A DNA stretch of 50,359 bases from a virus (Duplodnaviria > Heunggongvirae > Uroviricota > Caudoviricetes): the IMG/VR virus record IMGVR_UViG_3300033062_000614; one strand, given 5' to 3'. A program made the position numbers and the translations under genes. Below are positions 1 through 50,359 of the stretch, one piece after another (position 1 is the first letter of the stretch; every line of letters starts with the position of its first letter). Under the pieces are notes generated by a model. That model saw nothing but the letters and a program-made list of their open reading frames with translations, did no database searches and was not told the DNA's origin.

Positions 1-61
1 CTTTACTGACCAGCAGAAGATAAGGTTTGTCAGAATAAAGGACAAATACTCTAGGGAGTAT

Positions 62-2215
62 TTGCCTTTGTTAACCAATTTGTCTAGAAGGTTGTTAACC
101 AAGACTGGCAGAGCTAGAAAAGGTCAAGCTGAGATTATTGAAGGAATACAAAAGGTTGTTAAAGCTATTGGTCAAGTTTCACAAGATGCTGAAAATGCAG
201 CAACGAATAAGGTAGCATTTACCTCTATAGAAGAGATAAAGAAATTTACTACTACGTTTGCTAACAATTTGAAGTCTATTGAAATAAAGGTAATGCAGAT
301 TATCAAAGCTGCTAGAGAAAATACTGCCCTTGAAAGAGAGATTAAAAGGGCTCAAGCTGAGACTGATGTAACTTTAGAAGAAGTTGAGAGAATGAGTCAA
401 CTTGCTACTGGGGTTATGCAAAGAACTGCTCCAGAGCTTAAGAAAGAGTTGACTCCCATAGAGGCTTTAGGTAAAGGCTTAGCAATAAAGACTGCAGGTG
501 CATTTCTTGGACCATTTGCTGGTATGGCTCAAGCAGCAGTTCAAACTGTTACGGGTCTTGTTAAACGACAAAGAGAAGAGCATATAGCTAGACAAGAGGC
601 TCAGTTTGCTGGGTTAGCTAGGTATGCTAGGGAAACTCCAGAGTCCTTTGTAGAGCGTAGAGAAGAGGTATCAAAAGTTGCAGGCACTCGTTTGCGTTCA
701 GGGGTCGAAAAAGAGGGTATACAAAAGCGGACTCCAAAGAAGATATTTGCAGGTGGGCAAGAAATCAATATGGGGGAACTTCCACCTCAAGTCCAAGAAA
801 CTCTTAGGGCTGGTATGGAGGAAGAGCCTGCAACTGCTAAAGAAAGACCTGTTATGCCTGAAGAGCCTATGGTAGAAGGGCAAGCTACAAGACCCGAAGA
901 GGGCAAACGAGAAAAGGGTAAAGCTGGAGTTGGGGGTTTGTTAGGTAAAGCTACTGCAGGTTCCTTAGCTGCGGCATTTATAACTTTCTTCAATAAAGAT
1001 GCTTATATGGCTAAGTGGACTAAGGAGGCTCTGAACTACCTTAGAATTATATCCCTGCAAAGAGGAGGCAAAGGTGGTGCTCTTGGATTTCTTGATAATC
1101 TTTTTGGGGGTGTAGGTGGTAAGCTAGGTAAGGTAGGGTCTGCTATAGGGTTTGGGGCAAAGACCTTATTTGGGGGCTACGGGGCTTTAGGTGGTGCTGC
1201 GGGGCTAGGAGGTATCTTATCAGGACTAGGTAAAGGAGGTCTTTGGGGCGGTCTAGTTAAGGGCGGTGCTAACCTACTAGGTATGTCCAAGCTAGCTACT
1301 GCAATTCCTATGATAGGTAAGTTTGCAGGGGTTCTTGGTAAGTTTGCTGGTCCAATTGGTTGGGCTCTTACTGCAATACAAGCGGGTATGGGAGCTGTTA
1401 AAGGAGTTAAGGCAGCAGGTCAGATATTTGGAACAGAGAAAGCGACACTAGGTCAAAAGGCTGCGGCAGGGTTTGGTGGGGCTTTAGAGTCCTTAACTTT
1501 TGGATTGCTTAAGAAAGAGAACGTTGCTAAGTTTACTTACTCTTTAAGCAAAGCGATAGGGGATAGCTTTAAGGCTCATCCCTTCAAAATGGCGTTTGCT
1601 TCTTTGCTTGGTCCACTTGGTCCAATTGGTATGGGTCTTGCAAAGATGTGGCAAGATAAGAAAAAGGGAGAGAGCTTAAAGAAAGCCTATGAACAAGAAG
1701 AGTTAGCCAAAGTTCAATTTATGAGAGCTGTTCCACAAGAGAAAAAGCTGAAGGCTTGGGAGAAAGCTGCGGGGCGTGAGTATAAAGCGGTTTCAGGGTT
1801 TGAGACCCCAGCAAGCCGTGAGTATAAAGCGGTTTCAGGGTTTGAGACCCCAGCAAGCCGTGAGTATAAAGCGGTTTCAGGGTTTGAGACCCCAGCAAGC
1901 CGTGAGTATAAAGCTATTACAGAAAACGCTCCTACAGCAAGAGCGGAAGACCAGCCTCTATCTCCTGTATTGAAAGAAAGTATACGACAAACAGTTCAAA
2001 CTATACCTGCTACTAATGAGGTAGCAAAGATACCAGAGTCCTTAGGGTCTATGACTTCACAACTGAACGGAACTATGAAAGAGTTAGCTTCTACCTTTAA
2101 GACCTCGCAAGCTAGGTCTCAATCAATCGTTACTAAGAGAACTGGGGATACCTATGGAATAAAAGACCCAATTCTTGATTTACTTAACTCTGGCAATTTA
2201 GGAGTAGCGACATAA
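62..2215 (+). CDS. Tail tape measure protein
   Basis: 717 aa with an N-terminal coiled-coil, a long Gly/Ala/Leu-rich amphipathic middle (GGLGAIAG-like, FAGPIGWALTAI) and a position directly upstream of the baseplate genes. The TTG start follows AGGGAG; the exact start is uncertain. Confidence 0.8.
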   Translation: MPLLTNLSRRLLTKTGRARKGQAEIIEGIQKVVKAIGQVSQDAENAATNKVAFTSIEEIKKFTTTFANNLKSIEIKVMQIIKAARENTALEREIKRAQAETDVTLEEVERMSQLATGVMQRTAPELKKELTPIEALGKGLAIKTAGAFLGPFAGMAQAAVQTVTGLVKRQREEHIARQEAQFAGLARYARETPESFVERREEVSKVAGTRLRSGVEKEGIQKRTPKKIFAGGQEINMGELPPQVQETLRAGMEEEPATAKERPVMPEEPMVEGQATRPEEGKREKGKAGVGGLLGKATAGSLAAAFITFFNKDAYMAKWTKEALNYLRIISLQRGGKGGALGFLDNLFGGVGGKLGKVGSAIGFGAKTLFGGYGALGGAAGLGGILSGLGKGGLWGGLVKGGANLLGMSKLATAIPMIGKFAGVLGKFAGPIGWALTAIQAGMGAVKGVKAAGQIFGTEKATLGQKAAAGFGGALESLTFGLLKKENVAKFTYSLSKAIGDSFKAHPFKMAFASLLGPLGPIGMGLAKMWQDKKKGESLKKAYEQEELAKVQFMRAVPQEKKLKAWEKAAGREYKAVSGFETPASREYKAVSGFETPASREYKAVSGFETPASREYKAITENAPTARAEDQPLSPVLKESIRQTVQTIPATNEVAKIPESLGSMTSQLNGTMKELASTFKTSQARSQSIVTKRTGDTYGIKDPILDLLNSGNLGVAT
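1775..1914 (+). repeat. Perfect 42-bp tandem repeat (3 full copies plus 14 bp) encoding REYKAVSGFETPAS
   Basis: The unit CGTGAGTATAAAGCGGTTTCAGGGTTTGAGACCCCAGCAAGC starts at 1775, 1817 and 1859, with a partial copy at 1901. It is in frame within the tape measure gene. Confidence 0.97.
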
Positions 2216-3081
2216 TGGCTAAATTCAATCCTAATGACATAGACAAAGTTATACATACAGTAGATAAGTATACTAGGGAAGCTTTGAAGATTATAGGCAA
2301 AGACCCTACTGTCCAACCAACTATTAGCCAAACTAGGGATGTTCGCCAAACAACTTCCTATAATGTTCCCGCAAATGGTCCAGCAGGAGTTATGGAATCC
2401 TTAGGTAGGTTAGGAGGTATGGGTAGTATAGCAACACCAGTGCCCTCAAGCCTTAAGGATATTCCAGAAGCTCACTTAGTAACAATACTTGATACGATAG
2501 ATGATAAAGTCCAAACTCCTATTTACGCAGCACTTCAAGATAAGGTAACCTTTCTAACTGAATCAAAATGGGAGTCCTTTAATGAGCTAGATGCAGGTAG
2601 GGGAGTAGATACGCAGATTATCAATGCAGTAGCTCAAGTCTTTAGACAATCTCTCTCCACAAGATTTGCTTCTAGAAGGATGTGGAAATCTACTTCTCCA
2701 GTATCAATTACCTTGCAACTTAAATTTGAGTCTGTAGAAAATTCTTGGAGAGATGTAGTAGAGCCTTGTTTAAGGTTGAATAAGTTAGCTCTACCTACGG
2801 ATGGAACTTTAGGTATTGGTAGTGTCAAGATACTAAACCCTCCTGGTCCAAGCCCCTTTACAGTAGGTAACAATAAGTTTAGGGGAGAGTGGATAGATAT
2901 ACAGGTAGGTAAATATCTGCTTTTCAAAACCGTAGTAGTAGAAACGGTATCAGTTACCTTCAATAAGAAGTTAGATACGGATGGGTTACCTATTAGTGCA
3001 GATGTAGCGATTACATTCCAGACTTACGAAGTTATAACTAAACAAACCCTTGAAGAATTTTACAAGGTAAAGACTACCTAA
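2215..3081 (+). CDS. Baseplate/tail tube initiator-like protein (contractile tail)
   Basis: Follows the tape measure gene. C-terminal beta-rich pattern (VVETVSVTF...DGLPISADVAITFQTYE) is typical of tube-initiator/gp48-gp54-like proteins. Confidence 0.55.
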   Translation: MAKFNPNDIDKVIHTVDKYTREALKIIGKDPTVQPTISQTRDVRQTTSYNVPANGPAGVMESLGRLGGMGSIATPVPSSLKDIPEAHLVTILDTIDDKVQTPIYAALQDKVTFLTESKWESFNELDAGRGVDTQIINAVAQVFRQSLSTRFASRRMWKSTSPVSITLQLKFESVENSWRDVVEPCLRLNKLALPTDGTLGIGSVKILNPPGPSPFTVGNNKFRGEWIDIQVGKYLLFKTVVVETVSVTFNKKLDTDGLPISADVAITFQTYEVITKQTLEEFYKVKTT

Positions 3082-3082
3082 T

Positions 3083-3388
3083 ATGGATAGGACGAAATTT
3101 TACGAGGAAGCTTTAGTTTTTGATAAGAAGGAATACGACTTCTTGGTTACTAATATAACGAATTTTAAGATGACGTATCCTCCCTTATACTATAGGGTCA
3201 ATACTACTGATTTGATGCGACCCGATATGATAAGTTTTAACGTATATGGCACAGTTAAGTATTGGTGGTTGTTAATGTTTGTAAATGGTATCTTTGACCC
3301 ATTCAATGATTTGTCAGCAGGTCAAAGGTTGACTATTCCTAACATTTTGGATATTTACGATTTCTATAAGCGTTATGCAAAGAGGTAA
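3083..3388 (+). CDS. Baseplate wedge protein, gp53/LysM-like
   Basis: RPDMISFNVYG...YWWLLMFVNGIFDPF...GQRLTIP matches the gp53/tail-X LysM-like signature. Confidence 0.8.
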   Translation: MDRTKFYEEALVFDKKEYDFLVTNITNFKMTYPPLYYRVNTTDLMRPDMISFNVYGTVKYWWLLMFVNGIFDPFNDLSAGQRLTIPNILDIYDFYKRYAKR

Positions 3389-3390
3389 TA

Positions 3391-4062
3391 ATGCCTAGTG
3401 GAGTTTATGTAAGAACAGAGAAATGGTACGAATCTATGAAAAATCTTGGTCCAATGCATTCTAAGAGCAAAACTGAATATTGGAAGATACACAAGAAAGA
3501 ACGAGAAATTCGTACTTGCGGTTGCGGTTGCGGGTTTGCTAAGAGAGTATATAAAGATTCTGCTTGGAAGTATAAACAAGGGCATTGGTCAAGATTACCT
3601 GAATACAACTTTGTTTTTGAGAAACGAAGTAAATCTATGATTGGTAAGAATAAAGGGAAACGTAGCTGGGCAAAGGGTTTGACAGCCAATACTTCTAGTA
3701 TTGTAGCCGTAGCTTCCCAGAAACGTAAAGCTAAGCAGAATGAAATTACGGCAAAGATTCTAAAGTCTAATTTAACAAAGCCGAATAAGTTTGAAATTCG
3801 AGCTTTGCAGTATTTAGAAAAAATCTATCCAGGGAAGTTTTCGTATTGTGGGGACGGTTCTCTAGTAATCAATGGGAGAAGTCCTGATGCTATTGATACA
3901 AAGACAAAAACTGTTGCGTTGCTTAATGGGTATTATTGGCATTTGAAGAAGCGGGGTTTAGAAGTAAACGATATTAACAAACGAATAGTAGAGAATATTG
4001 AATCAGAACCTTTCGTTTCAGCAGGTTACAAAGTAATCTTTGTTTGGGAAGACGAAATATGA
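3391..4062 (+). CDS. Free-standing homing endonuclease-like protein (Vsr/DUF559-type PD-(D/E)xK C-terminus)
   Basis: Basic N-terminus with CGCGCG. C-terminal SPDAID...LLNGYYWH...GYKVIFVWEDE resembles Vsr-like nucleases. It interrupts the baseplate gene run. Confidence 0.7.
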   Translation: MPSGVYVRTEKWYESMKNLGPMHSKSKTEYWKIHKKEREIRTCGCGCGFAKRVYKDSAWKYKQGHWSRLPEYNFVFEKRSKSMIGKNKGKRSWAKGLTANTSSIVAVASQKRKAKQNEITAKILKSNLTKPNKFEIRALQYLEKIYPGKFSYCGDGSLVINGRSPDAIDTKTKTVALLNGYYWHLKKRGLEVNDINKRIVENIESEPFVSAGYKVIFVWEDEI

Positions 4063-5258
4063 GCATAGCCCTACGAGGTAATTATTTCTTGAAGTTGAAA
4101 TTCGGGGAGACCTTAGTGCCTTTGAATCCTAGCACTATTGACGAGTTTACTATTGTTCAAGAAATGACAAAGTTTCTTCCCTCATTTAGATTGAAGCTAT
4201 CAGACCCTTCAGGTGTTTTCTCACATATATTGCCGTTTGATAGGGCTATGAGTAATGTTTCTATAGAGATAGGAGTAGACGAAACTGAAGAGCCTAAGAA
4301 CTCATTTGACTTTACAGTATTTAGAAGATTTCCTGTTAGCCAATTTACAACTTCGACAACTTATGATATAGAAGGGCTACTTAATACGTCAAATATTCTA
4401 TTAGCTACAGACCATTGCCGTAGTTGGTATGACAAAACAGTCAAACAAGTTTTAGAAGATATTGCTATAGAACTTGGTTGTGATACTAGGGATGTTAGCC
4501 CTTCCCTAAACTACAAGAAGTTGATAGTTCAACCGAGATGGTCAACTGCTCAACTTTTGAATGACTTAGCTAGTAGGTTGATAGGCTCTAATGGCGAGAG
4601 CTGTTTCAAATGTTTCATAAGAAAGAAAAACCGTCAAACTGAGTTTATCTTTAGAAGCCTTGATGAGCTTTGTAAGTATCAGAAACCTTCTGCTAAGTTT
4701 GTAATAAATGATGAGCCATTTCTCGATTTTACTCCTGTTTTTGATTATGATATATTTGAGAATTACAGGATTTTTGGGATATTCGGTTCAAAGAAACAGA
4801 GATATCAATACTTTGATTATTACGGCAACTTTTACGCAACTGCACAAGAACAAGCTAGTGATATGTTTTCGCTAGCTGACTATTTTCTAATTGATGGAAA
4901 TGACTCTGAAGATAGTGATACTCTTGTTGAATTCGGCAGAAACAATGAATTTACTAGAGATTACAAGGGCAATGTGCGGGCAACATACTACAATAGGTTG
5001 ATAGGTTTAACAAAGATGTGGATGACTACTTGGGGATTATATGATGTCGTTCCTGGTCAACTTGTGCAGGTTCTATTTCCTCAAGGCATCTCTTCTGGCA
5101 ATTTGTATTCTTATCAATATTCTGGATTTTGGTTAGTTGAGAAAGTTGTCCATATGTTTGGAGATACCCATAGAATGAAGTTGCTTTTAACAAGAAATGG
5201 GCTAGATACTGACAATTCTACGACTTTAGTAAAAGCTACCACAAAGAAGACGGCATAG
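4059..5258 (+). CDS. Baseplate hub protein (gp27/late control D-like)
   Basis: About 400 aa between the gp53-like and spike genes, with C-terminal YSGFWLVEKVVHMF...MKLLLTRNG. The start is placed at the ATG overlapping the upstream TGA. Confidence 0.65.
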   Translation: MSIALRGNYFLKLKFGETLVPLNPSTIDEFTIVQEMTKFLPSFRLKLSDPSGVFSHILPFDRAMSNVSIEIGVDETEEPKNSFDFTVFRRFPVSQFTTSTTYDIEGLLNTSNILLATDHCRSWYDKTVKQVLEDIAIELGCDTRDVSPSLNYKKLIVQPRWSTAQLLNDLASRLIGSNGESCFKCFIRKKNRQTEFIFRSLDELCKYQKPSAKFVINDEPFLDFTPVFDYDIFENYRIFGIFGSKKQRYQYFDYYGNFYATAQEQASDMFSLADYFLIDGNDSEDSDTLVEFGRNNEFTRDYKGNVRATYYNRLIGLTKMWMTTWGLYDVVPGQLVQVLFPQGISSGNLYSYQYSGFWLVEKVVHMFGDTHRMKLLLTRNGLDTDNSTTLVKATTKKTA

Positions 5259-5264
5259 GTGGTA

Positions 5265-5300
5265 GTCCTAGAAAGTCTGAGTCCCTAGGACGTTCTAGGA
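5265..5300. promoter_or_regulatory. Intergenic inverted repeats (possible hairpin)
   Basis: GTCCTAG (5265-5271) pairs with CTAGGAC (5285-5291); TCCTAGAA (5266-5273) pairs with TTCTAGGA (5293-5300). Confidence 0.3.
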
Positions 5301-5367
5301 GGTGTTATTAGATATACGGGGCTAGTTAGATATCAAGGTAGAGTGGGAGAAGGATAGAGAGGGATAA

Positions 5368-6192
5368 ATGCCTAGGGAGACTTTAGAAAAGAAAGACGTC
5401 AAATACTTTGGAATTTACCGAGGCAAAGTCTTGGACAATGTTGACCCCGACAAGTTAGGTAGGGTAAAAGTCCAAATATATCCCGCTTTTGCCGAGATTA
5501 TAGACCCTGCTGGTCTACCTTGGGCTGTTCCAGCAACTCCAATAAGTCAAGGGGCTGGACAATTCGACCCTAATGACATAACAAAAGAAGGTATTGGAAC
5601 TTTCATAGTTCCTAGAATAAATACGTATATCTTCTGTTTCTTCGAAGAGGGTGACCCCTATCAACCTGTTTACTTCGCGGAGGCTACTACAGCCAAATGG
5701 GGTATACCTATTGATAGGAGAACAAATGTTCTAAAGACTATCAAAGATACAGTAGATGAGCCTTCTGTTCCAATAGCCTTAGATGGCACTTGGGTTGAGG
5801 GTTATGATACAGAAGAGCCTAACTATCCTCATAACAAAGTCATAAAGACAATAAGTGGTATAGTTGTTGAGGTTGAGGACAAAGTTGAAGACCCTCAAAA
5901 AATTAAAGTAAAGATATTCCATCCCTCAAAGAGTTGGTTGGAATGGCATACTGATGGAACTTTGAACTTACACTTAGCAGGTAATGAACAGATTGTAGTA
6001 AAAGGCGGTAAGAATGAATACGTAAAAGGGACGTTCAACCTTACCGTCAATGGCAACCTTAATGCTAAGGTAGGTCAAAACTTGAATGTTGAAGTTGGTC
6101 AGATTATCAATGTGGTAACAGGTGGAGCTATAACTGTTACCGCTGGTGGAGTTGTTATTATACAAGGACCACTTGTTCATATAAATCCGTGA
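5368..6192 (+). CDS. Baseplate central spike (gp5/VgrG OB-fold plus beta-helix)
   Basis: YRGKVLDNVDPDKLGRVKV, LPWA, FFEEGDPYQPVY, and C-terminal V/G-rich beta-helix repeats ending GPLVHINP. Confidence 0.9.
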   Translation: MPRETLEKKDVKYFGIYRGKVLDNVDPDKLGRVKVQIYPAFAEIIDPAGLPWAVPATPISQGAGQFDPNDITKEGIGTFIVPRINTYIFCFFEEGDPYQPVYFAEATTAKWGIPIDRRTNVLKTIKDTVDEPSVPIALDGTWVEGYDTEEPNYPHNKVIKTISGIVVEVEDKVEDPQKIKVKIFHPSKSWLEWHTDGTLNLHLAGNEQIVVKGGKNEYVKGTFNLTVNGNLNAKVGQNLNVEVGQIINVVTGGAITVTAGGVVIIQGPLVHINP

Positions 6193-6199
6193 GGTTAAA

Positions 6200-6508
6200 A
6201 TGAAATTGCAGATTGCTAGAGAGATATTCTTGAATGATTTAAGTATAATGAAAGAGGTTTTGAGTTTAGCTGAATTCAAACTAGGTAAAGAAACGCAAGA
6301 TTACATATACTTCAAAAAGAAGATTATGGATAACTTCTACAACGGATTGATACGATTATTCCAAAAGCTCGAATATGAGAAGATTGTCCAAAAGTGTGAA
6401 TGTATGTCTAAGTTGAGACACGGGTATGCCCAATGCGATTCTTGTGGTGGGTCTGGGTATAAGAACTATGACCCAAAACCTGCAGAGGTAGCTCAAGCAA
6501 ATGGCTAA
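6200..6508 (+). CDS. Hypothetical protein with a Cys-rich C-terminus
   Basis: 102 aa, coupled between the spike and PAAR genes; contains CEC...CDSCGGSG. Confidence 0.6.
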   Translation: MKLQIAREIFLNDLSIMKEVLSLAEFKLGKETQDYIYFKKKIMDNFYNGLIRLFQKLEYEKIVQKCECMSKLRHGYAQCDSCGGSGYKNYDPKPAEVAQANG

Positions 6509-6773
6509 AATAACTGCTGTATTAGGAGACCCTAGTGACCACGGTGGAACTTTGATAACTACTAATCAAGATGGTAGGTATAAGCTAGCAGGTATAGTTG
6601 TTTGTGCCCACGGGTGTTTGCATAGTTGCCCGATACCTGGGCACGGGGTTACTGCGGTTTCAGCAGTTACAACACATTCTTACGTTAACCAGAAGTTAAT
6701 CATTACCACTGGAGCGGTAGCGGGATGCGGGGCTAAGATGACCCCACCCTTCAGAGGTCATATGGTAGAATAA
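6501..6773 (+). CDS. PAAR-like spike tip protein
   Basis: AVLGDPSDHGG, CLHSCPIPGHG and GAVAGCGA are PAAR-family motifs. Confidence 0.88.
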   Translation: MAKITAVLGDPSDHGGTLITTNQDGRYKLAGIVVCAHGCLHSCPIPGHGVTAVSAVTTHSYVNQKLIITTGAVAGCGAKMTPPFRGHMVE

Positions 6774-6774
6774 T

Positions 6775-7158
6775 ATGCCAGAAGCTAAATTAGAAGTTTG
6801 GTCGGACATTTTTCAAGATATATCAACAGATGGGCAAGGTCGTATTAAGAAGTCTGTTAACATAGAGGCGGTCAAAACCTCTATTGACAATATTCTAAGA
6901 ACCTACCCTGGTGAAAGAGTTATGTTGCCTGAATTTGCTAGTAGGTTGAAAGGGTTAGTATTTGAGCCGATTAGTGCGGCATTGGCTACAAGAATAAGTG
7001 ACGAGGTAAAGAGGGTTATTGAGGCTTGGGATGATAGAGTAACGGTAGCCTCTGTAGATTATCAGGCTGACCCCGATAGAAATCAAGTATCAATTACTGT
7101 TAGGTTTATTATTCGAGGTTACTCTGAAACCTTTCAGCATACAGTAACGGTTCGATAG
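6775..7158 (+). CDS. Baseplate wedge gp25/GPW-like protein
   Basis: SIDNILRTYPGERVMLPEFAS and IEAWDDRV match the gp25 signature. Confidence 0.9.
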   Translation: MPEAKLEVWSDIFQDISTDGQGRIKKSVNIEAVKTSIDNILRTYPGERVMLPEFASRLKGLVFEPISAALATRISDEVKRVIEAWDDRVTVASVDYQADPDRNQVSITVRFIIRGYSETFQHTVTVR

Positions 7159-7169
7159 GAGGACGTTAA

Positions 7170-8861
7170 ATGGCTAATGAGAATCAGAACCTTCTAAATT
7201 ATGTAGATTATGATTTTATATATTTGATTCAACAGCTCCAAGACAGGGTAAAATTAGCAGATACTTGGAAAGATACTTACCGCTCTTCTACAGGGCAGAT
7301 GTTGATAGAGCTTTATGCTTATGTAGCAAACCTTGTATTATACTACGTAGAGCGTAGAGCTGCTGAGAGTTACTTAGATACAGCTCAATTGAAGTCTAGT
7401 ATCATTAACATAGTAAAGCTTCTTAACTATCAACCAAAGCGTAGGGTTTCTGCTACAGGTAAGTTGACCTTCAGTTTGGCTACTATTTCCCTTAACAAGG
7501 TATTTATACCTAAGTATACTGAGTGCCAGACAAGTTCTGCTCTTAAATATCTTACAACTCAAGATGTTGTAATTATGCCTGGTTCTTTGAATGTTACTGT
7601 TGGAGGAATTCAAGGTTCTATTGTAGAGGTAACTCAAGTATCTGATGGCTCTTTGAATTACGAGTTAAAACTTTTGGATGCAGATATTGAGAATACCAAT
7701 CTATTCGTCTTTGTAGATGGGGTAGAGTGGACTAAGGTAGATTCCTTTATTGATTCTACTAATACCTCAACTCACTATAGAGCTATTCAAGAGATTGACG
7801 ATACAGTAACGCTTAGGTTTGGCAACAATATCTTTGGTAAGGCTCCTAGTAATGGTCAGACAATTCTAGTTAGGTATATCAAGTCAGATGGATTAGCTGG
7901 CAATGTCTATGAGCTTGGCAAAGTAACTCAAGTAAATTCTGTAATCTTTGACGATACTAGCACGGTTGTAGATACTACGGTTATAAACTCTGATGTATTC
8001 TTAGGTGGAGATGACGCAGAGAGTGCAGAGGAGATTAGAGCTGAAGCTCCTAGGGTCTTTAAGACTGGTGATAGGGCAGTCAATAAGGAAGATTACATAG
8101 CGTTGTTAGAGAACTATGCAGGAATAGCAACTGCTAACGCTTGGGGAGAGAATGAGGAGAACCCGCCAAACTATACTATGTTCAATAGGGTCAAGCTTGT
8201 AGTTTTGTTAGAGGAATGGGCGTTGCCCTCTGTTACCTTCAAACAACAACTCTCTGACTACCTATATACTAAGTCTATGTTGACAGTCAAGTATGAGTAT
8301 ATCAACCCTATCATAATTTATGCTATACCTGTTTTAGATGTTAAGGTAGCAAGAACAGGGTCTTTGTCTGCAGTTCAATCTAACGTAGAAACCGCTTTGA
8401 CTAATGAGTTTATCTTAGGGGATACTACTAAACTAGGTATATCAAAGAGGCTCTCAGACCTAGTGCATAAGGTAGAGATAGTAGATGGTTTATCTTATCA
8501 TCATATGTATTTGGTGTTAAGAAAGGTATTACCTGAGCCCTTTGATTCTTTCTATACCTTTGGGACTTACTTAGATTTGTTGTCCGTATTACCAAGGTCA
8601 GTTAAAATCTATGTAGGCACTCAACAGGTAGCTGTTGACGATGGGGCTGGGGCTTTTATCAACTTGTTATCTGCATATACGGTAACAGGGCTAGTCAACT
8701 ATACTACGGGTTACTTAGGGGTTAATATAGCTCCACCTCCTGGTTCTGGTGATGTGGTTTCAGTTAGGTATCAACAAAATCAGAGTGGAGATTTAGTAAT
8801 AGGTGCCAACCAAATATTGAGACTTTACGAAGTTGATATCACGAACATATCATTTGTATAA
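7170..8861 (+). CDS. Baseplate wedge gp6/baseplate J-like protein
   Basis: YVDYDF, ESYLDTAQ, LRFGNNIFGKAP, GGDDAES.EEIR..AP and RAVNKEDY. Confidence 0.9.
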   Translation: MANENQNLLNYVDYDFIYLIQQLQDRVKLADTWKDTYRSSTGQMLIELYAYVANLVLYYVERRAAESYLDTAQLKSSIINIVKLLNYQPKRRVSATGKLTFSLATISLNKVFIPKYTECQTSSALKYLTTQDVVIMPGSLNVTVGGIQGSIVEVTQVSDGSLNYELKLLDADIENTNLFVFVDGVEWTKVDSFIDSTNTSTHYRAIQEIDDTVTLRFGNNIFGKAPSNGQTILVRYIKSDGLAGNVYELGKVTQVNSVIFDDTSTVVDTTVINSDVFLGGDDAESAEEIRAEAPRVFKTGDRAVNKEDYIALLENYAGIATANAWGENEENPPNYTMFNRVKLVVLLEEWALPSVTFKQQLSDYLYTKSMLTVKYEYINPIIIYAIPVLDVKVARTGSLSAVQSNVETALTNEFILGDTTKLGISKRLSDLVHKVEIVDGLSYHHMYLVLRKVLPEPFDSFYTFGTYLDLLSVLPRSVKIYVGTQQVAVDDGAGAFINLLSAYTVTGLVNYTTGYLGVNIAPPPGSGDVVSVRYQQNQSGDLVIGANQILRLYEVDITNISFV

Positions 8862-8871
8862 GGAGGAACTA

Positions 8872-9366
8872 ATGGCGAAACATAATTTTTGGTTAGGTTT
8901 GTGGGAAATAACTCACAAAGATAAGTTTGGAAACATTTTGTTTCAAGAGGAGCTAAGGAACGCCTTAGCAGATGAAGGGGAGAACAGTATGCTTGACTCC
9001 TATTTTAGGAATCAAAATAACCCTGTTCAATACTACCTTCGTCTTTGTAATGATTCGCTTGACGAAACCGATACGCTTGCATCAATATTAGGAGAGCCTG
9101 CGGGGTCTGGGTATATTCCTCAGCTAATAGAAAGGTCTTCGGTAGGGTTTCCTATTATTGAACTAGATGCGGGCGATTGGAGAGTAATCTCAAAAGAGAC
9201 AACCTTTACAGCATTTGGAGGAGATATTGGTCCAGTGGTTACAGCATATCTAGCTACCACAATAGATAATACAGGTAAGTTGATAGCCTATGTGCCATTA
9301 TCAATGACTAGGACTATACTTGATGGGGATAGCTTGATTGCTAAACTAAAAATCAAACTAAAGTAA
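8872..9366 (+). CDS. Tail/baseplate structural protein
   Basis: AGGAGG lies 6 nt before the ATG at 8872. WEI...D..GN.L.QEE..N.L.DEGEN is a pattern it shares with 29223-29732. Confidence 0.6.
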   Translation: MAKHNFWLGLWEITHKDKFGNILFQEELRNALADEGENSMLDSYFRNQNNPVQYYLRLCNDSLDETDTLASILGEPAGSGYIPQLIERSSVGFPIIELDAGDWRVISKETTFTAFGGDIGPVVTAYLATTIDNTGKLIAYVPLSMTRTILDGDSLIAKLKIKLK

Positions 9367-9367
9367 A

Positions 9368-10774
9368 ATGGCTGACGAGATTCTAAAACCAGGTATACAA
9401 TATAATAAGGATAGATACGACAGACAGGAATATAACCGCTGGGGTATTGATGAGACCCTTACTCTGGATTTTACAGGAGAGGTTGAGTTTCCATTTCCTT
9501 TTGGAGAGCGGTATATTTCAAATGAGCGTAATCTGTCTTTCGATATAGATGCTTCAGATATTACAAGCACAGATAGAAACGAAGCCAATGAGCGTAATCT
9601 AGGCTTTGATATAGAATGCGAAGTAGATATTGATATTGACTACACTAAATTTCTTGACCTTCTGCCATTGGTTCCAGAGAAATTTAGGAGTTCAGAGACT
9701 TTGCAAGACTACTTAAAGTCTGTTGGTTTATATGTAGGAGCTTGGCTTAGTAAGATAGATGAAATCAAGTATTTGATAGACCCGTATAACGTAGACCCTG
9801 ACTATGTCCAATACCTTGCTGATTTGATAGGGTTGCCTCTTGTGCATAGTGAACCTGCTCTAGAGGAGCTTAGAAATCAGTTAGCATTAGCTATACCTTG
9901 GTATAAAATCAAAGGGAGCTACACCTCCCTGAAGTTTATTGCACACTTATTAAACTTTACGGTCAACATATACGATATGTATACGAACAATTACACAACC
10001 TTTGTTAAAGAGCCGTGGTTTGTGGGAGAAGAAGGAGAGAACCCGCCAGGACTTGATGCAACCTACTACAAGTCTCCTCACTTTGGGCTTGAGGTATTGC
10101 TCAACATAGTCTATGGTAGCGGTTCAGATATATACCTTTGGAGTGATATTCAGCACGTTGACATTAGAACGGTTACAGAATATGTTAGACCCGTAAATAC
10201 TGTTCCGCACTTTTCATTATTATTGAACCCGATTACTAATGAATCTGGGGCAGTTGTTACAGCAGATGGATATATTAGGACTTGTATAGATAGAACCAAT
10301 TGGGAGACAGTCTTCCTCTATTTTGACCAGTGGTGGTTAGGGGGAGACCCAATGGATTGCACTTGTTATAACAAGCGTCAGTATAATGAGATTCTTGGGG
10401 AATACAACGGTCAAGGAACTAATAAAGGTTGGAACTTTGACGATGGGCATAACTTCGATTCGTTCAACCAGACTTTCTTAAACAAAATTATCAAATACAA
10501 GATAGGCACAGGTAATAAAGGAGTTTCACCAGGCGCACCAGGTTTTGTGATTGCAAGTCCAGTATTGTTCGGCACTGTTACTGACAAACGCATATTCTCT
10601 GATAGAATTGAATTTGAATTTGTGATACCTGAAAATGTAGTCCAGCTTGGACTTAGTGAACTTGGTTTGTTTTTTGCTGACAATACCACAATGGTATTAG
10701 AAAGCACGTTTCCTGATATTGATAAATTAGAGGGCGATGAATTACGAGTATTGATTCAGGTTTATAAACAATAA
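9368..10774 (+). CDS. Baseplate gp7/tail protein I-like with a C-terminal tail-collar-fibre-like domain
   Basis: LIDPYNVDPDYVQYLADLIG...WYKIKGS is P2 I-like; C-terminal KYKIGTG...LSELGLF...FPDIDK. Confidence 0.7.
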   Translation: MADEILKPGIQYNKDRYDRQEYNRWGIDETLTLDFTGEVEFPFPFGERYISNERNLSFDIDASDITSTDRNEANERNLGFDIECEVDIDIDYTKFLDLLPLVPEKFRSSETLQDYLKSVGLYVGAWLSKIDEIKYLIDPYNVDPDYVQYLADLIGLPLVHSEPALEELRNQLALAIPWYKIKGSYTSLKFIAHLLNFTVNIYDMYTNNYTTFVKEPWFVGEEGENPPGLDATYYKSPHFGLEVLLNIVYGSGSDIYLWSDIQHVDIRTVTEYVRPVNTVPHFSLLLNPITNESGAVVTADGYIRTCIDRTNWETVFLYFDQWWLGGDPMDCTCYNKRQYNEILGEYNGQGTNKGWNFDDGHNFDSFNQTFLNKIIKYKIGTGNKGVSPGAPGFVIASPVLFGTVTDKRIFSDRIEFEFVIPENVVQLGLSELGLFFADNTTMVLESTFPDIDKLEGDELRVLIQVYKQ

Positions 10775-10785
10775 GGAGGATTGAA

Positions 10786-11985
10786 ATGTCTATTCCAATT
10801 TTAACTTTTCCGCCAACTGTTGATACTGATTCTACTCTGTTTCTAGTAGCTAATAACAAAGTTACGACCCTTGCATCTGGTATAGGGTCTGGAGATACTT
10901 CACTAACGGTAGCAGATGCTTCAGGTTTGCCTGCTGATGGGTTTATCTCTATAGGAACAGAAGTTATTCACTATGTAAGTAAAACTGGTAATGTGCTGAA
11001 TACGTTGACCAGAGGTGCCGATGGAACTACTAATGTAGCTCATAACTCTGGAGATACTGTAAGTCTACGTATTATAGCAATTCACCACAACCGCTTAAAG
11101 GATGCTATTATAGCCTTACAAACCTATGTGCTTACAATAGGCGGTGCGGGTGGTATGATAACGGAGTTCACTCAGAGTGGGCACGGGTTCGCTGTAGGAG
11201 ACGTTCTAAGACACAATGGAACAATCTGGGTTAAGGCTAAAGCGGATACGGTTGCTAATGCAGAGGCTATTGGTATTGTAGTTGAGATTGTAAGCATTAA
11301 CGTATTCAAACTCCAATGTGGGGGCTACACCGACAAGATTCTAGGTATGACACCAGCTTCGGTTTATTTCTTGTTTGATGTAACTGCAGGGCTTTTGACC
11401 CTTACAGAGCCTACGGCTTTGAATACAGTTTCCAAGCCTTTGTATTTAGCAATGACAGCAAATACGGGCTATGTCTTCAACTGGAGAGGTTTGGAGAACG
11501 CCTACTCGATGTCCTATAATAGGACGTTTACTAATGCAGACCTTGACGGTAGCTACAATGTAACGATTACCCACAACCTAGGAGTTAAGTATTGCATAGT
11601 TTCAATATACGACAACAACGACCAAGAAATCAAGGCTGACTTAGTTACGCTAGTAGATGCAAACTCCTTGACTTTGAACCTTACAGAGTTCGCACCGATT
11701 ACAGGTTCTTGGAGAGTTGTAGTATTAGGTATGGGGACGCCTATTACAGTTCCCACAACTCCTAATCGTGGAACATTCCAAAACTCTGATTTGGTAGCTG
11801 GAGTTTTGACGATTACTCACAACAAGGGTTTGTCGGCACCGTATACGGTATTGGTTCAGATATTTGACAATAATGGCAAGGTTGTAATACCTGACGACAT
11901 TACAGGGGCTACTAACTCTGTAGCGATTGACTTGACTTCGCAAGCTCCTATTAGTGGAACTTGGGGGTATGTATACTTTGCGTAA
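10786..11985 (+). CDS. Tail fibre/fibre-base protein
   Basis: Beta-rich, with TTLASGI...IGTEVIHY...LTRG.DGT...H..G, HGFAVGD, and two T(I)THN(L/K)G repeats. Confidence 0.6.
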   Translation: MSIPILTFPPTVDTDSTLFLVANNKVTTLASGIGSGDTSLTVADASGLPADGFISIGTEVIHYVSKTGNVLNTLTRGADGTTNVAHNSGDTVSLRIIAIHHNRLKDAIIALQTYVLTIGGAGGMITEFTQSGHGFAVGDVLRHNGTIWVKAKADTVANAEAIGIVVEIVSINVFKLQCGGYTDKILGMTPASVYFLFDVTAGLLTLTEPTALNTVSKPLYLAMTANTGYVFNWRGLENAYSMSYNRTFTNADLDGSYNVTITHNLGVKYCIVSIYDNNDQEIKADLVTLVDANSLTLNLTEFAPITGSWRVVVLGMGTPITVPTTPNRGTFQNSDLVAGVLTITHNKGLSAPYTVLVQIFDNNGKVVIPDDITGATNSVAIDLTSQAPISGTWGYVYFA

Positions 11986-12235
11986 ACTTCTTGAGCAGTT
12001 GCTAGAGAGGTTTGGCTCCTCATTGGAGTTCTATAGTGTCTGGACTAAGCCAGACGACTATTGGGAGCAGATGACTTCAAAGGTTAAAGCTAAGAAGGAG
12101 TTTGACCGCTTAGTAAAGAGTGGGCGGTTCGATGAAGTTCATTTCGAGCGTTGGGCAGGTCAGAAGTTAGAGGATGGTACCCTTGATGGGGACTATATGG
12201 CAGACATTGAGATTCATAAACGTGGATTACCTTAA
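11969..12235 (+). CDS. Hypothetical protein
   Basis: ORF overlapping the end of the fibre gene; the likely start is MYTLRKLLEQLLE. Confidence 0.55.
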   Translation: MYTLRKLLEQLLERFGSSLEFYSVWTKPDDYWEQMTSKVKAKKEFDRLVKSGRFDEVHFERWAGQKLEDGTLDGDYMADIEIHKRGLP

Positions 12236-12399
12236 ACCTTTTCACTATCTTTGGTGGGCTTTGTGGATGGATTTCAGACAACCTAAATGGATGTTGCCGA
12301 TATTGAAATGGGTAAATAAGAAAAGAGATAAGTTCTTATGAAACTTCGAGATAAAATCTTTTTTACTTTTTCAGCAATTTGGACGAATAAGGTGAATAT

Positions 12400-12600
12400 A
12401 TGAAGATATTGACATCCAAAAAGATTCTTCAGTTGAAAGAGTATATTGTTGAGGTAGAAAAAGAATTAGCAACAGATAATTTGAAAGCAATGGGTGGTGA
12501 GGATAAGGATAAAGATTTGATGTATGACCAAGGCTGCTATGATACACTAAAAAATGTTTGTAAATTATTAGGAATTAAATATAGTTTTTGTATTAAATAA
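12400..12600 (+). CDS. Hypothetical protein (AT-rich)
   Basis: 66-aa ORF preceded by AAGGTG. Confidence 0.5.
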   Translation: MKILTSKKILQLKEYIVEVEKELATDNLKAMGGEDKDKDLMYDQGCYDTLKNVCKLLGIKYSFCIK

Positions 12601-12640
12601 CAGGTAGCCTTCACTAGCCTTAAAGGAAAAGGAGTTTACT

Positions 12641-15199
12641 ATGCAGACAGGTAGAGAAATAAACTATAAGGATAGAGTATATAACAGGGAGATGGCAGAA
12701 GCAGGGCTTAGTAGTATTGACAGACAAAGAGCTGCTACCCCTGAAGTTGATGTTCGTTATGCAAAAGTAGCAAGAAATTACTGCAATCTTATTTCTGATG
12801 GTATAGCGGAGAGTAGTTGTATTTCAAATGCGTTGACTAATGGTATGGCGGTCAGGGGGGTTGGTGGGGGAGAATTAGGTCTTGCTGCGCCTGTTTTATA
12901 TAGTAGATTTGATGGAAGTAACGGGCAGGCTTCTTATACAGCAGAGTCAGGTCAGGTATTTACTTTTTTTGGAAATGCTCAACTCGATACCAGCACAAAG
13001 AAGTTTGGAGCAAGTTCCTTAAAGTTAGATGGAACTACAGATTATGTTACCTTACCGAATTCGTCAGATTGGGATTTTGGAACAGGAGATTTTACTATAG
13101 ACTTCTGGGTAAGATTCAATGTTGCTCCTGCTCCTGGAGTTGCTGTTATGATTTATATGCAATATCAAGATGGTTCCCATTATGTTAATTTTTATCTGGC
13201 TAATGTAGCAGGTCAAATGCAATGGACTTGGGGTATATCATTAGGACAGTATCACGTAAATTACACAAGTATAGCTGCTGGAAGGTGGTATCACGTAGCA
13301 TTAGTTAGGTATAATGCAACTTGGTTCGTTTTTCAAGATGGTCAGTTATTAGAGGCAACTACCTATGCTGGAACCTCGTCAACATCGGTTACAGGGACTC
13401 TGTATATAGGTGCTGATAACGCTGGAGCAAATGCGCTTAATGGTTGGCTTGATGAGTTCCGAATTACCAAAGGCTACGCTCGTTGGATTGGACATTATAA
13501 TGATTTTGGAAGTCACAATAAGGACTTTGCCTACGCTTTACCTATTTCTCAATATGACCATTCCAAAGGCTCTTTGATGTCAGATGTATTCAAAGCTCCT
13601 ACAGATGTTGAGATGGTAGGATTAGCTTTGAGGGTTGACGATAGTGCTAATCTTCTAATAAGAGGTGATAATGGAGATGGCTTAGGGTTGATTAGAGATG
13701 TTGCTGCTAATAAAGCAGTAACTTTGGTTGGTGGGGTATCTATTGATTCTGCGGTTACTAAGTTTGGTAAAGGTGCTATGAGGTTTGATGGCACTACAGG
13801 ATATTTGACCATACCAGATACTGCCGATTTAGAATTAGGGGCAGGTAACTTTACTATAGATTGTTGGGTAAAGCTAAATGTATTGCCAGCGGAAGGTATC
13901 TATCAAGTAATTGCTTGTCATTGGGATGGTCCAGCGAATCAGCGTTCTTGGATGTTAGGTTATTATCGAACTGGTGGACTTTATTATTGGATGTTTAGAA
14001 TAAGCACTAATGGGACATCGTCAAGCGACCAAGGTTGGGCAGATACAGTTTCTGCTGGTATTTGGTATCACATAGCTATTGTTAGGATTAGCAATGTTCT
14101 ATATGGTTTTAGAGATGGAGTAAAGGGTTTGATTGTTGATATGACTGGTAAGACATTTTTTGATTCGTCAGCTGTTGTTGATATTGGGGCAGTTGTTGAT
14201 AGTGGAACTCCAAACTCTTTTTGGAATGGTTGGATTGATGAGTTTGTGATAAGTAAAGGTGTATCAAAATATCTAAATGACTTCGAACCGCCCACAGCAC
14301 CTTACGGCATCAATCAACTATCAGCTTATATTGCCAAAGACGCAGACCCGTATCGTGTGTTGTCTTTGCAGTTTGAAGGAGCAGATGCCTCTACTACGAT
14401 TGTAGATGATTGTAGTCATACGGTTACAGCAGTGAATAGTGCTCAACTTGATACTGCTCAAAAGAAGTGGGGAGTGAGTAGCTGTTTATTTAACTTGTCT
14501 ACACTAGATTACCTAACTATTCCTGATTCGGATGAATGGGAATTAGGTAATGTTTGGACTATTGACTTCTGGGTAAGGTTCAATTCCTATCCGATATCAG
14601 GTTCAACTTTTATGAGTATAGTTGCGCATAGTAGTGTAACTTATGCAGGTTGGTGGATAGACTTTGCTAATTATAGTGGAACTTATAGATGGAGAATGAA
14701 TCAAGATGATGCTAACATATTTATGTTTGATTCTCCTGGTATTTCTCTAAATACTTGGTATCACATAGCATACGTTAGGGAATCAGAGTCTGTATGGAAA
14801 GTTTACCAAGATGGGATATTGATAGGAACTTATACAACAGCAACAGCATTAACAGCTACTGCAGAGCCTTTGATTATAGGTAGAAGAGGTAATGCACCTC
14901 CTTCTCCTAATCCTGACTATCTTGATGGTTGGCTAGATAACTTAGTAATACGCAAAGGCGTAGCAAAGTGGACAAGCAACTTTACTCCACCTGATAATCT
15001 GAACCACTTTGTAAAAGTGCCTCTCATACAAGAAGACAACTCTCAAAACATATTCCAAGGCGGTGCAGTTTACCGTTCTTTGGAGATGATAGACTTAGGT
15101 GCTAGAGCCGATACACAAAAACGGGATTTAGCATATAGGCTAGACTTAAAGAACGGCTCTACTATGAAAGTGAAGGGTATCTCAACACATTGGAGATGA
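12641..15199 (+). CDS. LamG/ConA-like repeat fibre or receptor-binding protein (3 modules)
   Basis: Three copies of FDG...DFTIDFWVRF...WYH.A.VR...DE.RI.KG.A.W; SD AAGGAG. Confidence 0.85.
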   Translation: MQTGREINYKDRVYNREMAEAGLSSIDRQRAATPEVDVRYAKVARNYCNLISDGIAESSCISNALTNGMAVRGVGGGELGLAAPVLYSRFDGSNGQASYTAESGQVFTFFGNAQLDTSTKKFGASSLKLDGTTDYVTLPNSSDWDFGTGDFTIDFWVRFNVAPAPGVAVMIYMQYQDGSHYVNFYLANVAGQMQWTWGISLGQYHVNYTSIAAGRWYHVALVRYNATWFVFQDGQLLEATTYAGTSSTSVTGTLYIGADNAGANALNGWLDEFRITKGYARWIGHYNDFGSHNKDFAYALPISQYDHSKGSLMSDVFKAPTDVEMVGLALRVDDSANLLIRGDNGDGLGLIRDVAANKAVTLVGGVSIDSAVTKFGKGAMRFDGTTGYLTIPDTADLELGAGNFTIDCWVKLNVLPAEGIYQVIACHWDGPANQRSWMLGYYRTGGLYYWMFRISTNGTSSSDQGWADTVSAGIWYHIAIVRISNVLYGFRDGVKGLIVDMTGKTFFDSSAVVDIGAVVDSGTPNSFWNGWIDEFVISKGVSKYLNDFEPPTAPYGINQLSAYIAKDADPYRVLSLQFEGADASTTIVDDCSHTVTAVNSAQLDTAQKKWGVSSCLFNLSTLDYLTIPDSDEWELGNVWTIDFWVRFNSYPISGSTFMSIVAHSSVTYAGWWIDFANYSGTYRWRMNQDDANIFMFDSPGISLNTWYHIAYVRESESVWKVYQDGILIGTYTTATALTATAEPLIIGRRGNAPPSPNPDYLDGWLDNLVIRKGVAKWTSNFTPPDNLNHFVKVPLIQEDNSQNIFQGGAVYRSLEMIDLGARADTQKRDLAYRLDLKNGSTMKVKGISTHWR

Positions 15200-15369
15200 C
15201 GAGGCAAGAAGCAAACGTATTAGTTCAAGAGATTGTAAAGTTGAGAAACGAAAAGCAGTTCTTTGAAGCTGATTTACTTAGAAAACAATTAGTTGTAGAC
15301 AATTGGTTAGTAAGCTACAACAAAGATGGTTCAGTATTTTTGCTTGATAGAACATTTACAGGCAGATAA
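15196..15369 (+). CDS. 57-aa protein resembling the C-terminal anticodon-binding domain of cysteinyl-tRNA synthetase (absent from the supplied ORF track)
   Basis: MTRQEANVLVQEIVKLRNEKQFFEADLLRKQLVVDNWLVSYNKDGSVFLLDRTFTGR. The ATG overlaps the upstream TGA. R..K.F..AD..R..L-x12-G spacing matches the CysRS C-terminus as I recall it. Confidence 0.6.
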   Translation: MTRQEANVLVQEIVKLRNEKQFFEADLLRKQLVVDNWLVSYNKDGSVFLLDRTFTGR

Positions 15370-15415
15370 TTCGTTACAGCTTAATTAGCGTAAAAGCTGA
15401 AAGGAGTATACAATG
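15367..15415 (+). repeat. Copy 1 of a 49-bp stop-to-start spacer (TAA...hairpin...AAGGAG...ATG)
   Basis: TAATTCGTTACAGCTTAATTAGCGTAAAAGCTGAAAGGAGTATACAATG; 48/49 identical to 20689-20737. Confidence 0.95.
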
Positions 15416-18400
15416 GCACTCGGAACTAGGACTGGTGAACTTACAAAATACGTAGATAGAACATTCAACAACGAGATGTCTGCAGTAGCTCTCAAGGAAA
15501 TGGAAGACTTGAGAATACGCAGGTTGACCTATGCTAAGAAGGGCAACCTCTTTGTGGACGGTATGGTGGACGGCAAAGGCGTCATAGGTTCTGGCGATAT
15601 AGCGGTTAGAAGCAACGATTTGAGCGTAGGGCAAGGTAAGGTAGTTCTTTTAGCACAGTTTAATGGTAATAACGCTCAAGCTACTTATACTGCAGAGACA
15701 GGACAGGTTCTGACTTTTGTAGGAACAGCTCAGTTGAGTAGTGCTCAAAAGAGATACGGTGCTACTTCTCTTTTACTAGATGGCAATAGTGATTATATAA
15801 GTATACCTGATTCCGATGATTGGTGGTTTGATAATCAGGATTTTACAATTGATTTATGGGTAAGGTTTAATACTTTGCCTACAGATACTTTTCAGTTTTT
15901 TAGTCAAACTAATACAGTTATTGGTGCACAATCAGCTCATCAGAGTTTTGGTATTTATGTATCTGGTGGAAATTACTATTTATGGTATCAAGCAGAAAAA
16001 TTAGATGTTCCTGTTATAATTATTGTTATGGCGAGGCAGTGGGTAAGTCCGCTAATCAATACTTGGTATCACGTAGCAGTGGTTAGGAGTGGCAGTAATT
16101 GGTATCTTTTTGTTAATGGAGTGCAGTTAGGCACTTCCGAAACAGTTTCTGAGGCTATTCCTAATTATGACCAAATTCTAACTTTTGGTGCTCGTAGGCA
16201 AGCTGGAGGAGCAGGTGCTAATTATATGGATGGGTATATAGATGAAGTTAGAATTACAAAAGGATACGCCAGATGGACTGCTAATTTTACTCCACCTGTT
16301 CAGGCATATGATATGAACTCTGGAGCATTTGAATCTCAAGTAATCAGAGCCGACCAGACCAAGATTGACCCAAGCGTTTTGCTTATGCATTTCAATACTT
16401 TGCAGGGAACGAATCAAGTTATTGACGAGAAGGGTCATACAGCAACTTTGAATGGTAGTGCAGTAATTGACTACAATGTAAAGCGGTTTGGTGCAGGCAG
16501 TTATAGAGGTAATGGAATTGATTCCTATATAACTATTCCTGATAGCGATGATTGGTTTGTTGGAACAGAAGATTTTACTGTAGAGCTATTTGTAAGGTTT
16601 AATACTGTAGGAGACCCTTCTCAACATACTTTCATAAATCAATATAATCCTGGGACAGAAGGGTCATATTGGTTCAAATATGATGGAAGAACAGGTAATG
16701 AACGATTAGAATTTGCTTGCTATTCTACTGCTTTAGGATATTTTATAGATATAGTAACACCATTTTATCCTGTAGTAAATCAATGGTATCACTTAGCTCT
16801 AGTTAGAAGTGGAAATACTTGGTATATCTTTGTCAATGGGGTGAGCCAAGCTCTTACTTTATTGAATGGAAGTTACTCTGTAGCTCTTCCAAATGTTAGT
16901 GCTGTGCTGTATATTGGAAGTTACAATACTACTGAAAACTATGTGGACGGCTGGCTTGACGAGCTACGCATTACTAAAGGCTACGCCCGATACACCGCAA
17001 ACTTCGAATGTCCTATGGCTGCCTTCGCAAACGATGAGCTGGTTACGGTTAGTCCTAAGAAGTTAGGTATGGTTGTCAAAAGCGAAGTAGTGCCTCAGCC
17101 TGTATTGCTACTGCATTGTAATGGAATGAATGCTTCGACTGCTGTCAGGGATGAGATGGGGCATACAGTAACTTGTAATGGAAATGCACAGATTAGCACA
17201 GCACAGTATAAGTTTGGAGGCTCAAGTGCATTGTTTGATGGAACAACCGATTACCTAACTACGCCCAGCTCTGCAGAGTGGGCATTTGGCACAGATGATT
17301 TTACTATTGACTTTTGGGTAAGGTTTAACTCACTAACGCCATATTATCAATCTTTGATGGGTACTTGCGGAGATGCTGCAAATAATGCAGGTTGGTATCT
17401 TTATGTATTCCGTAATGGAGAGCCGTCAACCTTTGCATTCTATACTTGTCTTGGGTCAGGTTGGAGTATGTATCAGGAGACTGTTCCAATTACTTTAACT
17501 ACTGCAACTTGGTATCACCTATCAATAGTAAGAGCATCTGGGACATTAAAAATATATCTTAATGGAATAAAACAGGCAACAACACAGAATACTTCTTGGT
17601 TGGGAAATATAACAAGCACAGGAGTATTGTATATAGGCTCTGATAAGGATTTGGTTGCAAGTGCTGCGTTAAATGGCTACCTTGACGAAATCCGCATCAC
17701 TAAAGGATTTGCTCTCTGGACCACGGACTTTAATGTTCCAGATAAGGAAGCACCGAGTGATTATAATTCTGTAAATAATACTGAGCCTCAGATTGACTAC
17801 AATACTAAGCTGTTAATGCACTTTGATGGGTATGACACTTCAACTGATATTCGAGATGAGTGCAAGCATTTGGTCACGGTAAGCGGTAATGCAAAGATAA
17901 AAACTAATCAATATGAGTTTGGTGGAAGCTCTTGTTATTTTGATGGAACAGCAACAGCATTCTTAATGGTGCCTGATAGTAATGATTGGAATTTTGGTAA
18001 TGGAGATTTTACTATTGATTGCTGGATTAGAACAAGTGGTGATGGTTGTGTTGTTCAATCTCCATACGGAATTACTGGTGCAAATGGGTATAACACTTGG
18101 GTCATTCGTGTGACTTCTGGCTTTGCATCTCTTATGGGAGGATGGAACATTTCAAATTATGTATACATAACAAGTGTTACTAGAGTAGACAATGGGGCGT
18201 GGCATCATATAGCAGGAGTTAGAAATGGTAACAATTGGTATCTATTTGTGGATGGTAAACTTGAGGCTACAGCTTATGGTAGTTTTACTATTGTATATCC
18301 ACCAAATTATCAATTGCACGTAGGTCAGATTTCAGTATATAGCTCTGACGCTGGTCAATCATACCCGTTTACAGGTTGGATAGATGAACTTCGCATTACT

Positions 18401-20011
18401 AAAGGTCTAGCCCGATGGACTACTGACTTCACTCCGCCAACAAGTCCATACAGCTTAGTTGACTCTACTAAGACTATCAATACTACTATTGCTCCAAGAA
18501 CTGTTGACCCTTATACTAAACTGCTTATGCATTGCAATGGGTATAGCGGTTCAACTGCCTTTAAGGATGAGTGCGGGAAAGCTATAACTGCAGTAGGAAC
18601 AGCACAGCATTCTGTAGCTCAAAGCAAGTTTGGTAATAGTTCTTGTTTACTTGATGGTAATTCTGATTATCTTGAATTAGCAGATAGCGATGATTGGAAT
18701 TTGAATACAGTAGATTTTACTATAGATTGTTGGGTTATATGGAATGCCTCATCAGAATGGGCTATATGCAGAGGAACTAGTGGAACTGATTTATGGATTT
18801 GGCGGTATAATGGAACTAATTTTTATTTCTATCAAACTTCAGGAGGCATAGATACTACTTTTGTTAACTCAACAATTACATTTAATACGGGAGTTTGGTA
18901 TCATCTTGCAGTAGTTAGGTTTGGTTCTACATTTATGTTATTTGTTAATGGGCAAAAAGTAGGAACAGGAACAAGTTCAACAACTGTTGCTAACCACGCT
19001 GGAACTTTGGAGATAGGTGCAAGAGTAAAAGCAGGTGCTACAAATATCTATCTTAATGGTTGGACAGATGAAGTTAGAATAAGCAAAGGCATAGCCCGAT
19101 GGCTTGGAGACTTTACACCACCTACTAGAGAATATGCCTTAACAGAAGCTACAGTAGTTCCAAGCATTCAGGTAGCCAGAGATGCAGATGTCTATACCAA
19201 ATTACTACTTCATTGCAATGATTATAATGATGAACTTGGCAAGGTAGTAACTCCTGTTGGTGGAGTATCACTTGACTACTACACAAAGAAGTTTGGGGAT
19301 TATGCAGTGAAGTTTGATGGCACTTCAGGATATTTGAGTATACCTGATAGTGCAGATTTTAGTTTTGGGACAGGAGATTTCACTATTGAGTGTTGGGTAA
19401 GTTTTGATAGTTTGCCTGCAAATGGGACTGTTGCGTCAATTTATACACAAACTGATGCAGGTGCTGTTAATTATATTTCATTTGGATTGTATAATAGCTC
19501 TGGTATTTATAAGTGGTTCTTATATGTGGAGAAAGCTGATGCTAATTGGATAGGTTCAATACAATTGACTACAACTGTTACTACTGGAGTTTGGTATCAC
19601 GTAGCACTTGTTCGATATGGCTCCATTTTTAGGATATTCCAAAATGGAGTCCAAGTTGGTTTTGACTATATAAGTAGCAGAGATATGATTGACCTATCTA
19701 CTCCTATTGAAATTGGAAGAGTAAATCAATTAGGAGGAGCAGATTGGTTAACAGGTAGGATTGATGAGTATAGAGTAAGCAAAGGTATAGCACGATATAC
19801 CGCAAACTTTACACCACAAGCTACGCCTTTCGTCCTTGCAACCTACAAAGAGGTATCGTTACTACAAGACAGCGTTGCGAACGGTTACTACAGAACGCAA
19901 GACTTAGTAGACTTGCAAGACTTACCAGCAGGGCAGAACTTGAAATATAAAGTAAACTTGGCAAATGCGAACCAGAGAAAGATTCAGGGAGTAGGATTAT
20001 ACTGGAGATGA
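15413..20011 (+). CDS. LamG/ConA-like repeat fibre or receptor-binding protein (6 modules)
   Basis: Six LL.H/F...DFTI..W...WYH.A.VR...DE.R.(T/S)KG.A.(W/Y) modules; the N- and C-termini are paralogous to 12641-15199 and 20735-22513. Confidence 0.85.
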   Translation: MALGTRTGELTKYVDRTFNNEMSAVALKEMEDLRIRRLTYAKKGNLFVDGMVDGKGVIGSGDIAVRSNDLSVGQGKVVLLAQFNGNNAQATYTAETGQVLTFVGTAQLSSAQKRYGATSLLLDGNSDYISIPDSDDWWFDNQDFTIDLWVRFNTLPTDTFQFFSQTNTVIGAQSAHQSFGIYVSGGNYYLWYQAEKLDVPVIIIVMARQWVSPLINTWYHVAVVRSGSNWYLFVNGVQLGTSETVSEAIPNYDQILTFGARRQAGGAGANYMDGYIDEVRITKGYARWTANFTPPVQAYDMNSGAFESQVIRADQTKIDPSVLLMHFNTLQGTNQVIDEKGHTATLNGSAVIDYNVKRFGAGSYRGNGIDSYITIPDSDDWFVGTEDFTVELFVRFNTVGDPSQHTFINQYNPGTEGSYWFKYDGRTGNERLEFACYSTALGYFIDIVTPFYPVVNQWYHLALVRSGNTWYIFVNGVSQALTLLNGSYSVALPNVSAVLYIGSYNTTENYVDGWLDELRITKGYARYTANFECPMAAFANDELVTVSPKKLGMVVKSEVVPQPVLLLHCNGMNASTAVRDEMGHTVTCNGNAQISTAQYKFGGSSALFDGTTDYLTTPSSAEWAFGTDDFTIDFWVRFNSLTPYYQSLMGTCGDAANNAGWYLYVFRNGEPSTFAFYTCLGSGWSMYQETVPITLTTATWYHLSIVRASGTLKIYLNGIKQATTQNTSWLGNITSTGVLYIGSDKDLVASAALNGYLDEIRITKGFALWTTDFNVPDKEAPSDYNSVNNTEPQIDYNTKLLMHFDGYDTSTDIRDECKHLVTVSGNAKIKTNQYEFGGSSCYFDGTATAFLMVPDSNDWNFGNGDFTIDCWIRTSGDGCVVQSPYGITGANGYNTWVIRVTSGFASLMGGWNISNYVYITSVTRVDNGAWHHIAGVRNGNNWYLFVDGKLEATAYGSFTIVYPPNYQLHVGQISVYSSDAGQSYPFTGWIDELRITKGLARWTTDFTPPTSPYSLVDSTKTINTTIAPRTVDPYTKLLMHCNGYSGSTAFKDECGKAITAVGTAQHSVAQSKFGNSSCLLDGNSDYLELADSDDWNLNTVDFTIDCWVIWNASSEWAICRGTSGTDLWIWRYNGTNFYFYQTSGGIDTTFVNSTITFNTGVWYHLAVVRFGSTFMLFVNGQKVGTGTSSTTVANHAGTLEIGARVKAGATNIYLNGWTDEVRISKGIARWLGDFTPPTREYALTEATVVPSIQVARDADVYTKLLLHCNDYNDELGKVVTPVGGVSLDYYTKKFGDYAVKFDGTSGYLSIPDSADFSFGTGDFTIECWVSFDSLPANGTVASIYTQTDAGAVNYISFGLYNSSGIYKWFLYVEKADANWIGSIQLTTTVTTGVWYHVALVRYGSIFRIFQNGVQVGFDYISSRDMIDLSTPIEIGRVNQLGGADWLTGRIDEYRVSKGIARYTANFTPQATPFVLATYKEVSLLQDSVANGYYRTQDLVDLQDLPAGQNLKYKVNLANANQRKIQGVGLYWR

Positions 20012-20691
20012 GAGAGCTACTAACTAGATTGTTTGAGGCTAGTATGACAAATGAAAAAGAGCAACATTTCATTGACCGAACCAATTTGCACATTGGACTT
20101 GTTCAAAAGGCTATTGATAGGATTATTAACAGAAATCCTGAGTGGAGAGAGTTTAATGAGACAGAGTTGTTTAATAGAGGTAAGGTTCACGATGCGAGTA
20201 AACTAGTAGAGCCTGAAAGAACGCCTTATGTTGATATTACGTGGCGACACAAGCTAGAAAACGAAAATGGGGGTTATGACCCTATCAATAAGAAAGGCTA
20301 TCAGACTCCTGGGCAGCTAGATAAGAAAGAGGAAAATGAGGCTACACTTCACCATATTACCACAAACTCTCATCATCCTGAATTTCATCTAGTTGATAAA
20401 TTAGAAGCTAATATCAATTCGCAAGATAGGGATAAATCAGACCAATGCGTTGACGCTTCGAGAATGCCAAACCTTGATTTGGCTGAAATGGTAGCCGATT
20501 GGCAGGCAATGGCAGAAGAGCTAAAGAAGAATACTGCAAGGGAATGGTATGATAAGCAAAAGGATGTTCGCTGGCACTTCTCAGAGGCTCAAGACAAACT
20601 TATAGATAGATTGTTGAAAGTATTCGAAACTAGAGAACCTTTCCATAGTCTTGACCCGCACGATGGAATTGGGGAAGATGACGGATGGTAA
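20008..20691 (+). CDS. HD-like metal-binding protein (DUF5662-like)
   Basis: HDASK, HHITTNSHHPEFH and EMVADWQAM motifs; ATGA overlap with the upstream LamG gene. Confidence 0.65.
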   Translation: MRELLTRLFEASMTNEKEQHFIDRTNLHIGLVQKAIDRIINRNPEWREFNETELFNRGKVHDASKLVEPERTPYVDITWRHKLENENGGYDPINKKGYQTPGQLDKKEENEATLHHITTNSHHPEFHLVDKLEANINSQDRDKSDQCVDASRMPNLDLAEMVADWQAMAEELKKNTAREWYDKQKDVRWHFSEAQDKLIDRLLKVFETREPFHSLDPHDGIGEDDGW

Positions 20692-20737
20692 TTCGTTACA
20701 GCTTAATTAGCGTAAAAGCTGAAAGGAGTATTCAATG
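20689..20737 (+). repeat. Copy 2 of the 49-bp stop-to-start spacer
   Basis: TAATTCGTTACAGCTTAATTAGCGTAAAAGCTGAAAGGAGTATTCAATG. Confidence 0.95.
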
Positions 20738-22513
20738 AAAACAGGTGCACTAGACAGATATGTAGATAGGTTAGTAAGGAATAAAGCATCAGCTCAATGC
20801 TTAGAAACTATTGAAATGCAGAGAGCTGGTAAGTTGGTAATGAAGCAATTTAATCAGGTAGGAGCAGACCCTATACTCAATGTGGATGGAACTATAGCAG
20901 TTGATGAAACTGCTCTTGATGGAAGTCCTAACTTTAGACAGCAATGTGTAATAGATAGCTACGATAAGCTACTGTTGCATTTAGATAACAATGTTACTGA
21001 TAGTGCTACTGGTAAGACAGTAACTAATAATAATGTTACTTTTGATGCGAGTATAAAGAAGTTTGGAACGCACTCTGCTGTATTTAATGGAACGAATTCT
21101 TACTTGCAGCTTGCTGATAGTGATGATTGGCGATTAGGGGGAGGATGTTTTACTATAGATTTCTGGTATAGAATACCGACTGGTTCTATTGGGAAGTATT
21201 TTGAAGTACATCAATATGTCGATGCTAATAATTATTGGGCTTGCTATATATATTTGAATGGAGAAGTTGGTTTTAGAGTTTTTTCTGGTGGAGTTTCTAT
21301 TACTTATTTTATAACATCTGCATATACAATAGCAGCTGACACTTGGTATCATTTTGCAATTGTGAGAGATGGAAGTAATGCATATGTTTTTATAAATGGA
21401 GTATCCCAAGTTCCTACAGTTACTAATCTGGGTATTGCTCCTGATTTTGCAGCTCCATTAAGATTGGGAGAGCACGGTAGTGGCTTGGGTTATTGGTTCA
21501 ATGGCTACATAGACGAACTACGCATAGTCAAAGGAGTAGCTCGTTGGACAAGCAACTTCACTCCACCTGCTCAACCTTATCCCTGCATAGGCTCTGTAAA
21601 CTCTAAAGGCGTAGTAGCTGAAAGAGTGCCTAAGAAAGTTGGAGTAGTTGTTAAGCTAGACCAGAACGATGCAACCGTAACTGCTTCAGTTGCTAGAGAT
21701 GTTGACAATTACACAAAGCTACTTATGCACGGAGAGTGCTTTAAGGATGAGACTGGAAAGGCGGTTACTTTCTATGGCAATGCTTTGATTGACAGTTCGG
21801 TGTATAAGTTTGCTGGTGGGAGTATGAAGTTTGATACTTCGAGTTCATATTTGAGTATTCCTAATAGTTCAGATTGGTATTTGGGGGTAGGAGATTGGAC
21901 AATAGATTTTTGGATTAGACTAAATAGTAATCCTCCTTCTGGAAAGGTATGGGGTATAGTTCAGCAAAGGACAAGCGATAATACTATGATTCATATAGTG
22001 TATGGAGTTCCTGCTACTACTGGGGAGATTGGATTAACTATATGGAATAGTGGCGTAGCAAGCTCAAACTGGACATCTGGGGCGGGTATGGTAATCAACA
22101 CTTGGTATCACGTAGCTGTTGTTAGATATGGAAGTTACTATATTACATTTATCAATGGAGTTCAGTATTATAATGCAGTCAATTCTATGGTGTGGGGAGT
22201 TTATACTGGTAACTTAACTATAGGATATGCTCGTAATGAAACTCCTGAAGATAGATATTTAGATGGATATCTTGATGAAGTTAGAATAAGCAAAGGCATA
22301 GCTCGTTGGACAGCCAACTTCACTCCACTAACAGCAAGATACGAGCTAGGCAACTACGTATCTGCACCGCTTACACAGATGGGTAGCACAGGCTACTATC
22401 GTTCGGATTTAATAGATGTATCTGCACAGCCTAGCGGTCAATGTGCAGGTGCAAAGGTCAATTTCTACAGTTCAGTTGCAAAGGTTCAAGGCATTGGAGT
22501 ATACTACAGATAA
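20735..22513 (+). CDS. LamG/ConA-like repeat fibre protein (2 modules)
   Basis: Two modules ending ELRIVKGVARW and EVRISKGIARW; paralogous termini. Confidence 0.85.
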   Translation: MKTGALDRYVDRLVRNKASAQCLETIEMQRAGKLVMKQFNQVGADPILNVDGTIAVDETALDGSPNFRQQCVIDSYDKLLLHLDNNVTDSATGKTVTNNNVTFDASIKKFGTHSAVFNGTNSYLQLADSDDWRLGGGCFTIDFWYRIPTGSIGKYFEVHQYVDANNYWACYIYLNGEVGFRVFSGGVSITYFITSAYTIAADTWYHFAIVRDGSNAYVFINGVSQVPTVTNLGIAPDFAAPLRLGEHGSGLGYWFNGYIDELRIVKGVARWTSNFTPPAQPYPCIGSVNSKGVVAERVPKKVGVVVKLDQNDATVTASVARDVDNYTKLLMHGECFKDETGKAVTFYGNALIDSSVYKFAGGSMKFDTSSSYLSIPNSSDWYLGVGDWTIDFWIRLNSNPPSGKVWGIVQQRTSDNTMIHIVYGVPATTGEIGLTIWNSGVASSNWTSGAGMVINTWYHVAVVRYGSYYITFINGVQYYNAVNSMVWGVYTGNLTIGYARNETPEDRYLDGYLDEVRISKGIARWTANFTPLTARYELGNYVSAPLTQMGSTGYYRSDLIDVSAQPSGQCAGAKVNFYSSVAKVQGIGVYYR

Positions 22514-22529
22514 AAACAAGGAGGCTTAA

Positions 22530-23072
22530 ATGACACAATCAGCAATGAAACAGAGAGTTGTAAGTCCTGATATGAGTTTGGTTTCTACACTATTGCTAGC
22601 GGAGCAGTGTGACAGCCCTAACAATGTGAATTGGAAAGTTGCAGTTGTGGCACCTATTGTTATGGACGATGCGAATAATGCTATAGCGGTTAGGGGCTTC
22701 AACGATTCAACTGAACAAGGTATTGGGTTTATGCTTATGATACCTGATTGGGCAGGTTCCATTAAGTTGAATTTTACTAGTAGGGCTAAGGTTGCACCAG
22801 GAACTGCTAAAAACGTAGTGCCTAAGCTCTATTTCAGAGGCGTTCTAGACAATGGGGCTATTGATAGCTGGTCAACAGGATATGACCTCTCCGCTTTGGT
22901 TATGCCCACTAATCTATACTTTCAAGTTGACACGCAAACTATAGCGTTTTCAACTCTAGGTATTACAAGAAATAGAATGCATCAGTTTGAACTGACCCGT
23001 AAAGTAGCAGGTGTCTCAGACAATTTACCAAGTGATTGGTATTTGCTTTCGCTTGAAGTAATGTTTATATAA
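22530..23072 (+). CDS. Beta-sandwich structural protein
   Basis: SD AGGAGG; beta-rich (FNDSTEQGIGF...FELTR...DWYLLSLEV); lies inside the fibre locus. Confidence 0.55.
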   Translation: MTQSAMKQRVVSPDMSLVSTLLLAEQCDSPNNVNWKVAVVAPIVMDDANNAIAVRGFNDSTEQGIGFMLMIPDWAGSIKLNFTSRAKVAPGTAKNVVPKLYFRGVLDNGAIDSWSTGYDLSALVMPTNLYFQVDTQTIAFSTLGITRNRMHQFELTRKVAGVSDNLPSDWYLLSLEVMFI

Positions 23073-23087
23073 TTAAGGGAGGTCAAA

Positions 23088-25814
23088 ATGTCCCTAAGAT
23101 TTGATAGAACGTTAAGTCAATATATGCAGGTAGGAGATATAACTACCTTCAAATGGATGCACGGTGCAGAAGACCCTAATACATTCAAATGGAGTTTTAG
23201 CTTTTGGTGTAAGGTAGTAGATATGGGCGATGTTCATCCTATACTTGACACAGGTGGATGGGTATCGTCAGGTAAAGGTGTATATGTTAGACTAAATACA
23301 AATGGGTCAATCGTTTTGGATATAGCAAGAGGTTTTGCCTTTCCTAATGAAGTATGTGATTTTTCAAGCAATCCTGGAGACTTTCCTTTAGATGGGGCTT
23401 GGCATAATGTTGTTATAACATACGACCAAGAAATAGCTGCGAATAATGCTAAGGTTTACGTTGATGGAACACTAGTATTTCAATATAACAAAACAGGGCT
23501 AGCTCCTTGGACAGGAGACCCTAATACAATAATGTATTTTGGGGCAAGTGTTCCAGGAAATCAGTATGGTAATTGCTATGTAGAAGATTACAGATTCTAC
23601 AAGGACATTGTCCTATCCGCTGATGAAGTTAAGGTAATTGGTAGAGATAGGGGTCACGATGTAATTGTAGGGGAGCAGAGAAGGGGAACTCTATACGGTA
23701 ATGCACAGATAGACAACTCTGTGTATAAGTTTGGGAGTGGTTCGTTTAAGAATCCTGCTTCAGGTCTTATGCATTTTACAGATTCAGATGATTGGAGATT
23801 TAGTAATGGTAATTGGACAGTTGATTTATGGGCAAGATTTAATTCGTTGCCTATTGATACTGCTGCAATGGATTTTGTAAGCTATTATGATTATAATACT
23901 AGCAATAGATGCTGGCACGTGAGAATATATAATGATGGAGGAAATATAAAGTTAGACACGACTTATTCAACAACAGGGGTAGACGCTAATACCAATTTTG
24001 GGTCAGGAGTAAGTTTAAGTCTCAATACTTGGTATCACTTTGCATTTGTGAGAGATGGTAATGTATTAAGATATTTTCTTAATGGAGTAGCAGTAGGAAC
24101 TGCTGTTGTAACAGCTACTTTTTATAATGCACAAAGTTGCTTACTTGTCGGTGCTATGGGAAGTCCAACTGTTAATGCTTATCCTATTGATGGCTATATT
24201 GATGAGGTAAGAATATCAAAAGGCATAGCTCGTTGGACTACCAACTTCGCACCGCCTTCAGCACCTTATCAAACTGACAGCTATACCAAACTACTTTTGC
24301 ACTTTGACACTACTGAAGCATTTAAGGACGATACGGGTAAGGTATTGACCAAGGTAGGTGGAGTTATTCAAGATTATACACAAGCAGTATTCTGTGGGGC
24401 TAGCTATAGGTTTGATGGAACTACAGATTATATAACTGTTCCAGATAGTGCGGATTGGTATTTAGGAGTAGGAGATTTTACCCTAGATATGTGGATAAAG
24501 TTGAATTCTATGGTAATCAACTCTCAGGGTATTTGGCTTATAGGACAGTGGGAATCGGGTATAAAGGATTGGTGCTTTAGATTGATTAGAGATGCTACTA
24601 ACGATTATCATTTATATTTCGCCAGTGAAGATGGCTTAGGAAACAACATTGAGATAATAGGAAATTTAATAAGTCCTACACCTGCACTTAATACTTGGCA
24701 CCATATAGTGCTAACTCGCAGCGGAAATACCTTTCGTTTCTTCTTTGATGGCGTAGCTGCGGGAAGTGGAACTGATTCGGACGCTATGATAGACTTAGTA
24801 TCAGTTCTGTATATAGGTGCGGATAATGTAGGGGCACGTTGTTTAGATGGCTGGTTGGATGAAATCAGAATATCAAAAGGTATAGCTCGATGGACTTCAG
24901 CCTTTACAGTTCCTACTCAACCACACGTCAAAGACGAATATACGGTATTACTACTGCACTCGTATAGGGAAGCTCTGGACGACAGCTCTACTCAAAAAGG
25001 ACTTTGGGCACGCTACAAGTTTGCAGATGGCTATGACGGAGAACCTGCGGGTAAAGACGTATTGCTTCTACATTGTGATGGCTCTGACGGGGCTAATGAC
25101 TTTGTAGATAGTGCTACAGGGAAGATAGTTACCGCTGTAGGTAATGCCAAAATGATTCAAGGTATTAACAAGTTTGGGTTAAGCTCTGCTAAGTTTAATG
25201 GTAGTAATGATTATTTAAGTTTAGCAGATAGTGCCGATTGGTATTTTACTGGAGACTTTACAATTGACTTATTTGTAAGGTTTAGAGCATTTCCTGCTAA
25301 CAACTATGATGCTGCGATATTTTGGCAGAAACAAGATAATAGCAATGGTCAATACTTTGCTTTGTTCAATAATGGAGGAACTCCTAGATGGGATTTTTGG
25401 CAGAATGTAGGAGGCGTAGCTGTTATATTTATGCAAATATCTGATGCATCTCTAGCTTTGAATACTTGGTATCACATAGCATTTGTAAGATACGGAAACA
25501 TATACCGAGTTTTTAGAGATGGAGTAAAACTAGGGTCAGACTATACTAATGCAACTGCATCTGTAGATTTTGTTGGGGGAATTACTATTGGTGGAGATGT
25601 TGACCTTACATATCCATTAAGCGGTTACATAGATGAGTATAGAGTTACCAAAGGAGCAGCAAGGTGGACAGGTAACTTTACTCCACCGCATCAAGCATAC
25701 TTTACAGAAATAGCAGAGACATCAGGAAGAGGATTAAACACTTTTGTAAGCTCTGCGAGTGCTCCTAGGTTTAGAAGTGGAGAACTCTCAATGAAAAGAA
25801 GATATAGGAGGTAA
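23088..25814 (+). CDS. LamG protein (one canonical LamG domain plus 3 inserted KG.ARW-type modules)
   Basis: N-terminal SLRFD...WHNVVITYD...EDYRFY LamG domain, then three modules; basic C-terminus RRYRR. Confidence 0.85.
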   Translation: MSLRFDRTLSQYMQVGDITTFKWMHGAEDPNTFKWSFSFWCKVVDMGDVHPILDTGGWVSSGKGVYVRLNTNGSIVLDIARGFAFPNEVCDFSSNPGDFPLDGAWHNVVITYDQEIAANNAKVYVDGTLVFQYNKTGLAPWTGDPNTIMYFGASVPGNQYGNCYVEDYRFYKDIVLSADEVKVIGRDRGHDVIVGEQRRGTLYGNAQIDNSVYKFGSGSFKNPASGLMHFTDSDDWRFSNGNWTVDLWARFNSLPIDTAAMDFVSYYDYNTSNRCWHVRIYNDGGNIKLDTTYSTTGVDANTNFGSGVSLSLNTWYHFAFVRDGNVLRYFLNGVAVGTAVVTATFYNAQSCLLVGAMGSPTVNAYPIDGYIDEVRISKGIARWTTNFAPPSAPYQTDSYTKLLLHFDTTEAFKDDTGKVLTKVGGVIQDYTQAVFCGASYRFDGTTDYITVPDSADWYLGVGDFTLDMWIKLNSMVINSQGIWLIGQWESGIKDWCFRLIRDATNDYHLYFASEDGLGNNIEIIGNLISPTPALNTWHHIVLTRSGNTFRFFFDGVAAGSGTDSDAMIDLVSVLYIGADNVGARCLDGWLDEIRISKGIARWTSAFTVPTQPHVKDEYTVLLLHSYREALDDSSTQKGLWARYKFADGYDGEPAGKDVLLLHCDGSDGANDFVDSATGKIVTAVGNAKMIQGINKFGLSSAKFNGSNDYLSLADSADWYFTGDFTIDLFVRFRAFPANNYDAAIFWQKQDNSNGQYFALFNNGGTPRWDFWQNVGGVAVIFMQISDASLALNTWYHIAFVRYGNIYRVFRDGVKLGSDYTNATASVDFVGGITIGGDVDLTYPLSGYIDEYRVTKGAARWTGNFTPPHQAYFTEIAETSGRGLNTFVSSASAPRFRSGELSMKRRYRR

Positions 25815-25816
25815 TA

Positions 25817-25974
25817 ATGCCTCATAAAGGCAATATACCTTGGATTCTGGTAAGCGAAGAAATAAACATTTTGCTAAATACGGTTATTCTATGTTAATAG
25901 TGAGAGAGAAAGAGTTGAAAGATATTTCTAGTTTGGAGAAAAAGATACTAGAATTCAATAAAAAGGAGTCTTAA
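25817..25974 (+). pseudogene. Internally deleted, frameshifted remnant of a Vsr/DUF559-type homing endonuclease
   Basis: The ATG at 25817 gives MPHKGNIPW. A different frame from 25843 reads DSGKRRNKHFAKYGYSMLIVREKELKDISSLEKKILEF, typical of such nuclease C-termini. Confidence 0.6.
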
Positions 25975-25975
25975 T

Positions 25976-26716
25976 ATGGGAAGTATAAATTATGGTTCAC
26001 AAACCGTGTCGGTAGCTTTTTTTGCCGCAGCTGATGCCAAAGTAGTCAACAAACGGCATTTAAGTATTAGGGCTAGAGGTCTTTACTCTGGGGGCTACTT
26101 AACAAAGGTCAGCGATGTCTTGGTTACTCTGTCTCCTTTAGTTGTAGAGATTGGGGATGACGACCATCAAGTTCGAGTAGCTACAGCTAATCCAATTTCA
26201 ATAATAGTAGGGGTTGCAACTCCCTATATTGTTCTTCGTTGGGGTTATGCAGAGACACCTACCAACTATATGGACGTATTGGCTTTAGGAATAGGGTCTA
26301 TTGTAGCAAACGACATAATTTTGGGTAAGTGCACATTTGCAGGTTCAACTCTAACAAGTTTTGACTATTTGGAAAGAGCAAACCCTGATGTATTTGACCT
26401 CTTTCTAAAAGTTGAACCTACTATTCCAGCCTCTATGTATACTCGTATTAGGGCAGGTAGAGTAAATTATGGAGTTAGAAACTATGATGTTCAAGACCAA
26501 TTAAGTCCTGTATTTACTTTGCCTACTGTAGACCCTAGAATAGATGTAGTCTATGTTGACTCTGATGGGCTAGTTAAGGTAATGAGTGGGTCTGAGGGTG
26601 CTCCTCCTTTAGCTCCTAACTACAATAACAAAAAGGTGTTAGCGGAGATAACGCTTCAGACAGCTTCTACAGAGATTACAGCAGCTATGATAAAGGACGT
26701 TAGGAGTCCTTTCTAA
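25976..26716 (+). CDS. Virion structural protein (tail-associated)
   Basis: SD AAGGAG; beta-rich; PRIDVVYVDSDG...G.EG..P.AP pattern of tail proteins. Confidence 0.55.
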   Translation: MGSINYGSQTVSVAFFAAADAKVVNKRHLSIRARGLYSGGYLTKVSDVLVTLSPLVVEIGDDDHQVRVATANPISIIVGVATPYIVLRWGYAETPTNYMDVLALGIGSIVANDIILGKCTFAGSTLTSFDYLERANPDVFDLFLKVEPTIPASMYTRIRAGRVNYGVRNYDVQDQLSPVFTLPTVDPRIDVVYVDSDGLVKVMSGSEGAPPLAPNYNNKKVLAEITLQTASTEITAAMIKDVRSPF

Positions 26717-27255
26717 TGCTTATGACTACTGACTATCCTTTATTGATTAAGCTAAAGGCAGGGCTTCCTAAGGCAGGGGTTTGGTGGCATTGGACTGCTT
26801 TGAATCAAGAGCCGATTTTCAGATATTTCTTAGAAAAGGCAAAGCCTAAGATTGCATTAGAAATAGGAACTTTTCAAGGGCTTACAGCAGCTCTCCTAGC
26901 CGAGTATGCTCAAGAGGTTTATACTATAGATGTAGTTCCATATCCAGCTCAAGAGCAAATTTGGCAATTCTGTGGTTGTAGGGATAAGGTTAAGAACTTC
27001 GTTTGTAAGTCTACTAAGAAAAAGGCAGAGCTTATCAAAAGCATACCTTTTGACTTTGCCTATATTGATGGTTCGCATCTTATGGAGAATATTAAAGTAG
27101 ATTATGACTTTACACAACATTGTAAGCATTTGTTGTTTCACGATTATTGGCAGAACTCTGAGGATTGGCAGGACGTTAAGGAATTCGTAGATGGTTTGAA
27201 ATTGCCTATTGAGGTAAAAGTTCCTTTTGCCTACTATGATGGGAGAATAAAATGA
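26716..27255 (+). CDS. Class I SAM-dependent methyltransferase (Methyltransf_24-like)
   Basis: ALEIGTFQG, FDFAYIDGSH and LFHDY. Confidence 0.85.
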   Translation: MLMTTDYPLLIKLKAGLPKAGVWWHWTALNQEPIFRYFLEKAKPKIALEIGTFQGLTAALLAEYAQEVYTIDVVPYPAQEQIWQFCGCRDKVKNFVCKSTKKKAELIKSIPFDFAYIDGSHLMENIKVDYDFTQHCKHLLFHDYWQNSEDWQDVKEFVDGLKLPIEVKVPFAYYDGRIK

Positions 27256-27977
27256 AATTTCATATAGTTGTTCCAACTCTCAAACGACCAGCTAAATTAG
27301 AAAGATTCTTTAACAGTTTGATAAGTCAACAACTTGACGAAACTTGGTTAGCAGAGAATCCCACAACTGTAGGGTTACACGTATACTTTGACAACAATGA
27401 TAAGGACTCTTACGATTACTTCAAAGACAAGTTTGGTAGCTACTTTCTAACAAAATACATTTTATTAGAAGACCAAAACAGGGCATTTGGCATTTGGAAC
27501 AAATATCTCAAAACAATGGATGTTGACGCTATGTTCTATGTTTGTGATGATATAGAATTTAAGCCCGATTGCCTTATTACTTGCTTAAAGGAGTTTACTA
27601 CTAGGTTTCCAGATACTGATGGGTTGATGGGATTAAATCAAGAGAACATATCTTCAGACAAAGATGGTTTTTCTAGAAATGCTATGGGTATCATAGGAAG
27701 AAAGTTTGCGGAGAGATACCCTGACCGCCAATGTTTCTGTCCTGATTATATCAGCTTTCACGCAGATGCAGAACTTGGAAACTTTGCTAGAAGCTTAGGT
27801 AAGTTTCATTTTGCTGCAAATGCTAATATAATTCACTATCATCCTGTATATCATAAAGACCAATTGGATGAAACTCATAGCGTAGTGCGTCAAATGAAGG
27901 ATGTAGATAGGGAGATGTGGAACCTGCGTAAAAAACGCAATTTGCTATGGGGGCAGTCCTTTGATACCGTTAGATAA
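27252..27977 (+). CDS. GT-A fold glycosyltransferase (GT2-like)
   Basis: IVVPTLKRP, YVCDDIEF and ADAEL...A...IHYHP. Confidence 0.75.
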   Translation: MKFHIVVPTLKRPAKLERFFNSLISQQLDETWLAENPTTVGLHVYFDNNDKDSYDYFKDKFGSYFLTKYILLEDQNRAFGIWNKYLKTMDVDAMFYVCDDIEFKPDCLITCLKEFTTRFPDTDGLMGLNQENISSDKDGFSRNAMGIIGRKFAERYPDRQCFCPDYISFHADAELGNFARSLGKFHFAANANIIHYHPVYHKDQLDETHSVVRQMKDVDREMWNLRKKRNLLWGQSFDTVR

Positions 27978-27999
27978 TCTTATGGGATACACACTACAA

Positions 28000-28857
28000 A
28001 TGGCAAGACAAAATAAATCAACTCTTGACAATCCACCTTTGACTGAAATGGTAATGACCAAAACTAGGGAGAGGCGTTTGTCTAAGGCTGGAGACAAGTT
28101 CCCTGTCAAGTTTATGAATATCAATGCTCCACCTATAGCATACAATGTCTATACTAACTTAGAGGCTCTGTATAACAATTACTATAGAAAGATTGTGCAG
28201 GTTTTACCTAATGGAGCTTGGAAAGGTAAGAGATGCTTCATTCTAGGAGGTGGGGAGAGCCTTAAAGGATTCAACTTTAATAGATTAGATGGCGAGTTAA
28301 CCATAGGTATCAATAGAGTATTTGAAGCTTACTACCCTACAGTTTTGTATTCTATGGATATCAGATTTTACTCTTGGGTAGTAGATTATCACTTAGACAA
28401 GTTTTCTGGAACAAAAGTAGCAGAACAATACAAAAACTATAGGGGTATAAAGGCTTTTCTTTGCCCCTTGAATCCTTTTGACTTTAAGGATGATGACGTC
28501 TACTTAGTGAGAAGAACCTTGGAAGAATGTGTGAGCTATGACTTGAATGAAGGAGTATATGGAGGCAACAATTCGGGATTTGGTGCTCTAATGTTAGCAA
28601 TTGCACTTAGAGCTAATCCGATTTATTTGTTGGGTTATGATTGTAAGATGATTAAGCACTCACATTGGCATAATGGTTATCCTGGTCAAATAGATACTGT
28701 TCTTGCCAATAAGCTCAAATCATATAAGGAGCTGTTAGAGAAATTTGCACACTTGATAAAAGGAGATACGGATATTGTTAATCTTAACCCTGATAGTGCC
28801 GTGACTTGTTTTCCATTTGACACAATAGACAACGTGATAACAAAAAAGGAGGTTTAG
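28000..28857 (+). CDS. Glycosyltransferase-like protein (MptE-like/MAF/GT29-type Rossmann fold)
   Basis: CFILGGGESL...TIGINR, NSGFGAL.LA...ANPIYLLGYD and IVNLNPDS. The start could be at 27961, 27982 or 28000. Confidence 0.65.
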   Translation: MARQNKSTLDNPPLTEMVMTKTRERRLSKAGDKFPVKFMNINAPPIAYNVYTNLEALYNNYYRKIVQVLPNGAWKGKRCFILGGGESLKGFNFNRLDGELTIGINRVFEAYYPTVLYSMDIRFYSWVVDYHLDKFSGTKVAEQYKNYRGIKAFLCPLNPFDFKDDDVYLVRRTLEECVSYDLNEGVYGGNNSGFGALMLAIALRANPIYLLGYDCKMIKHSHWHNGYPGQIDTVLANKLKSYKELLEKFAHLIKGDTDIVNLNPDSAVTCFPFDTIDNVITKKEV

Positions 28858-28859
28858 CG

Positions 28860-29099
28860 ATGCCTAGTAATGCTGTTACAATGTATGACCCAGTAGTGGA
28901 CGCCTTTAGAGAAATTTCAAGGACAAATGCGGAGATATTTATTGCTTCGGCAGCAGATGTTGAAGCTAAGTTGACTGCAAACCCCAGTCTTCAGATTATT
29001 TCTATGTTTGACCCTGCGATTAATGCTTACAGGGAAATAGGACGGGCTAGGGCTTTGCAGTATGTAAACTCTGCAAAGGATGTGCAAAAACTGCTATGA
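28860..29099 (+). CDS. Small protein made of two internal repeats
   Basis: MYDPVVDAFREISRTNAEIFIASAADV versus MFDPAINAYREIGRARALQYVNSAKDV; SD AAGGAGG. Confidence 0.75.
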   Translation: MPSNAVTMYDPVVDAFREISRTNAEIFIASAADVEAKLTANPSLQIISMFDPAINAYREIGRARALQYVNSAKDVQKLL

Positions 29100-29222
29100 A
29101 ATTCGAAGAAGGTGTAGAAGTTAAGGTAAAGAAGTCTTTGGGAGAAGCGGGAACTTCCTTAGACAAAGTAATTGAAAACCCGCTGTTGAGGTTCTTCAGG
29201 AAACTACAAAAGGAGGATGTAA

Positions 29223-29732
29223 ATGAAAAGCGTTTTGGAGTGTCTAAAAGAAGGTAGAGTAGAATGGGGTATTAGGAAGTTTGCTAGCGAAGCAGATTTC
29301 AAAGCTGGCAAGGTTTTGGAAGAGTCAAAGTTCGAAGGCAATATTATGTTGAACGAAGGTATCAATGAGCTGTGGACTTTGGTTTGTTCAGGCTCTGGAA
29401 CCAAGTTCGACAATAGTAATGCTTATTTAGGTGTTGGTGATGACAGCACAGCAGAGGCAGCAACCCAAACAGGGTTGAACCCGTCAGGTGCATCTGGTTT
29501 GAATGAGCTCTATAAGGCTATGGATGGTAGTTATCCTACCTATGGAACTGCACAGAAAGCAACTTGGCGAGCAACATTTGCTGCTGGTGATGCAAACTTC
29601 GCTTGGCAGGAATTTACGGTTGCTAACGGTTCGAGCGGTGCAGCAAAGAACCTTAACCGTAAGGTATCTAACCAGGGAACAAAGACAGTAGGTCAGGTAT
29701 GGGAATTAACGCTTCAGATTACCTTGAGCTAA
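29223..29732 (+). CDS. Virion structural protein (fibre-adaptor-like)
   Basis: GNIMLNEGINELW...YLGVGDDSTA..ATQT and ANFAWQEF..N...LNRKV..QGTK, a recurrent phage structural motif; SD AAGGAGG. Confidence 0.65.
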   Translation: MKSVLECLKEGRVEWGIRKFASEADFKAGKVLEESKFEGNIMLNEGINELWTLVCSGSGTKFDNSNAYLGVGDDSTAEAATQTGLNPSGASGLNELYKAMDGSYPTYGTAQKATWRATFAAGDANFAWQEFTVANGSSGAAKNLNRKVSNQGTKTVGQVWELTLQITLS

Positions 29733-29747
29733 GGTCTATAGGAGGCT

Positions 29748-29775
29748 TTGCGGGTTGAGCCTTATCAACCCGCAA
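29748..29775. promoter_or_regulatory. Perfect 11-bp stem hairpin
   Basis: TTGCGGGTTGA-gcctta-TCAACCCGCAA; no clear U tract. Confidence 0.55.
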
Positions 29776-29789
29776 CACTTAACAAGGCT

Positions 29790-32700
29790 ATGGCAGACAA
29801 ATATATACTTCTAGAAGACATAATTAGAACTCTCAATTCAGTTCTGAATGAGCAGAGCTACAACAATAACCAATACAACGAAACTGACTCAAGCAGAGCT
29901 ACGGAAACTATTTCTGCTATACAACACACTTTGAAGGTTGTATCAGATACCAATTCCTCTGTTTCGGAGACTTTGACTTTAGATATTGTAATTCAAGTTC
30001 TCCAATCAATGACTGCGTCCGAGCTTGTAAGCCTTAAAGCCTACCTATCATTAGCAGATTCTGGGGCTATGACAGAACTGCTTAGTATCTATGCTAGGTT
30101 AGCAGTATCGGATACAGGGGCAGCTGTAGAGTTGATATACTTGTTATTTGCTAAGCTCTCTATAGGAGATACAGGCTCTGTATCAGAGATTATAAGCCTT
30201 GCTGCGGGGTCTAGCTTAACTGACACAGGCTCTATATCCGAATTGATTTCAATTTATGCAAAGTTGAGTATTCTAGATACTAGCCTAGCCTCTGACTTTG
30301 TTCAAATAGTTGCTAAGTTGACTACATCAGATACAGGTTCAGGCTCTGAAATTATTTCTCAATTGAATGCTAATGTTTCGCAAGCTGACTATGCTTTTAG
30401 TGCTGATACTATATCCTTGTTAGTAAGATTAGCTGTATCTGACTCTATAGCTTCAACAGATATTCAATACATTGTAGCGTTTCTAAGCCTAGCAGATACA
30501 GGAACGATAAGTGAGACCCTTAGCACATTAGTCAACTTCTATGTAGCCGATACGGGTGCATTAACAGAGTTGATAAGTATTCTTAGGGGTATACCTATTT
30601 CAGATACAGGGGCTTTCAGCGAGTTGATTTCAATTCTAGCAAGGGTCTATGAATACGATTCGGCAGTTGCGGCAGATTTAGCACAAGTATTATCCATTAA
30701 ATTGTCTTTATCCGATACAGGTATAGGCGTTGACGAGATTATCAGAAACAAGGGTTTTACTCTGCAAGATTCCGTTTCAGCTATAGATGTAATCAGTCTT
30801 TTCATTCAATTGACAGTTTCTGATTCAACTTTAGCAAATGATGCAATTTCAATTGCGGCAAGATTTACTATTTTGGATAGTTCAATAGCTACTGAATTGA
30901 TTTCAATATTTAGTAAATTAGCAACTATACAAGATACAAGTTATGCTTCAGATGTAATCTCTATACTTGTTAAATTTGCGATTTCTGATAGTATTGGAAA
31001 CACGGAGCTCCTTTCTATAGTGGGCAGACTAGCTATTTTGGACTCAACCTTGGGCTCTGATACACTAGCTTTGATTAAAGCCTTCCTGACGTTGGGCGAC
31101 ACCGCATCTGCCCAAGAAACTATATCTCTGCTAGCCAATCTCCAAATAATAGCGGATACAAGCCTTTCAAGTGATGTAATCTCCATTCTAGCCAAAATTA
31201 CTCAATCTGATAGCGGTCTATCCCTAGAAGAGATACTAACTATCAAAGCTAACATAAACTTGGTGCAATTGGGAGTAGCCTATGACTTTGTCAATATCGT
31301 GACGGGCTTCTTACTAGGAGATGTCTCTACTGGAGTAGATTTTGTTAGCTTAGTAGGGTCTGGGATTATTCAAGATTCTGGGGCTATGGTAGAGGTCATA
31401 AGTGTATTTGCTAAGATAACGCAAGTTGATATAGGGCTATCAGCAGAGTTCTTAGAAATAGTAGCTAAACTTGATTTGTCAGATGGTGCTACAGCAACAG
31501 AGCTTGTTTCTTATATACGTAAGCTTGACGTTTTGGATACTTCAACTGCGGTAGAATTACTTGAACTTCTTGTTAAATTGACTGCAGAAGATTACGGGTC
31601 AGCTCTTGACGTAGCTACTCTAATTGCTAGATTGACTATTCTAGAAACTATGTCAGGGATTGATATTCTAGAAGCTTCAATAGGGGCAGTAATACCTGAT
31701 ACCTCAATAGGCTCCGACATTATTACTTTATTAGCAAAGCTCAATTTGACGGATTCTGTTGTGGCAGTAGAGTTTTTGACTTTAGTAGCCCGATTAAGTA
31801 TAGATGATTCAGGTATAGCCTCTGAATTTATTACCCTGTTGGTAAAACTATCAGAAACTGATACGGCTTTGGCTTCAGAATTTCTTCACTCTGCAATTGC
31901 TGCTTCTGCTCAAGAGAGTGTATCTTCGTTAGAAGAGCTTTCGATTACTAACAGATTGTCTTTATACGACTTAGTAGCGGGATTAGATGAAATTTCTAGA
32001 AATAAGTATTTAACATTAGTAGAGAGCCTAACAGGAACGGATGCCGAAGCAATTATTAAAGCTTCTCTGGATATTAGCGATTCTGCAAGCTCTGTAGATT
32101 TAGCCAATGTGCTAGCACGGCTTGCTTTAGCAGATATTGGAGCTTTCTCTGAAGTCATTAGCTTACTTAACCGCCTTAACATTACGGATACTACTTTAGC
32201 AGTTGAGCTAGTTAGCTTGATTAACAGATTTGAGTTAAGTGATGCGGCAACTGCCTTTGAATTGGTTTCCAAAGTCTTCATAAAGGTAGTAGATACTGAA
32301 GCAGGGTCTGCTAGCGATGTAGTAGATATTCTAGCTAAGGTCTCCGTATTAGACTCCGATACTCTAAGTGATTTTATTTCTATAGTATCTAGACTTACAG
32401 TTTTGGATTTAGGCTTAGGTAATACTTTAGTCTCAATTCTAAGTATGTTATCTGTCTCCGATTCTGCAAATGGGGATGAGTTGATAGATATTCTAAGGCG
32501 TATATTCGCTTTAGATACAGGTGTAGGTTTAGAAGTTTTGGACATATTCACAAAGTTGAATGTCTCGGACTCTGTAGTTGTAAATGAGCTTGTTCAAGTC
32601 TTTGCTACGGTCTTTGAATCGGATACCAATATTGGATTTAGCGAATTAGTAGCCCCGAAACCCTTAATAGATATACTAGACAATGGTGTAACAGTAGAGC

Positions 32701-32825
32701 AGATAGTTAATATTCTACAGATTTCAAGGTCATTATTCTTATCTTCTGTAATGTATAATAGAATGGATTTGTCTAGCTCTATACCTAGTAATACAATTAC
32801 TTTGAACAGCTTCATAGAGATGTAA
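29790..32825 (+). CDS. Long fibre-like protein with about 50 degenerate 18-19-aa repeats
   Basis: Recurring D(T/S)G...E.ISI.A.L..(S) period. The start is placed at ATG 29790 because the TTG at 29748 lies in the hairpin, only 2 nt from GGAGG. Confidence 0.75.
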   Translation: MADKYILLEDIIRTLNSVLNEQSYNNNQYNETDSSRATETISAIQHTLKVVSDTNSSVSETLTLDIVIQVLQSMTASELVSLKAYLSLADSGAMTELLSIYARLAVSDTGAAVELIYLLFAKLSIGDTGSVSEIISLAAGSSLTDTGSISELISIYAKLSILDTSLASDFVQIVAKLTTSDTGSGSEIISQLNANVSQADYAFSADTISLLVRLAVSDSIASTDIQYIVAFLSLADTGTISETLSTLVNFYVADTGALTELISILRGIPISDTGAFSELISILARVYEYDSAVAADLAQVLSIKLSLSDTGIGVDEIIRNKGFTLQDSVSAIDVISLFIQLTVSDSTLANDAISIAARFTILDSSIATELISIFSKLATIQDTSYASDVISILVKFAISDSIGNTELLSIVGRLAILDSTLGSDTLALIKAFLTLGDTASAQETISLLANLQIIADTSLSSDVISILAKITQSDSGLSLEEILTIKANINLVQLGVAYDFVNIVTGFLLGDVSTGVDFVSLVGSGIIQDSGAMVEVISVFAKITQVDIGLSAEFLEIVAKLDLSDGATATELVSYIRKLDVLDTSTAVELLELLVKLTAEDYGSALDVATLIARLTILETMSGIDILEASIGAVIPDTSIGSDIITLLAKLNLTDSVVAVEFLTLVARLSIDDSGIASEFITLLVKLSETDTALASEFLHSAIAASAQESVSSLEELSITNRLSLYDLVAGLDEISRNKYLTLVESLTGTDAEAIIKASLDISDSASSVDLANVLARLALADIGAFSEVISLLNRLNITDTTLAVELVSLINRFELSDAATAFELVSKVFIKVVDTEAGSASDVVDILAKVSVLDSDTLSDFISIVSRLTVLDLGLGNTLVSILSMLSVSDSANGDELIDILRRIFALDTGVGLEVLDIFTKLNVSDSVVVNELVQVFATVFESDTNIGFSELVAPKPLIDILDNGVTVEQIVNILQISRSLFLSSVMYNRMDLSSSIPSNTITLNSFIEM

Positions 32826-32841
32826 AAATGGAGGATAGCCA

Positions 32842-33126
32842 ATGGCAGAAAAACATTACGTTGGTGAAATCAATACCGAGATAAGAGTAGACTGCGGTAT
32901 AGATGTCTCCCTAGCCTCCACCAGAAAAATCTTCTTTAAGAAACCGAATGGAATTGTATTGGAGAAAACGCCTACTGTATATAACAATAGGTATATGCGT
33001 TTCTTTACGGTTTTAGGAGATTTGGATATTTCTGGTGAGTATGAGCTCCAAACCTACATAGTTCTAAATGGTTGGACAGGTAGAGGGCAGACAGCTAGAT
33101 TCGTTGTTTATGATACATTTGATTAA
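32842..33126 (+). CDS. Small beta-sandwich structural protein (BppU N-terminal-like)
   Basis: TEIRVDCGIDVS.A...I.FKKP.G and GDLDISGEYELQ; SD GGAGG. Confidence 0.55.
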   Translation: MAEKHYVGEINTEIRVDCGIDVSLASTRKIFFKKPNGIVLEKTPTVYNNRYMRFFTVLGDLDISGEYELQTYIVLNGWTGRGQTARFVVYDTFD

Positions 33127-33681
33127 ATGAAATTCATAACCATTTCATATTGCACTAAAGGGGCATATGAGGCTCTTTCGCTACGGTTGAAAGAAAGTCT
33201 CGAAAAGTTGAATATTGAGCACGAACTCAAAGTTATTGATACTTTAGGGTCTTGGCAAAAGAACTGTATGTATAAAGCAATCTTCATTAAAGAAATGATA
33301 AGTAAATATAGCAAACCTATATTGTTTGTAGATGCAGATGCTATTTTCTATAGATATCCTTCTTTAATAGAAACGCTTGATGTTGATTTTGCAGTTCATT
33401 ACTTTAAGGATAGACAGCTAGCATCAGGAACATTATACTTTAACAATAGTAGTCCAGCTCTGGATTTGTTAGAGGCTTGGATATCCTATAATAATGAACA
33501 TCCTAACGAATGGGACCAATCAAACCTACAAAATGTTGTGGAAACTCTAGGTTGGAAGTATAAGTTGAAAATGAGCTATTTGCCTCCTGAATACTGTAAG
33601 ATTTTTGACCTAACAAAAGATGTCCAGAATCCGATAATTGAACATTATCAAGCTTCAAGGAGATTGAAAAATGCTAGTTGA
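33127..33681 (+). CDS. Nucleotide-diphospho-sugar glycosyltransferase (GT-A, DxD motif)
   Basis: KAIFIKEM, ILFVDADA, WDQSNLQ, LPPEYC.IFD and IEHYQASR. Confidence 0.8.
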   Translation: MKFITISYCTKGAYEALSLRLKESLEKLNIEHELKVIDTLGSWQKNCMYKAIFIKEMISKYSKPILFVDADAIFYRYPSLIETLDVDFAVHYFKDRQLASGTLYFNNSSPALDLLEAWISYNNEHPNEWDQSNLQNVVETLGWKYKLKMSYLPPEYCKIFDLTKDVQNPIIEHYQASRRLKNAS

Positions 33682-34213
33682 ACAAGTTGAGAAAGAGAAA
33701 TACAAGTTTCAATGGGAACATAATTATCTACCTTCAAAATGTGCCCTACCCTTAGTTGACTATGTAAAGGATACTGCACAGGCTCAACAAACTCTTCTTG
33801 ATATAGGTTGCGGTAATGGAATTACTGTTGCCAAGATAAGAGAGTGTGGGTATCGTTGTGACGGAATAGATATAACGCTTGCAGGTATTCAAGGGGTTTT
33901 TAATCCTCCTTTGATTGAGGCAACTTTGTGGAAAATGCCTTTTATGGAAAATGCCTACGATTATACATTCTCAACAGATGTGCTAGAGCATATACCATTA
34001 GAAATGGTTGAAGATTCTATTAAAGAAATTATTAGAATTACAAAGGTTAAGACATTTCATTGTATCGCTTCATTCTCGCATAAACGATATGATGTAGAGC
34101 TACATCCAACACTTCAACCTATAGATTGGTGGTATCGAATCTTTGAGAAGTATAATACAAAAGGTCTTTCAGTTAAAATCCTAGATAGGTGGGATTTCTT
34201 GAAATTGAAATAG
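33671..34213 (+). CDS. Class I SAM-dependent methyltransferase (Methyltransf_11-like)
   Basis: LLDIGCGNG, GIDI and DYTFSTDVLEHIP. Confidence 0.88.
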   Translation: MLVEQVEKEKYKFQWEHNYLPSKCALPLVDYVKDTAQAQQTLLDIGCGNGITVAKIRECGYRCDGIDITLAGIQGVFNPPLIEATLWKMPFMENAYDYTFSTDVLEHIPLEMVEDSIKEIIRITKVKTFHCIASFSHKRYDVELHPTLQPIDWWYRIFEKYNTKGLSVKILDRWDFLKLK

Positions 34214-34222
34214 GGAGGTTAA

Positions 34223-34387
34223 GTGGCGGACGTGAAAATGGATGCTAGAGAGTTTTCTAAAGAGCTTCATAACTTGAAAACTTGTTGTGGACAAATAATT
34301 AAAATTGCTGGAGATATGACTAGAAGAATAACAGAATTATCTTCTATTGTAGAGTTAGAAGACAAGGAAAACAAAAAGGAGGAATAA
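34223..34387 (+). CDS. Small hypothetical protein (54 aa, absent from the ORF track)
   Basis: GGGAGG then GTG: MADVKMDAREFSKELHNLKTCCGQIIKIAG... Confidence 0.5.
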   Translation: MADVKMDAREFSKELHNLKTCCGQIIKIAGDMTRRITELSSIVELEDKENKKEE

Positions 34388-34389
34388 AA

Positions 34390-34785
34390 ATGCCGTTATA
34401 TAAAAACAATGCAACGGAAAGAAAGACCATCAACGGTCAGGCGGTAGAGCCAGGTCAAACTATATCTACGGAAGTGTATTTGAGCCCTTTGCCTACAGGT
34501 ATTACTAAGCTATCAGACAGTCCTTTTTACAATCCTATAGTGCTCTCTGCTAGCTATACTTCAACAACTACAGTTGCAATTCCTGCAGGTATCAATAGAT
34601 TCAACCTACACTTCTATGTTGAATCTGGAAGTTGCACAATTGCATTTAATGATGCAGGTAATACTCCTGTTCTAAGCCTTTATGCTACGGCTAGATGGAA
34701 TCAGAGAGTATTTGACAGATGGTGTGATAAAGTAATTATCACAATACCTAGTGGTAAAGTTTGGTTGATAATTGAAAAAGACTAA
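34390..34785 (+). CDS. Hypothetical, probably structural, beta-rich protein
   Basis: SD AGGAGG; coupled ORF. Confidence 0.55.
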   Translation: MPLYKNNATERKTINGQAVEPGQTISTEVYLSPLPTGITKLSDSPFYNPIVLSASYTSTTTVAIPAGINRFNLHFYVESGSCTIAFNDAGNTPVLSLYATARWNQRVFDRWCDKVIITIPSGKVWLIIEKD

Positions 34786-34796
34786 AGGAGGTGGAT

Positions 34797-35246
34797 ATGT
34801 TTTGGATACTAGTTGGAATAGCTTGTATCTTATCAGCGATTCTATATCGTGCAGGTGGTATGTCTAAGGATGACTCAGCTCAGCCTAGTTGGATACCAAA
34901 ATGGCTGCGTCAATCGTGGGTAAGAGATTGTGGATGCTCCTTGATATTAGTTGGATTGTCTGTATTGTTGTATGGAGTAAGTAGTGCTTGGTGGGGATAT
35001 CTTCTCACGTTTGGGTTATCTTGGGCAGCACTCTCAACGTATTGGGATTTTCTATTTGGTGAGGATAACTTCTGGTTTTCAGGTTTGATATGTGGAGTAG
35101 CAGGAATGCCTTTACTAATGTGCGGTGTGCCTTGGCAGGTTCTTGTCCTACGATTAGCAATTGTTACAATTGGTTGGGGTATTTGGAGTGCGATAATGGG
35201 CTGGGATGTTGCCGAGGAGATGGGTAGGGGTGGATTATTTGTGTGA
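34797..35246 (+). CDS. Multi-pass membrane protein
   Basis: About 4-5 hydrophobic segments; the ATG at 34797 is 6 nt after AAGGAG. Confidence 0.75.
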   Translation: MFWILVGIACILSAILYRAGGMSKDDSAQPSWIPKWLRQSWVRDCGCSLILVGLSVLLYGVSSAWWGYLLTFGLSWAALSTYWDFLFGEDNFWFSGLICGVAGMPLLMCGVPWQVLVLRLAIVTIGWGIWSAIMGWDVAEEMGRGGLFV

Positions 35247-35253
35247 GGTGAAT

Positions 35254-35604
35254 ATGGACGGTAGAATGTTAGATATTATCAATCACTTCAGAGCTTGTCA
35301 CGGATGTGGAAAAGTTAGGGCTGATGATATTGATGAAAATATGCATTGTTTAGCCCATTCCAATGCAATGGCGAACGCCAAACAGCTTTATCACGCTGAT
35401 GCTACTCTTTTGAACGATTGGGGAGAGGCTGTAGCTATGTGCAGTTGTGATGGAGATTGGGGAGAAATTGAGAATAGGTTGATATTTGATGTGCTTGGAA
35501 AGAGTGAACCGCATAGCCGTATCTTACTTGAGGCTTCACAAATAGCCTATGGATTCACTTTTAAGGATGGGCTTGTGTATTTAACGGTAAGGGGTAAAAA
35601 GTGA
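35254..35604 (+). CDS. CAP/SCP-like domain protein
   Basis: IINHFRA..G, AHSNAMA...LYH, WGEAVA, SEPHSRILL...IAYGF and VYLT follow the CAP motif order. Confidence 0.65.
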   Translation: MDGRMLDIINHFRACHGCGKVRADDIDENMHCLAHSNAMANAKQLYHADATLLNDWGEAVAMCSCDGDWGEIENRLIFDVLGKSEPHSRILLEASQIAYGFTFKDGLVYLTVRGKK

Positions 35605-35617
35605 GGAGGTGTGAACT

Positions 35618-35932
35618 ATGACTTGGGCAGAGGTTGGAGGCAAAGTAGCAGAGACAGGGAAGTTTATTATAGTAAAGCTTCTGTCAGCTAGGTTGTTAGT
35701 AACTTTGGGAGTTACTGCTACTTTGTGTTGGTCAGTTGGAAAATCTTTGGATATGGTAATGGCAAGTGCAAAGGATGAAAAGACCTTTGCCTTGGTGAAA
35801 GATGTAGTAATGTATATGTTAGGGGCATTTACTACGGTTGTGACAATGTCAGTGAATAGTTACTTCAATCGAAGTGACCGTTGGAAAGAAAACCTGCCAG
35901 AAAATGGCGAAAACAGAGGAGGAACAAAATGA
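35618..35932 (+). CDS. Two-TM membrane protein, holin-like
   Basis: Two hydrophobic helices, YF.R motif and a charged C-terminus. Confidence 0.55.
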   Translation: MTWAEVGGKVAETGKFIIVKLLSARLLVTLGVTATLCWSVGKSLDMVMASAKDEKTFALVKDVVMYMLGAFTTVVTMSVNSYFNRSDRWKENLPENGENRGGTK

Positions 35933-36099
35933 AGACAGGTACGAAATATACGGTATTGATAGTTTGTGCAATGTTAATAGGTGGTGTGACTGAAGCAGCT
36001 GGGCTATTTCCTAACGCCAAAGAGATACTAGCAGCAGCAAGTGTGTTTATCGGTGCAGTAATGATTTTTGTAGGTAAGTCAACTACACCTACTGCCTAA
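35929..36099 (+). CDS. Small two-TM membrane protein, holin-like
   Basis: MKTGTKYTVLIVCAMLIGG...ILAAASVFIGAVMIFVG; ATGA coupling. Confidence 0.55.
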   Translation: MKTGTKYTVLIVCAMLIGGVTEAAGLFPNAKEILAAASVFIGAVMIFVGKSTTPTA

Positions 36100-36114
36100 T
36101 TGAAGGAGTGAAAT

Positions 36115-36315
36115 ATGTGGGAAGCAATTGGGATAATTGCAGGTAAGTTAGCAATTCTACTGATACCTGGTAGAAAAGAACAGGTATTCAATGAGTTGAA
36201 AAAGTTGGAAGTTGAATATGCTAAGGCTTTGAAAGAGGGAAGGGATACTGACGCAGCTGTTGCACGCAAGAAAATGTCAACTTTGCGTAAGCAGCTAGGA
36301 GTCTCTGACTTATAG
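36115..36315 (+). CDS. Small membrane-anchored coiled-coil protein
   Basis: Hydrophobic N-terminus followed by a basic helix; SD AAGGAG. Confidence 0.55.
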   Translation: MWEAIGIIAGKLAILLIPGRKEQVFNELKKLEVEYAKALKEGRDTDAAVARKKMSTLRKQLGVSDL

Positions 36316-36355
36316 AATTAAATTGGGGGTTACAAGAAACTAAGGAGGAGTAAAG

Positions 36356-37165
36356 ATGCGTAGGGTTATTGCAGCAATTATAGCAGTGTTTTTAGTATAT
36401 GGAACAGCGTTTGCATTGCTGGATGATAATAGCCAGAATTCAAATTCTGCTGCGACAGCAACAGCAACAGGCGGTTCGTCCACAAGTGCAGGTGGCAGTT
36501 CATCTGTGGGAAATGGATTGAACAATTTTTCACCTAGCTCTGACGCTAGAGCAACAATTGAAAGGGGTGCTGTTGATATAGATAACAGCAACCGTAACGA
36601 GAATAGCAACCGTAATGAAAACAGAAATACCAATATGCAGGGTCAGCTTCAAGGACAGTTACAAGGTCAAAAGCAAACTGCGGTTGGTAAAGTAACTACT
36701 GATGTTAAGGTTGAAGGCGATACAATCAAGAGCACAGCAATTGCCTTTCCATCAGTATCGTCAGCGGAAGGAACTTCATCTGGAACGGCAACATACCTAT
36801 TTGGTAGCTTAGGAAAGTCAAATACTGAGTTATATAAGAAGATAATTCCTCAGATTCAGACAATTCTTGCTATTCCTGATGATGTAATGGACAAAGATGC
36901 AAAGAAAGAAGTAATTGCTACATTAGTCAAAAAGATGACTGACTCCAACAGAACCCAGAGATTCTTAGGTATTCTGTGGGAAGATAATAGCAAGAGCTTG
37001 CTGAACATTATGGGTCTTTTAACTTGGGATTCATTATGGGCAGAGGGTCAAAGACCTTTACAATGCAAGAGTGATATGGAAGCAGAGAAGCTTTCTACAA
37101 CTCCTGCTGTAGAGCGAACTGAAGACAAAGGCATTACTGGTAATGCTGGAAATGTAAACCAATAA
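36356..37165 (+). CDS. Exported protein with a signal peptide and S/A/T/G- and N/Q-rich low-complexity repeats
   Basis: MRRVIAAIIAVFLVYGTAFA signal peptide; NSNRNENSNRNEN and QGQLQGQLQGQ. Confidence 0.7.
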   Translation: MRRVIAAIIAVFLVYGTAFALLDDNSQNSNSAATATATGGSSTSAGGSSSVGNGLNNFSPSSDARATIERGAVDIDNSNRNENSNRNENRNTNMQGQLQGQLQGQKQTAVGKVTTDVKVEGDTIKSTAIAFPSVSSAEGTSSGTATYLFGSLGKSNTELYKKIIPQIQTILAIPDDVMDKDAKKEVIATLVKKMTDSNRTQRFLGILWEDNSKSLLNIMGLLTWDSLWAEGQRPLQCKSDMEAEKLSTTPAVERTEDKGITGNAGNVNQ

Positions 37166-37214
37166 TAACAATGAAACTTGCTGTAACCCCCAATTTTCTA
37201 AATTAGGAGAACAT

Positions 37215-37592
37215 ATGAAAAGAAAACTTGTTTGGTCATTTATTCTTTTGATGCTTGTGGTAGGTCTAGTAGGTTGCAAGACTATCGTAACCCAAAAGGA
37301 TGTAGTTTTGCTTCCAGAGGATAGAATTTACACAGTTCCTGCTGGGACAAAAGTGCAACTTGTGCTAGATAAGAAATCCCTAGGAGAGCTTGCCTTCCCA
37401 TATGATATGAAGCTTGTCCACGAATCAATACTGGAGCGCAATGAACAACAACTCAATGATTTGGCGTTTGCGAAGGTTAGAGCCGACAAAGAGTCAGCAA
37501 AGAGGACGGGCATAGTGGGTGGGATTCTGTCTATTGTAGGTGCTATTGTAGGTATTTGGGGTAAGGGTGCCTTGACGAAAAAGAAGGCTTAG
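37215..37592 (+). CDS. Lipoprotein with a C-terminal TM helix; candidate unimolecular spanin
   Basis: MKRK...LVVGLVG-C lipobox, C-terminal GIVGGILSIVGAIVGIWG and a basic tail (KKKA). Confidence 0.6.
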   Translation: MKRKLVWSFILLMLVVGLVGCKTIVTQKDVVLLPEDRIYTVPAGTKVQLVLDKKSLGELAFPYDMKLVHESILERNEQQLNDLAFAKVRADKESAKRTGIVGGILSIVGAIVGIWGKGALTKKKA

Positions 37593-37615
37593 GTAGGGTT
37601 TGTGGTAGGATAAAT

Positions 37616-37649
37616 AGAAGGGCGGTCTGATGTTCTAGACCGCCCTTCT
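37616..37649. terminator. Bidirectional intrinsic terminator at the convergence of the two arms
   Basis: 13-bp perfect stem AGAAGGGCGGTCT/AGACCGCCCTTCT with an 8-nt loop and T-rich flanks on both strands. Confidence 0.85.
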
Positions 37650-37650
37650 T

Positions 37651-37740
37651 GTTAGGGCTATTAAGAGCTCCCTTCAGCAGCTGGAAGCAGGAGCACGTCA
37701 GCTCTTTTGAATCTTCCCAGCTTTGACGAATAGCCCTAGC
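37651..37740. ncRNA. Candidate structured RNA (about 90 nt)
   Basis: Closing stem GTTAGGGCTATT/AATAGCCCTAGC with several internal complementary segments. No ORF; no tRNA or known ribozyme motif recognised. Confidence 0.35.
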
Positions 37741-37754
37741 CCGTGGCTGGCAGG

Positions 37755-38024
37755 TTATTTTCCTTTTGAGGCAACTTTTGCAATGCAGTCAAAGCACAAA
37801 AGTTGGTCAGCTTCTTTAGAACAAGCAGAGCATACAGAGGGTTGAGCCGACAATACCTTTATGGACGTAATGTATTTTATGGGTATGCTATTAGTTACGC
37901 CCTCATCAGAATCTGCAGGCACCCTTCTAGCTCTACCTCTTGTAAATTGTAGGTGTTCTTTTGAGGAGAGTAAGACTTTGTAGATACCTCTCCCTGGTAT
38001 CTTATAGGACACCACGAGTTTCAT
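37755..38024 (-). CDS. Hypothetical protein with a C-terminal Zn-ribbon (CSAC...CFDC)
   Basis: Last gene of the - strand arm; SD present. Confidence 0.6.
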   Translation of the reverse strand: MKLVVSYKIPGRGIYKVLLSSKEHLQFTRGRARRVPADSDEGVTNSIPIKYITSIKVLSAQPSVCSACSKEADQLLCFDCIAKVASKGK

Positions 38025-38214
38025 ACTTGTCCTCCTTTCTCACATCCTCTAGAATATCACGTTGTCTCTGTGTATTACAATCTCTAGGGTCTGAATGAAT
38101 TGACCCTTGGTCTTTGTAGCTATATGCAGTAATCTGAACCTTTGTTCGTTCTATCTTTTTACCGCATATTTTGCATTTAGCAAGCCCTGTAGCTTGTTTT
38201 AAGGTAAACTCCAT
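38002..38214 (-). CDS. Small Zn-finger-like protein (PARP-type CKIC...H..C)
   Basis: AKCKICGKKI...IHSDPRDC. Confidence 0.55.
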   Translation of the reverse strand: MEFTLKQATGLAKCKICGKKIERTKVQITAYSYKDQGSIHSDPRDCNTQRQRDILEDVRKEDKYETRGVL

Positions 38215-38215
38215 A

Positions 38216-38659
38216 CTAGCCTCCTATCTTAATATCAAACTTGATATTGACAGGCTTTGATACAAAGAGCTTTACCCCGCCAAGTATTTGAGATTGTTCA
38301 AGAAAGGCTTTAACCTCTGATTCAGATTCAAACCCCATTATATTGCCTGCAACTATTAGAATAAAGTTGCTTTTAGTAAGGATAGTAACAGGGTTTTTAG
38401 ACCCTCTGGGCTTAGGTTTGTAATTGGGGTCTTGTTGTCTTTTCTTTTGAGCTGCGTAGCTATAGATTTCAGGATGAGCTACTGTTCTGAACCAAGTAGT
38501 CAAACCCGTAGCTTTTATGTCTTTGTTGAACTTCTTTTTATAAATCTCAACAAACCCAGCTTTTGTTATAGCTGGGACTCCTAGTTCCCCATTCAACTTT
38601 TTGACGCACTTTTTTGCCCAAGCTTTCTCTTCGGGCGTATGTGGTAATCCAGACATCAT
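38216..38659 (-). CDS. Hypothetical basic protein, possibly DNA-binding
   Basis: Lys-rich ORF with an SD. Confidence 0.55.
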   Translation of the reverse strand: MMSGLPHTPEEKAWAKKCVKKLNGELGVPAITKAGFVEIYKKKFNKDIKATGLTTWFRTVAHPEIYSYAAQKKRQQDPNYKPKPRGSKNPVTILTKSNFILIVAGNIMGFESESEVKAFLEQSQILGGVKLFVSKPVNIKFDIKIGG

Positions 38660-38663
38660 AACC

Positions 38664-39068
38664 TCACTTTCTTATCAGTTTATCAACCGTCAACATCTTG
38701 GGTTTATACGCTATGCTAAGCTGTGTAAACATCTTCGGGGCTAAGAACTTGCAACGCTTGAAGACATAGACACCGTTTATCAATACTCCATAGCCTTGTT
38801 GAAGCCTCATCTTGCTCTCAAAGGCTACATATTCGGGCTTCTCTTCAATAGAGTAGCCTTGCCCTGTGGTAAAGATATAAGGGGCGTCCGTTTTAGATTC
38901 TAGAAACTTCTTACGAACGTTTCTTACAATACGGCTGACCTTGACCTTTTGGACATTAAGCTCTTTTGCTAGGTCATCGGACGTCCAGACACCACCTTGT
39001 TCTAGGGTCTTGACTAGCTCTTGAGCCTTTTGGCTCATTACAAACCTTACTTTGACCTTTGACGACAT
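38664..39068 (-). CDS. Winged helix-turn-helix-like protein
   Basis: WTSDDLAKELNVQKVKVSRIVRNVR...GQGYS. Confidence 0.6.
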   Translation of the reverse strand: MSSKVKVRFVMSQKAQELVKTLEQGGVWTSDDLAKELNVQKVKVSRIVRNVRKKFLESKTDAPYIFTTGQGYSIEEKPEYVAFESKMRLQQGYGVLINGVYVFKRCKFLAPKMFTQLSIAYKPKMLTVDKLIRK

Positions 39069-39079
39069 TAAACACCTCC

Positions 39080-39553
39080 TTACATTTTTACTAACTGCTT
39101 GTTAATCCTGCTCATAGCTCCCATAACTGCATCAAACTCCGCTTCTACAACCTTTACACCTTGCGGAGTAAGGTTCTTCAACTTCAACTTCTTGGTATAT
39201 TCTTCAACCCTAGCCAAAAGAGTAAACAGATACAAGGCGTCAGAGTTTTGCTTAAACATCTGTTTAGCCATAGTAATCTTCTCAGCGGTCTCTGAAGAGA
39301 TTGTTGGGCTCTTTCTAGGCTTAGGAGATATTATAGGTAACAGTTTGACCAATATCTCTGGTCTAGGCAATCCACCAGGTAGATGGCTAAGAACAATAGA
39401 AAGGTGTATCTTCTCTTTCTTTAAGAGCTCCCCCATCTCCCTTTTATTACCTAGAATAGTAGCTTTGGCTGCTTCGACTAGGTTCATTACAACTTGTGGG
39501 TATTGTCTTTTCATTAGTATCACCTCCTTTATAGTTTTTGGAATACGTGCCAC
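39080..39553 (-). CDS. Hypothetical basic helical protein
   Basis: Coupled ORF with SD AAGGAGG; Lys-rich. Confidence 0.55.
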   Translation of the reverse strand: MARIPKTIKEVILMKRQYPQVVMNLVEAAKATILGNKREMGELLKKEKIHLSIVLSHLPGGLPRPEILVKLLPIISPKPRKSPTISSETAEKITMAKQMFKQNSDALYLFTLLARVEEYTKKLKLKNLTPQGVKVVEAEFDAVMGAMSRINKQLVKM

Positions 39554-39798
39554 ATATATTGACCATCAAGGGTTTTTACTGTGCCTAAGAAGTGCCAATT
39601 ATCATCATAGAACTTCATAGGTAGCCCTGTTCCAGCTATATTGATTTCTACCTTTTTAGTTTCCTTCTCAGGGTCAACTATGCAGTAGATAACAACATCT
39701 CCGTTTTGCTCACAAACAGAGATAGGTATAGCAGGAAGAGGAACGTCAATATATTGGTAGCCTTTAATTACTAGTGGGTATTTGTAAATTGTGTGCAT
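39529..39798 (-). CDS. Small conserved phage protein (DUF7352-like)
   Basis: TIYKYPL, EQNG and IAGTG...FLGTV...WHVF. Confidence 0.55.
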   Translation of the reverse strand: MHTIYKYPLVIKGYQYIDVPLPAIPISVCEQNGDVVIYCIVDPEKETKKVEINIAGTGLPMKFYDDNWHFLGTVKTLDGQYMWHVFQKL

Positions 39799-39965
39799 TT
39801 CTTATCCTCCTTGTCGAACTCGTTGAATAAAAGGGTTAGCCTACAAGGGTCGCAATATTTCTCAGGGTTTGTTTCTCTTATGTGACAACCGCAACGCTTG
39901 CACCTTCGTCCAAGACCATAGGTTCTTACAGGTTTGCCTGACATAATCTCTATAGTATGAACCAT
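39771..39965 (-). CDS. Small Zn-finger protein
   Basis: RCKRCGC...YCDPC. Confidence 0.5.
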   Translation of the reverse strand: MVHTIEIMSGKPVRTYGLGRRCKRCGCHIRETNPEKYCDPCRLTLLFNEFDKEDKKCTQFTNTH

Positions 39966-40407
39966 CTAGTATCATCCTCCCTTTCTGTTTAGCTCTATAC
40001 CAAAACCAATCAAGGTATATGAGTAGAAACTTATCTATACGGTTTTTATAGAGCCTGATGGCGTATTTGTGCCCATCTTCGGCTTCTTGTAAGGTTGCGT
40101 ATCTTTGACAGTAGATTTCGCAACCCCTTGGAGATAGTTTAGGAAAGACCATAGTTTCGAATATGATAGGTTTATGCTTAGGGTCAGAGTTAAAGCTATG
40201 GTCCATACCTAGCCAAACTGTAGATACATCAAGTAACCAGCTTTGGTAAAGACCTACTCTGCGATATTCATTATCTTCAAACTTTTCGCACCACTCTGCC
40301 ATAGACATAGGAGTGCCGTCCTTAGCCCAATAGCGAATACCATACTTCTTATCCATTTCTGCGAATTGTTTTCTTGCCTCTTCTGGGAGTTTGAATTTTT
40401 CTTTCAT
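39862..40407 (-). CDS. Conserved phage hypothetical protein
   Basis: VSTVWLGMDHSF...PIIFETMVF; start placed at the coupled ATG 40407. Confidence 0.55.
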   Translation of the reverse strand: MKEKFKLPEEARKQFAEMDKKYGIRYWAKDGTPMSMAEWCEKFEDNEYRRVGLYQSWLLDVSTVWLGMDHSFNSDPKHKPIIFETMVFPKLSPRGCEIYCQRYATLQEAEDGHKYAIRLYKNRIDKFLLIYLDWFWYRAKQKGRMILDGSYYRDYVRQTCKNLWSWTKVQALRLSHKRNKP

Positions 40408-40682
40408 TTTGCCTCCATATGTTTTCTTCGTGTTATCCAACTCTTAATTCCCGTTCCTTTGCGGGAAGGTTTAGGCTCTAGTATTTTTACTAAGCCTTTA
40501 AGATAAACAAGCGGTATCTTGGCTCCCCTTTCCATAATCCACTTGACGTCAGCCTCTTCGCTTAGTCCTGGAACAGCTCCTACAAGGGCGTCCTTTTCTC
40601 CTGTGATTTCGTCCTCAACTGCAACGATACCAATACAACCTACTCCCATAGGGCTGAACCAAACTCTGTCTAATACTTTCAT
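40404..40682 (-). CDS. Hypothetical protein
   Basis: Coupled ORF with an SD. Confidence 0.55.
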   Translation of the reverse strand: MKVLDRVWFSPMGVGCIGIVAVEDEITGEKDALVGAVPGLSEEADVKWIMERGAKIPLVYLKGLVKILEPKPSRKGTGIKSWITRRKHMEAK

Positions 40683-41203
40683 TTAGCCTCCTTCTTTACT
40701 TGGTTAAAGTTATCAGGTCTTTTCTCCATTTCTTTTCTTACTTGGTCTAAAGAGATAGGAGAGAACTTCCAACAATCTACTCCCACATCAAAGCTCTTAC
40801 CCCAAGGCTCTATCATACCGTGCGAGTGCCCATATAAGTGCCAAGAGCCATAATGAGACCTTGACCAAACCCGCATAGCATAGTGGCACAAGACTATATT
40901 TACATCTTTGAGGTCTATGATAGCTTTTATGTCTTCAAACAAATGAAAATATGGCATAACATTAGAATCGTGGCTACCTATAGTAAGATATTTCTTACCA
41001 TTCAACCTTTCTATAATATACCTAAGCTCCCCAAAGCCAAAGTCTCCTAGGTGGTAGATTGTATCAGTAGGTTTGACTTTCTTGTTCCAGTTGTCTATCA
41101 TAATCTCATTCATCTCAAGGGCGTCCGAGAAAGGGCGGTTGCAGAACTTGATAATGTTGCCGTGGTTGAAGTGAGTATCAGAAGTAAACCAGATATTGTT
41201 CAT
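40679..41203 (-). CDS. Calcineurin-like metallophosphoesterase
   Basis: SDTHFNH, HLGDF, GSHD (usually GNHD), LCHY, HLYGHSH and DVGVD. Confidence 0.9.
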   Translation of the reverse strand: MNNIWFTSDTHFNHGNIIKFCNRPFSDALEMNEIMIDNWNKKVKPTDTIYHLGDFGFGELRYIIERLNGKKYLTIGSHDSNVMPYFHLFEDIKAIIDLKDVNIVLCHYAMRVWSRSHYGSWHLYGHSHGMIEPWGKSFDVGVDCWKFSPISLDQVRKEMEKRPDNFNQVKKEAK

Positions 41204-41209
41204 ACATCC

Positions 41210-41371
41210 TCACTTTCTTTTGACTGAATCTGAAATATCTAAAGCTATACAGTATCCTACCAACATAGCAAGACCTACTTTGGCGCCAGAAGACATAGGT
41301 TGTGCAATCTTCCAATGGTCTGATAACAAAACTAGAAACATAAGCCCTAGAATAAAAACAACTAATCTCAT
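41210..41371 (-). CDS. Small two-TM membrane protein (53 aa, absent from the ORF track)
   Basis: MRLVVFILGLMFLVLLSDHW...GLAMLVGYCIALD...; ATGA coupling to the TIR-like gene. Confidence 0.55.
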   Translation of the reverse strand: MRLVVFILGLMFLVLLSDHWKIAQPMSSGAKVGLAMLVGYCIALDISDSVKRK

Positions 41372-41691
41372 TTGACCTCCTTTAGAAGCTTTGAGGTTGC
41401 TTCTTTGATAGAGTTAGGATTGTTTCTCTCAAAAAACTCCCATTTATCCACAACCTTCATAAGCTTCGGACTAGGCATCATACCTTCAGCTATCAATAGG
41501 TATATAGGCTTGTTGAGAGCTATAGCAAGAGTAAGTTGAAGTAGGCATAAGGGAGACTTCTCGTAGTTCTCTGTAAACAAGCTAACAAAGACTTCAGAAG
41601 ACTTGATGCCTTTGAGTTGTTTCTCGACAAACTTCTGAAGCTCTTTGCTTGCATCGTGGACTCCTCCATCTACATAATTGATATCATCCAT
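41368..41691 (-). CDS. Stand-alone TIR-like mini-domain with Gln at the catalytic Glu position
   Basis: GIKSSEVFVSLFTENYEKSPLCLLQLTLAIALNKPIYLL aligns without gaps to the TIR betaC-alphaC-betaD consensus AI..S.V.I.L.S.NY..S.WC..EL..A....KPI.PV. Confidence 0.6.
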   Translation of the reverse strand: MDDINYVDGGVHDASKELQKFVEKQLKGIKSSEVFVSLFTENYEKSPLCLLQLTLAIALNKPIYLLIAEGMMPSPKLMKVVDKWEFFERNNPNSIKEATSKLLKEVK

Positions 41692-41923
41692 TTCTTCTCC
41701 TTTTCCCCATATCCATAGTCCTTCTCCAAACCTCAGCTTTAGCCAATAAATACTTTTTCTTCCAGACTTTGTTTATTGACCTTAGCCAAAATTGGCTATT
41801 CTTTCCATAAGGAGTAAGTATGGAATCATCTGATTTTCCTAACATATCCTTATAGATACTTTGGAGAGCCTTATCATTGAGACAAGATAACCTTAACCTT
41901 CTTCGAATAGTTCTATATCTCAT
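41684..41923 (-). CDS. Hypothetical basic protein
   Basis: Coupled ORF, Arg/Lys-rich. Confidence 0.5.
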   Translation of the reverse strand: MRYRTIRRRLRLSCLNDKALQSIYKDMLGKSDDSILTPYGKNSQFWLRSINKVWKKKYLLAKAEVWRRTMDMGKRRRNG

Positions 41924-43134
41924 TTATCCTCCCTCACTCTCTTAAAGACTGGGAAACGCATACTACCGTCTTTTGTAATCTCTTGAGCTTTTACTTCAAT
42001 GATTTTTCCTATCATTGACTTTCTATGCTTCCAAAATTCAACTCTTTGGACATCCTTATACCCGCCCCCAACATCTACTAAAGTGCCATTAGGAAGCTTG
42101 CAAACAAAAGCTCCAAGCATTCCAACATACTTGCCCTCCCCTTCTTTGAAATCTACTATAGGCAAGTCTTTGGTAATTACGAATTTGAGTTTCAACCAAT
42201 CCCTAGTCCTGTCGAAAATATACAACGAATTGAGATTTTTGGCTACTGCACCCTCATAACCTTCTTTGAGGTAGGCTTTAGCCTTATCCCAAGCCTCAGC
42301 TGTATTTCTAACCTTAACATTGGGCACTAGCGATACGGAGGAGGTGTCTTTGGGAAAGAGCCTTTGTAATATATCCAACCTCTTTTCGAGCGTCCTAGAG
42401 CCTTGTTTAGAACGCCACTCCTCTAAAGACAAGAAGTCGAAAACATAGAATTTCAAAGTCTTGGAAGTCTTGCTAGTCTTTGAGGATTTTACAACAGACA
42501 AGGACTCATTCCAGTCCTCTCCATAAATCTCCCCATCAAGGACTCCCTCTTTTACAACCTTTTGGACTTCTTGACCTATGTGGTCAATGTTGAACATCTC
42601 CTTACCGTTTCGGGAGACCGCTCCAAAGAATTGACCGCCTTCGAAGATTAGGACGCACCTTAGCCCGTCATACTTAGGCTGGATAATCCAATTGGAGTCA
42701 AGAATATCTGTTTGGTCAATCTCCTCACAAGCCTCAAGCTCGAAGGTAGGTATCAGTTTTGGGAAGACTTTGTTAATACTAATCTCTGATACACCTATGC
42801 GAAGTTTCTTCTCCCACATTCCTTTTAGCCAGCGGTTTACTAAAGGGTCTTCGGTTGAGACCGTCATAGCTACTTCAAGCCTAGCTTTGTCTCCTGTAAT
42901 CTTTCGGCTGTTGAGCCTCTTCCGTAAATCGAGAAGGGAGTCAAGTCTAGGGATAGGATACTTCTCTGGCAAGGGTTTTACCTTGCCTACTCCATAGGTA
43001 AGCATAGGGCTTAATGCGGTCTCAAAATAGAACTTGGCGAACTCATCGTTTTTGAGTTTACCTAGAAGCTCTATCTTGAGGTTGGTTCCAGAGGTCTCCG
43101 AGATTGCTTCGAGTATTTTAAGGGTTTTGTTCAT
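41920..43134 (-). CDS. lig: ATP-dependent DNA ligase
   Basis: Motif I KYDGLR, LDGEI, FYVFD, EGAVAK, WLKLK, and an OB-domain ending SMRFPVFKRVREDK. Confidence 0.95.
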   Translation of the reverse strand: MNKTLKILEAISETSGTNLKIELLGKLKNDEFAKFYFETALSPMLTYGVGKVKPLPEKYPIPRLDSLLDLRKRLNSRKITGDKARLEVAMTVSTEDPLVNRWLKGMWEKKLRIGVSEISINKVFPKLIPTFELEACEEIDQTDILDSNWIIQPKYDGLRCVLIFEGGQFFGAVSRNGKEMFNIDHIGQEVQKVVKEGVLDGEIYGEDWNESLSVVKSSKTSKTSKTLKFYVFDFLSLEEWRSKQGSRTLEKRLDILQRLFPKDTSSVSLVPNVKVRNTAEAWDKAKAYLKEGYEGAVAKNLNSLYIFDRTRDWLKLKFVITKDLPIVDFKEGEGKYVGMLGAFVCKLPNGTLVDVGGGYKDVQRVEFWKHRKSMIGKIIEVKAQEITKDGSMRFPVFKRVREDK

Positions 43135-43555
43135 TGTTGACCTCCTTCTTTATTTGATAGATAGTAGCTCCTAGACTAGACAAGATTTGGACTAGCAGGG
43201 AAACGTTCTCTACGGTAAGCCTCTCCGATTTCTCAGCTAACTGGAGAACCTTACCCATAAACCACTTAATGATTTCATTGTCTAGCTTTCTATCAAGCAG
43301 TTCTTTCAACGAAAGGCTCTCCCAATTACCTTTTTCTTCTTGGGCTCTTATGTATATTCTACTAAGCAAGTCAGCCTTTTCTTCTGTTGAAGTCATTTGA
43401 AAGAGCTTTTGCTGTAGTGTAGCTATAAGTCTGAGGGTTTCCTCTTTGTGTAAGCCTATCCAAGCTGTAGGCTTACCGAAGTCTATGACAATGTTGTCGT
43501 CTTTGAGAGTTACCGCAATTAGTAACTCTCCTTCGTCATCTTTAAGCTGACTCAT
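43118..43555 (-). CDS. Hypothetical protein
   Basis: Likely start MSQLKDD after GGAGGAGGGG. Confidence 0.5.
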   Translation of the reverse strand: MSQLKDDEGELLIAVTLKDDNIVIDFGKPTAWIGLHKEETLRLIATLQQKLFQMTSTEEKADLLSRIYIRAQEEKGNWESLSLKELLDRKLDNEIIKWFMGKVLQLAEKSERLTVENVSLLVQILSSLGATIYQIKKEVNNEQNP

Positions 43556-43997
43556 CCCCCTCCTCCTTTTCCATTTCAACCTCAAACTCTGGTTTGCGAA
43601 CCCAATCAAACTTGTCTCCCTTTTGCCAGAATTGCACGATTTTGAGGTCATAACAGTTCATTGTATCTCCTACACAACCGTGAGCTGGTGGGTCTCCGTA
43701 ATGGATTGGTGGGTAGTTGCCTTTCTTATCTTTCTCTGAAATCCAATCCTTAACTACTTTAGAGAAGGCTTCGAAGTGTCTGCCCTTAAAGATTTCTTGC
43801 ATTCTATCCCAGTTGAACTCTACAAGAAATCTACTACGGCAGTCTTGGCAAGAAATCTGGACTAAAATAACCTCTTGGGCATATATGTTAGGGCTAAGGC
43901 TAGGGTTGAACTCTCCATATCTAGGAGTGCCATTGCAGTCATACCAAGTAGGCTCTTCTTTGATACGCTCTCGTATATCTGGGTAGTAGCTATGCAT
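43542..43997 (-). CDS. Conserved phage hypothetical protein
   Basis: WYDCNG.PRY..F.P, CQDC and HYGDPP.HGCVG. Confidence 0.65.
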   Translation of the reverse strand: MHSYYPDIRERIKEEPTWYDCNGTPRYGEFNPSLSPNIYAQEVILVQISCQDCRSRFLVEFNWDRMQEIFKGRHFEAFSKVVKDWISEKDKKGNYPPIHYGDPPAHGCVGDTMNCYDLKIVQFWQKGDKFDWVRKPEFEVEMEKEEGDESA

Positions 43998-43998
43998 T

Positions 43999-44169
43999 CT
44001 ATCCTCCCTTTCTTATGTTAATTTGAATATCACTAAGGGCACAAACTACAGCAAGAAATGTAAAGGCTATAGACTTGAGCCCATCAAAGAATGCGAAGAT
44101 TAACGCAAGGTTGATTGATACTACGGAGATAACCTTTAGGTAAGCTACAAAGTTTTCGCTGAGTTTCAT
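43999..44169 (-). CDS. Small two-TM membrane protein (56 aa, absent from the ORF track)
   Basis: MKLSENFVAYLKVISVVSINLALIFAFFDGLKSIAFTFLAVVCALSD...; coupled. Confidence 0.55.
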   Translation of the reverse strand: MKLSENFVAYLKVISVVSINLALIFAFFDGLKSIAFTFLAVVCALSDIQINIRKGG

Positions 44170-44316
44170 TTAATGCTCCTTTCTTTCTCTAAGCAACCCC
44201 TCAACGCCTTCGTGTTTCTCGAAAAGCTCTTTGTATGCTGGGTCTTTCTTACGCTCCTCGTCAGCAATCTTTACAAGAGCTTCAAGAGTTGATTTGATAT
44301 CTTCTTCTTTAATCAC
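44170..44316 (-). CDS. Small hypothetical protein
   Basis: GTG start 6 nt after AAGGAGG. Confidence 0.55.
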   Translation of the reverse strand: MIKEEDIKSTLEALVKIADEERKKDPAYKELFEKHEGVEGLLRERKEH

Positions 44317-44487
44317 TTTCGTCCTCCTTTGGGCGGTTTCCAATGATAGCATTCATCGCTATGGTTGTAAGACATACCCCACATACGGAACCTTATAGGG
44401 CGTCCCTTATATTCCATAGGTTGACCTTGACCCTCTTCTGGCTTCGCATCGTGAACCACACATTGGACAAGATTTTTTATTTTTCAT
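44313..44487 (-). pseudogene. Small gene apparently broken by one extra A in an A-run just after the ATG
   Basis: The span is 175 nt (58 codons plus 1). Removing one A gives a 57-aa ORF coupled at both ends. Confidence 0.4.
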
Positions 44488-44636
44488 AGTAATCTCTTTC
44501 GTCTATTACGTTCTCTTTCTGTATAGTCAGTTATTTTATTGCGTTTTATCAACTTTTTTAATCTTCCATCTTTGACCATATGACATCTACGACAAAGATA
44601 TTCCCAATCTCTTGATTTCCTCACCTCCTTCCGCAT
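44484..44636 (-). pseudogene. C-terminal remnant of an HNH endonuclease
   Basis: RDWEYLCRRCHMVKDGRL resembles the end of phage HNH proteins; the N-terminal part is missing. Confidence 0.55.
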
Positions 44637-44639
44637 AAT

Positions 44640-45128
44640 CTACTCCCTACTAAAGTAGTTTCCAAAAAGGTTATCAACCATTGAAACCCCTTCCTCATTC
44701 AATACAGGCGTTCCAAGAGTAACTTCATTTCCTTCCCTTATAATAGGCATTACCAATCCCTTAGTTCCTTTTTTATCAGTATAATTCATAATAAAGACTT
44801 CTATTCTATCTGGGTGTTGTGAAGGTCGCAAGGTCTCTTCGGTATATAAAGCAGGATGTTTAATTTTTAAACTCCAAGCCTCTGTCATAAAAATTATAGC
44901 TATAACACCCAAATCTTTAAATTTCTTCTTAATAGCATCTGCTAATTTATACTTCTCATTATCATCAATCCAATGAAAAGGAACTACAAATCTACCAGTA
45001 TTAGAAAGACCTATAACCATAGGCATAAATTTACCAGTTTCCCTGTATGTTTCCTTTGCGAATTCAAGATTTATTTGCATCTCTTTATCTCTATATTCTT
45101 TCTCTTCTGGCTTTTTAGAAAGGTTCAT
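44640..45128 (-). CDS. Hypothetical protein, paralog of 47843-48298
   Basis: Shared PMVIG, FVVPF, F(M)(T/S)EAW and PS.HPDR.E motifs. Confidence 0.7.
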   Translation of the reverse strand: MNLSKKPEEKEYRDKEMQINLEFAKETYRETGKFMPMVIGLSNTGRFVVPFHWIDDNEKYKLADAIKKKFKDLGVIAIIFMTEAWSLKIKHPALYTEETLRPSQHPDRIEVFIMNYTDKKGTKGLVMPIIREGNEVTLGTPVLNEEGVSMVDNLFGNYFSRE

Positions 45129-45349
45129 TCTATTTTGCATCGCACACTCCTTCTTGGGATACCTATTTTTACCCTGCTTACATCTTCTGCTATAAGAAAA
45201 AGAGCAACTTCTTGTTCGTGAAAAGTTAAATTCCTGTGTTTCTTAGTAAGTATTAGTAACTCAAGAAGGTTTTTCTTTGCTCTTAATAGATTTCTTTCCA
45301 AGCAAACTACATATCCCATATCTGGTTTATCCTTCTTTTTATAAGTCAT
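45125..45349 (-). CDS. Hypothetical protein
   Basis: Coupled ORF with an SD. Confidence 0.5.
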   Translation of the reverse strand: MTYKKKDKPDMGYVVCLERNLLRAKKNLLELLILTKKHRNLTFHEQEVALFLIAEDVSRVKIGIPRRSVRCKIE

Positions 45350-45587
45350 TCTTAATCTCCTCTGTTATATCTATCCTATTGGTAAACTTAATAATCCTAT
45401 ACTTTATTCCTAACCTTTTAGCCATAGCATCTGCCATAGGTATAAGACTTTTAACCCTATCCAAATCTGCCCCGACCATCGGCATCCAAGTCTTGTCAGT
45501 AGTAAGAAATCCCATAACTCCCTCACCCTTGTCGTAAGGTTGTTTATCTTTTGTTACAAACGCAAACATTGCTGTTATCTTTGGCAT
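45339..45587 (-). CDS. Hypothetical protein
   Basis: MFAF...EGVM...WMPMVGADL.R...L...A; coupled. Confidence 0.6.
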   Translation of the reverse strand: MPKITAMFAFVTKDKQPYDKGEGVMGFLTTDKTWMPMVGADLDRVKSLIPMADAMAKRLGIKYRIIKFTNRIDITEEIKNDL

Positions 45588-45589
45588 AC

Positions 45590-45967
45590 TTAACTCCTAT
45601 CTCCCGCATCTTCGTGCAGGTCTGGTTGTTCCTCAATCATCTCCTCTAGTTTGGGAATGAGTAGCTTTAGCTCTATTTCTTTCATTTGTCCAATATGCCC
45701 AGATTTGGTGCTAGCTTTAAGCCAAGTATACATAGCTATGCGATTTTCTCTTACTTTCCAATCACCCCAAATAGCTGAACAGAGCTTATGGGCTTTAATT
45801 CTAAGGGCTTTAACTACACTATCTGCTGCAGTCCCCATAATTCTACCATCAGGATGTTCTGTGATAGTAATTGTGCACTCTGGGAAGTTTGGACAGCCCC
45901 ACCAATAGCTCTCAGAGAATTTACTCTTTCTTCGAATCATTTCAACATTACAGTTTGGGCATATCAT
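45590..45967 (-). CDS. Zn-finger protein (DUF3268-like)
   Basis: CPNC...WGCPNFPEC...GTAAD..LRIKAH...Y.WL...HIG.M. Confidence 0.7.
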   Translation of the reverse strand: MICPNCNVEMIRRKSKFSESYWWGCPNFPECTITITEHPDGRIMGTAADSVVKALRIKAHKLCSAIWGDWKVRENRIAMYTWLKASTKSGHIGQMKEIELKLLIPKLEEMIEEQPDLHEDAGDRS

Positions 45968-46215
45968 AAGTCATCCTTTATGAAGTCCTGATACCGCTTT
46001 GTGTCAATCTTACCTTCAGAGCCCATCAGAAATCCTGTTAGAAAAGAGAAGCCTCTAACAATATCTGGGTTCTTGAACAAGGTGTGTATTCCATCCCAAG
46101 CTCTATCTCCTAGAGGCTGGCGGTAGTTAAGCATAATGACAGCGTATAGCTTTATCAACTTAGTGCCGTCATCATATTTTTGGTTAGTCATAATGTTATC
46201 TACTGTATCCATCAA
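45964..46215 (-). CDS. Hypothetical protein
   Basis: Coupled ORF. Confidence 0.5.
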   Translation of the reverse strand: MMDTVDNIMTNQKYDDGTKLIKLYAVIMLNYRQPLGDRAWDGIHTLFKNPDIVRGFSFLTGFLMGSEGKIDTKRYQDFIKDDL

Positions 46216-46681
46216 ACCTCAGTTTGAATCGAGGTCTGGGTTTACTAGGTTTCCAATTTCTGATATCCATACCTCTCTCTTCCCAATCAAGCCATTCCAA
46301 AAGAGAGGGGTCAGCTACATCTGCCCATAATCCACAATGGGCTTCTCTAGGACAAGAGCTCACTAAGTCTTCGGTATTAACAAAGTTGAGTTTACACTCT
46401 TTGGTAATTTTCTCAGCTAATTCTCTATGAAGAGAGTTAGTCATATCAAAGGGTATAGTCAAAGTCATATCTACGGGGTCTTTCCACCAAAATGTAAGAT
46501 ATGCTGCCCTTAGTTTACCTAATTGGTCAACTCCAGCAGACCATCTACTTTGGACATCAGATTCTGCAAAGCTAAGTCCAGACTTTGCTAAATTCCAAAT
46601 ACTACTACTGAAGCCTACAACAACTCCAAGGTCGGACTTGCCAAAACGAAACTCACTAGGCTTGAGAGCTATAGTTCTCAC
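46196..46681 (-). CDS. Hypothetical protein
   Basis: Coupled ORF (GTGA overlap). Confidence 0.55.
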   Translation of the reverse strand: MRTIALKPSEFRFGKSDLGVVVGFSSSIWNLAKSGLSFAESDVQSRWSAGVDQLGKLRAAYLTFWWKDPVDMTLTIPFDMTNSLHRELAEKITKECKLNFVNTEDLVSSCPREAHCGLWADVADPSLLEWLDWEERGMDIRNWKPSKPRPRFKLRFDGYSR

Positions 46682-47076
46682 TCTTTCCCCACCTCCTCTA
46701 TCATATATTCTGAGCCATCCTCACGCTTTTCAAAGCGATGGATTGTATGGTGTATAATTACTCTGTCTCCCGTTTTCAACTTTCCATCGCTATGGTCTAG
46801 CCAAGCGAGGGCGTGAGTCTTGTAATTTTCTAATTCTTTGGTCATCGTCCTATCCCTCCATTCTCGAAATATACGCCAATCGTGTATAGGCTCTTTGTCT
46901 ATACGCTTAATGGAGAGCCATATCAGGTCTTCCATAAACTTCTTGATGACCATATACGTAGAGTTCTTATATACCTCAATCTCTCCACCGCCAAAACAGA
47001 GCTTAGAATAGTCTTCAATAGACATCAAGCTCCCATCAGGTTTGACCATAACATTCATCCTTACGAATTCATCCAT
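46678..47076 (-). CDS. Hypothetical protein
   Basis: Start placed at MDEFVRM after GGGAGGAG. Confidence 0.55.
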   Translation of the reverse strand: MDEFVRMNVMVKPDGSLMSIEDYSKLCFGGGEIEVYKNSTYMVIKKFMEDLIWLSIKRIDKEPIHDWRIFREWRDRTMTKELENYKTHALAWLDHSDGKLKTGDRVIIHHTIHRFEKREDGSEYMIEEVGKE

Positions 47077-47281
47077 CGTGTTGGTCTCCTCCCTGCATAT
47101 CTCTCTGCCAGAGTTCAAAGAAAGACTCAAAACTCATTTCGTCTTCTTGAGAGTAGACATCGTGACCTTTGCTACTCTTCTCTTCGTCTTTCATAAAGAG
47201 CTTGAAGCCTTTCTTGACAAGGGCAATAGCATAACCGCCCTTCTCGTAGATTACTGTAAAGTCTTTTAGGTTACTTGCCAT
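47069..47281 (-). CDS. Hypothetical protein
   Basis: Coupled ORF with an SD. Confidence 0.55.
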   Translation of the reverse strand: MASNLKDFTVIYEKGGYAIALVKKGFKLFMKDEEKSSKGHDVYSQEDEMSFESFFELWQRDMQGGDQHDG

Positions 47282-47652
47282 TATTTCCTCCTTAGTTTGA
47301 CTGAAGCAAGTTCCTCTTTTAGGCTATCCCGTTTTTCAATAGCCTTCTTGAGCTCATCCTTAAGATACACAATCTCCGCTTTAAGCTCTACGTTGGTAGG
47401 CTCTTTCTCACTCTTATATAAGAGGTCATAGAACCTAGCCCTAGCTACTTGTAGGTCATTGGTAAGTCTATCTACCCTATGCTGGAGTTGTTTAACTAGA
47501 GGGTGGTGAGTTGCTAGTTCATTAGCTACGTTAGACAAGGCTAGTTTACCTGCCAAGACTTTTAGCTCGTCAACTCCAATAATCCGAGACTTAGCTCCAG
47601 AAGATTGTAGCCCTAACTCCGTCAATATGAATTTTTCAAGTTCGTTTACCAT
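47281..47652 (-). CDS. Coiled-coil hypothetical protein
   Basis: Heptad-rich C-terminal half; SD AGGAGG. Confidence 0.55.
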   Translation of the reverse strand: MVNELEKFILTELGLQSSGAKSRIIGVDELKVLAGKLALSNVANELATHHPLVKQLQHRVDRLTNDLQVARARFYDLLYKSEKEPTNVELKAEIVYLKDELKKAIEKRDSLKEELASVKLRRK

Positions 47653-47842
47653 TATGACCTCCTTTGCAAGTTCCTAGTTTGCACTCTTCACATTCGTTGT
47701 CGCCATAGATTGGACCAGATATTTGGATAGCAGAACCTACAGGCTTTTTACATTTGGCACAAATGAGCTCATACTTGCCATCCTTATAATGTAAGTCCCA
47801 ATGTTCTATACAACACCTACTGTGTATAAAGTATTCTGCCAT
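47636..47842 (-). CDS. Small Cys/His-rich Zn-binding protein
   Basis: HSRCCIEHW...CAKC...CEECK. Confidence 0.55.
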   Translation of the reverse strand: MAEYFIHSRCCIEHWDLHYKDGKYELICAKCKKPVGSAIQISGPIYGDNECEECKLGTCKGGHNGKRT

Positions 47843-48298
47843 TTATTCCTCCTTAAAGATGCTACCAAATAGAAAATCTATTCCTTCTGTTGATATGATA
47901 GGTTCATTCAAAAGAACCTCTCCATTGACCCTTACCATAGGATAGCTTACAGAGTAGTTACCTTGTTTGCTTGTATAGGCTACTACCAGAGCCTCTTCTC
48001 TATCAGGATGCTCTGAAGGGATTATGTCCATAAGAGATTTAGCTGATTTTCTATCAGCTCTTACAAGCCAAGCTTCAGACATAAAGGTGACTGAAGTAAC
48101 TTCCAACCTTTTGAAGTGTTGGCATATAGCACTTGCTAAGGCTTTTTTCTCTTCTTGATTTCTTTGAATAAAAGGAACTACATATCTTCTATCACCCTTA
48201 GTTCCTATTACCATAGGTTGAAGAGAGCCTTTGTCGTTCATTATACTTTTAGCAAAGGCTATGTTGAAATCAATCTCTTTCTTTATGCATTCTTCCAT
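47843..48298 (-). CDS. Hypothetical protein, paralog of 44640-45128
   Basis: PMVIG, YVVPF, FMSEAW and PSEHPDREE. Confidence 0.7.
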   Translation of the reverse strand: MEECIKKEIDFNIAFAKSIMNDKGSLQPMVIGTKGDRRYVVPFIQRNQEEKKALASAICQHFKRLEVTSVTFMSEAWLVRADRKSAKSLMDIIPSEHPDREEALVVAYTSKQGNYSVSYPMVRVNGEVLLNEPIISTEGIDFLFGSIFKEE

Positions 48299-48430
48299 TA
48301 CTTAGCCTCCCTTTCTTTCCCCATTTGAAAGCTACATACCAAAGGAAATAGATAAAAAATGGGATTCGTTTAACCCAAAACCATACCTCTAATACTTCAT
48401 CCCGAAAACTTTCTCTTAACTGTGCTTTGA

Positions 48431-49303
48431 TTAACATTGCTTAGCCTCCTTGTAGTCCCACTCTTTCCAAAATATGTTCCAGTGGTCTACGTTAGTATAG
48501 GTTAGAGTATAGGCTCTTGCCATAAAGAGAGCTAAGTCCTTATCAGGCTTTTTGCTTCTTAGCCAATTAAGATACGCCCACCTAGTGCGTTGAAATCTAT
48601 AGGCGTGCTGGAACTGCTCTTCATCAAGAGTTACAGCTCCAAAGTTAGGCATCTGGGCGTCACAAGATAACTGCAATAACATTTGTCCAAGCATAACCTC
48701 TTCTTGCCAGCATAAGATATGCTTGATAGGCACTATACCTTTAGACAAAGTCTTGAGCGGTCTGATGTGGGTAAAGAGAACATCCTCACCAGTTGGAGCC
48801 CATATATCGTAATACGCCCAATCGAACTTGTCTTTGGTATATTTAAGGTAATCAAAGAGGTCAGCCTCAACGATTTCAGCCTTGGTAGTCTTGAGATGCT
48901 TCCAGACTAGCTCAATAACCTCCTTAGATTTCTCAATTACCTTAATAGAGGTTACGCTCTCCTTGAGGTCTAACATCTTTGTTACATAGCCTATACCTAG
49001 TCCTCCAATTAGAACAGAGCCTTTACACTTTTTAACTACGTGCTTATGACTCTCTTGTTCTTGCGGGATATCCGACATCCAAATACCGCCATCTTCTAGT
49101 AACTGATGAAACTTTACACTACTTACCAAAAGGGCGGTTGTAGGTCTTTTCCTTTTTTTGCCCATTACTCGGTTAAAGATTGCCTCCCTGCTAGAGATTA
49201 CATCAATTGTAGAACCTGCAGGAAAGACCTTGTGCCGTATTTCCCACTTGCCTACCTTATTGGGTGGGATATTGATAGGCGTGTCGAATAGATACCTTTT
49301 CAT
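48431..49303 (-). CDS. Class I SAM-binding protein, spermidine-synthase-like methyltransferase fold
   Basis: WMSD.PQE, VLIGGLGIGY, VIEKS.EVI, EADLF and FDWAYYDIW. Confidence 0.75.
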   Translation of the reverse strand: MKRYLFDTPINIPPNKVGKWEIRHKVFPAGSTIDVISSREAIFNRVMGKKRKRPTTALLVSSVKFHQLLEDGGIWMSDIPQEQESHKHVVKKCKGSVLIGGLGIGYVTKMLDLKESVTSIKVIEKSKEVIELVWKHLKTTKAEIVEADLFDYLKYTKDKFDWAYYDIWAPTGEDVLFTHIRPLKTLSKGIVPIKHILCWQEEVMLGQMLLQLSCDAQMPNFGAVTLDEEQFQHAYRFQRTRWAYLNWLRSKKPDKDLALFMARAYTLTYTNVDHWNIFWKEWDYKEAKQC

Positions 49304-49692
49304 TCATCCTCCTTGCAATCTTTACAATCTCCATCACAACCGTGACCTTTTTCGTGCAAAGATTTGATAATCTTCAACAACTCTGAAGGAGTGTCCGCAT
49401 CTTTGATTGCCTCCATAACCTCTTCTGGAACATCTCCTATGACAATTGCACCCTTTCTCTTTTTACGCTTCATTTCTTTGAGGCGTCCTAAAGAAAAGAG
49501 TGCGTATATCTTCTCACAAGAGTTAAGGTCATCAGAGTTTACAATCTTTTGTATCATTTGAGAAGTCTTGTCATACTTTTTGTCTAGGTTTTGCACCAAG
49601 TCCGAAAGCTTATCAAGGTCTGGCTCTGGGATACCTAAAGCCTCCGACAAAGCCTTCTTGCTATGGTCAAACTTGAATATGTCTCGAAACAT
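49300..49692 (-). CDS. Hypothetical protein
   Basis: Coupled ORF ending HGCDGDCKDC. Confidence 0.55.
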   Translation of the reverse strand: MFRDIFKFDHSKKALSEALGIPEPDLDKLSDLVQNLDKKYDKTSQMIQKIVNSDDLNSCEKIYALFSLGRLKEMKRKKRKGAIVIGDVPEEVMEAIKDADTPSELLKIIKSLHEKGHGCDGDCKDCKEDE

Positions 49693-49700
49693 ATGTCCTC

Positions 49701-50357
49701 CTATTTGCTAAATATGTTAGCTATCTCCACAACATCTGAATGTTCGTCACACTTAGACATCAAGAAGTTTTTGGAGATTTGGATTAGCTTGCTCTGATAT
49801 TGGTCATTCTTGTCATACTTATTGCGGGTTATCAGAACTGTGTGCATATCTATGTTCTCCAAAGTCTTGTTAGAGCTTTCAACTTCAACGTCCGCTAGAC
49901 CATCGCTTACTAATAGAATATCAGCAAGGTCAATCTTTGCAAGCTCCTTCTTTTTGATATCCTTAGCAGCAACCTCTATAGCGTGCTGTATATTAGTGCC
50001 ACCGTCAGCGTGTTGACCAAAGACTAGCCTAGGAAGAAAAGACATAGCGTCCTCTTTTGTCCTTATGGTATGAAGGTCTGATACACCATCAGTAAACCAC
50101 CTAAAGAAAAAGAGGTCTTCGTGACTAATCATTTTCTTCATAAGGGCTATCGTGACGGCTTTGCTTACGTCAATTTTGGTAAGCCCATCTCCTACACCTT
50201 CGTCCATACTCCCAGAGCTATCAACTATCATATAGAGTATCTGACGCTTCTCTTGTCTTTGCATATACCTCTTTTTAAGGAGTTCCTTGCTTACAAGCTT
50301 CTTCATAAACAAAATCTCATCTAAGGCTAGCTGGGAAGGCAAGAGCTTAGTAACGTC
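49701..50357 (-). CDS. vWA-domain protein (ViaA/CoxE-like), 5'-truncated by the window edge
   Basis: DVTKLLPSQLAL, MIDAS-type IVDSSGSM, GGTNI and LLVSDG. The frame is open to the window end. Confidence 0.85.
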   Translation of the reverse strand, partial: DVTKLLPSQLALDEILFMKKLVSKELLKKRYMQRQEKRQILYMIVDSSGSMDEGVGDGLTKIDVSKAVTIALMKKMISHEDLFFFRWFTDGVSDLHTIRTKEDAMSFLPRLVFGQHADGGTNIQHAIEVAAKDIKKKELAKIDLADILLVSDGLADVEVESSNKTLENIDMHTVLITRNKYDKNDQYQSKLIQISKNFLMSKCDEHSDVVEIANIFSK

Positions 50358-50359
50358 CC

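What the first reader, a model, noticed from the sequence alone, without database searches (positions are those of the whole stretch)
41368..41691. Phage-encoded stand-alone TIR-like mini-protein with the catalytic Glu replaced by Gln: candidate decoy or inhibitor of TIR-based immunity
Seen: the 107-aa ORF carries GIKSSEVFVSLFTENYEKSPLCLLQLTLAIALNKPIYLL, which aligns without gaps to the TIR betaC-alphaC-betaD consensus. Where TIRs have WCxxE, it has LCLLQ (codon CAA, + strand 41536-41538, one base from GAA). The betaA-alphaA part appears to be absent. It sits in the early-type arm near the ligase and phosphoesterase. Established: the TIRs of Thoeris ThsB, TIR-SAVED/TIR-STING CBASS, Pycsar and SPARTA need this Glu and oligomeric assembly for NADase or signal synthesis, and E-to-Q/A mutants are inactive. 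Inference: a catalytically dead, truncated TIR could cap or poison host TIR assemblies or bind their nucleotide product, unlike Tad1/Tad2 sponges. Caveat: the nucleoside 2-deoxyribosyltransferase fold is similar and is an alternative assignment; it would also lack its catalytic Glu.
Basis: partly seen in the sequence, partly recalled or inferred. Interest (0 to 1): 0.78.

Follow-up and report, generated by a model that had tools for sequence, protein, structure and literature searches.

The report
Phage half-TIR/NDT pseudo-enzyme family
This phage gene belongs to a widespread, unstudied viral family that keeps only the back half of a TIR/nucleoside-glycosidase fold and lacks the catalytic pocket, so it is probably a binding protein, possibly a decoy against bacterial NAD-destroying immunity, but nothing yet shows its target.

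Summary
Observation confirmed. The 107-aa ORF is a real gene in a widespread phage family (PHROG 18163; 244 hits at 50% clustering, mostly stand-alone ~100-aa proteins). Members are the back half of the TIR/NDT fold: betaA, alphaA, betaB and the BB loop, which build the catalytic pocket, are missing (0 of 149 carry a TIR betaA-like motif). Gln52 is not private: 143 Gln, 90 Glu among 236 rows, about 22 switches on the tree (at least 4 supported). Glu goes with Lys/Arg/Gln/His four residues upstream (the TIR Trp site), Gln with an aliphatic residue: 18 of 24 independent pairs agree, none disagree. The pair stays neutral or partnered, so Glu members are probably dead too; truncation, not Glu-to-Gln, is the key feature. 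TIR versus NDT is unresolved: sequence profiles favour TIR_2, the AlphaFold model favours DNPH1/BcmB/MilB. Cultured actinophage members are labelled 'deoxycytidylate deaminase', probably wrongly. No conserved neighbour or missing-half gene was found. Non-enzyme about 0.85; decoy of host TIR/NDT effectors about 0.35, with no direct evidence. No TIR-fold anti-defence protein appears in the 2025-2026 surveys I searched, and the scan had not reported this family on other DNA.

The parts
41368..41691 (-). 107-aa half-TIR/NDT protein (alphaB-betaC-alphaC-betaD-alphaD-betaE-alphaE), member of PHROG 18163
   Evidence: (AF2 pLDDT 91, pTM 0.77; 3 strands, 4 helices)
41697..41702 (-). Shine-Dalgarno-like AAGGAG, 5 nt before the ATG
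   Evidence: sequence read directly
41599..41652 (-). Long N-terminal amphipathic helix (residues 14-31), equivalent to alphaB; no betaA, alphaA or betaB precedes it
41596..41598 (-). Ser32, conserved in 92-93% of both clades (TIR-like position before betaC)
41548..41550 (-). Leu48, the TIR Trp site (Glu-4); covaries with residue 52
41536..41538 (-). Gln52 at the catalytic-Glu position; Glu or Gln in 233 of 236 family rows
41506..41553 (-). Very hydrophobic alphaC (47-58) followed by the near-invariant Lys61-Pro62; probable oligomer or partner interface (inferred)
   Evidence: mean hydropathy of Glu+1..+7: family 2.5, NDT 1.3, TIR_2 0.4
41684..41845 (-). Upstream overlapping 53-aa ORF (79 aa from 41923); no family; not a TIR/NDT N-half; not a conserved neighbour
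41210..41371 (-). Downstream ATGA-coupled 53-aa hydrophobic ORF; not a conserved neighbour
41920..43134 (-). ATP-dependent DNA ligase (context only)
   Evidence: phrog_114, E 4e-105
40679..41203 (-). Calcineurin-like phosphoesterase (context only)
   Evidence: phrog_547, E 4e-52

Best explanation
A non-catalytic phage accessory protein derived from the TIR/NDT (TIR-DrHyd-SLOG) fold that works as a decoy subunit. SHOWN: it lacks betaA, the AA loop, alphaA, betaB and the BB loop family-wide; it keeps alphaB-alphaC, the CD loop and betaD-betaE-alphaE; residues 48 and 52 stay a neutral or partnered pair; alphaC is very hydrophobic. INFERRED: having no pocket it cannot cleave NAD+ or nucleotides (about 0.85). 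It docks onto a host TIR-fold or NDT-fold immune enzyme whose active site needs two subunits. On a TIR filament it would accept the host BB loop on its EE surface but offer no BB loop or alphaA to the next subunit, capping the assembly. On an NDT-type dimer (for example a retron Ec86-like effector) it would pair through alphaC and give a defective heterodimer. Either way NAD+ depletion or signal synthesis is blunted.
For: Pocket residues come from betaA, the AA and BB loops, alphaB and alphaC; the active site spans a BB-loop/EE interface, and an intact BB loop is required (10.1101/2022.05.07.491051). NDT sites are also formed by two monomers (PMC10913048). The truncation is family-wide: median position of Glu/Gln is residue 45 and 0 of 149 have a betaA-like motif. 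Position 52 is Gln in 81% of the non-actinophage clade, with 22-24 switches and tight 48/52 covariation (p 7.6e-6; no other position below 0.15). The loci fetched are phage or phage-like small-ORF clusters of 32-75% GC. Only 1 of 401 actinobacterial genomes searched carries it, in a prophage-like region. No partner gene or N-half was found nearby, which fits a protein acting on a host target.
Against: No direct evidence of any target. No recurring defence- or NAD-related neighbour. The best-conserved residues (Ser32, Gly54, Ala56, Lys61, Pro62, Gly70, Pro74, Ala81) look structural, and no conserved EE-surface patch stands out. A hydrophobic alphaC could simply bury in a homo-oligomer. TIR families diverge widely, so one fold-mimic binding them across many host phyla is not obvious. 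Known ThsB inhibitors (Tad3-7) are described as inserting loops or helices into the active site, not as TIR-fold mimics (PMC13728456).
Confidence: 0.35

Rival explanations
1. Non-catalytic phage protein with a role unrelated to TIR/NDT immunity: a stable alphaC-mediated homo-oligomer that binds some other host or phage protein. Glu/Gln52 with residue 48 is then only a packing or hydrogen-bond constraint.
For: Conservation is concentrated in turn and packing residues. The 48/52 charge compensation is what a partly buried helix position gives. Neighbours are ordinary phage replication and recombination genes with no common theme.
Against: Position 52 is held to Glu/Gln in 233 of 236 rows at the ancestral catalytic site across very divergent phages, tighter than packing alone usually needs. 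The fold's main known conflict roles are NAD/nucleotide immunity (PMC9503650).
Confidence: 0.3
2. Nucleotide sponge: a homo-oligomer in which a second subunit replaces the lost betaA side and rebuilds a ribose-binding cleft around residues 25, 46, 48 and 52, holding ADPR-type signals or a nucleoside monophosphate without turnover.
For: Residue 25 aligns with the NDT acid Asp62 and residue 52 with Glu88. In the Gln clade these are Ser/Asn (63%) and Gln, and residue 46 is Asp/Glu in 76%. Glu-to-Gln NDT mutants crystallise with substrate bound (PMC10913048). Small phage sponges are common (PMC13712596). Inactive members of this fold act as nucleotide sensors (PMC9503650).
Against: The phosphate- and ribose-binding loop after strand 1 is absent. 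The TIR Trp is lost. Residue 25 is hydrophobic in the actinophage clade and residue 48 is variable, so the would-be cleft is not conserved across the family.
Confidence: 0.2
3. An active or split enzyme (NDT/DNPH1-like nucleotide N-glycosidase), as the GenBank labels of actinophage members imply: Glu members cleave nucleotides after oligomerising or pairing with a separately encoded N-half.
For: Best structural matches are BcmB, DNPH1 and MilB (Z 8.4-8.8, rmsd 2.0-4.1 A over 85-92 residues). Actinophage members keep Asp46 and Glu52 at 97-98%. CtNDT E88Q retains weak activity.
Against: betaA with the catalytic Tyr7 and Ser10 is absent. No N-half ORF was found in the family loci or this genome, with narrow HMMs. 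Glu is paired with Lys/Arg in 58 of 59 actinophage rows and switches to Gln repeatedly. Nothing in the fold searches supports a deaminase.
Confidence: 0.12
4. Decaying pseudogene or private mutation.
For: Truncated and lacking the catalytic residue.
Against: 244 relatives, most of the same ~100-aa length, with a conserved core and a confident fold; intact start and RBS.
Confidence: 0.02

Closest known systems
PHROG 18163 (unknown function): Microbacterium phage Megan gp71, Mycobacterium phage Blessica gp111 (Corndogvirus), JustASigh gp93, Arthrobacter phage KellEzio gp74
   Same: Same family: HMM E 5e-24 to 8e-18, same 103-112-aa length and truncation, TM 0.76 to the Megan model.
   Different: That clade keeps Glu52 with Lys48 and Phe49. 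Its GenBank labels (deoxycytidylate deaminase, nucleoside deoxyribosyltransferase) are not backed by an intact active site. I found no experimental study.
Bacterial TIR_2 NADases (PF13676; AbTir, SPARTA TIR-APAZ, ThsB, SARM1-type)
   Same: alphaB-to-alphaE topology (Z 7.2-7.6); conserved Ser before betaC, CC-loop spacing, Cys at Glu-3; profile match 94% (E 9e-8) for the Gln clade; 14 full-length TIR proteins among the top 150 phmmer hits.
   Different: No betaA, alphaA, betaB or BB loop; no Trp at Glu-4; Gln in most members; alphaC far more hydrophobic; 3-stranded sheet; viral and stand-alone.
NDT / nucleoside 5'-monophosphate N-glycosidases (PF05014; CtNDT, DNPH1/Rcl, MilB, BcmB) and the NDT-like retron Ec86 effector
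   Same: Best structural matches (Z up to 8.8, rmsd about 2 A over 85 residues); small residue at Glu+2, Asp at Glu-6, Lys-Pro after alphaC, hydrophobic alphaC; best PDB profile hit is CtNDT E88Q (E 0.003).
   Different: No betaA Tyr or first loop; general-acid Asp replaced by Ser/Asn or a hydrophobic residue; weaker profile match (17-23%, shallow template).
Phage anti-Thoeris proteins Tad1/Tad2 (sponges) and Tad3-Tad8 (direct binders)
   Same: Small stand-alone phage proteins; the proposed role is the same.
   Different: None is described as having a TIR/NDT fold in the surveys searched (PMC13728456, PMC13712596, 10.1101/2025.06.06.658234), and none came up in the PDB fold searches.

Membership tests
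TIR NADase (PF13676/PF01582/PF08937) | Five-stranded flavodoxin-like sheet betaA-betaE with five helices | tested here: not met
   Model has 3 strands and 4 helices; alignments start after betaB; 0/149 with a betaA-like motif
TIR NADase (PF13676/PF01582/PF08937) | Catalytic Glu on alphaC | tested here: not met
   Gln52 here; Gln 143, Glu 90 in the family rows
TIR NADase (PF13676/PF01582/PF08937) | Trp/aromatic at Glu-4 and a BB loop | tested here: not met
   Leu48; no Trp at this site in any Glu or Gln row; BB loop absent
TIR NADase (PF13676/PF01582/PF08937) | Score above the Pfam cut-off | tested here: not met
   20.4 bits against 28; 25 of 117 members hit TIR_2 at E<=0.01
TIR NADase (PF13676/PF01582/PF08937) | NAD+ hydrolysis on oligomerisation | not testable with these tools
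   Needs an assay
NDT / DNPH1-type N-glycosidase (PF05014 clan) | betaA Tyr and first loop; general-acid Asp on alphaB; nucleophile Glu | tested here: not met
   betaA absent; residue 25 is Gln here (Ser/Asn or hydrophobic in the family); Gln52
NDT / DNPH1-type N-glycosidase (PF05014 clan) | C-terminal half of the fold, with small residue at Glu+2 and Lys-Pro after alphaC | tested here: met
   Z 8.7, rmsd 2.0 A over 85 residues; Gly/Ala/Ser at 54 in 97-100% (Thr in this protein); Lys61-Pro62 98-100%
NDT / DNPH1-type N-glycosidase (PF05014 clan) | Obligate dimer with a shared active site | not testable with these tools
   Needs SEC-MALS or a structure
TIR-DrHyd-SLOG Rossmannoid clade (PMC9503650) | [quoted passage not shown] | tested here: met
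   Asp/Ser46 and Glu/Gln52 align with both TIR and NDT; the clade's five-stranded core is incomplete
PHROG 18163 | Profile match over most of the length | tested here: met
   Query E 1.4e-4 over 69 residues; 10/10 actinophage-type members, best E 3e-35; the query clade's HMM finds Megan gp71 at 5e-24
Phage anti-TIR defence proteins (Tad class) | Rescues phage from a TIR-based system by binding the enzyme or its signal | not testable with these tools
   Needs plaque assays and pull-downs

The most novel reading that the evidence does not exclude
A widespread phage family of 'half-TIR' decoys that cap or poison host TIR (or NDT) NADase assemblies by fold mimicry: a dominant-negative counter-defence distinct from sponges, signal-degrading enzymes and active-site-plugging Tad proteins, testable at once in cultured actinophages.
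Probability: 0.33. Interest if true: 0.87.

Novelty: new variant of a known kind. Interest (0 to 1): 0.62.

Why it matters
TIR and DrHyd domains were reported as under-represented in viruses (PMC9503650). This is a viral family of hundreds of clusters that falls below the Pfam thresholds because the front of the fold is gone. If it inhibits host TIR/NDT NADases, it is an anti-defence mechanism by fold mimicry that I did not find described for phages, and a tool for capping TIR assemblies. Even if not, it is a clean case of a stably truncated pseudo-enzyme with a coevolving neutralised catalytic site, and it questions the 'deoxycytidylate deaminase' label on cultured actinophage genes. Those phages (Corndogvirus, Kelleziovirus, Megan) make knock-out and expression tests possible in laboratory strains.

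Tried and rejected
Homodimer prediction with the family alignment: no verdict (score 0.12, mark 0.42); not used as evidence. The cap left no job for a TIR or NDT partner. Folding the natural tandem P0146 to see an alphaC interface: low confidence in the second repeat (pTM 0.54), uninformative. Word-indexed protein search, tblastn of phages and IMG/VR scan with the single query found nothing; only the full phmmer found the family. Search for longer fused forms found none (weak evidence). Split-enzyme idea: HMMs for the TIR, ThsB and NDT N-halves found nothing in the family loci or the genome; the HMMs are small actinobacterial sets whose only control was their own training loci, so this is not proof. 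Conserved gene neighbours: none beyond local synteny. Independent-pair test on starred branches only had 4 pairs and no power; the 24-pair test uses unsupported branches too. Promoter scan at chance level. GTDB scan with the Gln-clade pattern found none, so hosts of that clade are unknown. No Tad or sponge structure in the fold searches (absence is not exclusion). Literature searches for a phage TIR decoy returned nothing relevant; the Tad3-8 paper itself was not held. Loci from unpublished genomes G006 and G053 were left out of all reference sets; they may enter only the negative tally.

Full report
OBSERVATION. The ORF is at 41368-41691 on the minus strand, 107 aa, with AAGGAG 5 nt before the ATG. 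Residue 52 is Gln (CAA, + strand 41536-41538). The frame is open 27 codons further upstream, without a start codon or a betaA-like motif. The same protein was called on a contig of another JGI record. It lies between an ATP-dependent DNA ligase and a calcineurin-like phosphoesterase, in a 107-kb, 49%-complete virus record. By eye the record's structural genes look T4-like, in line with an earlier scan note; I did not test this with profiles.

FAMILY. phmmer against 1.84 billion representatives gave 244 hits. Of the best 150, 118 are stand-alone proteins of at most 135 aa, 18 are family members with unrelated extensions or a tandem repeat, and 14 are large proteins with full-length TIR domains. 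One member led to cultured actinophage genes: Megan gp71, Blessica gp111, JustASigh gp93 and KellEzio gp74, labelled deoxycytidylate deaminase or nucleoside deoxyribosyltransferase. They score E 5e-24 to 8e-18 against the family HMM, and their clade corresponds to PHROG 18163. Further viral loci came from IMG/VR and metagenomes. The contexts seen are phage or phage-like small-gene clusters. Seven GTDB contigs carry the Glu type, but only 1 of 401 actinobacterial genomes searched, in a region with phage replication, methylase and ParB genes.

ANATOMY. AlphaFold2 with 117 sequences gives a confident model (pLDDT 91, pTM 0.77): helix 14-31, strand 35-39, helix 47-58, strand 63-68, helix 75-80, strand 83-87, helix 92-104. 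Structural matches begin after betaA-alphaA-betaB of the target. In the family the Glu/Gln lies at median residue 45, and 0 of 149 proteins have a TIR betaA-like motif before it, against 15 of 24 reference TIRs. In NADase TIRs the Glu pocket is built from betaA, the AA and BB loops, alphaB and alphaC, and the site is completed by a neighbour through the BB-loop/EE interface (10.1101/2022.05.07.491051). In NDTs Tyr7 and Ser10 contact the Glu and the sugar, and the site needs two monomers (PMC10913048). The truncation therefore removes the pocket whichever residue is at 52 (inference from those structures).

TIR OR NDT. Not resolved. For TIR: Pfam TIR_2 is hit by 25 of 117 members against 17 for NDT; profile-profile 94% (E 9e-8) against 17% for the Gln clade, with a shallower NDT template; language-model neighbours are TIR_2; Ser32, the CC-loop spacing and Cys49 are TIR-like. 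For NDT: Foldseek and VIA-align rank BcmB, DNPH1 and MilB first (Z 8.7-8.8, rmsd 2.0-2.7 A over 85-89 residues) against Z 7.6, rmsd 3.6 A for the best TIR; the best PDB profile hit is CtNDT; Gly/Ala/Ser at Glu+2, Asp at Glu-6 and the hydrophobic alphaC (2.5 against 1.3 for NDT and 0.4 for TIR_2) are NDT-like. The actinophage clade is ambiguous (36% against 23%). Z values near 8 are modest, and a shared fold shows no function. The safe filing is a truncated member of the TIR-DrHyd-SLOG clade (PMC9503650), which fails the defining tests of both enzyme families.

THE GLN. Among 236 rows (a few near-duplicates; the sample depends on my queries) position 52 is Gln in 143, Glu in 90 and something else in 3: 81% Gln outside the actinophage clade, 97% Glu inside it. 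The tree needs 22-24 Glu/Gln changes, at least 4 forced by well-supported branches; it is poorly resolved and unrooted, so direction is unknown. Position 48, the TIR Trp site one helical turn away, tracks it. Outside the actinophage clade Glu goes with Lys/Arg/Gln/His in 25 of 31 rows and Gln does so in 11 of 141 (Fisher p 4e-16); inside it, 58 of 59 Glu rows have Lys/Arg. On 24 independent pairs of the best tree, 18 go the same way and none the opposite way (median p 7.6e-6); no other position reaches p<0.15. The simplest reading is that an unpartnered carboxylate is not tolerated there. That argues against a working nucleophile even in Glu members, and for a buried or interface position. It does not show a substrate trap. 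Glu-to-Gln alone is also not a sure kill in this fold: CtNDT E88Q keeps about 1/50 efficiency.

CONTEXT. No neighbour recurs beyond local synteny. Pfam scans of 208 nearby ORFs gave no family more than three times. No N-half gene was found nearby or in the genome (limited sensitivity). HD, phosphoesterase and SLOG genes flank two homologs, too few to count as linkage.

MECHANISM. Non-enzyme: about 0.85. What it binds is open. I rank first (0.35) a decoy subunit: the parts lost are those a TIR donates for catalysis and for extending an assembly (BB loop, alphaA), and the parts kept are the acceptor EE surface and alphaB/alphaC/CD; an NDT-type alphaC heterodimer with an effector such as that of retron Ec86 (PMC13276650) is the parallel version. 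All of this step is inference. Rivals: an unrelated binding role (0.30), nucleotide sponge (0.20), active or split glycosidase (0.12), pseudogene (0.02).

KNOWN AND NOVEL. The family exists in PHROGs without a function and in GenBank under doubtful enzyme names. Reviews of October-November 2026 and the EVADES survey of 268 anti-defence proteins, searched by keyword, mention no TIR- or NDT-fold anti-defence protein; most subscription papers could not be searched. The scan's earlier notes hold other Gln-TIRs but not this family. Verdict: new variant of a known fold, real and widespread, function untested; interest 0.62, 0.87 if the decoy role is shown.

Noticed in passing
L138:5001-5585 (P0146): Natural tandem: a full Glu-type copy fused to a second copy that starts only at alphaC and has His at the catalytic site. 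Neighbours include HD_4, PcfJ, tRNA-synt_1c, HD, metallophosphoesterase and cpYpsA (SLOG) genes.
   Followed up: partly
L009:2971-3291, L010:2974-3306, L012:2956-3294: Cultured actinophage members are annotated 'deoxycytidylate deaminase'; the fold is half-TIR/NDT, so the label is probably wrong.
   Followed up: yes
L008:7580-7999: The closest homolog (P0002, 56% identity) sits directly behind an HD_4 (SpoT/Mesh1-like) hydrolase gene on a 97-kb contig.
   Followed up: no
L003:8558-9934: An AcrVA2-like gene (PF26125) lies directly downstream of a Gln-type homolog, with ArdcN/MPTase-PolyVal 7 kb away: the one locus with an anti-defence-type neighbour.
   Followed up: no
L011:1262-1833: Mycobacterium phage JustASigh carries an annotated BrnT-like toxin/CopG antitoxin pair about 1.2 kb upstream of its family member.
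   Followed up: no
window 41210-41371 (-): 53-aa hydrophobic ORF with two apolar stretches, ATGA-coupled to the gene; no family match.
   Followed up: no
window 37616-37649: Perfect 13-bp hairpin between the convergent plus-strand and minus-strand gene arms; probable terminator.
   Followed up: no
window 48431-49303 (-): 290-aa methyltransferase-like gene (phrog_15480, E 1e-19) in the same arm.
   Followed up: no
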